Positions 1-64,000 of a DNA stretch of 64,000 nt are shown in pieces (positions within the stretch are counted from its first letter, which is position 1; each line of letters begins with the position of its first letter). The stretch lies in the NCBI GenBank assembly GCA_965235115.1, contig OZ249437.1, forward strand, positions 22,072,001 to 22,136,000, in the 5' to 3' direction. This stretch comes from Laetmonice hystrix. Taxonomy: Eukaryota. The position numbers and the translations under genes are program-made. Below the pieces are notes generated by a model. That model was not told the DNA's origin, ran no database searches, and saw only the letters and a program-made list of their open reading frames with translations.

Positions 1-34
1 ACTAGGACAGGGAGTATGGATGTGCCTGGCGTAC

Positions 35-415
35 CTTGATTATCTCGTGACATTCCTCCTTGGAGATGAAGCCGTTCTCGTCGATGTCGTACATGTTGAA
101 GGCCCACTCGAGTCGCTGGGTCGGTGAGCCCCGTGCTGTCACACTGAGGGCACACATGAACTCCCGGAAGTCCAACTTGTGGTTCCGGTCCTTGTCAAAG
201 GTCCGAAAGACGTGCTCTGCGAACATGGTGGCGTCTCCGTTGGGGAAGTGTTGGATGTAGATGTCCTTGAACTGGTCAATGTCGAGTTGACCGTCCGGGT
301 GATCCCGGTACCAGGACTGGTACCAGGTGCGGAGTTCTGCCTCCGAGAAGTTGGTCGATTCTAGAAGATTAAACATGGCCTCTGGCCGCAGCTTGCCCGA
401 CGGGTTGTTCCCCAT
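35..415 (-). CDS. Neuronal calcium sensor (neurocalcin/hippocalcin-like EF-hand protein), first coding exon; the gene continues beyond the left edge
   Basis: ORF MGNNPSGKLRPE...FDKDRNHKLDFREF...AFNMYDIDENGFISKEE..EIIK resembles the NCS family: MGxxxS myristoylation motif plus EF2 and EF3 loops. GT donor AAG|GTACGC at 34/33; acceptor ttttttcag upstream at ~438. Confidence 0.9.
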
Positions 416-1664
416 AGTCTAAATGTGCGTCTCCTCTCTGAAAAAATGACGTCAAGACGTCACAATAGATCCCCAACCGCGCATGCTCGTACTCTAGAGA
501 TCCTGCTGGTATTGTGGGAAGTGAAATCGTGTTCCAACAATGCGCTGGTGCATACCGAAGAGATAGAAATGCAGTGAAGAGCCAAGGAAATAGTCCAGCA
601 AAGTAGTTTGCATTTGAACTGTTTCAAGTCGAATTATAGAGACATTTAAATCTTTAAGAAAAATTAAATGAAGTGAAAACAACCTCTGATAATGTACCTA
701 ATTATAATTATTTTGTGAGTAGTAGTTAACTGCTCGTAGGTGTCTATCTTCACCCCCACCCTCCACATGGCGTCATTGCTGTGTAGACTGGTTCACGATC
801 CCGTCGCCAGGTGTCTAGAACCTAGCGACGGGATTGGGAACCAGTCCAGCCATGTGTGGCCATTGCTAGTATTGTGGGGACCTCTATAGTGTGAGGCCGG
901 GAGATACGACCCCCCCCCCCCCCTCCCCCCACCATGCCGCCTGCAGTATTCATGCATGGGTGCATCAAGGGGACTCGCATACACTGGGGGATACAGCATT
1001 TCTCAGATCGAATTTCAACGAGGGGGTGCAGATACATTTTCAGCTATTTTTCTTTTATTGGCTGGGATCCCTGAAGGGGGTTGTTTGCATCATACAGACC
1101 CCGTTTCAATTTTTCAGAGATGACACGAGTTACAAGAAGTTCTGTGTAGAGTCCATATAGGTTATTTATATTAAACATGAATATTTAACATGACCCATGT
1201 ATAGTATTGTTTTATTGTGTAGCAGTTCGGTGGCACACGCTATCATAAGGTCAGCTCTCCGTGATTTTTTTATATCTAGGTTCTCGGTCTATGCGCGGTT
1301 CGACAAATGTAACGATGCCAGAACTAGAGAGAGAGAGAGGACCCAGTGTTATGTATGCCTGTAACATCTATACTCCGGCTACAACCTGTTCAATGGGAGC
1401 ATGCTCCGTTATGTTGATATCATCAGGGATTTTTGTTGTTGTTACCGTTATTAAAACGACATGATAATATTTTCACTTACCTTCCTTGTCCGAGACTGTC
1501 ACTTCTCCTGACCGCGGGCCTGTCTTGTATTTGGTTCGAGGTGTAGGGCCTACTCACACCCCCAGGTTTCGAGGGTCAGTCTATCGTTATCGCCGACACT
1601 AGGTGACGCGCCACAACCCGGTCATTCCCCGTGGCAGCGTTCCACAAATTTGGAGGCCAGGGAT

Positions 1665-2372
1665 ATGGTTGTGGGCACGGCTCAGGGTAGGGTTGTGGGC
1701 ACGGCTCAGGGTAGGGTTGTGGGCACGGCTCAGGGTATGGTTGTGAGCACGGCTCAGGGTATAGGGTTGTGGGCACGGCTCAGGGTAGGGTTGTGGGCAC
1801 GGCTCAGGGTATGGTTGTGGGCACGGCTCAGGGTATAGGGTTGTGGGCACGGCTCAGGGTAGGGTTGTGGGCACGGCTCAGTGTAGGGTTGTGGGCACGG
1901 CTCACGGTAGGGTTGTGGGCACGGCTCATGGTATGGTTGTGGGCACGGCTCAGGGTATGGTTGTGAGCACGGCTCAGGGTATAGGGTTGTGGGCACGGCT
2001 CAGGGTAGGACTGTGGGCACGGCTCAGGGTAGGGTTGTGGGCACGGCTCAGGGTATAGGGTTGTGGGCACGGCTCAGGGTAGGACTGTGGGCACGGCTCA
2101 GGGTAGGGTTGTGGGCACGGCTCAGGGTAGGGTTGTGGGCACGGCTCAGGGTAGGGTTGTGGGCACGGCTCAGGGTATGGTTGTGGGCACGGCTCAGGGT
2201 ATGGTTGTGGGCACGGCTCACGGTAGGGTTGTGGGCACGGCTCAGGGTAGGGTTGTGGGCACGGCTCAGGGTAGGGTTGTGGGCACGGCTCAGGGCAGGG
2301 TTGTGGGCACGGCTCAGGGCAGGGTTGTGGGCACGGCTCAGGGCAGGGTTGTGAGCACGGCTCAGGGTAGGG
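1665..2372. repeat. 24/26-bp minisatellite (GGGTTGTGGGCACGGCTCAGGGTA)
   Basis: About 29 near-identical units. Confidence 0.95.
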
Positions 2373-3141
2373 GCAAGTTTCGACGAGAGGACGTGGGGCC
2401 GAGGTTAGAGGGGTTAGCGAAGGTTTGGGGTTAGAAATATTAATTCGATTGTTTGGTTCTGCTACTGAAATTCACGGAATGCTACCATGGGTGACCGTTA
2501 TCATACCTTATCTTGCAGGCACAGGCCTGTATCAGAGGATGTATAGGTCACTACTTACCGTAAATAATTTACAACCATTTGCAAGTAATGTACGTAATTT
2601 ATATGCCTTCACATTTTTGTTATTATTAATCATCTTTACCCATGAAGAAAGAACTTAGAAAGAACTTGGCATATTTAGGCTAATTAGGACATTATCTTCC
2701 CTTGTAATTACCGGTTACCTGTAGCCGTCCGAACTGAATTTATGCAGGTCTGATGGGCATATAGGGGCCGATTGGGCGACTCGTGAAATCTTGTTCCGCA
2801 TGGTGGCAGCACCGTCGTACCGGTCCTCGCTCCAGTAACGTAAGATTCGACAGGACGACGAAATGTCAAGCTGGGTCCGGATGCGTGACAACTTTTTGTT
2901 ATGGAAAATGACAGTGGCAGATGCACCCTAACAAATTGTCTTCTGCTTGTCCATGGAGGCTGCATCCTCCGCCCCTTGACGGAAGAGAGCCTTCAAAAGT
3001 GTTTTTTCTAGAATTTTGGGAAATGTCGGGTAATTTTGTAGGAAAACTCTGAACGTGCATAGAATATCTACGATCTACAATAAGACCCCTTGGTACGAGG
3101 GTGCATCGGTGACACACGCAAACACTTTCAGTTTTCCAAAT

Positions 3142-3454
3142 GTGATACTTTATTACCAGCGATTTTTAAAAGTACCACCATACACATAAATACTTTTACA
3201 TATGTGATACTTTGTTACTGGCAGTTTTCAAAAGTACTACCATACATATAAACACGTTCACATATATGTGGTACTTTGTTAGGCCTACTAGCAGTTTTTA
3301 TGAAGTAACAAAATAAAACATAGGCCTATGTGAAAGTATTTATGTGTATGGTGGTACTTTTAAAAACTTAACAAAATGTTTATGTGTATGGTGGTACTTT
3401 TAAAAACTGCCAGTAACAAAGTATCACTTATGTGTGTGGTGGTACTTTTAAAAA
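3142..3454. repeat. AT-rich foldback of tandem ~60-bp units in inverted orientation
   Basis: TTTTTAAAAGTACCACCATACACATAAATAC in the left arm; GTATTTATGTGTATGGTGGTACTTTTAAAAA in the right arm. Confidence 0.7.
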
Positions 3455-3640
3455 GGCGGAGGGATGTGAAAGTACCGACTTTGAGATCATACTCAGCCCA
3501 GGCGGCCTCAGCCAAAAAGTGACCTCCACGCCCCAGTGCCCCCTACCGCCAGTGGTACAACGACAACCCGGTGCAAACTTTGACCTCAACCCAGATGGAA
3601 ACTAGGCCTAGCTTCCTCGTGCGGCTGGGTCTCGTGCTGT

Positions 3641-4095
3641 ATGGATCCAAGCACAGGCACAGAGACAGACTCAGGAGTTGGTGAGTGTTTCTGAGTCTCC
3701 TGGCCTAGTGCTGTATGGATCCATGCACAGGCCCAGAGACAGACTCAGTAGTTGGTGAGTGTTTCTGAGTCTCCTGGCCTAGTGCTGTATGGATCCATGC
3801 ACAGGCACAGAGACAGACTCAGTAGTTGGTGAGTGTTTCTGAGTCTCCTGGCCTAGTGCTGTATGGATCCATGCACAGGCACAGAGACAGACTCAGGAGT
3901 TGGTGAGTGTTTCTGAGTCTCCTGGCCTAGTGCTGTATGGATCCATGCACAGGCCCAGAGACAGACTCAGTAGTTGGTGAGTGTTTCTGAGTCTCCTGGC
4001 CTAGTGCCGTATGGATCAATGCACAGGCACAGAGACAGACTCAGTAGTTGGTGAGTGTTTCTGAGTCTCCTGGCCTAGTGCTGTATGGATCCATG
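3641..4095 (+). repeat. 74-bp minisatellite containing the ENPP start codon and first donor
   Basis: ATGGATC at 3641, 3715, 3789, 3863, 3937, 4011, 4085; each full unit has GTTG|GTGAGT. Confidence 0.95.
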
Positions 4096-7000
4096 AGTGT
4101 TTCTGGGTCTCGTGATCCAGTGATGTATGACACACTCAGTTGTTCTGGGTCTTGTGATCCAGTACTGTATGGCTCCACAGGCGCAGAGATACACTCAATA
4201 GTTGCTGGCGCGTGATGGTAGAGCGCTCTGTGAAGTCAAAGATTTGCTCAGGTGGTGAATGGGACAAACCGTGTGGTGTCCAGATTTCCTGATATAACAT
4301 AATTCCACAGAAAACGATCCGACAGGCAGAAACATAGTCTACCGAACCTTCGACATGGAGTCTACGAATCTTCTGGTGCGTATCAATTGTCAACTCTCCC
4401 GCACTGAGCGGGTGACACTCGCATTCAGCCTGTGGCAGGGCTGTCAACTCTCCCGCACTGAGCGGGTGACACCCGCATTCAGCCTGTAGCAGGGCTGTCA
4501 ACTCTCCCGCACTGAGCGGCTGACACCCGCATTCAGCCTGTGGCAGGGCTGTCAACTCTCCCGCACTGAGCGGCTGACACCCGCATTCAGCCTGTGGCAG
4601 GGCCATCAACTCTCCCGCACTGAGCGGGTGACACCCGCATTCAGCCTGTGGCAGGGCTGTCAACTCTCCCGCACTGAGCGGGTGACACCCGCATTCAGCC
4701 TGTGGCAGGGCTGTCAACTCTCCCGCACTGAGCGGGTGACACCCGCATTCAGCCTGTGGCAGGGCTGTCAACTCTCCCGCACTGAGCGGGTGACACCCGC
4801 ATTCAGCCTGTGGCAGGGCTGTCAACTCTCCCGCACTGAGCGGGTGACACCCGCATTCAGCACTAATCTCCCACCTGATGCGCTCACAAAATCTCCCGCA
4901 GAGTGAGCATGGAACCATAGACCTTATTTTGTGCTCCAAAATACACCAAATGTCGCCAAAATACACCGTAAATTTCACAATTTCCCGGGGAATGCCCCCA
5001 GACCCCCAAGCTATAGGCTTCATGCCTTCGATGCTCACGGCCTTTGGTTGCGCCTGCGCGCTCATGCACTGGCGGACCACATGTATAGGGGATGGGGCTA
5101 GGTGAGTGGGTGTCGCCCGCATTCGTGTTGACAGCCCTGTAGTAGGCCTACCATCACTGACAATTTCATAACACATAGGCCTATATAATAATAAAGATAT
5201 ATATATAATATATATGTACTCTATAACATATATTCAGGGGCCGACCCAGGTGATCTTGGGGGGGGGGGGGGGGTTAGGCGGGGCTAACGATCGGGCACGT
5301 AAAGCACCCAGCCATCGATACTTGGGCTCTCCGTGCTATTTAGGTCTAGCCTATTATATAACATTTTAGGGGTGGCCTCCCCCCCCCCCCCGCCCCCGGA
5401 TCCGCCAATGACATTGGACTTGGAAGTATATGCGTGCGGTCATTGGTGCCATTATAGGACCCCCGCTGTAGCTCACTAAGCGCTCCCGTGAGGTGACATG
5501 GGAAGATAAATAAGCAAAGGAAATTTCCCTACACGTGAACCCGCTGTTAAAGGAAACCACATAAATCATCGAAGTATAACTAATGTCGGCATTCTGCCAG
5601 TTATCTCAAGACCAACAACTGAGATTCAATTTAAATACTTCACATTCCTGTTGAACTGTTATATGTTTTGTGATCATGGGGAGGGCGGGGGGCCTTGGTG
5701 TTTTGACGGTGCCGTGTCAGACAGGGGCTATAGCCGTGTCAAGGTAAGCGCGGGTGCATGAGGGACGATCATTGTGCCTGCAGCTGGCCTGGGGAGCGGC
5801 AGGTGATCGTACAGGTGTTGTCTGGGTGTGGAGGATCTCCGGGTCTTTACGAATGTTTCCCGGGTGTGTAGGACCGACCCCGGGAGTAGGATCGACCCCA
5901 GGTGTGTAGGAGCGACCCCGGGTGTGTAGGATCAACTCCGGGTGTGTAGGATCGACCCCGGGTGTGTAGGGCCGACCCCGGGCGTGTAGGACCGACCCCG
6001 GGCGTGTAGGATCAACTCCGGGTGTGTAGGACTGACCCCGGGCGTGTAGGACCGACCCCGGGTGTGTATCGAAGTGATGAGGGCCGACTGAAGGATGGAG
6101 GTAGACCGACAGCTCGAGGCGGAACCCCTAGAACCAGAGGCCTTGCCGCCATGGGTCTGTATGTCACATAATGTGAGAGGTATAACATCTAGAAAAAAAT
6201 CTGGTTGTCAGAACTAAAAATCTAGTAGGCCTAGCTGTTCTGTCCCCAAAGTTACTCCTAACCTCGGTCCCCAAACTTACCCCTAATCTCGGTCCCCAAA
6301 CCTTTCCCTAACGTCTAACGCATAAATTCCAAGTCATGCCACCCCCCTTTTTGAAAAGTGTCGTACGGGAAGGGATATGTGGCTGCATGCGTGCACCCGT
6401 GCGCCCCCCCCCCCCACACACACACCGGTGATTCCGTACGTGTGAGTCAATGAATCCTACACCTGAAGCCAACTGACAAAAACTCTCATCAGAGTTGGTA
6501 TACTAGACCTATTTGTGGACAGAGACATGATTTTAATGGCGGCAGACTTGTGCCTCCGCCCCCCTGTCCAAGTGGGTTGACTTTGATGGACGGAACCTCA
6601 TGTCCTCAGATCTATTGTGTAGAGTGTAAATACGGGCTTACTATATCGGCGGGAATTGACCTAGAAATATGTCATTGAGAGGTCAAACGGGAGGAAGACG
6701 CGATCAAAGTCGGTCAAGGTGTCACTGTCGCCTCCCCAGACGGATCCTCTTTCTTGCAGTATATAAATCCAAGGTTTTTATTTGGTACATTGCACCAAAC
6801 TTATTGCGATTGTGAAACTCCTCAACCAGAAACACAGTGTGGTGTTTGAGAGCGTGGAGCGCCTACCGATAGGCTTTCTATAGGAGGCCATATTGAACAC
6901 AATGGCCCCTTTTTCTTATTTTTGAATCTCTCGGTGAAGTTCATTCTTCATGCCCCAAGAGGAATATATTCTGCTCTCAGGCACGGAGAAAATGCAAAAA

Positions 7001-10000
7001 ATGTGGAAGGTCTGATACAGTTTCTTGTCAGAAACGTGATACTTATCAAAGCAATGTTTGTTAGAGTTTTTAAAATCACATCAAAGCAGTGATCAGGGGC
7101 GCCGGAAGCAAATTATTATTGGGGGGGCAAGAGAGCTGAAGCGAAAGTCATAGGCTACAACATGCTTAGTAAAGCAGGATCGGAGGCCCTCCCCAAGAAA
7201 ATTTTAAAACCTACACACCTTAAAACGCTTTTCTACGCCATTTTGAGGCAGGATTTTTTATGTTTTGAAGGCGTAAATGAATAAATTACAATGTATCAAT
7301 GTATCATTAGGACAATCGACCCAGTCTTTGACGCACCCAAGTCATGGTTTCACCAGGCCTACTGCATGTGGAAAAACCTGCCTTTTTTTCATTCATGATC
7401 ACAGATTATTAGGGGGGGCGATGCCCCCCCCCCAACTAGATTATTGAGGGGGCGGTCGCCCCCCTGCCCCCCCCCCCGCTTCTGGCGCCTATGGCAGTGA
7501 TGCAGATATTCCATGGTTGAAGTGTTGCACCAACGGTTGTTAGTGATGCAGATATTCCATGGTTAAAGTGTTGAACCAACGGTTGTTAGTGATGCAGATA
7601 TTCCATGGTTAAAGTGTTGCACCAACGGTTGTTAGTGATGCAGATATTCCATGGTTAAAGTGTTGCACCAACGGTTGTTAGTGATGCAGATATTCCATGG
7701 TTAAAGTGTTGAACCAACGGTTGTTAGTGATGGAGATATTCCATGGTTAAAGTGTTGCACCAACGGTTGTTAGTGATGCAGATATTCCATGGTTAAAGTG
7801 TTGCACCAACGGTTGTTAATGATGCAGATATTCCATGGTTAAAGTGTTGCACCAACGGTTGTTAGTGATGCAGATATTCTAGGGTTAAAAATCAGACTGG
7901 GGTTTATTTTAAGGGAGTTCAATCATTCTATTTCGTGTGCAATACTTGTTGACCGGTATCCTGACTCTGACAGTAAGAAAAAGGGAGACATAGGTCAGCC
8001 ATATTGACAGCTAACAGCTCAATTCACTTGAATATTTTTTGGACTGTTTCAGGGCTACAAGAAACCGTCAGTATGTTCAACAAAACGAATCATTATCGCC
8101 GTCGTGATCATCGCAGTAAGTACCTTTTGTTATTATGATATGTACCGTTTATATAAACGTTGGGTACCATGTCTGCTGTAGCAGTGCATGGGTTGACTGA
8201 CTGACGTTGGGTTTACCATGTCTGCTGTAGCAGTGCATGGATTGACTGACTGACGTTAGGTTTACCATGTCTGCTGTAGCAGTGCATGGGTTGACTGACT
8301 GACGTTGGGTACCATGTCTGCTGTAGCAGTGCATGGATTGACTGACTGACGTTGGGTTTACCATGTCTGCTGTAGCAGTGCATGGATTGACTGACTGACG
8401 TTAGGTTTACCATGTCTGCTGTAGCAGTGCATGGGTTGACTGACTGACGTTGGGTACCATGTCTGCTGTAGCAGTGCATGGATTGACTGGCTGACGTTAG
8501 GTTTACCATGTCTGCTGTAGCAGTGCATGGATTGACTGACTGACGTTGGGTACCATGTCTGCTGTAGCAGTGCATGGATTGACTGACTGACGTTAGGTTT
8601 ACCATGTCTGCTGTAGCAGTGCATGGGTTGACTGACTGACGTTGGGTACCATGTCTGCTGTAGCAGTGCATGGATTGACTGGCTGACGTTAGGTTTACCA
8701 TGTCTGCTGTAGCAGTGCATGGATTGACTGACTGACGTTGGGTACCATGTCTGCTGTAGCAGTGTATGGATTGACTGACTGACGTTGGGTTTACCATGTC
8801 TGCTGTAGCAGTGTATGGATTGACTGACTGACAATGGGTACCATGTCTGCTGTAGCAGTGCATGGATTGACTGACTGACGTTGGGTTTACCATGTCTGCT
8901 GTAGCAGTGCATGGATTGACTGACTGACGTTGGGTTTACCATGTCTGCTGTAGCAGTGCATGGATTGACTGGCTGACGTTGGGTTTACCATGTCTACTGT
9001 AGCAGTGCATGGATTGACTGACTGACGTTGGGTTTACCATGTCTGCTGTAGCAGTGCATGGCTTGACTGACTGACGTTGGGTTTACCATGTCTACTGTAG
9101 CAGTGCATGGATTGATTGACTGACGTTGGGTACCATGTCTGCTGTAGCAGTGCATGGATTGACTGACTGACGTTGGGTTTACCATGTCTGCTGTAGCAGT
9201 GCATGGATTGACTGACTGACGTTGGGTTTACCATGCCTGCTGTAGCAGTGCATGGATTGACTGACTGACGTTGGGTTTACCATGTCTGCTGTAGCAGTGC
9301 ATGGATTGACTGGCTGACGTTGGGTTTACCATGCCTGCTGTAGCAGTGCATGGATTAACTGACTGACGTTGGGTTTACCATGTCTGCTGTAGCAGTGCAT
9401 GGATTGACTGGCTGACGTTGGGTTTACCATGCCTGCTGTAGCAGTGCATGGATTAACTGACTGACGTTGGGTTTACCATGTCTGCTGTAGCAGTGCATGG
9501 CTTGACTGACTGACGTTGGGTTTACCATGTCTACTGTAGCAGTGCATGGATTGACTGACTGACGTTGGGTTAACCATGTCTGCTGTAGCAGTGCATGGAT
9601 TGATTGACTGACGTTGGGTTTACCATGTCTGCTGTAGCAGTGCACGGATTGACTTGGTGACGTTGGATTTTGTCTTGTAGCAGAGATTGATTTACCAGTA
9701 CATTGAATGATTAGCTGACTGTGGTCTTGTCCCTGCAGGTGGTGATCCTGATCCTCGGACTCGCACTGGGATTAGGTTTAAAGAAATCGCCACCAGTTAA
9801 CACGGAAGGCTGTAAACCGTTCCCCAAATCAGAACCAACGAGGGCCAGAACGAAAGGGGAGACCTGGCTCAAACAAGACTGCAGCATTGGCGACAAACCA
9901 GAATGTCCTGCGGGGTTCGTAGGTTACTTATAGTTGTACATATCTCTATCAGAGAGTCATCAGGTCGTTGTAATCGATTATACATATCTCTATCAGAGAG

Positions 10001-13000
10001 TCATCAGGTCGTTCTAATCGATTATACATATCTCTATCAGAGAGTCATCAAGTCGTTCTAATCGATTATAGTGGCATCTTGTCAAAACTTAGCTGTGGCG
10101 TGTCAAATCTAAAGTGTTCCCCAATCATATTAGGGTGGTCTAAATGAGATCCATCCCCAATCATATTAGGGTGGTCTAAATGAGATCCATCCCCAATCAT
10201 ATTAGGGTGGTCTAAATGAGACCCATCCCCAATCATATTAGGATGGTCTAAATGAGATCCATCCCCAATCATATTAGGGTGGTCTAAATGAGATCCATCC
10301 CCAATCATATTAGGATGGTCTAAATGAGATCCATCCCCAATCAAATTGGGTTTGTCTTAATAAGTTCCACCCCAATTAGAATGAGATGGTGACCTGAGTG
10401 TTATATTGTGAACCTAGTTGTATGATCAGTACGTGTGCATGTTTCAGATATTCAAAGCCACCGTTACTGATCATATCGATGGATGGGTTTCGTGCTAACT
10501 ACATGGACCGTAACCTGACCCCTGTTTTAGAGAAGATCGCCGAGTGCGGAGTTCATCCTGAGTACATGAGGCCAGCGTTTCCCAGCAAAACCTTCCCTAA
10601 TCATTACAGCATCGTCACGGTAATTAATTGATATATCCCTAATCGTTACAGCATCGTCACGGTAATTAATTGATATATCCCTAATCGTTACAGCATCGTC
10701 ACGGTAATTAATTGATATATCCCTAATCGTTACAGCATCGTCACGGTAATTAATTGATATATCCCTAATCGTTACAGCATCGTCACGGTAATTAATTGAT
10801 ATATCCCTAATCGTTACAGCATCGTCACGGTAATTAATTGATATATTCCTAATCGTTACAGCATCGTCACGGTAATTAATTGATATATCCCTAATCGTTA
10901 CAGCATCGTCACGGTAATTAATTGATATATTCCTAATCGTTACAGCATCGTCAAGGTAATTAATTGATATATCCCTAATCGTTACAGCATCGTCACGGTA
11001 ATTAATTGATATATTCCTAATCGTTACAGCAGCGTCATATTGACAACTCGATGTTTGTCTCTGCAAGGTTTGTCTCATTGACAACTCGATGTTTGTCTCT
11101 GCAAGGTTTGTCTCATTGACAACTCGATGTTTGTCTCTGCAAGGTTTGTCTCATTGACAACATGATGTTTGTCTATGCAGGGGTTGTCTCATTAACAACA
11201 TGATGTTTGTCTATGCAGGGGTTGTCTCATTGACAACATGATGTTTGTCTATGCAGGGGTTGTCTCATTGACAACATGATGTTTGTCTATGCTGGGGTTG
11301 TCTCATTGACAACATGATGTTTGTCTATGCAGGGGTTGTCTCATTGACAACATGATGTTTGTCTATGCAGGGGTTGTCTCATTGACAACATGATGTTTGT
11401 CTATGCAGGGGTTGTCTCATTGACAACATGATGTTTGTCTATGCAGGGGTTGTCTCATTGACAACATGATGTTTGTCTATGCAGGGGTTGTCTCATTGAC
11501 AACATGATGTTTGTCTATGCAGGGTTTGTCTCATTGACAACATGATGTTTGTCTATGCAGGGGTTGTCTCATTGACAACATGATGTTTGTCTATGCAGGG
11601 GTTGTCTCATTGACAACATGATGTTTGTCTATGCAGGGGTTGTCTCATTGACAACATGATGTTTGTCTATGCATGGGGTTGTCTCATTGACAACATGATG
11701 TTTGTCTATGCAGGGGTTGTCTCATTGACAACATGATGTTTGTCTATGCAGGGGTTGTCTCTTTGACAACATGATGTTTGTCTATGCAGGGGTTGTTTCA
11801 TTGACAACATGATGTTTGTCTATGCAGGGGTTGTCTCATTGACAACATGATGTTTGTCTCTGCAAGGTTTGTATCATTGACAACATGATGTTTGTCTATG
11901 CAGGGGTTGTCTCATTGACAACATGATGTTTGTCTATGCAGGGGTTGTCTCATTGACAACATGATGTTTGTCTATGCAGGGGTTGTCTTATTGACAACAT
12001 GATGTTTGTCTATGCAGGGGTTGTCTCATTGACAACATGATGTTTGTCTATGCAGGGGTTGTCTCATTGACAACATGATGTTTGTCTATGCAGGGGTTGT
12101 CTCATTGACAACATGATGTTTGTCTATGCAGGGGTTGTCTCATTGACAACATGATGTTTGTCTATGCAGGGGTTGTCTCATTGACAACATGATGTTTGTC
12201 TATGCAGGGATTGTCTCATTGACAACATGATGTTTGTCTATGCAGGGGTTGTCTCATTGACAACATGATGTTTGTCTATGCAGGGGTTGTCTCATTGACA
12301 ACATGATGTTTGTCTATGCTGGGGTTGTCTCATTGACAACATGATGTTTGTCTATGCTGGGGTTGTCTCATTGACAACATGATGTTTGTCTATGCAGGGA
12401 TTGTCTCATTGACAACATGATGTTTGTCTATGCAGGGGTTGTCTCATTGACAACATGATGTTTGTCTATGCAGGGGTTGTCTCATTGACAACATGATGTT
12501 TGTCTATGCAGGGGTTGTCTCATTGACAACATGATGTTTGTCTATGCAGGGATTGTCTCATTGACAACATGATGTTTGTCTATGCAGGGGTTGTCTCATT
12601 GACAACATGATGTTTGTCTATGCAGGGGTTGTCTCATTGACAACATGATGTTTGTCTATGCAGGGGTTGTCTCATTGACAACATGATGTTTGTCTCTGCA
12701 AGGTTTGTCTCATTGACAACATGATGTTTGTCTATGCAGGGGTTCTCTCATTGACAACATGATGTTTGTCTATGCAGGGTTTGTATCCCGTATCACACAA
12801 TCTCAGTGACAACATGATGTTTGTCTATGCAGGGGTTGTATCCCGAATCGCACGGTATCATTGACAACTTAATGTACGACATGGAGATCGACGAAGTGTT
12901 CACATTGGGTGGAGATTCCAAGTTTGATCCCCGCTGGTGGCACGGTGAACCGGTGAGTATCTAAGTTTGATGCCCGCTGGTGGCACGGTGAACCGGTGAG

Positions 13001-36453: not shown

Positions 36454-39400
36454 TTACATTCGTATGACGGCTGATTGATGTTGCTGGGAGGCTTGGCTTT
36501 GTTTAACTATCCTCAGACACCGACCTAGAACCTGGAACACACACAAATATCAAGGTATCAATCAACAATATAACTCACTGGAGTTACCTACTACATCAAT
36601 CAACTATATAACTGGGGTTAAACTACATCAATCAACAATATAACTAGGGTTAACTGCATCTGATTTGGCTGGGTTTCCTAAAGTATATTGTTGTTTGAGA
36701 TTTGACCAATCCTATCACCCACAGAACCCCTGATATAGGTAGACTGTTACCATGGTAATTATCTGAGATTTGACCAATCCTACCACCCACAGAACCCCTG
36801 ATATAGGTAGACTGTTACCATGGTAATTATCTGAGATTTGACCAATCCTATCACCCACAGAACCCCTGATATAGGTAGACTGTTACCATGGTAATTATCT
36901 CAGATTTGACCAATCCTACCACCCACAGAACCTCTGATATAGGTAGACTGTTACCATGGTAATTATCTGAGATTTAACCAATCCTACCACCCACAGAACC
37001 CCTGATATAGGTAGACTGTTACCATGGTAATTATCTAAGATTTGACCAATCCTATCACCCACAGAACCCCTGATATAGGTAGACTGGTACCATGGTAATT
37101 ATCTGAGATTTGACCAATCCTACCACCCACAGAACCTCTGATATAGGTAGACTGTTACCATGGTAATTATCTGAGATTTGACCAATCCTATCACCCACAG
37201 AATGCCTGATATAGGTAGACTGTTACCATGGTAATTATCTGAGATTTGACCAATCCTATCACCCACAGAACCTCTGATATAGGTAGACTGTTACCATGGT
37301 AATTATCTGAGATTGGACCAATCCTACCACCCACAGAACCCCTGATATAGGTAGACTGTTACCATGGTAATTATCTGAGATTTGACCAATCCTACCACCC
37401 ACAGAACCCCTGATATAGGTAGACTGTTACCATGGTAATTATCTGAGATTTGACTAATCCTATCACCCACAGAACCTCCGATATAGGTAGACTGTTACCA
37501 TGGTAATTATCTGAGATTTGACCAATCCTATCACCCACAGAACCTCTGATATAGGTAGACTGTTACCATGGTAATTATCTCAGATTTTACCAAGCCTACT
37601 ACCCACAGAACCCCTGATATAGGTAGACTGTTACCATGGTAATTATCTCAGATTTTACCAAGCCTACCACCCACAGAACCCCTGATATAGGTAGACTGTT
37701 ACCATGGTAATTATCTGAGATTTGACCAATCCTATCACCCACAGAACCTCTGATATAGGTAGACTGTTACCATGGTAATTATCTGAGATTTGACCAATCC
37801 TATCACCCACAGAACCCCTGATATAGGTAGACTGTATGTTACCGTGACAATCATCTGACCTGTCGTGTTTGTTGAGGTAGAATAATTCCATCATCCCACA
37901 GTCGTGATGAGGAGTAGAATGCCGAGGTCTGCTGCTGTATCAAGTCTATGATCGCATCACGTGTCTGCTTCAAGTCTTCATCATTGCTGCCAGGTTTTAC
38001 TGAGGACTTAGCCTTGATGATTGTGAAAGGGACCAGTGAGAAAACATGGGTAGACCAGGCCAAGAATGCTATGTATAGAGGAAGGGGAGTCACAGGTAGT
38101 GAAACAGTAAGAGGACTTTTTATTCCTATACATAATACTCCAATACATAATGGTCAAACTGACACAAACATAATGGACTGAATGTCTCTTAAAAATCAGT
38201 GGCAATGCAATCCTGGTCTCGACAATCTACCATAATTAGTATACCGTACTGAATATTAAGTAGGGTAGTAATAGTAGTACCATGATTACTCTTTACACAT
38301 GTTTATAGCCATAGTTCCAATTACTCTTTACATAGTACAATGTATATATATAGCCATAGTTCCAACTACTCTTTCCACAGTTCATATCCATAGTTCCCAC
38401 AATTCCCACAATGAACTTACTTTCAGTGCCAAATCTATCAGGTTTTCCGGACTGTCAATTCCAATCTTGGCATTGGGCCAGCTGAAGACAAACCTGGGAT
38501 CAAAAGACCGCCCTCCCTAAAAAACAAAAACTTGCATTACCTTTCTCTACAAGTTTGAATATGAGGAGAAGCACTTAAAAACACTGAATGTCCGATTAAT
38601 TTTACCACCAAAAATATATCTGAATTTTTCCTGAAATAAAAAAGAAAGGAGTCCCTTGATACGGATTTATAGTCTTGATCTGTATTTTCTTCTATAAGTG
38701 GAGCACACAACATTTAACCCAGAGGGGTGTGACAATGCTGGTGCTATAAGAGAACACTAACCATCATGTAGTTACTTGGTCCAAAACTGTTTCCCACAAT
38801 GACTGTGAGCTTGGGAACCTGAGTGCACGCCACAGCTGTCATCAGTCTGGCTTGCATCCGAAGCTCAATGCCAGCAGCGTCAGCTACAGCATGGACATTA
38901 GTTCAGGAATAAGTACATGGATCCATTTCAGCAAATACGTGGCTCGTTGAGTCAAGTGGCTTTTTTGAGGGGGATAATAAATACTTACTGACATTGACTT
39001 GAACAGCCAGTGAAATTCATTGGTTCGTCGCCTGATAAATTTCATGCACTGTCCTAAGTCAATGCCAGGTAAACAACCAGCCATAGGCCGATCACTTCAT
39101 AGTGACAACAAGCAACTGGAATGTTTAATTTCATTAGACTTCTCCATTTCTGTGGGTATACATTTATTGATTTATGTAGTCTAAGGCCTCATCTAAACTC
39201 ACATCCCATGTCTGAATTTTTGAATCACTGAATTGCGAGATACTCTCCGATTGCTTTAACTGGAAGTGTTTACTAATATTAGGTGGAGGAGTTTGCTACA
39301 TTTCAACTCTACAAGACAGTGTTTAAGTCTTGGGCTGACAAAAGTCATACCTACTGACCAATCACAGCCCTTGTGGTTAAACTTTAGCCAAGTGAAGATT

Positions 39401-42400
39401 ATCAGTGACCATGAGGGTTTGATCTGTGTGAAGTACAGGTGTAACGCAGGGTATCACCTTGTTTTGGTCCTGAACCTTGGTCCAATGTTGGTGATGGAGT
39501 GTTCTGGAGGAAGATGAGAGGCACCTGTCTCTGTGAACAGAGCTGTACAAAGTGAGAACCCTTGGTAGCTGCGTCACCAGTGATAGGGCCATTATTGGCA
39601 ACAATACCAACCAGGTTCCTGAAAACACAAAACATGGTTCTACAGGTCTCACTAGGTTTACAACAACTGAAAAATATGGGAGCTTATCTCACTCGTAATA
39701 TGGAAGGTTATCTCTCTGGTAATATAGGTTATCTCTCTGGCAATATAGGTTATCTCTCTGGTAATATAGGTTATCTCTCTGGTAATATAGGTTATCTCTC
39801 CGGTAATATAGGTTATCTCTCCGGTAATATAGGTTATCTCTCTGGTAATATAGGTTATCTCCCTGGTAATATAGGTTATCTCTCTGGTAATATAGGTTAT
39901 CTCTCTGGTAATATAGGTTATCTCTCTGGTAATATAGGTTATCTCTCTGGTAATTTGATGACTGCTTGGCCCAGATTGGGTATCAGCCATCTTTTAATCT
40001 AAAAGAACAAAATCTTACCCTTCAATGTGGGCAAAACCTGTTATCAATGTTGGGCCATAGCGTGCTTTGAACTCTTGAAAACAGCTTTCATCAACAATAC
40101 GTGATATAACCTACAAGATACCAAATTGTATTCAAATAATTTTTCCTGCAAGACAACAACACCTTTTGATTCTTCACAATCTTCTTTAAATATTGATAAA
40201 TAAAAAAACCTATCAAGAATCTTTTGAAGCTTAGCTGTCTATCATAATGCTATATAATATTTTCATAGATCCAATATATTTGGGAGGCTGCCTTGTGTTG
40301 ATTGTGACCCGCCTTGTACATATCCATGGTCTCCTGGTGTTTGGCGGGAATCAAGCCACACAAGTCCTCCGGGTCATAAACAGGTTCGGAGTAGTCCTCC
40401 TCTGACTCCACTATGGGCATGTTGAAAGTTTCCACGATGTTACGACTCAGCGTGAAGGCTTCCATCTCAGTCTTAGCAAAGTGGTCTGTTGCCCCACTGA
40501 CACTGTAAAATCAGAGGTAGCATCCTTTAAAAATCTGCTCTCCAGCAGTCTGCAATAACTTTTTGTTCACTTTCAAAACCGACTTTTCCTTCTTTGCTAT
40601 TGTTTGTGGGATTGCTAGATATACTAGTGAGACAAGTTGTTATTAACTGATTTGAAAAACGTTCTTTGCTTTCCTTCGATTATACTACAGAGTGAAAACA
40701 AAGATGACTGATTGAGCTCTAACCTACAATGAAGATTGGCACCACCCAAGTCCTCAGCACTGACCACTTCTCCCAAGGCAGCATAAACAAGTGGTGGACC
40801 ACCCAGGAAGATGGTTCCCACACGGTCAACAATGACTGTCTCTTGACACATGGTGGGGACGTATGCCCCACCCGCAGTACAGCTACCACACACGATGGCT
40901 ACCTGTGGTCCACCAAACAACATTACCGGTATATTAGAAAATTCTATTATAACACAAATCTTGGATATTTCTAATGTCTTTTTCTCCAGCCACCAAAAGC
41001 ACTTCGTTGTAAAATGTCTTACCTGAGGAATGTTCATTGAATTGAGAATAGCTTCATTGTAAAATGCACGCCCACCCTGTTCCTTGTCTGGGAATATGTC
41101 GGCCTGTGGATATTGAAAGAACATTAATTAAAACATGATCTCAGAGGAACTAAACACCATCAGGATTTATAGGTCACTGTAGCAAGACTTCACCAAGAGT
41201 AAAAGAAAAGTCATACAATTTGTTAAAGTTGAAAATTCTTTTGAGAGTATCACTAATAAAAATATGATGGTCACTATAATGTACAAAATGTCCATTGGTG
41301 GATCGAGAGGTCCTCAGGGGCATACCCTCCCTTAATTTTATTTTGCTTATCTTTGGACCCTTGAAAAGGAGCCTAAAAACATTTTTCCTTATGCATGGTG
41401 GATGCACCCCCACCTTGACTTTGTAATGACCTTACCTGCAAGGGGAGGAAGGCACCACCACTGTCGACAATATAAATGCAGGGCAGCTGGTTTTTCATGG
41501 CAATCTCCTGGGCCCGCAACTGTTTTTTGACAGACACAGGATAAATTGTCCCACCCTTTACAGTGGCATCATTGATGAGTAATGTACAGTAACGTCCTTC
41601 TACCTTTCCGATACCTGTAATTAACAATCATCATTGATGAGTAATGTACAGTAACGTCCTTCTACCTGTCCGATACCTGTAATTAACAATCATCATTGAT
41701 GAGTAATGTACAGTAACATCCTTCTACCTGTCCGACACCTGTAATTAACAATCATCATTGATGAGTAATGTACAGTAACGTCCTTCTACCTTTCCGACAC
41801 CTGTAATTAACAATCATCATTGATGAGTAATGTACAGTAACGTCCTTCTACCTGTCCGATACCTGTAATTAACAATCATCATTGATGAGTAATGTACAGT
41901 AACATCCTTCTACCTGTCCGATACCTGTAATTAACAATCATCGTTGATGAGTAATGTACAGTAACGTCCTTCTACCTTTCCGACACCTGTAATTAACAAT
42001 CATCATTGACGAGTAATGTACAGTAACGTCCTTCTACCTGTCCGATACCCAGCTGCCGATACCTGTAATTAACAATAACACAGTGAAGTCTGGACCAGAT
42101 ACAGGCATTCCAGTGGAAGTGAATGTCACTGTAAGACTTATGTCGTTATGGTAGTCCCTCCCTTCCCTAAGCAGTATATGAAAAAGTCATATGGATCAGT
42201 GGACAGAAAATTCACATGAAAAATGAGGATCAAATCCTGACTGATGAGTGCTCCTTAATTTGGTTGGTGTCCAGAGTTAAATATTGATTTAATCAATCCT
42301 CACCTGTTTTCACTTCAACTTTTCGAAACAAACATCATGAGTGACAGATACTGAGATGGGCCTACTTCTTACATTTTGTAAGTAGTTCGTGAAAAGGTCA

Positions 42401-43280
42401 TACTGGATCAGTGCTGGGATTAGAATGTCTAACAATGAAAAATGCGGAAACACATGATATTATATGCTCATATATTATTACACTTAATTAAGGGGAGAAA
42501 ATGCAGAAATTCACTGATCCGCGGAGGATTTCCCTCTCAGTGGACAGAAAATAAAGATGAGGCTGATGATTTGTGCCCCCTTGCCATTGGTGCCCAGGCC
42601 AAGGTTAACCAAATTGGTTTAATCAATAATCAACCTTTCAGTTTCAGGTAACATTGAAACTTACATACAATGAAACATCTAAAGGGTAATAATCACTTAC
42701 GCCGTAGTTGCAGTATTATTATTCAGATTAAAAATTAAATCCATTAATTTGCTCCTAGTAAAATCCTACCTGTGATGATCCCAGCTCGGGGAACGCTCCC
42801 ATACTCCATCCCCATACCAGCTAACGGGGACAGTTCTAACCACTCGATAGCGTTATCCAGCATCAGTCTCAGCCTTTCCTCCGCCAGCAACTTTTTATTT
42901 TGCCTAACATGGCGTTCGATCGCTTTTTCCCCGCCACCCGCCATAGCCGCTTCAAGTAACGTTTTATATTTGGCGTGAAGGTCTTTCTGAGTTTCCTTAT
43001 TTTCTATAAATTCCTTCGACTCGTACGTCTTTCTGTCGATGTCTCCATCAAGACGTGTGAATGACGCCGCCCATTTCCCTCTGCCGTGGCTGGAGGCACG
43101 GGAGACGCAGCGCACCTGGCCGTAGGCGAGACTGGGCGGCCCTGTGCCCAGCGGCGGAGTAGGGAGGCCCGTTCTCCGGGCACTGTCCGCCAGTCGTGGC
43201 AGTACCCGCCCACACTGCCCCCTCGGCCTGACACCCCACGCAGACCTCATCAACCATCGTGAGACGTTGCTCGACGGCAT
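36454..43280 (-). CDS. Methylcrotonoyl-CoA carboxylase beta-chain-like (MCCC2-like paralog) carboxyltransferase, 613 aa, 11 exons
   Basis: Exons (- strand): 43280-42770, 41614-41436, 41103-41023, 40902-40724, 40502-40313, 40110-40019, 39618-39458, 38883-38762, 38516-38421, 38012-37860, 36531-36454; sum 1842 nt. Motifs [57 protein letters not shown]; Arg-rich N-terminus resembling a mitochondrial presequence. Confidence 0.88.
36695..37835. repeat. 68-bp minisatellite in the last intron of the MCCC2-like gene
   Basis: GAGATTTGACCAATCCTATCACCCACAGAACCCCTGATATAGG..., ~17 copies. Confidence 0.95.
38992..39180. mobile_element. Partial copy of the 46227-46546 MITE in an intron of the MCCC2-like gene
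   Basis: Shares CATTGACTTGAAC...CAGCCATAGGCCGATCAC...CTGTGGGTATACATTTATTGATTTATGTAG. Confidence 0.65.
39705..39955. repeat. 21-bp minisatellite
   Basis: GGTTATCTCTCTGGTAATATA, ~12 copies. Confidence 0.95.
41567..42070 (-). repeat. 62-bp acceptor array of MCCC2-like exon 2
   Basis: (- strand) TTGTTAATTACAG|GTATCGGAAAGGTAGAAGG x8. Confidence 0.95.
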
Positions 43281-43862
43281 CCTCTATATATGACATGTAC
43301 CTGCGACCGTCACATGAAATCACTCTCACTTAGATATCAATACGATCATGAGTGAGATTCTGTTTAGATCAACTTTTGTTAGAGCGGCCGGTGCCAGACG
43401 TCAAAGGTCACCGCTGTATCGGCGGATGATATCCCACTTGCGGCTTGTGGTGATGCATGGTGTCGGCAGATGTCGCTGTGTGAGATCCTCAAAGTCCGAA
43501 ATTCCTGAATATTTCCGAAACCACTAGGCCTATTACAATTATAGAACTAACACCAGAGTCTTGATAATTTCTGACTTTTATTTTTGTTCTTTGCTTTGAC
43601 TTTGGCTGAGCGGTTCTAAGCTTGCTAACTCCAAGCAGATGTGCTCGGGAACAGGAAGTCAGTGGAGGTTCTCTGCCGAGGAGTTCGGCATTAAACCGGA
43701 AGTACGGGGTCTGGGATTATCGACATCATCAAGGGAAGGGGCGAGCTTTTGTAGGAATCATTTCATCATTGAAGCCATATTGCTCTATCTAATCCATTTA
43801 CCCAAACATGAAGTGATTCTAGGCTGAACGTAGAACGCGCCAGTATTTTTCCACAGGCAGAG
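43281..43862. promoter_or_regulatory. Probable bidirectional promoter between the MCCC2-like gene (-) and AP1M1 (+)
   Basis: Head-to-head genes less than 600 bp apart; CpG-rich; ETS-type CCGGAAGT (43696-43703) and CAGGAAGT (~43652); E-box GTCACATGA (43309-43317). Confidence 0.55.
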
Positions 43863-45050
43863 GTAAGCGAACGTGAGTAGTTAGTCGTGTGGCGAGACCG
43901 GTGAGTGAGGCAGAGTGCGCGGTGTCTGTGTGAGTGACGTTTGCCGTGACTGCGGCCCGTGACTGGGTGACGATGACATCCGGAGATGGGTTTGGCCTAC
44001 TGTCTGTAGTGTAGTGTCCCCGACCGGCACACAAACCGCACATCTCAGCCGTGATGGTCTGTCTGAATGCGATGCTAACTTGATCTCTGTAGCTGCAGCA
44101 AACCAGATAATCCGATCAGCAATGCCAACTGTCTGGCCTTGGGCTTGGCTGGAAGTTGAGGCCTAGCCCTAGCCTAGCCTAGGACTAGGTTACTGAATAC
44201 TGTAACTTACATAGTAATAATAGGTGGGAGTCTAGCTACTGCCCTATGTCCTAACGTTAGTTTGTAGTCAGCAAAGTCAAAATCAAAAATTATACACAGT
44301 CGTTTTTTGCCGGCTAAATAGGCCTATACATTACCTAAATTATGTGGAATTAAAACAAGGTACCATAGCCTATATTTAGCTGGCAAAAAATAGCCACGCT
44401 CAAACGCAGTAAACCACCAATGAGCGTTAAGGTTAAGGCTAGGGATAGCACTACTGGCTATGAGTACTGTCAAAAAGAGCGGAAGTATGGGAGAAGCCAT
44501 TGCTGGCTAAATATAGACACTGCCATTGCCTTAATAACTAAATACGGAGGAGTCTTCACCTACCGACTACCGTATCCCTTTATATACAAAATCAAAATTT
44601 ACGGTACATCAAATCTACTACATTATGACGTCACTATCAGATAGTACGCCAGTCATCGCCATGCCGGGAAGGACAGCTTGTTTGAAAAAATGCGGGGGTG
44701 CGCGGTAAATAGGTAGTACCGGGGGTACGCAGCTAAAGGGACATATACAGTATTAGGGTCAGTTAGGTCCCCGGTCTTTACTAGTCCGAGGTGGTCCTTC
44801 TCAGTAATCTGCAGTGAAAAGTGCCACCCGAATTTGACTACGATAGCTCATTGATTTTTGTTATGTTTTATTAATCTCAATTTTTAAATACTGATAATTT
44901 CTATAACACACCACTGATATATATATATGCGTATTCATAATGCATCAGGAGGATGTCATTCTGTGATTGCCATCTTCACAAGCTGCAGTTAGTGCACACT
45001 GTTTTATTGTTATTTTATTTATTATTTCAGTGACTAGGAAACTTGTAAAT

Positions 45051-48000
45051 ATGTCTGCGTCTGCAGTTTATATCCTAGATTTAAAAGGAAAGGTAAGTGT
45101 ATTAATTATATACATGTCTTTATAAATGAAAAAAATAGACAAGTAAATTATTTTTCTGTTAAAGTAAAGCCATCACCATTTCAAAATTGAATTCACAATT
45201 TCACAATTTTATGAAGATATTTCAAATTAATTTGTGATAGCATTAGGTTATTTTCAAAATAAAACAAGAACTGCACTGTTTTTCCAGGTCCTAATATGTC
45301 GCAATTATCGAGGTGATATTGACATGTCGGTGATTGACAAATTTATGCCACTGATGATGGAGCGAGAAGAGGAGGGAACAACTGCACCTATCATTCAACA
45401 TGGCAATGTTACATTTGTCTACATCAAATACAACAATCTTCATCGTATCCTTGAATCTTAAGTCTATATAGAAAATAACTAGCAAATCAGACTTCAATAA
45501 TGAAGTATGCAGCAAACAATGATATCTTGGTATTTTATATTTATTTGTTGCTGCATTCAGTAACTAAAATAGCAGAATTAATTTAGCAAATTGTTTAAAT
45601 TAAAAAAAATGTGAAGGGGAGAGGGAGGATGTTGTGAGTGAACACCTGGTTCAGCTCTAGTTTTGAAGAGCTTTGTAATAAACTCTTCAAAACATGTCAA
45701 ATGAAAACCAAAATTTTTCTTAAGTACACCTGTAGTGGTTTCCACCACAAAGAAGAACACAAATTTGGTCCTTGTGTTTACGTTTCTCCATAAGATTGTT
45801 AGAGTAAGTATAACCATATTAGGAAACCAAACATTTCTTGTCAAACTAGTTGTGGCCAGATATATATTGACATTAACAAGAGCATGACGTGGAATGCAAA
45901 CTTTGTCTTTATTGTGAATATATTTTTACTTCTATATTTTAGTGAAAGATTGGTATATCGCCCATGATAACTTAAATCCCAAGAAATTTGGTCAATACTA
46001 AAGATCCATAGCCCTGACCTTATCCCTAAGCCCTGACCCTGGTATCTACAGCTCTCAAAAACATATCCCTATCCCTATCCCTGACTTTAACCCAAACCCC
46101 TGCCCAAAAATTGTGTGGGGAAGTTACCATGGTGGAATAACCAAAAGATCTTGTTTAAAGCCAACAGCCACAATCTTTTCTTTCAATGACTTGAAAGTGC
46201 AGACATGGACTGTAAAGATAAGGCCTTAGCCTACATAAATCAATAAGTGTGTACCCACAGAAATGGAGAAATCTAATGACATTCAACATTCCAGTTGCCT
46301 GTTGTCGCTATGAAGTTATCTGCCTATGGCTGAAAGTTGACAAAATCGTTGACCTGGCATTGACTTGAACAACCAATGAAATTTGTCGGTTAGATCACCT
46401 GATGAATTTCATTGGCCAAGTCAGCGATTTTGTCAACAACCAGCCTTAGGCCGATCACGTCATAGCAACAACAGGCAACTAGAATGTTGAATTTCATTCA
46501 ATTTCTTCACTTCTGTGGGAATACATTTATCGATTTAAGTAGGCTACGGTGTTATCGCCTGTAGGTAGGAGGTAGAAATATGGTTCTTTATGTGATTAAT
46601 TATCTGTGGGCATGTGTCCATGTGTTTGTGGCCGCCATATGTGGTGTCAGTGACCGTTAGCATTTCTCAGGTCTTTGAACAGTATCATAGCTAAACTGTT
46701 GCTACTCAGTGTTGTTGTACGTTATATTCCTTGATTTGCGTTTCAAAGTGGTGTCCACTAGCAAGAAGAATGCTAATGTAGCCGTTGTGTTCGCCTGGTT
46801 ACACAGAATAGTTGGTGTGAGTAGAATATGAGCCTTCCTAGTAGCAGTTTCAAGAGTGTAAAATGTGTTTCTTAAAATAATAAGTTTCTTTTGATTATAT
46901 GTTTTTGTATACAGAATAGAATATCTTAAATCATAAAATGTTGTATTAATTATGATTTCGAGATTTTGTTTAGTAATGACAACCATTGTGTCATGCAGTT
47001 TTAGTAACACAAAGTTTTTTATTGGCAGGTATTTTGTGAGTACTTCAAAGAGCTGGAAGAAGAAAGTATTCGTGACAATTTTGTCATAATCTACGAACTG
47101 CTTGATGAGCTGATGGACTTTGGTTATCCTCAGACCACTGACAGCAAGATCCTACAGGAGTGAGTAGTGAAATTGTTACATAATCATGTATTCAGGTGAC
47201 ACTTCATGAAACCACCATTACCCACTCGAGTACTCACTGGTACCATTACTCACTCACTTCTTCTAATCCACACACATCTTCTAATCCACATTTGAAATCT
47301 GTCTGAATGGTGGCAATTTGGGTATGCAGGATCCTGGAATTTGTAACACAATACTGTTAACTAACTAATAATTAAGTAACTCATCATGATGGAATTATAT
47401 CAACAGGTTCATCACACAGGAAGGTCATAAACTTGAGGTCGCACCTCGACCTCCAATGGCGGTCACCAATGCTGTGTCGTGGAGGTCAGAGGGCATCAAG
47501 TATAGAAAAAACGAAGTCTTCTTGGATGTCATTGAATCTGTTAATCTTCTGGTAAAAATGTTGTTTCTCAATACGCTTAAAGTAAATGAGCAATTATTCT
47601 TTTGAATTTACCAAAGAATATAGCATCCTATTCAGGAATACTCTCTGTCTCCTAGTCCCCTAGATTCAGTAGTCCAATCTTATACACTTAATAGTGTATA
47701 AGAGTAATAACCCATATAGCAAATCCTGCTACGCCCTAATGAGATACCAGCATGAGATGTAGTTTACAAAGTTATATTTGTAGGTGAGCGCAAATGGCAA
47801 TGTCTTACGGAGTGAGATTGTTGGAGCAATCAAGATGAGAGTGTACCTGTCAGGGATGCCTGAACTTCGTCTTGGCTTGAACGACAAAGTTCTCTTTGAG
47901 AGTACTGGCAGTAAGTACCTAAACTATGACGTGACCTCCACCGATACAATTGTTACAAAATTCAGGTTAAGATGATGAGTGTGAAACTGGTTATTTTTGT

Positions 48001-51000
48001 TCTATCCTAGACACAGCCCTTGGCAGTCAGCCTGACTTTGTTATTTTTGTTCTATCCTAGACACAGCCCTTGGCAGTCAGCCTGACTTTGTTATTTTTGT
48101 TCTATCCTAGACACAGCCCTTGGCAGTCAGCCTGACTTTGTTATTTTTGTTCCATCCTAGACACAGCCCTTGGCAGTCAGCCTGACTTTGTTATTTTTGT
48201 TCTATCCTAGACACAGCCCTTGGCAGTCAGCCTGACTTTTTATTTTTGTTCTATCCTAGACACAGCCCTTGGCAGTCAGCCTGACTTTGTTATTTTTGTT
48301 CTATCCTAGACACAGCCCTTGGCAGTCAGCCTGACTTTGTTATTTTTGTTCTATCCTAGACACAGCCCTTGGCAGTCAGCCTGACTTTGTTATTTTTGTT
48401 CTATCCTAGACACAGCCCTTGGCAGTCAGCCTGACTTTGTTATTTTTGTTCTATCCTAGACACAGCCCTTGGCAGTCAGCCTGACTTGGTTATTTTTACT
48501 CTATCCTAGACACAGCCCTTGGCAGTCAGCCTGACTCTCTGTCACGCCATGTCTAGATGCAGTGTGACATGTTCAAAATATACTGTTGCTTCTAGTAGTA
48601 GAATACTGTGTGACCACTTCTCATACTGAAGATGGCTTGTCGACATAGGGAGGGTATATAATATCAAGCATCCACTCACCATCAAGTGCAATGGCACATA
48701 AATTTTTCAAACTAGTAAACTACATTTTAAATAAAAAGTCCACAAGAAGAAGTTATGATCACATCTAAATGTCTTAATGTGCCTTGTGCATTTTGAAAAA
48801 TAGTCAAGTACTGGGGTACATAGGAATTATTCAAGTCATAATGCTTCAGTAGTTGGTATGCATGTTTAGAGGCCATCTGGTAGGGAAGTAAATGTAAATT
48901 TACTGAGGAGTTACATCTCCAAGATTGTAGTCTGCTTTTCTTACAACCTTATTTTGGAAATCTGATACATTTCAGAAAAAAGAGCTCACTCTTCAAGTGA
49001 TATCGATTTGTTCCGTTGGAAAGGTCAAGCATTGTTATTTTCTGGATGTCACGTTTGAGATTTGGGGGATATAGAAATTAGTGTAAAAATGGGATTAACA
49101 TTATAATCAATCCAATTCTTGGTGACGCCCGGTACCTTGAAACTCTGGGAGACTTCACCTAGCCCGACCAGATTGTGGGATCATCGTTTGTTGACAAGGA
49201 ATGTATGCTTGGTTGAGATTTCAAACATGTATGGTTTGCGATGGCATTCACAGCTCTTTCTCACCTATTTTGTTGTATTTTTGTTTCTTTCTTATTTTAG
49301 TGAAGGCGGTGTCATTGCGGTGTGGGTACATAAATCTTTCTGTAGTGAGCTGTCTGGCCTTGTTTTACAAACCAAAGCAAGTGGTTTGTGTGGTATGATT
49401 GATGAAATGTGTGGCAGTGCATTCGGATTAAAGCATCATAAGTTAGAAAAGACGAGAGAACCTTCTTAAGGCATTGCATGGCAGATGCATGTGGACTCTA
49501 CTGCACGTTCTCTGAAGCAGTTTCATCAGAGTATTGTACAAATTGAGAAACCTTGACATTGAACAAAGTCAGAATATCTGGTAATAAATTGTTGGTTCGG
49601 ATGTTAGTGCCAAGACATGAAGAACTTCAATTTGACATTCAGGTTTGATCTGCTGTTATTTCAGTCTATTGAAGTCTCTAGAAGTAGACTGACAAAAACC
49701 AGACTGTTCTAGAACTTTTCTCTGTGGCACAATACATATCCAGTCACCAGTCGGACTTGTTCAGGCCATATAGAGGTGAATTAGACTTTCTTCAACAGGC
49801 AATCTTTGAACACAACTTTACAAGATTTCTAAATGTTTCCCTGCCATGAATTACAATGATATTTTTATGGCACAGATACTCAACCAGTTATATAGTTACC
49901 CCCCCCCCCCCCACCCCGTCAATAATTCGTCAGGATCCAGAGTTTAAGAATGCCAGCATGAGTATCCCATGCATGATAACGGCTGACGTCCCTGACGGTT
50001 AGCTCTGATACAGATCCAGGTCCAACGATCAGTCTGACCCTTGCACAGCTGCTCATATCTGGCTTGCCACTGTTTAGCCATATATTGTAAAGATAGACTG
50101 CAGTACTACAAGATCTTGCTTAAGCTGTGAAAGCTTAACGTTTCTGATTGGCAGCCAATCAGAAGCATTAAGCTTAAGCAAAATCTTAAGTTTTTATAAC
50201 TGGGCCCTGGGATCTGTTCCCATCTCTGATCATCAGGCCCAAATCCCCCCCCCCCCCCCCCCAGCAGCTATCTTTCCAGTGAAGCTACCTATCCAGTATT
50301 TACGTATCCATCTTTATATATCCTTGTTGATTGCCGGGTATATTTTCAGCCCAGTATATTTTCAGTGGTGAGGTTAAGAACTCTTGCCTAGAAGGCTGCA
50401 GGCTGCAGGAACAACCTTAATAGAGGGGCAAACGTTGGTAGCATTCCGACAAAATTAGGGGCATTAAACGTTTTGTTCTATGCCAGATAATAAAAGTATA
50501 AATACATGTATATCAAGAAAAGAGAATGGTGGATCAGAATTATCAGAGTTGAGAAAAGGTAGAAATTATCTGTCGTCGGTCTGATACAAGGAGCTGACAT
50601 GGAATCCCATAGCGACTGGTAGATTTAAGTTCTGGTAATGTGTGGGTCTGATGTGTGAATGGTCTGGGGGCACAGATGTCTCTCATGTACAAAGAGTACA
50701 AAAATTAGTTCATGACTTGGTCTGTGACCTGGTCCATGACTTGTGACATCTGCTGCTCTGCCACCTTGCACATTAATGTAGCATACATATAAATTAACCA
50801 TCTAACACTAGGAGTAGCTTAAAGTACTTAACTAAAGTGGATTTACTTAACGAAAGTGGATTTTAGTTGTGTAAGTGCACTAAATAATGGAAACCAATCA
50901 CTTGATCCAAGATGACATCCACTACCCCACCCCCCCACCCCCAAACAAAAAAAGAGTGATGAAAAGATCGAAGTTTCTTGATGATTTCAGTAAGAATACT

Positions 51001-54000
51001 TTGTAACAGCAGTGCCTGCCTTATGAAATGAGCACGGGAGCAATCAATCACACCCGTATACATGTCAAGTTAGGGGAGCTAAAGGGGAGTGATACCGGAT
51101 GCTCCCTCCCGACTCGAAAATGAGGAAGGAAAATCATACCTGATGACGTTAAGCTTCCAGTGCATGGTTATTTACCCATGTATGAATCTTTATTCAGAGA
51201 ACCTACGGGAGAACGTAATAATATTGAGTTCTAGACAAATACAATATTTGTATGATACCATATTGTACTACAGTTACAACATTTGCTTGATATATTATCA
51301 TACAATGGCTGTCAATTAAAACTCAAGATGCCATATATCCTACTGTGGTTGTGGAGAAAAAGTCCAAAGGTACAGATCTATTTATATTAGATGATATTAT
51401 ACTGAAGGGACACGTTGATTTTAACTGAACCTTTTCATATGATTTTTCGTTCAGTACAGGTAGATAATATGTTGTCATAAATCAATTAGTTGAGATGGTC
51501 TCATGAAACTAGCGGATCTAAGACAATGAGTGCTACATTTTCCTTTCCTTTTATTGAAGGGGGCAAGAGCAAATCTGTGGAACTCGAGGACGTGAAGTTC
51601 CATCAGTGTGTGCGCCTGTCACGCTTTGAAAATGATCGCACCATTTCATTCATTCCTCCGGATGGCGAATTTGAGCTGATGTCCTACAGGCTCAACACAC
51701 ATGTGAGTACAACTTTTCACATTTAGTATAAACAACCTGAACCATTAGCCTGGAGGCATTGTGGGGCTTAGAGGCATTGTGGGGCCTAGAGGCATTGTCG
51801 GCTTGGAGGCATTGTGGGGCCGGAGGCATTGTGGGGCCCGGAGGCAGTGTGGGGCCCAGAGGCAGTGTGGGGCCCGGAGGCAGTGTGGGGCCCGGAGGCA
51901 GTATGGGGCCCGGAGGCAGTGTAGGGCCCAGAGGCAGTGTGGGGCCAGGAGGCATTGTCGGCTTGGAGGCATTGTGGGGCCCGGAGGCAGTGTGGGGCCA
52001 GGAGGCAGTGTGGGGCCAGGAGGCAGTGTGGGGCCAGGAGGCAGTGTGGGGCCAGGAGGCAGTGTGGGGCCAGCAGGCAGTGTGGGGCCAGCAGGCAGTG
52101 TGGGGCCCGGAGGCAGTGTGGGGCCCGGAGGCATTGTGGGGCTTAGAGGCATTGTGGGGCCTAGAGGCATTGTCGGCTTGGAGGCATTGTGGGGCCGGAG
52201 GCATTGTGGGGCCCGGAGGCAGTGTGGGGCCTAGAGGCAGTGTGGGGCCCGGAGGCAGTGTGGGGCCCGGAGGCAGTGTGGGGCCCGGAGGCAGTGTAGG
52301 GCCCAGAGGCAGTGTGGGGCCAGGAGGCATTGTCGGCTTGGAGGCATTGTGGGGCCCGGAGGCAGTGTGGGGCCAGGAGGCAGTGTGGGGCCAGGAGGCA
52401 GTGTGGGGCCAGCAGGCAGTGTGGGGCCAGCAGGCAGTGTGGGGCCAGCAGGCAGTGTGGGGCCAGCAGGCAGTGTGGGGCCCGGAGGCAGTGTGGGGCC
52501 CGGAGGCAGTGTGGGGCCAGGAGGCAGTGTGGGGCCAGGAGGCAGTGTGGGGCCAGGAGGCAGTGTGGGGCCAGGAGGCAGTGTGGGGCCAGGAGGCAGT
52601 GTGGGGCCAGGAGGCAGTGTGGGGCCAGGAGGCAGTGTGGGGCAGGAGGCAGTGTGGGGCCCGGAGGCAGTGTGGGGCCCGGGGGCAGTGTGGGGTATGA
52701 TGAAGTCACACACAGGTGGGTACCACATTGTTCTGACTTATGCTGAGGCTACACACAGATGTGTACTATTGTTTTGATATATGGTGAAGTCGCATATTGT
52801 TTTGCGTGTTTTAACACATGGTCATGTATCGTAATATGTTACAGGTAAAACCTTTGATATGGGTTGAGTCAGTCATCGAGCGCCACCAACACAGTAGAGT
52901 GGAGTACATGATTAAGGTAAGTACCGACAAACTGAAGTCTGTAGCTCAAATACCATCTACCAATGGTTTCAGATGTAAACAAATATCTAAACACTATCTA
53001 CTTTTGTAGTTTTAAAAATAAGGTTGTATGGATGAAGGGCCAGGTTTTATTTTAAGATCAAACCTGGTCTTGGAAGATCATATAAAGGTCTTATTTTAGT
53101 TGCAGAAATTTCATAGAAAACCAGAAAAAATTACTTGTTTGATTGAAATATAATTTATTCTGTCTTATCTAGGCTAAAAGTCAATTCAAAAGACGTTCCA
53201 CAGCAAACAATGTTGAGATAGTCATCCCTGTTCCACAAGATGCAGACTCACCGAAATTCAAGACAACAACCGGAAACTGCAAATATGCACCAGACCAGAA
53301 CGCAGTCATATGGACCATTAAATCATTCCCGGTTTGTATAGTTTCTTTGGTGTTTGTAGGGAGGGAAGGACTACTTGATGAGAGCTTGCTGTGGTCTGAC
53401 TGACCCTCACTGAGTGTGTTTGGTGTTTGTAGGGAGGGAAGGAGTACTTGATGAGAGCTTGCTGTGGTCTGACTGACCCTTGCTGAATGTGTTTGGTGTT
53501 TGTAGGGAGGGGAGGAGTACTTGATGAGAGCTTGCTGTGGTCTGACGGACCCTGACCGAGTGTTTGGTGGGAGGGAAGGAGTACTTGATGAGAGCTTGCT
53601 GTGGTCTGATTGACCCTCACTGAGTGTGTTTGGTGTTTGTAGGGAGGGAAGGAGTACTTGATGAGAGCTTGCTGTGGTCTGACTGACCCTCACTGAGTGT
53701 GTTTGGTGTTTGTAGGGAGGGAAGGAGTACTTGATGAGAGCTTGCTGTGAACAAGAAGTTCTTTCAAAGTTTGAACATACCGTCGTTTGTATTTTCGTTT
53801 CTTTTACATTGCAACTCCTCGCATCGAGGTAAAAAACCATCAGCTTTCGCCGGTCGTGCGGATCACCCGTTCTCTCGCGAGATCTCCCTCCCGAGATCAA
53901 ACTGTGGTGTCGCGGTATATTTAGACTTACTAAAACTAAACTAAGTCTCTCAGTTGGTTCCAGAACACTCCTCGCCTGGTTTTAGGATAAAATCACTACT

Positions 54001-57000
54001 AGTGAGTCTTGTGGCTGTAGAATGTCTCTGTCCACATATTGTCTATAACAATACTCGTTAACTAAACTACTGTAATCTCTACAGTCCAATGTTAGGAACT
54101 AAAATTGTGGACGAGTTATGAATGATAAGGTTATTAATGCAGGTCTTCGTTTTGAAGCAGCAACACAAGTTCGGTAACAGGGCGAGCGTAGACCCGCTTG
54201 ACGCCATCCCGCGCTGTCTGAACGCGGACCTTGCGGACCTGTTTGTCACTGCTGGGTAAAGTTTCAATGACACGTGCGTAGGGCCAGTCATTGCGATGGG
54301 TGGTGTCCTTGAGGAGCACAAGGTCACCCACTTGCAGATTGCGCTGATGGGCCTGCCAGCGCTTTCGCGGTTGGAGTGTAGGCAGGTACTCCTTCCGCCA
54401 GCGGCTCCAGAATAATTGAGCAAGATGTTGGACCCGTCGCCACTGGCGTCCACAGGCGTTTGCTGCATGAGTGAAGTCTCCTGGGGGTGGCCCTATAGGG
54501 CTGGACTTCATGGTAAGTATAGCGGCTGGCGAAAGAACTTCAGGGCTGTCTGGGTCCGATGACACTGCGACCAGAGGCCGACAGTTGATAATGGCTGACA
54601 CCTCAGCCATGAATGTGGAAAGAAGTTCATGCGTTAGTGGCACCTTCGTTTCTCGGAGAATGGAGTCCAGGATGCGTCTACTCACACCGATAAGGCGCTC
54701 CCAAGCACCTCCCATATGCGATGCATGGGGCACGTTGAACTTCCACTGCATGCTGTTCTGTGTGAGATAGGTCTCTAGAGTAGTCTTGTCCATTTCCCTT
54801 AGCGCCTCATTCAGCTCTCTTGAGGCTCCAATGAAATTGGTGCCACAGTCAGAGTAACAGCATTTCACCTGGCCACGTATGGCCATGAACCGGCGAAGGG
54901 CGTTGAGAAATGATGAAGTAGTGAGTTCTTCAATCAATTCAATGTGGACAGCCCTCGTGGCCATGCATGTGAACAACACTGCCCACCGTTTACTATGGCC
55001 TCCAGTGCTGCGTGTCCGCCGAGTAGAAACGGTCCAGGGGCCAAACACATCTAGGCCGACATGGGTGAAGGGTGGTGAAGGCGTGGTCCTTTCTGGTGGG
55101 AGATCTGCCATGCGTTGTGTTGTGTGGACTGCTCGCAGCTTCCGGCAGGTCACACACTTGTTCAAGATGTCAGATATTAAACGTTTTCCTCCCACGATCC
55201 AGTAGCCCTGCGTGCGGACAGCTCCGGCCGTAATCTGACGTCCCTGGTGACGCACATTCTGATGCACGTTGCGCACAATCAAGGTTGCGATGTACTGGCG
55301 TTTGTGTAGTAGAATGGGGTGTTTCTCCTTGTCCTCTAGGTCTGAGAGATCAAGGCGGCCACCAACTCTCATGACTCCGTACTTGTCTAGAAAGGGGCTC
55401 AGTTTGTAGAGGGTGCTTCCCTGGGAAACTTTACCATAGCGTTGCAGATGTTGGATGTCTGACTTGAAGTCGTCCTGTTGTGCTGTCTTGATTATCAGTA
55501 ACGCGGCACCTTCCATGGTCTCAACTAACCACTCGCTACGGGGACTGACATGCAGCTGGTTGGGCGTAGTCTTGGAAGACTTGTAGAGACGAATAAAGTG
55601 CATCAGCATGGCGATGGCTTTCACGAGTGAGCTCCAGCTTGAGAAGCGAGTGAAACGTTTTGAACCAAGATGTTCCTCGGCCTGAGCTGTGACCGTTGCT
55701 GCAGTGCGAACTTCAGGGTCATCCTGTGGAGTCACATAGGGTAGGCTGGTGCACATGTTTACCTGTGAGGCATGCAGAAATCTGGGGCCTTGCAACCATG
55801 AAGAGTTCATCAATTCGTGTGCCTTGACGGAGCGTGTTGCCAGGTCTGCCGGATTGACATCCGTTGAGACGTAGTGCCACTGGGGGGGTGTGCTGGTTTT
55901 GCGAATACGTTGCACCCTATTCGCAACATAGACATAGAATCGTCTGGACTCGTTTTGTACGTAGCCCAGCACCACCTTGCTATCCGTGTAGTAGCTGACT
56001 GACGTAAGTTGTATGTCCAACTCGTCAAGAACGGTGTCCGCCAGTTCCACTGCTAGAACTGCTGCGCACAGTTCCATGCGGGGAATTGTTATGGGCTGAG
56101 CTGGTGACAGCTTAGCTTTCCCAGCCACAAACTGGACTGTGACCCTGTCTTTGTCGTCGCATAGGCGTAGGTATCCACAGGCTGCGATTGCTTCTGTAGA
56201 TGCGTCACAGAAGACATGTAGCTCACGATGAGAGTTGAGTGACATGGGATGTTTGCAGTAGGCTCGTGGAACGTAAACCTCGGCGAGGTCCACGAGAGAG
56301 GTGCACCACCTTTCCCAGCGCTCCCTGAACTTGTCCGGCAATGGCTCGTCCCAGTCGAGTGGCTTGCCATCTGGTCCAGCTGTCGTCATCTGGCGCAAGA
56401 GAATTTTTCCCTTGATGATCACCGGCGCGGCCAAGCCGAGAGGGTCGAAAATACCATTTACCAGGGATAGAACGCCTCGCCTTGTGTAGCATTTGTTGAT
56501 GTCAGGCGCTTTGAAGACGATTTGATCGCTATGAAGATCCCAATACACACCAAGTGAGCTCTGTATTGGAAGGGTGTCAGCACTAAGGTCCAGGCTCCGT
56601 AGGCTGGGTGCATGTTCAGACTGCGGAAAGTGCGACATTACTTCCATGCTGTTTGAGGCTATTTTGTGAAGATGAAGGTTGGCTGTTGCCAGCATCTCCC
56701 TGGTACGCGTCAGGAGATCTATGGCCTTTTCTGCTGTGGGAAGACTTGTCAGCCCATCGTCGACATAGAAGTTGTGCTCCACAAACTGTCGTGCGTCCGC
56801 GCCGAACTTGCTTTCATTGAGCTCCGCGGTCTTGCGCAATCCATAGGCTGCGATGGCAGGGCTTGGACGATTGCCAAAAACATGGACCTTCATACGGTGC
56901 TCACAAACCTCCTTATCAGGGTTGTTGTCCTTGAACCATAGGAATCTTAGCCAGTCGCGATGGTCCTCTTGTACATAGAAGCAGTAGAACATGTGTTCCA

Positions 57001-60000
57001 CATCGGCCATGATCCCAACAGGCTCCTGGCGGAATCTGAGGAGTACTCCAAAGAGCGAGTTGTACATGTCTGGACCTGTAAGGAGTGCCTGGTTGAGTGA
57101 TTTTCCATTCCAGGTGGCGCTGCTGTCAAAGACTATACGTAGGTCTTTAGGTTTGCGGGGGTGGAACACGCCAAAATGAGGAAGGTACCACCGAGGGCGA
57201 GACTCTCCAGTGTTGGAACCTGGTTTGATGGCTTCAGCATGATCCCTTGCGAGCAGCTTGCCCATGCATTCCACATACCGCTGCTTCAGTGCTGGATTTT
57301 TATTGAAGAGCTTGCAAAGACACTTGAGACGATTCATTGCCATGCACCTGTTGTTCTCCAGGGAGACGGTGTGTTTGAAGGGTAGAGGGGCGACCCAGTA
57401 TCCTCTGTCATCCTTGACAAACACATCCCGCATGATTGTCATGAATTGTCGGTCCTCGTTCGACAGACCAGGTTTATCATCATTCTTTGTTTTGATGAAT
57501 ACATCTCGGCCTATGCTGTCTTCTGTTTTGCAGCTACTGTTAATGTCTGGCAGAGTGCCGGATAGCGAGTGTGAGTCAGTGACAGCATCATCGCGTAGAA
57601 GGATGCGATTGGAACAAGGAGAACAGAGAGATGGTCTCCCATTGTCAACAATGTGGGTCCGGTAGACGTCGATTTTGTCAGGCTTGTGCATTCCCTTGAG
57701 GCAGATGTCCCCCACAATGACCCAGCCGAGATCAGTACGTTGTGCCCACGGAGCATTTGCTGGTCCATTACGCGACTCCCTAACTTTAAGAAGTTGTGGT
57801 GCATCCCTGCCGATGAGTAGCATGATTTCCGCCTCTGCGCGGTAAGGTGGGATTTTAGTTGCGATTGGGCGCATGTGACTGTAGATTTTAGCGACATCAG
57901 CAGTGGGAATCTCAGACCGGTTGCTAGGGATAACGTTACATTCTGTGATTGTCGGAAGCGGCAACTGCGTGGTGCCATCGATGGACTCAATGACCAGATC
58001 ATTTATACGCCTCCCTAGTGCAGCACTTGAGCCCGCACATGTTCGCAGTTCATAAGGGATAGGCTCATTGCGACAGTTAAAGTAACTAAAGAGTTTACTG
58101 CTGGCGAGGGAACGGTTGGACTGGTCGTCCAGTACTGCATACATGGTGAGGACTTTGGTTGGGTTTTTGGCACTGTAGACATTGACTAGACATATTTTGG
58201 AGCATGACCTGTTGCCAAACCCACTCTTGGCACAGATCTTGGTGCAATTGTTGACAATCTTCACTGGCTCCCCGCCGTAGACTTGGCGGGACCCAGATGC
58301 TTGAGTTTTACCTTGAGAGCATGGGTGAAGCACCGAGCAGTGCTCAGTACTGTGGCAGTCAGAACACTGTATGCGCTCGTTGCAGTCGGCAGTTACATGT
58401 TGAGTTGATGCTGTACACCTGTTGCAAATTCCCCACTGGGTGAGAAGTTGCATCCTGGTATCAATGGACTTTGCTTTAAAGGCTCTGCAGTCAGCTAGCA
58501 GGTGATTTTTAGTGTTATGGAGCATGCAAGCTTGCCTTGGGTCCATCAATGACTGCGTGCTGTGTGAACCGTACCTTTCCGGTTTCCTTTGTGAAGTGTC
58601 ATTAGATGCACTGGGTCTCACGTTCGTCTTGTTGACCCGAACTGTACCATAGGTTGGTCGTGTGCCTCTAGTTGGACGATACACGTTGCTTGGAGCAAAC
58701 CGGGGTGCTTTTGTTGTAATTGGAGTGATTTGCAGGCTCAGGTCATTCCAGATATTGGATAATCGTCTGAGAAAGGCTGCTAACTCAGAAAATGGGGGAA
58801 AGCTTCCTCTATACAACTCCTTATACTTGAAGGCTTCGGCCCTCCAATTGTCCACTACAGGCAGTGGAAGTTTGGCTACGATAGGTTTAATAAACTGAGG
58901 CGTATCCAACGCTGCAAGTCCACCAAGAGAACCATCATTTTTAGCTGCTTCCACTTCCTCGACTATGTCGCTAAATCTCTGCAAGCCTGGCCCATCCCGT
59001 GATGCCACAGTAGGTAGTTGCTCCAGCTTCCGGATGAGTGCTTGCGTTACAGCTTCATCACTACCGAAGCGCTGGTATAGACGTCCCCATGCTTCACTTA
59101 GACCTTTGTCCGGATTGGCTATGTATGCCCTACTAAGCCGCTTCACCATCTGTTGAGCCTCAGACCCCTCAGCCATGTGCTCAGCCATCAGATTTAACTG
59201 TTCATCTGAAGAGAGTGGAACATTTTTTATCATGTTGCAGAAGGATAATCTCCAAATCCTGAAGTCCTCTGCTTTGTCCTCAAATTTAAAGATTTTAGAA
59301 GATACCAAGTCTTGCCATAGTAAATACTCGCCAAGGTTTTTTATGGACGAAACCATAGCTGCACTTCCCTCGCCTTCCACTCGTTGCATTTCATGTGGGT
59401 AGGCAGATGATGAGAGACGTGGCGAAACTTGGCCTGTAGTCGGCTGAGTGCGAAACTGGTCAGCTGCTGGGTATGGTTGATGACCAATCCCTGGAGCAGT
59501 CATGGGTGGCATGGTCGGCGACATGGCGTTACCCTGACGTGGCATACTTGAGACAACTGAAGGTTGTGTTATAGGTGGGTACACAGATGATGAGAGACGT
59601 GGCGAGACGTGGCCTGCAGTCGGCTGAGTGCGAAACTGGTCAGCTGCTGGGTATGGTTGATGACCAATCCCTGGTGCAGTCATGGGTGACATGGTTGGCG
59701 ACATGGCGTTACCCTGACGTGGCATACTTGAGACAACTGAAGGTTGTGTTATAGGTGGGTACACAGATGATGAGAGACGTGGCGAGACGTGGCCTGCAGT
59801 CGGCTGAGTGCGAAACTGGTCAGCTGCTGGGTATGGTTGATGACCAATCCCTGGTGCAGTCATGGGTGACATGGTTGGCGACATGGCGTTACCCTGACGT
59901 GGCATACTTGAGACAACTGAAGTTTGTGTGGTTGACATACCTGTGGCAAGTGACAACTTCTGTGGAGATTCATGACATGGGCTGTGATAATGCTCATTCA

Positions 60001-63000
60001 TGGCTGCTGTGGTTGTGAAAACTTCATTATACTGGCTGGGTGCTGACTGTCCCATGTCCAGGTCACCCATGTACACTGTGCCCTTTGTGGGTGAGACACC
60101 CGTCACTGAGTCTGAAACCTGTCGATCAGCAGGTAAGTCAATGTTTGGCGTACTGACCTTAATAGGTTGTCCCTGAGCTTCATCAGTACCTGAGAACATT
60201 AGGTCCACCTTTTCAGCCGGTGTAGGTAGCTGAGACACGGGCATGCACTCATCGACGCCTCCACCTTCAAGTTCACAGAACGCTTCCTCGATAGCCCGGA
60301 GCCGTGCGTCTGCTACCGCCGCTTCTTCCTCGAGATGTAACCGCTCGACCTCTAACCGGCGTACCGTGGCTTCCAGTTGAGCCTGAGCCAACCTACCTCC
60401 GCTGGCTGCTCTAGTTTTGGCTTCCGCAGCCTTAGCTCGAGCTTCCGCTATGACAGTTGATGACTGTGATGAGCTGGATGAGCCGGTATGCGACCGTGAA
60501 CAGCGAGATGCTGACATCGTTCCGGGCGATAATGGGTGTGGTTAGCTGTGCTACACGTGGTATTCACGTGGTTGGATTGTCGGCGCTCGACTCGGCGATG
60601 TTTGCTAGGTTTTTTACTGTACTGGAACCCCCAATCGGGAATCGGGGACATCCCAGGCAGTTACCACAAGAAGTTCTTTCAAAGTTTGAACATACCGTCG
60701 TTTGTATTTTCGTTTCTTTTACATTGCAACTCCTCGCATCGAGGTAAAAAACCATCAGCTTTCGCCGGTCGTGCGGATCACCCGTTCTCTCGCGAGATCT
60801 CCCTCCCGAGATCAGACTGTGGTGTCGCGGTATATTTAGACTTACTAAAACTAAACTAAGTCTCTCAGTTGGTTCCAGAACAGAAGGAGTACTTGGTGAG
60901 AGCCTGCTGTGGTCTGACTGACCCTCACTGAGTGTCTGGAGTTTGTAGGGAGGGAAGGAGTACTTGATGAGAGCCTGCTGTGGTCTGACTGACCCTCACT
61001 GAGTGTGTTTGGTGTTTGTAGGGAGGGAAGGAGTATGATGAGAGCCTGCCGTGGTCTGACTGACCCTCACTGAGTGTGTTTGGAGTTTGTAGGGAGGGAA
61101 GGAGTACTTGATGAGAGCTTGCTGTGGTCTGACTGACCCTCACTGAGTGTCTTTGGTGTTTGTGGGGAGGGAAGGAGTACTTGATGAGAGCTTTCTGTGG
61201 TCTGACTGACCCTCACTGAGTGTGTTTGGTGTTTGTAGGGAGGGAAGGAGTACTTGATGAGAGCTTGCTGTGGTCTGACTGACCCTCACTGACTGTCTTT
61301 GGTGTTTGTAGGGAGGGAAGGAGTACTTGAGGAGAGCCAGCTATGGTCTGACTGACCCTCACTGAGTGTGTTTGGTGTTTGTAGGGAGGGACGGAGTACT
61401 TGATGAGAGCTAGCTGTGGTCTGACTGACCCTCACTGAGTGTCTTTGGTGTTTGTAGGGAGGGAAGGAGTATGATGAGAGCCTGCTGTGGTCTGACTGAC
61501 CCTCACTGAGTGTGTTTGGAGTTTGTAGGGAGGGAAGGAGTACTTGATGAGAGCTTGCTGTGGTCTGACTGACCCTCACTGAGTGTGTTTGGTGTTTGTG
61601 GGGAGGGAAGGAGTACTTGATGAGAGCTTTCTGTGGTCTGACTGACCCTCACTGAGTGTGTTTGGTGTTTGTAGGGAGGGAAGGAGTACATGATGAGAGC
61701 TTGCTGTGGTATGACTGACCCTCACTGAGTGTGTTTGGTGTTTGTAGGGAGGGAAGGAGTACTTGATGAGAGCTTGCTGTGGTCTGACTGACCCTCACTG
61801 AGTGTGTTTGGTGTTTGTAGGGAGGGAAGGAGTACTTGAGGAGAGCCAGCTATGGTCTGACTGACCCTCACTGAGTGTGTTTGGTGTTTGTAGGGAGGGG
61901 AGGAGTACTTGATGGGAGCTTGCTATGGTCTGACTGACCCTCACTGAGTGTGTTTGGTGTTTGTAGGGAGGGAAGGAGTACTTGATGAGCGCTTGCTGTG
62001 GTCTGACTGACCCTCACTGAGTGTTTGGTGTTTGTAGGGAGGGAAGGAGTACTTGATGAGCGCTTGCTGTGGTCTGACTGACCCTCACTGAGTGTGTTTG
62101 GTGTTTGTAGGGAGGGAAGGAGTACTTGATAAGAGCCTGCTGTGGTCTGACTGACCCTCACTGAGTGTGTTTGGTGTTTGTAGGGAGGGAGGGAAGGACT
62201 ACTTGATGAGAGCTTGCTGTGGTCTGACTGACCCTCACTGAGTGTGTTTGGTGTTTGTAGGGAGGGAAGGAGTACTTGATGAGCGCTTGCTGTGGTCTGA
62301 CTGACCCTCACTGAGTGTGTTTGGTGTTTGTAGGGAGGGAAGGAGTACTTGATGAGAGCTTGCTGTGGTCTGACTGACCCTCACTGAGTGTGTTTGGTGT
62401 TTGTAGGGAGGGAAGGAGTACTTGATGAGAGCTGGCTGTGGTCTGACTGACCCTCACTGAGTGTGTTTGGTGTTTGTAGGGAGGGACGGAGTACTTGATG
62501 AGAGCTTGCTGTGGTCTGACTGACCCTCACTGAGTGTCTTTGGTGTTTGTAGGGAGGGAAGGAGTATGATGAGAGCTTGCTGTGGTCTGACTGACCCTCA
62601 CTGAGTGTCTTTGGTGTTTGTGGGGAGGGAAGGAGTACTTGATGAGAGCTTTCTGTGGTCTGACTGACCCTCACTGAGTGTGTTTGGTGTTTGTAGGGAG
62701 GGAAGGAGTACTTGATGAGAGCTTGCTGTGGTCTGACTGACCCTCACTGAGTGTGTTTGGTGTTTGTAGGGAGGGAAGGAGTACATGATGAGAGCTTGCT
62801 GTGGTATGACTGACCCTCACTGAGTGTGTTTGGTGTTTGTAGGGAGGGAAGGAGTACTTGATGAGAGCTTGCTGTGGTCTGATTGACCCTCACTGAGTGT
62901 GTTTGGTGTTTGTAGGGAGGGAAGGAGTACTTGAGGAGAGCCAGCTATGGTCTGACTGACCCTCACTGAGTGTGTTTGGTGTTTGTAGGGAGGGAAGGAG

Positions 63001-63963
63001 TACTTGATGGGAGCTTGCTATGGTCTGACTGACCCTCACTGAGTGTGTTTGGTGTTTGTAGGGAGGGAAGGAGTACTTGATGAGCGCTTGCTGTGGTCTG
63101 ACTGACCCTCACTGAGTGTTTGGTGTTTGTAGGGAGGGAAGGAGTACTTGATGAGCGCTTGCTGTGGTCTGACTGACCCTCACTGAGTGTGTTTGGTGTT
63201 TGTAGGGAGGGAAGGAGTACTTGATGAGAGCCTGCTGTGGTCTGACTGACCCTCACTGAGTGTGTCTGGTGTTTGTAGGGAGGGAAGGAGTACTTGATGA
63301 GAGCTTGCTGTGGTCTGACTGACCCTCGCTGAATGTGTTTGGTGTTTGTAGGGAGGGGAGGAGTACTTGATGAGAGCCTGCTGTGGTCTGACTGACCCTC
63401 ACTGAGTGTCTTTGGTGTTTGTAGGGAGGGAAGGAGTACTTGATGAGAGCTTGCTGTGGTCTGACTGACCCTCACTGAGTGTCTTTGGTGTTTGTAGGGA
63501 GGGAAGGAGTACTTGATGAGAGCCCACTTTGGTCTGCCGTCGGTGATAGGAGAGGAGACCGAGGGCAGGCCCCCGATTCACGTCCGTTTTGAGATCCCTT
63601 ACTTCACCGTGTCAGGAATCCAGGTTAGCCCCCTTTAAATGATAAATACCAGCAAAAATGTGTCTTCCACCTTATTTCCTTCATGAATTTAATTTGAACT
63701 TGTCTCAAAAAGAGATTATTTTAGTAGCAACATAAAGACAGTTAAACTTTGTTACCTACTAGTGTGTGAAGTTAAAGGAAACTCAGTCTTGTTTATGTTG
63801 GCTATACAATATCGATGTTAAATGTCAATGTTGCCTTTCATAATCTACTTTCCTTTCTTAACAGGTTCGTTATCTGAAAATTATTGAGAAGAGCGGTTAC
63901 CAGGCGTTGCCATGGGTACGATATATCACACAGAACGGCGACTACCAACTACGTACACAGTAA
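45051..63963 (+). CDS. AP1M1: AP-1 complex subunit mu-1, 422 aa, 11 coding exons
   Basis: Exons 45051-45092, 45288-45444, 46749-46816, 47029-47159, 47407-47551, 47784-47910, 51560-51702, 52845-52916, 53173-53331, 63498-63623, 63865-63963; sum 1269 nt. MSASAVYILDLKGK...SGMPELRLGLNDK...FHQCVRL...PPDGEFELMSYRL...YQALPWVRYITQNGDYQLRTQ* is recognisably mu1-adaptin. A non-coding exon probably ends at 43862. Confidence 0.95.
45445..46748 (+). other. U12-type (minor spliceosome) GT-AG intron, AP1M1 intron after coding exon 2
   Basis: 5' site GTATCCTTG; branch site TTCCTTGAT at 46727-46735 with the branch A 14 nt before the AG; no polypyrimidine tract. Confidence 0.85.
46227..46546. mobile_element. 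MITE with ~100-bp TIRs inside the U12 intron
   Basis: TAGCCTACATAAATCAATAAGTGTGTACCCACAG... pairs with ...CTGTGGGAATACATTTATCGATTTAAGTAGGCTA. Confidence 0.7.
47990..48540. repeat. 50-bp minisatellite in AP1M1 intron 6
   Basis: TTATTTTTGTTCTATCCTAGACACAGCCCTTGGCAGTCAGCCTGACTTTG x11. Confidence 0.95.
50110..50207. mobile_element. Small palindromic element remnant
   Basis: TTCTGATTGG-cag-CCAATCAGAA centre with TTGCTTAAGCT/AGCTTAAGCAA arms; a related remnant lies near 21150-21215. Confidence 0.5.
51748..52697. repeat. 18-bp GC-rich minisatellite in AP1M1 intron 7
   Basis: GAGGCAGTGTGGGGCC[AC]G, ~50 copies with higher-order blocks. Confidence 0.95.
53751..53967 (-). repeat. 3' LTR (217 bp, missing the last 48 bp of U5)
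   Basis: Matches 60666-60882 with one visible mismatch (gatcaaactg vs gatcagactg). Confidence 0.9.
54134..60517 (-). CDS. BEL/Pao gag-pol polyprotein (2127 aa, uninterrupted)
   Basis: Three Cys/His knuckles (CMLHNTKNHLLADC, CNRCTASTQHVTADC, CSDCHSTEHCSVLH), protease AVLDDQS, RT ADVEHMF/FGNRPSP/FYVDD, RNase H LHVFCDAS, integrase H-H-C-C plus GLDVFGP, SDCGTNF, GGAWE, and the C-terminal LQVGDLVLL block. Confidence 0.95.
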   Translation of the reverse strand: MSASRCSRSHTGSSSSSQSSTVIAEARAKAAEAKTRAASGGRLAQAQLEATVRRLEVERLHLEEEAAVADARLRAIEEAFCELEGGGVDECMPVSQLPTPAEKVDLMFSGTDEAQGQPIKVSTPNIDLPADRQVSDSVTGVSPTKGTVYMGDLDMGQSAPSQYNEVFTTTAAMNEHYHSPCHESPQKLSLATGMSTTQTSVVSSMPRQGNAMSPTMSPMTAPGIGHQPYPAADQFRTQPTAGHVSPRLSSSVYPPITQPSVVSSMPRQGNAMSPTMSPMTAPGIGHQPYPAADQFRTQPTAGHVSPRLSSSVYPPITQPSVVSSMPRQGNAMSPTMPPMTAPGIGHQPYPAADQFRTQPTTGQVSPRLSSSAYPHEMQRVEGEGSAAMVSSIKNLGEYLLWQDLVSSKIFKFEDKAEDFRIWRLSFCNMIKNVPLSSDEQLNLMAEHMAEGSEAQQMVKRLSRAYIANPDKGLSEAWGRLYQRFGSDEAVTQALIRKLEQLPTVASRDGPGLQRFSDIVEEVEAAKNDGSLGGLAALDTPQFIKPIVAKLPLPVVDNWRAEAFKYKELYRGSFPPFSELAAFLRRLSNIWNDLSLQITPITTKAPRFAPSNVYRPTRGTRPTYGTVRVNKTNVRPSASNDTSQRKPERYGSHSTQSLMDPRQACMLHNTKNHLLADCRAFKAKSIDTRMQLLTQWGICNRCTASTQHVTADCNERIQCSDCHSTEHCSVLHPCSQGKTQASGSRQVYGGEPVKIVNNCTKICAKSGFGNRSCSKICLVNVYSAKNPTKVLTMYAVLDDQSNRSLASSKLFSYFNCRNEPIPYELRTCAGSSAALGRRINDLVIESIDGTTQLPLPTITECNVIPSNRSEIPTADVAKIYSHMRPIATKIPPYRAEAEIMLLIGRDAPQLLKVRESRNGPANAPWAQRTDLGWVIVGDICLKGMHKPDKIDVYRTHIVDNGRPSLCSPCSNRILLRDDAVTDSHSLSGTLPDINSSCKTEDSIGRDVFIKTKNDDKPGLSNEDRQFMTIMRDVFVKDDRGYWVAPLPFKHTVSLENNRCMAMNRLKCLCKLFNKNPALKQRYVECMGKLLARDHAEAIKPGSNTGESRPRWYLPHFGVFHPRKPKDLRIVFDSSATWNGKSLNQALLTGPDMYNSLFGVLLRFRQEPVGIMADVEHMFYCFYVQEDHRDWLRFLWFKDNNPDKEVCEHRMKVHVFGNRPSPAIAAYGLRKTAELNESKFGADARQFVEHNFYVDDGLTSLPTAEKAIDLLTRTREMLATANLHLHKIASNSMEVMSHFPQSEHAPSLRSLDLSADTLPIQSSLGVYWDLHSDQIVFKAPDINKCYTRRGVLSLVNGIFDPLGLAAPVIIKGKILLRQMTTAGPDGKPLDWDEPLPDKFRERWERWCTSLVDLAEVYVPRAYCKHPMSLNSHRELHVFCDASTEAIAACGYLRLCDDKDRVTVQFVAGKAKLSPAQPITIPRMELCAAVLAVELADTVLDELDIQLTSVSYYTDSKVVLGYVQNESRRFYVYVANRVQRIRKTSTPPQWHYVSTDVNPADLATRSVKAHELMNSSWLQGPRFLHASQVNMCTSLPYVTPQDDPEVRTAATVTAQAEEHLGSKRFTRFSSWSSLVKAIAMLMHFIRLYKSSKTTPNQLHVSPRSEWLVETMEGAALLIIKTAQQDDFKSDIQHLQRYGKVSQGSTLYKLSPFLDKYGVMRVGGRLDLSDLEDKEKHPILLHKRQYIATLIVRNVHQNVRHQGRQITAGAVRTQGYWIVGGKRLISDILNKCVTCRKLRAVHTTQRMADLPPERTTPSPPFTHVGLDVFGPWTVSTRRTRSTGGHSKRWAVLFTCMATRAVHIELIEELTTSSFLNALRRFMAIRGQVKCCYSDCGTNFIGASRELNEALREMDKTTLETYLTQNSMQWKFNVPHASHMGGAWERLIGVSRRILDSILRETKVPLTHELLSTFMAEVSAIINCRPLVAVSSDPDSPEVLSPAAILTMKSSPIGPPPGDFTHAANACGRQWRRVQHLAQLFWSRWRKEYLPTLQPRKRWQAHQRNLQVGDLVLLKDTTHRNDWPYARVIETLPSSDKQVRKVRVQTARDGVKRVYARPVTELVLLLQNEDLH
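60618..60882 (-). repeat. 5' LTR (complete, 265 bp)
   Basis: TGT...ACA termini with an 11/12 terminal inverted repeat (TGTTCTGGAACC / GGTTCCAGTACA). Confidence 0.85.
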
Positions 63964-64000
63964 CTTGGACAATGAGACCTGCTGGCTTGTCGACCACCAA

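What the first reader, a model, noticed from the sequence alone, without database searches (positions are those of the whole stretch)
8053..33918. One polypeptide with two complete ENPP catalytic+nuclease-like modules
Seen: the last NUC1 exon (21773-21990) has no stop. It runs from [12 protein letters not shown] into [19 protein letters not shown], which mirrors the pre-PDE1 linker [18 protein letters not shown]. It ends in a phase-2 donor only 273 nt before the PDE2 exon ([15 protein letters not shown]), with no signal/TM exon between. Paired exons have identical lengths in the two halves (172, 120, 76, 109, 67, 88, 81, 130 nt), showing an old intragenic duplication with heavily diverged sequence. 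Established: vertebrate ENPP1-3 have one PDE, one NUC and SMB domains. Inference: a two-headed ectoenzyme that could act as a covalent pseudo-dimer, or handle two substrates or steps of extracellular nucleotide or cyclic-dinucleotide breakdown.
Basis: partly seen in the sequence, partly recalled or inferred. Interest (0 to 1): 0.85.

Follow-up and report, generated by a model that had tools for sequence, protein, structure and literature searches.

The report
Two-headed ENPP ectoenzyme gene, transcribed
This is one real, expressed gene for a membrane-anchored enzyme that carries two complete, apparently active copies of the ENPP1/3-type extracellular nucleotide-cleaving unit on a single chain. 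It belongs to a widespread but unstudied family of 2- to 4-headed ENPPs in molluscs, annelids and their relatives.

Summary
I curated 34 exons (8053-33918, + strand) that join into one open frame of 1529 codons. The exon at 21773-21990 has no stop. It fuses the tail of the first nuclease-like domain to a second pre-PDE linker and splices over a 273-nt intron into the second PDE module.

A 2711-nt spliced contig in run X3 carries this 21990/22264 joint together with three neighbouring joints. The N gap (28773-29217) lies inside intron 25, and the flanking exons join without a gap against transcript-derived orthologues.

Both modules keep the Thr nucleophile, all seven zinc ligands, Asn277, the aromatic clamp, the ENPP1/3 insertion loop and 14 conserved cysteines. 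There are no SMB domains. The initiator exon lies upstream of 8053 and was not found.

The architecture is not unique. Predicted proteins and full-length transcript contigs with 2 to 4 such modules occur in many molluscs and annelids and in a priapulid, nearly all with intact active sites. Two 5-kb transcripts from other species are colinear with this gene, module by module.

I found no paper describing the family. The gene is real and moderately interesting. Its function is inferred, not tested.

The parts
8053..8115 (+). Model exon 1 (not the initiator). Encodes the cytosolic residues [12 protein letters not shown] and the start of the membrane anchor (IIIAVVIIA).
   Evidence: AG acceptor and GTAAGT donor, phase 0. 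Only this frame joins exon 2 without a stop. The TM aligns with the P0184 N-terminus.
9739..9914 (+). Exon 2. Encodes the rest of the TM helix, a short stalk and L1 linker 1 (TWLKQDC...ECPAG). There are no SMB domains.
   Evidence: Linker Cys align with ENPP1 C195/C203.
10448..10619 (+). Exon 3 (172 nt), start of PDE1. Carries the metal ligand D92 and the nucleophile T128 (codon 10590-10592).
   Evidence: Pfam Phosphodiest, E 2e-20. Residue mapping.
12833..12952 (+). Exon 4 (120 nt), PDE1. Carries N149 (= ENPP1 N277).
13266..13341 (+). Exon 5 (76 nt), PDE1. Carries W194 and E198 (= ENPP1 W322 and D326).
14131..14300 (+). Exon 6 (170 nt), PDE1. Holds the insertion loop, F211 (= Y340), D247 and H251.
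14603..14711 (+). Exon 7 (109 nt), PDE1. Carries D294 and H295.
15951..16097 (+). Exon 8 (147 nt), PDE1.
   Evidence: Colinear with orthologues.
16265..16430 (+). Exon 9 (166 nt), PDE1.
16679..16745 (+). Exon 10 (67 nt), PDE1. Carries H412 (= ENPP1 H535).
16960..17047 (+). Exon 11 (88 nt), end of PDE1.
17650..17837 (+). Exon 12 (188 nt). Encodes the L2 lasso linker of module 1.
18091..18291 (+). Exon 13 (201 nt), nuclease-like domain 1.
18861..18993 (+). Exon 14 (133 nt), NUC1.
19245..19325 (+). Exon 15 (81 nt), NUC1.
19575..19704 (+). Exon 16 (130 nt), NUC1. Holds the EF-hand-like DFDHNGLYD.
   Evidence: The loose end of the X3 contig before 20969 matches this exon's 3' end.
20969..21122 (+). 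Exon 17 (154 nt), NUC1.
   Evidence: RNA joint 21122>21773 in the X3 contig.
21773..21990 (+). Exon 18 (218 nt), the junction exon. Encodes the NUC1 tail with no stop, fused to L1 linker 2 (SWLDGAEC...NCPAG).
   Evidence: RNA joints on both sides. The same kind of junction occurs in orthologues and in mollusc proteins.
21991..22263 (+). Intron 18 (273 nt, GT..AG). Read-through would give GGG TAA. It holds no leader or TM exon.
   Evidence: X3 depth is 0 at 22066-22171. DNA contigs of X1, X2 and X4 are continuous across it.
22264..22435 (+). Exon 19 (172 nt), start of PDE2. Carries D832 and the nucleophile T868 (codon 22406-22408).
   Evidence: Pfam Phosphodiest, E 8e-20. RNA joints. Mapping.
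22995..23114 (+). Exon 20 (120 nt), PDE2. Carries N889.
   Evidence: RNA joints..
23893..23968 (+). Exon 21 (76 nt), PDE2. Carries W934 and D938.
   Evidence: RNA joint 23114>23893. The contig then continues into the sequence of exon 22.
25830..26002 (+). Exon 22 (173 nt), PDE2. Holds the insertion loop, Y952, D988 and H992.
   Evidence: The X3 loose end after 23969 matches this exon's start..
26509..26617 (+). Exon 23 (109 nt), PDE2. Carries D1035 and H1036.
26839..27000 (+). Exon 24 (162 nt), PDE2.
28571..28724 (+). Exon 25 (154 nt), PDE2. Has a GTAAGT donor with two nt left over.
28773..29217 (.). Assembly gap (445 N). It lies inside intron 25 (28725-29395), not in coding sequence.
   Evidence: N run. 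The flanking exons are phase-compatible and join without a gap against orthologues. It was not filled or looked up.
29396..29462 (+). Exon 26 (67 nt), PDE2. Carries H1153.
29719..29806 (+). Exon 27 (88 nt), end of PDE2.
30119..30300 (+). Exon 28 (182 nt). Encodes the L2 linker of module 2.
30422..30628 (+). Exon 29 (207 nt), NUC2. Its last ~90 nt plus the donor are repeated about 7 times in the following intron.
32127..32244 (+). Exon 30 (118 nt), NUC2.
32439..32519 (+). Exon 31 (81 nt), NUC2.
32786..32915 (+). Exon 32 (130 nt), NUC2. Holds the EF-hand-like DYDADGKAD.
33081..33222 (+). Exon 33 (142 nt), NUC2. Has a GC donor (CAG|GCAAGT).
33769..33918 (+). Exon 34, the NUC2 tail. The stop codon TGA is at 33916-33918.
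33919..34650 (+). Probable 3' UTR. Poly(A)-signal hexamers lie at 34598 and 34646.
   Evidence: hexamers. The cDNA-like run X3 holds 79% of the sampled words of 33769-34650.

Best explanation
**What it is.** A single expressed gene encodes a type II membrane protein. It has a short cytosolic tail, one N-terminal anchor helix and a ~50-residue stalk without SMB domains. Its extracellular part is two complete ENPP1/3-type units in series.

**What each unit contains.** Each unit is self-contained: an L1 linker with two cysteines, a two-zinc phosphodiesterase domain with a Thr nucleophile, an L2 lasso linker and a catalytically inert nuclease-like support domain.

**How it arose.** The units were joined by an ancient in-frame fusion. 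The last coding exon of unit 1 lost its stop and gained the linker-coding 3' part of the TM/linker exon.

**What it most likely does (inferred).** Both heads hydrolyse phosphodiester or pyrophosphate bonds of extracellular nucleotides such as ATP, NAD, ApnA and possibly cyclic dinucleotides, as ENPP1 and ENPP3 do. The two heads are long diverged and are separately conserved between species, so they probably differ in substrate preference or kinetics.

**Shown versus inferred.** The gene structure, the splicing of the junction, the conservation of active-site residues and the orthology of the modules are shown. Enzyme activity, substrates, topology and any cooperation between the heads are inferred.
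For: - **Junction RNA.** A spliced 2711-nt contig in the exon-only run X3 crosses 21990>22264 plus three neighbouring GT..AG joints. It extends 1682 nt further into module 1 and 288 nt further into module 2.
- **Open frame.** The 34 exons give one 1529-codon frame without a stop.
- **Colinearity.** The model is colinear, with no indel over 7 aa, with uninterrupted transcript ORFs P0185 (L001, 5017 nt) and P0184 (L002, 5152 nt) at 43-45% identity. Both carry in-frame stops upstream of their ATG.
- **Pfam.** Both 172-nt exons hit Phosphodiest.
- **Active sites.** Both modules hold the equivalents of ENPP1 D218, T256, F257, N277, W322, D376, H380, D423, H424 and H535. Module 1 has E for D326 (as ENPP3 does) and F for Y340.
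- **Substrate class.** The insertion loop that separates nucleotide-cleaving ENPP1/3 from lysoPLD-type ENPP2 has full length in both modules (positions).
- **Cysteines.** In each module, 14 Cys align with ENPP1/3 cysteines from C195 onward, including both linker Cys.
- **Linker.** The inter-module linker aligns with the ENPP3 segment just before its PDE domain in solved structures.
- **Module orthology.** Module 2 groups with module 2 of Dimorphilus and the two transcript species (SH-aLRT 98). Module 1 groups with their module 1 (91-93).
- **Expressed allele.** Over the laid stretch it differs from the window by four synonymous and two conservative exonic changes.
Against: - No enzyme assay exists for any multi-module ENPP.
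- X3 is not on record as RNA. Its cDNA nature is inferred from exon-only cover and GT..AG joints.
- Only 5 of the 33 exon joins have RNA support here. The rest rest on splice signals, frame and homology.
- The initiator exon was not found.
- Contigs cannot exclude additional isoforms, for example retention of intron 18, which would end the frame at CPAG-stop, or an internal promoter.
- Single NUC exons gave no Pfam hit, and the junction exon alone gave no significant PDB match. NUC identity rests on whole-module alignment to ENPP1/3 at 36-39% and on orthologues carrying PF01223.
Confidence: 0.9

Rival explanations
1. These are two neighbouring single-module ENPP genes made by tandem gene duplication. 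The observed joint is an occasional read-through (conjoined) transcript, and the normal products are two separate proteins.
For: - Tandem duplicates would also share exon lengths and phases.
- In at least one predicted 'two-module' protein, from Caenorhabditis auriculariae, a TM-like segment sits between the modules, so some database fusions are probably merged neighbours.
Against: - Exon 18 has no stop and no downstream poly(A) evidence.
- Module 2 has no initiator, signal or TM exon in the 273-nt intron.
- The junction exon itself encodes both the NUC tail and the L1 linker.
- X3 shows no cover inside intron 18.
- The same fused junction stands in uninterrupted ORFs of transcript contigs from two other species and in many mollusc proteins.
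Confidence: 0.03
2. It is one polypeptide, but only one head is catalytically relevant. The other serves as a scaffold, a binding module or a pseudo-enzyme.
For: - Degenerate heads exist in relatives. Octopus modules 1 and 2 and Dreissena module 2 have lost several metal ligands.
- Module 1 here has Y340F and D326E, and module 2 has Ala at the ENPP1 K295 position.
Against: - All seven metal ligands, the Thr nucleophile and N277 are intact in both modules here and in both modules of all three closest orthologues.
- E at position 326 is the ENPP3 state, and F at position 340 keeps the aromatic clamp.
Confidence: 0.1
3. The tandem arrangement is an assembly artefact, such as a mis-join or duplicated haplotig around the gap or the repeats.
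For: - The region holds an N gap and many minisatellites.
- All DNA runs come from one sample, possibly the one that was assembled.
Against: - The modules are only about 41% identical, so they are not haplotigs.
- DNA contigs of X1, X2 and X4 bridge exon 18, intron 18 and exon 19 continuously.
- The RNA contig joins the modules.
- Orthologues share the order.
- The gap lies far from the junction, inside an intron.
Confidence: 0.01

Closest known systems
Vertebrate ENPP3 and ENPP1, and snake-venom phosphodiesterase (PDB 6c01/9nir, 6wet/4gtw, 5gz4)
   Same: - Each module is 36-39% identical to human-type ENPP1 and ENPP3 across L1 linker, PDE, L2 and the NUC-like domain.
- These are the best solved-structure matches of the orthologue's modules (E 1e-103 to 1e-106).
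- Shared features: two-zinc site, Thr nucleophile, N277, aromatic clamp, insertion loop, disulfide cysteines and a type II anchor.
   Different: - Two modules sit on one chain instead of one.
- There are no somatomedin-B domains.
- Vertebrate ENPP1 and ENPP3 form homodimers of single-module chains (established knowledge), whereas here two diverged heads are covalently linked.
Multi-module ENPP proteins of Mollusca and Annelida, present in databases only (for example Magallana gigas LOC105325428, Mizuhopecten OWF35917, Dreissena LOC127876504, Haliotis and Littorina with four modules, Dimorphilus DgyrCDS1695)
   Same: - They have the same concatenation of whole L1-PDE-L2-NUC units, with a 15-25-residue junction of the form NUC tail (...LW...) followed by W-x-D..C..C.
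- Catalytic residues are intact in nearly every module.
- Dimorphilus and two transcript species match this gene module by module.
   Different: - Mollusc proteins have 3 or 4 modules, and their modules form their own clade in the tree. Whether the fusion arose once or several times is open.
- None is characterised. Their names are automatic ('uncharacterized protein', 'ENPP3', 'venom phosphodiesterase 2-like').
Somatic angiotensin-converting enzyme and carboxypeptidase D (analogy from established knowledge, not tested here)
   Same: They are membrane ectoenzymes in which an internal tandem duplication put two (ACE) or three (CPD) homologous catalytic domains on one chain, with diverged specificities.
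   Different: They have unrelated folds and chemistry. ACE is a type I membrane protein.
Dreissena polymorpha plasma ENPP induced by poly I:C (PMC7148315)
   Same: It is a bivalve ENPP with PDE and DNA/RNA nuclease domains, found in plasma and raised 4.6-fold after poly I:C. This is a lead for an immune or nucleic-acid-related role of such enzymes in spiralians.
   Different: The paper does not say whether its protein is the multi-module one. Identity with LOC127876504 was not tested.

Membership tests
ENPP1-3 subfamily (ectonucleotide pyrophosphatase/phosphodiesterase with a NUC-like domain) | Phosphodiest (PF01663) catalytic domain | tested here: met
   Both 172-nt exons hit PF01663 at E about 1e-20. 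Both whole modules align to ENPP1/3.
ENPP1-3 subfamily (ectonucleotide pyrophosphatase/phosphodiesterase with a NUC-like domain) | Two-metal site and Thr nucleophile (ENPP1 D218, T256, D376, H380, D423, H424, H535) plus N277 | tested here: met
   All are present in module 1 (D92, T128, N149, D247, H251, D294, H295, H412) and in module 2 (D832, T868, N889, D988, H992, D1035, H1036, H1153).
ENPP1-3 subfamily (ectonucleotide pyrophosphatase/phosphodiesterase with a NUC-like domain) | C-terminal nuclease-like (Endonuclease_NS-like) domain after an L2 linker | tested here: met
   - Single exons gave no Pfam hit.
- The modules align to ENPP1/3 through their C-termini, including the NUC cysteines and the EF-hand-like DxDxxGxxD.
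- Orthologues P0184 and P0185 carry PF01223.
ENPP1-3 subfamily (ectonucleotide pyrophosphatase/phosphodiesterase with a NUC-like domain) | L1 linker with two cysteines immediately before the PDE domain | tested here: met
   Both linkers have Cys aligned to ENPP1 C195/C203. The candidate partner cysteines aligned to C241 and C415 are present; this pairing is recalled from the ENPP2 disulfide map, not tested. The orthologue's inter-module linker aligns to the ENPP3 L1 segment.
ENPP1-3 subfamily (ectonucleotide pyrophosphatase/phosphodiesterase with a NUC-like domain) | Two N-terminal somatomedin-B domains (PF01033) | tested here: not met
   Nothing in the model aligns to ENPP1 residues 101-184, which hold the SMB cysteines. 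Exon 2 runs from the TM to the linker in about 50 residues. The missing initiator exon lies on the cytosolic side of the anchor. This gene is therefore ENPP1/3-like, like other invertebrate ENPPs, and not a strict orthologue of ENPP1, ENPP2 or ENPP3.
ENPP1-3 subfamily (ectonucleotide pyrophosphatase/phosphodiesterase with a NUC-like domain) | Nucleotide-type pocket (insertion loop present, unlike ENPP2/autotaxin) | tested here: met
   The W322-to-Y340 spacing is 18 residues in ENPP1, 17 in module 1 and 18 in module 2. That ENPP2 lacks this stretch is established knowledge.
ENPP1-3 subfamily (ectonucleotide pyrophosphatase/phosphodiesterase with a NUC-like domain) | Nucleotide pyrophosphatase/phosphodiesterase activity | not testable with these tools
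   This needs an enzyme assay.
Tandem multi-module ENPP of spiralians (database-only group) | Two or more complete L1-PDE-L2-NUC units in one reading frame, joined without a TM or signal segment | tested here: met
Tandem multi-module ENPP of spiralians (database-only group) | Module-by-module orthology with other members | tested here: met
   Module 1 groups with module 1, and module 2 with module 2, of Dimorphilus, P0184 and P0185. The relation to the mollusc modules is unresolved.

The most novel reading that the evidence does not exclude
Multi-headed ENPPs are a conserved protostome innovation. In this reading the 2 to 4 covalently linked, individually active heads have distinct substrate preferences, for example one for ATP, NAD or ApnA and another for cyclic dinucleotides such as 2'3'-cGAMP. 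Together they would form a single-chain extracellular nucleotide-processing device tied to purinergic or STING-type immune signalling. The poly I:C induction of a bivalve plasma ENPP hints at this.
Probability: 0.2. Interest if true: 0.7.

Novelty: new variant of a known kind. Interest (0 to 1): 0.45.

Why it matters
ENPP1 and ENPP3 control extracellular ATP, pyrophosphate and cGAMP in vertebrates, and they work as dimers of single-headed chains.

This gene is a transcript-supported example from a group of spiralian ENPPs that carry 2 to 4 heads on one chain. Almost every head in that group keeps a complete active site, which points to selection for multivalency or for division of labour between heads.

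The family is already in public databases under uninformative automatic names, and I found no paper that describes it. That makes it a ready natural system for three questions:
- what covalent linkage of ENPP heads achieves;
- how substrate specificity diverges after internal duplication;
- how invertebrates shape extracellular nucleotide and cyclic-dinucleotide signals.

It is not a new enzyme class, so the interest is moderate.

Tried and rejected
**Gene modelling**
- A first automatic exon chain scored on tblastn cover over-extended exons and threaded through repeated exon fragments. A second version with splice scoring still mis-set several boundaries. Both were replaced by a hand-curated model checked against the RNA joints and the orthologues.

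**Searches on single exons**
- The junction exon alone gave only chance hits against PDB sequences.
- Four NUC exons alone gave no Pfam family.

**Initiator exon**
- tblastn with orthologue N-termini and a scan for ATG-to-strong-donor segments in 415-8052 found nothing convincing. It remains unresolved.

**The window's own protein**
- It is not in the protein collections searched. The best relatives are 43-45% identical.

**Literature**
- Five searches found no paper on tandem or multi-module ENPPs: ENPP with 'two phosphodiesterase domains'; ectonucleotide pyrophosphatase with tandem, oyster and domain architecture; ENPP with Crassostrea; ENPP with Lophotrochozoa; and five LOC gene names.
- Subscription journals are not covered.

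**Structure prediction**
- I did not run it. Two modules exceed the 1200-residue limit, and truncated constructs would expose the native PDE-NUC interface and invite false docking. The tool also returns no inter-domain error map.
- No complex prediction was sent, because I make no binding claim.

**RNA evidence limits**
- The single read-laying run covered 20900-24050 only, so the other 28 exon joins have no direct RNA check.
- The second run search shows only that X3 holds 79% of the words of the last exon plus the 3' UTR.
Full report
**Observation**

The + strand between 8053 and 33918 holds ENPP-like open stretches in a repeated order. The sequence at 21600-22600 shows an acceptor ...tgtcag|GAACAA at 21773 and an open frame through ...[12 protein letters not shown]...[19 protein letters not shown]. 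The donor is GG|gtaaga at 21990, and after 273 nt an acceptor ttgcag|A at 22264 opens (G)[15 protein letters not shown]. Read through, the donor would give GGG TAA, so only the spliced form keeps the frame open. The 273-nt intron holds only trivial ATG frames of 19 aa or less, with no signal or TM character.

**RNA test**

Four runs from one sample hold the junction exon. I laid them on 20900-24050.
- X1, X2 and X4 cover exons and introns alike. They include a 704-nt contig continuous over 21733-22438, so they are genomic.
- X3 covers exons only. One 2711-nt contig carries four GT..AG joints: 21122>21773, 21990>22264, 22435>22995 and 23114>23893.
- X3 has zero depth inside intron 18. Its loose ends match the 3' end of exon 16 and the start of exon 22.
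- The contig runs 1682 nt further into module 1 and 288 nt further into module 2.

X3 is not on record as RNA. Its cDNA nature is my inference from this pattern. X3 also holds 79% of the sampled words of the last exon plus about 730 nt downstream.

**Gene model**

Two automatic chains were corrected by hand from the sequence. The result is 34 exons that join into 4590 nt, or 1529 codons, with a single stop at the end. All splice sites are AG/GT except one GC donor, CAG|GCAAGT, at 33222.

Module 1 is exons 3-18 and module 2 is exons 19-34. Intron phases are identical in the two halves. Eight exon pairs have equal length (172, 120, 76, 109, 67, 88, 81, 130 nt), and the other seven differ by multiples of 3.

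Against the transcript-derived orthologues, the model shows no indel longer than 7 residues over 1495 aligned columns.

Position 8053 is an acceptor. The only frame that joins exon 2 is open from 8032 and has no ATG, so the initiator exon lies upstream. I could not find it.

**Assembly gap**

The 445 N at 28773-29217 lie in the intron between exon 25 (28571-28724, GTAAGT donor, two nt left over) and exon 26 (29396-29462, one leading nt). These exons correspond to the consecutive exons 9 and 10 of module 1. The joined peptide aligns without a gap to P0185, P0184 and Dimorphilus. No exon seems hidden in the gap.

**What the protein is**

- Both 172-nt exons hit Pfam Phosphodiest.
- The two modules are about 41% identical to each other (41.6%, 40.5%) and 36-39% identical to ENPP1 and ENPP3 over about 710 columns.
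- Mapped on ENPP1 numbering, both modules keep D218, T256, F257, N277, W322, D376, H380, D423, H424 and H535.
- Module 1 has E at position 326, as ENPP3 does, and F at 340. Module 2 has A at the K295 position.
- The stretch between W322 and Y340 is absent from autotaxin (established knowledge). It is full length in both modules, which points to nucleotide substrates rather than lysophospholipids.
- Fourteen cysteine columns per module match ENPP1/3 from C195 onward. Nothing matches the SMB cysteines.
- The N-terminus reads K-R, then 23 hydrophobic residues, then K-K. This is a type II anchor, as in ENPP1 and ENPP3.
- The best solved relatives of the orthologue's modules are snake-venom phosphodiesterase, ENPP3 and ENPP1. 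The inter-module linker aligns with the ENPP3 segment directly before the PDE domain.

The 'linker' is therefore an integral part of each PDE unit. The junction exon is a fusion of a stop-less last NUC exon with the linker-coding 3' part of the TM/linker exon.

**Relatives**

A search of 1.8 billion representatives with the 57-residue PDE2 exon ranked proteins with two or three matched stretches first. They and their relatives come from:
- scallops, oysters, mussels and clams (about 2200-2300 aa, three modules);
- Haliotis, Littorina and Mya (about 2950 aa, four modules);
- a chiton and an octopus;
- the annelids Dimorphilus, Helobdella and Owenia;
- Priapulus.

Most carry automatic names such as 'uncharacterized protein'.

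Every internal junction has the same form: a NUC tail, then W-x-D..C..C, then the PDE domain. Nearly all modules keep the full catalytic set. The exceptions are octopus modules 1 and 2 and Dreissena module 2.

Two Logan contigs, L001 (5017 nt) and L002 (5152 nt), carry uninterrupted two-module ORFs with upstream in-frame stops, so they are transcripts. They are colinear with this gene at 43-45% identity.

In a module tree, this gene's module 2 groups with module 2 of Dimorphilus and the two transcript species (98). Module 1 groups with their module 1 (91-93). The mollusc modules form a separate clade. The duplication therefore predates the split of these lineages. Whether molluscs and this lineage share one fusion event is open.

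At least one predicted 'fusion', from Caenorhabditis auriculariae, has a TM-like segment between its modules and is probably two merged genes.

The window's own protein is not in the collections searched. In this genome, only this locus on contig C2 shows two PDE starts in tandem.

**Mechanism**

Shown:
- one gene and a spliced junction;
- two complete units with intact active sites;
- module-wise orthology.

Inferred:
- a type II ectoenzyme with both heads outside the cell, each hydrolysing nucleotide phosphodiester or pyrophosphate bonds by the ENPP1/3 two-zinc, Thr mechanism;
- each nuclease-like domain acting as a structural support, as in ENPP1-3;
- a difference in substrate preference between the long-diverged, separately conserved heads.

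The pseudo-dimer idea is untested. I did not model it because two modules exceed the size limit and truncated constructs would mislead.

**Literature and novelty**

Five searches found no description of tandem ENPPs. A Dreissena study reports a plasma ENPP with PDE and nuclease domains raised 4.6-fold by poly I:C (PMC7148315). The vampire-snail ENPP5 is a different, short family member.

The architecture is thus common in databases but uncharacterised. This gene is a transcript-supported member of it. I rate it a new variant of a known kind, with moderate interest.

**Surroundings**

The neighbours are unrelated:
- an EF-hand (NCS-like) first exon at 2-415 on the minus strand;
- carboxyl-transferase exons near 40.6-41.1 kb on the minus strand.

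No further ENPP module lies elsewhere in the window.

**In passing**

Most introns of this gene hold minisatellites whose unit is the adjacent exon edge plus its splice site.

Noticed in passing
window 10594-11037, 11039-12784, 12920-13094, 13990-14179, 16874-16971, 19691-19928, 20271-20795, 23947-25645, 25986-26264, 27339-28557, 30542-31301: Most introns of the ENPP gene contain minisatellites (period 32-116 nt, up to 53 copies). Each unit is a copy of the neighbouring exon edge plus its splice site. Examples are 46 copies of the exon 4 acceptor, 53 copies of the exon 21 end plus GTAAGT donor, and 31 copies of the exon 25 acceptor. The RNA contig uses the exon-attached donor copy at exon 21 (23968). 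The scan note on AP1M1 intron 9 describes a similar case, so this may be a genome-wide property worth its own finding.
   Followed up: partly
window 30629-31376: About 7 tandem copies of the last ~90 nt of exon 29 with its donor. Several are open in frame and phase-compatible, and the automatic chain threaded through them. Use of a downstream copy would insert repeats of the [20 protein letters not shown]...TLGTQT segment. Whether this ever happens in RNA was not checked.
   Followed up: no
window 21979, 21982, 22327, 22356, 22402, 23928: All four runs, DNA and the cDNA-like X3, carry an allele that differs from the window. Across the six listed places there are four synonymous changes and two conservative ones (N816K in the inter-module linker, K851R). 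DNA contigs also differ at about 1.7% in intron 18. This is a second haplotype that keeps the frame.
   Followed up: partly
window 33223-33768; 19573-19574 and 32784-32785: There is a GC-AG intron (CAG|GCAAGT) after exon 33. Both 130-nt exons (16 and 32) use unusual AAG acceptors (gtaaag|, gaaaag|), a shared oddity of the two modules.
   Followed up: no
P0183 (Octopus sinensis) modules 1 and 2; P0002 (Dreissena polymorpha) module 2: These heads of three-module ENPPs have lost several metal ligands, and in octopus Thr is replaced by Ser. This suggests that some lineages turned heads into pseudo-enzymes.
   Followed up: partly
P0007 (Caenorhabditis auriculariae), residues ~780-805: A TM-like hydrophobic segment lies between the two predicted modules. 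This 'two-module' protein is probably two neighbouring genes merged by annotation. Database architectures need such a check before being counted.
   Followed up: partly
window 2-415 (-) and 40624-41124 (-): Neighbouring genes are an N-myristoylation-type EF-hand protein first exon (MGNNPSGKL..., neuronal calcium sensor-like) and carboxyl-transferase domain exons (MCCC2/PCCB-like). Both are unrelated to the ENPP gene.
   Followed up: partly
window 7277-7444 (+): An open frame starting MNKLQ... weakly recalls the MNKEK... start of orthologue P0184 (E = 12, not significant). It is a possible but unsupported candidate for the missing initiator exon.
   Followed up: no

What the first reader, a model, noticed from the sequence alone, without database searches (positions are those of the whole stretch)
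60608..60753. BEL/Pao element with a Tf1-like self-priming configuration instead of a tRNA primer site
Seen: directly after the 5' LTR end (...CCAGTACA) the element reads GTAAAAAACC, not the TGG expected for a tRNA 3' end. Inside the LTR, at positions 130-139 of 265 (60753-60744; also 53838-53829), is GGTTTTTTAC, its exact 10/10 reverse complement. The pairing stops precisely at the LTR boundary, so the 3' C would be placed to copy U5. The 10-mer lies ~35 nt downstream of a TCTCGCGAGA promoter motif, a plausible transcription start. Established: S. pombe Tf1 and related Ty3/gypsy chromoviruses prime with the first ~11 nt of their own mRNA after RNase H cleavage. I do not know of this being shown for BEL/Pao. 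Caveat: the A6 run lowers the statistical weight of a 10-mer match.
Basis: partly seen in the sequence, partly recalled or inferred. Interest (0 to 1): 0.8.

Follow-up and report, generated by a model that had tools for sequence, protein, structure and literature searches.

The report
Self-priming site in BEL/Pao retrotransposons
A young, intact BEL/Pao retrotransposon has, where a tRNA primer site should be, 10 bases that pair with a stretch inside its own LTR; the same co-varying layout in about 20 related elements from corals to fish and ticks suggests this group primes reverse transcription with its own RNA, as yeast Tf1 does.

Summary
The 5' LTR is 265 nt (60882-60618, minus strand); its ends are fixed by 5-bp target duplications in six other copies. 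GTAAAAAACC follows it directly, and the exact complement GGTTTTTTAC lies at LTR nt 130-139.

- Ten BEL/Pao families of this genome (RT 39-65% identical) carry a different 8-12-nt post-LTR sequence, each matching its own LTR 99-139 nt upstream.
- The LTR end was verified in nine of the ten.
- Run length (3-8), the third base (A/G with T/C, 17 of 17) and the distal bases all co-vary.
- Control anchors reach 8 nt or more in 3 of 960 cases. Swapping LTRs between elements never reaches the observed fit (0 of 100,000).
- Two tick elements and two assembled contigs show 10-13 nt. Zebrafish, coral, sturgeon and crinoid show the same motif with only 5-7 nt.
- The motif usually starts at a pyrimidine/purine, often CAG, step. 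An AATAAA or ATTAAA lies 19-51 nt downstream in 12 of 17.

No RNA data exist, so the transcript start and the cleavage are inferred. No paper found links BEL/Pao with self-priming; ICTV describes tRNA priming. Two other first-reader notes on this genome flag the same idea.

The parts
60618..60882 (-). 5' LTR, 265 nt, TGTTCTGGAACC...GGTTCCAGTACA
   Evidence: Direct repeat with the 3' LTR. Ends fixed by 3'/solo LTR matches and 5-bp target duplications in other copies.
60788..60797 (-). TCTCGCGAGA motif in presumed U3, ending 34 nt upstream of the self-primer motif
   Evidence: Coordinates. A promoter role is inferred, not tested.
60744..60753 (-). Proposed self-primer GGTTTTTTAC (LTR nt 130-139), the presumed first 10 nt of the transcript (start of R)
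   Evidence: Exact complement of 60608-60617. Co-varies with the post-LTR site across families. Preceded by T, giving a pyrimidine/purine step.
60618..60753 (-). Presumed R-U5, 136 nt. No canonical AATAAA; the variant AATACA lies at 60708-60703.
   Evidence: Geometry shared with relatives, where AATAAA/ATTAAA lies 19-51 nt after the motif. Folds with z = -2.59, and the 5' end pairs with the primer site in the MFE and centroid structures.
60622..60657 (-). Predicted U5 hairpin just upstream of the primer site; its 3' arm is the LTR terminal inverted repeat
   Evidence: Predicted. The two sister families also have a hairpin here. It is weaker in more distant families.
60608..60617 (-). Primer-binding site GTAAAAAACC, starting at the first base after the LTR
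   Evidence: Identical in all eight full copies.
54134..60517 (-). Intact gag-pol ORF, 2127 aa
   Evidence: Pfam PF05380 (E 5.5e-45) and PF18701.
53968..53983 (-). Polypurine tract region AAAACCAGGCGAGGAG abutting the 3' LTR
   Evidence: The same ...CCAGGCGAGGAG precedes the 3' LTR in all copies.
53751..53967 (-). 3' LTR, cut off after nt 217 where the 73-nt satellite resumes. It holds the second copy of the motif (53829-53838).
   Evidence: One mismatch to the 5' LTR.

Best explanation
The stretch is the R-U5 part of the 5' LTR plus the primer-binding site of a recently active BEL/Pao retrotransposon that most likely primes its own minus-strand DNA synthesis, as Tf1 does.

Proposed steps:
1. 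Transcription starts at or within a base or two of the G of GGTTTTTTAC (inferred).
2. The first 10 nt of the RNA fold back over about 126 nt of R-U5 and pair with GTAAAAAACC, which sits directly after U5 (the pairing potential is shown).
3. The element's RNase H cuts the RNA after ...UAC (inferred by analogy with Tf1).
4. The 3' C of that 10-mer, paired with the first base after the LTR, is extended to copy U5 and R (inferred; it is what defines the LTR boundary).
5. Because plus-strand strong-stop synthesis copies the primer, the primer site is rewritten from the LTR motif every cycle. This explains why the two co-vary even in homopolymer length.

The same layout in many families of this genome, and in ticks, other fishes, a coral and a crinoid, indicates an old, shared property of this BEL/Pao lineage.
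For: 1. The match is exact and anchored at a verified LTR end.
2. Sister families change both sides together: AGTTTTTTAC/GTAAAAAACT and G-T8-AC/GT-A8-C.
3. Ten families of this genome have anchored complements of 8-12 nt, 99-139 nt upstream of the LTR end. At 96 other anchor points per family the mean is about 4 nt, and 8 nt or more occurs in 3 of 960. LTR ends were verified by 3'/solo LTRs in nine of the ten.
4. Across 17 elements, each primer site fits its own LTR far better than other elements' LTRs: sum 157 against a permuted mean of 92 and maximum of 128, 0 of 100,000. The third base co-varies in 17 of 17.
5. Other species: Dermacentor 11 nt, Ixodes 13 nt, two Logan contigs 10 nt each.
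6. The motif is preceded by a pyrimidine and starts with a purine, often in CAG, in most families. AATAAA/ATTAAA lies 19-51 nt downstream in 12 of 17. Together these fit the motif marking the start of R.
7. No TGG follows the LTR. The 14-nt complement is found only in the element's own copies plus one non-tRNA site.
8. The 10-bp, zero-offset match meets the operational criterion used to predict self-priming in plant elements (PMC6317226). The Tf1 mechanism is as described in PMC7175516.
Against: - There is no transcript-start, strong-stop cDNA or cleavage data. No RNA runs exist for this organism, and the runs that hold the stretch are DNA contigs.
- Our own family lacks a CA initiator and a canonical AATAAA.
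- In zebrafish, coral, sturgeon and crinoid elements the perfect complement is only 5-7 nt, and the A-run after the LTR is longer than the T-run in the LTR.
- In three families of this genome (F2, F7, F8) the LTR/primer site was not located.
- No full tRNA set was examined.
- One copy has GGTTTTTTAT in both LTRs with an unchanged primer site. The model can explain this, but it is not positive evidence.
Confidence: 0.75

Rival explanations
1. The pairing is a conserved closing stem of the R-U5 leader, serving packaging, dimerisation, translation control or strand transfer. The real primer is something else that was not identified.
For: The stem is predicted in the MFE and centroid folds. Retroviral leaders do contain U5-leader pairings (established knowledge). 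Selection on a stem could also produce covariation.
Against: The pairing begins exactly at the first base after the LTR in every verified case. That position is by definition where the primer's 3' end sits. No tRNA-like site (TGG...) follows within the next bases. The sequence downstream of the 10-mer is not conserved as a tRNA complement between sister families. Matching homopolymer lengths from 3 to 8 are more easily explained by templated copying than by selection on a stem.
Confidence: 0.12
2. A host small RNA primes synthesis at GT(A/G)AAAA..., either a tRNA half as in copia or another RNA ending ...UUUU(U/C)AC. The LTR motif is unrelated.
For: The core GT(A/G)AAA is conserved from coral to fish, as a site for a conserved host RNA would be. 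Half-tRNA priming exists in Ty1/copia elements (PMC6317226). No complete tRNA set was tested here.
Against: The distal bases and run lengths differ between families living in one genome, and each matches its own LTR. A single host RNA cannot fit all of them. Runs of 5-8 U are Pol III terminators, so they cannot lie inside a nuclear tRNA (established knowledge). The 14-nt complement has no host locus beyond one non-tRNA site. A tRNA-Glu-like anticodon arm recalled from memory matched no tRNA gene in this genome. This rival does not explain the LTR motif's fixed position.
Confidence: 0.05
3. It is a chance match between an A-run and a T-run in low-complexity sequence.
For: Six of the ten bases are one homopolymer.
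Against: About 3e-4 expected per LTR. The layout repeats with different sequences in 10 or more families and in other phyla. Control anchors and permutations exclude chance.
Confidence: 0.01

Closest known systems
Tf1/Tf2 of Schizosaccharomyces pombe and the Tf1/sushi group (Ty3/gypsy chromoviruses)
   Same: There is no tRNA site. A short sequence directly after U5 (11 nt in Tf1; 10 here, 8-13 in relatives) is complementary to a sequence inside the LTR, which in Tf1 is the first 11 nt of the mRNA. A U5 hairpin sits next to the site. Mechanism as summarised in PMC7175516.
   Different: It belongs to a different superfamily (BEL/Pao, PF05380/DUF5641). The primer sequence is unrelated and U-rich with an invariant ...AC 3' end. 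The 5'-end position and the RNase H cut are shown for Tf1 but only inferred here.
Predicted self-priming plant elements: Tcn1 clade (Ty3/gypsy) and TAR/Houba/Osr-1 (Ty1/copia), Neumann et al. 2019 (PMC6317226)
   Same: They were identified by the same sequence criterion: at least 10 bp of 5' LTR complementary to a site 0-5 bp after the LTR. Our element meets it with 10 bp at offset 0.
   Different: Those are plant elements of the other two superfamilies. Here the prediction is also backed by cross-family and cross-phylum covariation.
BEL/Pao (Belpaoviridae, Semotivirus) as described by ICTV, and Achilles of Bactrocera oleae
   Same: Same polyprotein families, TG...CA LTRs, 5-bp target duplication and a polypurine tract.
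   Different: ICTV describes an 18-nt site complementary to tRNA-Arg or tRNA-Gly and replication primed by a host tRNA (PMC8742986). Achilles has a tRNA-Tyr site (PMC4580426). The elements studied here have neither.
Drosophila copia and plant half-tRNA-primed Ty1/copia elements
   Same: The primer site does not start with TGG, and the primer's 3' end would be made by cleavage inside a longer RNA.
   Different: There the site matches an internal part of a host tRNA. Here it matches the element's own LTR and varies with it.

Membership tests
BEL/Pao LTR retrotransposons (Belpaoviridae) | Polyprotein with the Pao-type domain (PF05380) and the C-terminal DUF5641 | tested here: met
   PF05380 E 5.5e-45 and PF18701 E 2.1e-25 in the 2127-aa ORF. 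Relatives are annotated likewise across metazoans.
BEL/Pao LTR retrotransposons (Belpaoviridae) | LTRs with TG...CA ends, short target duplication, polypurine tract | tested here: met
   265-nt LTR TGT...ACA, 5-bp duplications in six copies and a solo LTR, and ...GGCGAGGAG before the 3' LTR.
BEL/Pao LTR retrotransposons (Belpaoviridae) | Primer site complementary to the 3' end of a host tRNA (ICTV description) | tested here: not met
   No TGG after the LTR. No host locus for the 14-nt complement. No Rfam match. This is a descriptive feature, not one that defines the clade.
Self-primed LTR retrotransposons (Tf1-like mechanism) | At least 10 bp of the 5' LTR complementary to a site 0-5 bp after the LTR | tested here: met
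   10/10 at offset 0. 8-13 nt in relatives.
Self-primed LTR retrotransposons (Tf1-like mechanism) | The complementary LTR sequence is the very 5' end of the transcript | not testable with these tools
   No RNA runs. Indirect support only: a pyrimidine/purine or CAG step at the motif start, and a poly(A) signal 19-51 nt downstream.
Self-primed LTR retrotransposons (Tf1-like mechanism) | RNase H cleavage of the RNA duplex releases the primer | not testable with these tools
   Needs biochemistry.
Self-primed LTR retrotransposons (Tf1-like mechanism) | U5-IR-like stem-loop beside the primer site | tested here: inconclusive
   Strong predicted hairpin in ours and the sister families (-16 to -19 kcal/mol over the last 60 nt). 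It is weak in several other families.
Tf1/sushi clade (phylogenetic membership) | Ty3/gypsy chromovirus polyprotein | tested here: not met
   The polyprotein is BEL/Pao. It works like Tf1 but is not a member of that clade.
Half-tRNA-primed elements (copia type) | Site complementary to an internal tRNA segment | tested here: inconclusive
   No tRNA set was obtained. U-runs of 5-8 and family-specific covariation argue against it. A recalled tRNA-Glu arm found no tRNA gene.

The most novel reading that the evidence does not exclude
Self-priming from the transcript's own 5' end is the ancestral and general way that a pan-metazoan BEL/Pao lineage (cnidarians, echinoderms, arthropods, vertebrates) starts reverse transcription. 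All three LTR-retrotransposon superfamilies would then contain self-primers, which supports the idea that hairpin/self priming preceded tRNA priming (discussed in PMC3601003).
Probability: 0.5. Interest if true: 0.8.

Novelty: new variant of a known kind. Interest (0 to 1): 0.72.

Why it matters
Self-priming has been shown for Tf1 (Tf1/sushi group of Ty3/gypsy) and predicted for some plant Ty3/gypsy and Ty1/copia clades. BEL/Pao is described as tRNA-primed. If the reading holds:
- The textbook and ICTV description of Belpaoviridae replication needs correcting for a large, widespread lineage.
- Annotation pipelines that demand a tRNA site will miss or mis-score these elements.
- The question of which priming mode is ancestral to LTR elements gains a third, independent data point.
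- Zebrafish and ticks, which have public transcript-start data or are tractable in the laboratory, carry the same motif. The prediction can therefore be tested there directly.

Tried and rejected
- RNA evidence: no RNA run holds the stretch. The three runs that hold it proved to be DNA contigs and say nothing about transcript ends.
- Assembled Logan contigs (L078, L086, L087): they start 22 and 80 nt upstream of the motif, or downstream of where it should be. They look like one period of a repeat graph, so they give no start site.
- tRNA alternative: ARAGORN found no tRNA in the window or in 269 kb of fetched loci. A tRNA-Glu(UUC)-like anticodon arm recalled from memory gave two one-mismatch sites, at control level, and neither is a tRNA. 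This is a dead lead, not a test of all tRNAs.
- A possible TGG site 48 nt inside the LTR (TGGTAACTGCC...), suggested by the truncated 3' LTR, was rejected once other copies fixed the LTR end.
- TGGTCAAACATCGCC downstream of the site in the sister family is not matched by a TGG in our family.
- Families F2, F7 and F8: the fetched pieces hold no recognisable LTR/primer site. My coordinate estimates were probably off, or the leaders are long.
- The nearest foreign relative (P0001, 65%) and the Bufo element gave no DNA.

Full report
**What is in the window.**
On the minus strand lies a complete BEL/Pao retrotransposon.
- The 5' LTR is 60882-60618 (265 nt).
- A 100-nt leader follows, then one open frame of 2127 aa (60517-54134) with PF05380 and DUF5641.
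- A polypurine tract precedes the 3' LTR (53967-53751), which breaks off after nt 217 where a 73-nt satellite resumes.
- The two LTRs differ at 1 of 217 positions, so the insertion is young.

The genome settles it. Eight full copies and one solo LTR are 98-100% identical. 3' and solo LTR matches stop at nt 264-265. Six copies and the solo LTR have matching 5-bp target duplications. The LTR is TGTTCTGGAACC...GGTTCCAGTACA, an 11/12 terminal inverted repeat.

**The observation.**
GTAAAAAACC (60617-60608) starts at the first base after the LTR. Its exact complement GGTTTTTTAC is at LTR nt 130-139 (60753-60744, and 53838-53829 in the 3' LTR). The 10-mer occurs three times in the window against 0.15 expected. 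Pairing cannot extend into the LTR end. All eight full copies carry the same post-LTR sequence.

**Covariation in close relatives.**
The element's gag finds two sister lineages at about 54-56% identity.
- The C6 element has a verified LTR end (target duplication GTGAT). It reads AGTTTTTTAC in the LTR and GTAAAAAACT after it, so both sides have changed.
- The C7 element has its LTR end verified by two other LTR copies. It reads G-T8-AC and GT-A8-C, so both homopolymers have lengthened together.
- The C7 3' LTR reads CACAGTGGG-T9-AC. Apart from two one-base homopolymer differences, this would pair with 15 nt after the LTR, starting at the A of CACAGT.

**Covariation in distant families of the same genome.**
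The genome holds hundreds of BEL/Pao copies in many families. I fetched the 5' regions of families with RT 37-45% identical to ours.

| Family | LTR motif | Post-LTR site | Length (nt) |
|---|---|---|---|
| F1 | AGTCTTTTTAC | GTAAAAAGACT | 11 |
| F3 | AGTTTTCAC | GTGAAAACT | 9 |
| F4 | GTTTTCAC | GTGAAAAC | 8 |
| F5 | AGTTTTTCAC | GTGAAAAACT | 10 |
| F6 | AGTTTTAC | GTAAAACT | 8 |
| F9 | AGTTTCAC | GTGAAACT | 8 |
| F10 | GTGTTTTTTCAC | GTGAAAAAACAC | 12 |

- In each family the motif lies 99-125 nt upstream of the LTR end.
- LTR ends were verified by 3' or solo LTR copies for F1, F3, F5, F6, F9 and F10. F4 was not verified.
- An eleventh family (F11) has AGTTTGTAC in the LTR and GTACAAAT downstream, but its LTR end is unverified.
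- As a control, the longest LTR complement anchored at 96 other positions per family averages about 4 nt. It reaches 8 nt or more in 3 of 960 cases, against 8-12 nt in 10 of 10 at the true anchor.

**Other species.**
Relatives at 47-52% RT identity occur in teleosts, amphibians, sturgeon, ticks, cnidarians and a crinoid.

| Element | LTR motif | Post-LTR site | Length (nt) | Distance upstream (nt) |
|---|---|---|---|---|
| Dermacentor variabilis | CGCGTTTTTAC | GTAAAAACGCG | 11 | 117 |
| Ixodes scapularis | CACCGTCTTTTAC | GTAAAAGACGGTG | 13 | 112 |
| Logan contig L078 | CTCTTTTCAC | GTGAAAAGAG | 10 | 110 |
| Logan contig L086 | TCCTTTTTAC | GTAAAAAGGA | 10 | 118 |

The Dermacentor LTR end is confirmed by the target duplication GAGGT. 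The Ixodes LTR pair is 100% identical; its duplication was not worked out.

Zebrafish, Oculina, sturgeon and the crinoid Anneissia keep the same motif (for example TTTCAGTTTTAC) and the same GT(A/G)AAA start. Their perfect complement is only 7, 7, 6 and 5-6 nt, because the A-run is longer than the T-run.

Across 17 elements each post-LTR site fits its own LTR far better than the others' LTRs. The own-pair sum is 157. Permuted pairs have mean 92 and maximum 128, and none of 100,000 permutations reaches 157. The third base (A or G) matches T or C in the LTR in 17 of 17.

**Where the motif sits.**
- The base before the motif is a pyrimidine and its first base a purine in most families. In six families of this genome (the C6 sister, F1, F5, F6, F9, F11) the match starts at the A of CAG, an initiator-like context.
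- AATAAA or ATTAAA lies 19-51 nt after the motif start in 12 of 17 elements.
- This is the layout expected if the motif marks the start of R.
- Our own family is less canonical: it has T|GG, no AATAAA (only AATACA), and a TCTCGCGAGA motif ending 34 nt upstream.
- The 146-nt R-U5-site RNA folds with z = -2.59. The 5' end closes on the primer site, and a strong U5 hairpin lies beside it.

**Mechanism.**
The base after U5 is by definition paired with the primer's 3' end. Here that primer must end ...UUUU(U/C)AC, so it is not a CCA-ending tRNA. A single host RNA cannot fit run lengths from 3 to 8 within one genome. Runs of 5-8 U cannot lie inside a Pol III gene (established knowledge).

The only other genomic copy of the 14-nt complement is an AT-rich non-tRNA site. 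Rfam finds nothing.

The Tf1 scheme explains all of this. In Tf1 the first 11 nt of the mRNA pair with the primer site, and RNase H cuts between nt 11 and 12 (PMC7175516). Because the primer is copied during plus-strand strong-stop synthesis, the scheme also explains the homopolymer-length covariation.

One copy (L007/L013) has GGTTTTTTAT in both LTRs and an unchanged primer site. That is the expected first-generation outcome of a change in a parent's 3' LTR. This point is inference only.

**What is not shown.**
- The transcript start, the cleavage and the cDNA-primer junction were not observed. No RNA runs exist for this organism, and the runs that hold the stretch are DNA contigs.
- A full tRNA set was not examined.
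- Three families (F2, F7, F8) were not resolved.
- The foreign sample was chosen by similarity to this element. It says nothing about BEL/Pao lineages with reported tRNA sites, such as Achilles.

**Literature.**
- ICTV describes Belpaoviridae as primed by host tRNA-Arg or tRNA-Gly.
- Surveys of BEL/Pao and the Sinbad paper do not discuss priming.
- Self-priming is documented for Tf1/sushi and predicted for Tcn1 and TAR.
- No paper in the searchable library links it with BEL/Pao. Older subscription papers, such as Frame et al. 2001 and Lin and Levin 1997, could not be read, so prior mention cannot be excluded.
- Two other first-reader notes in this scan flag the same geometry in other BEL/Pao copies of this genome.

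**Verdict.**
It is a new variant of a known kind of mechanism, and it applies to a whole lineage rather than to one element.

Noticed in passing
window 53346-53749 and 60883-63523: The element sits inside a 73-nt satellite array of about 36 copies on one side. The 3' LTR is cut at nt 217 and abuts the satellite without a matching target duplication, so a deletion or recombination followed insertion.
   Followed up: partly
window 59395-59929: Three tandem copies of a 180-nt unit (97% alike) lie inside the gag-coding part of the ORF. Copies elsewhere have open frames of 2133-2194 aa, which suggests variable repeat number.
   Followed up: partly
window 52000-52695: An 18-nt minisatellite (AGGAGGCAGTGTGGGGCC), about 39 copies.
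   Followed up: no
G000:C11:21626512-21693308: At least ten BEL/Pao units lie head to tail with a 7,370-bp period. This is a tandem array of whole elements rather than dispersed copies.
   Followed up: no
L051 (G000:C7:5710040-5710960), reverse-complement positions 300-651: A roughly 350-nt interspersed repeat with over 1,000 candidate copies at 97-98% identity abuts the truncated 5' LTR of the C7 sister element. It is SINE-like.
   Followed up: partly
L007 and L013 (G000:C1:59946093-59949474 and 59953001-59956264): One copy of our family has GGTTTTTTAT in both LTRs while its primer site is still GTAAAAAACC. This would give a G-U pair at the primer's 3' end.
   Followed up: partly
L060, L061, L065, L066 (families F4, F5, F9, F10): Leaders of 500-800 nt separate the primer site from the long ORF. 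Some contain tandem repeats, and F7 (L063) has 30-nt repeats. Our family's leader is only 100 nt.
   Followed up: no
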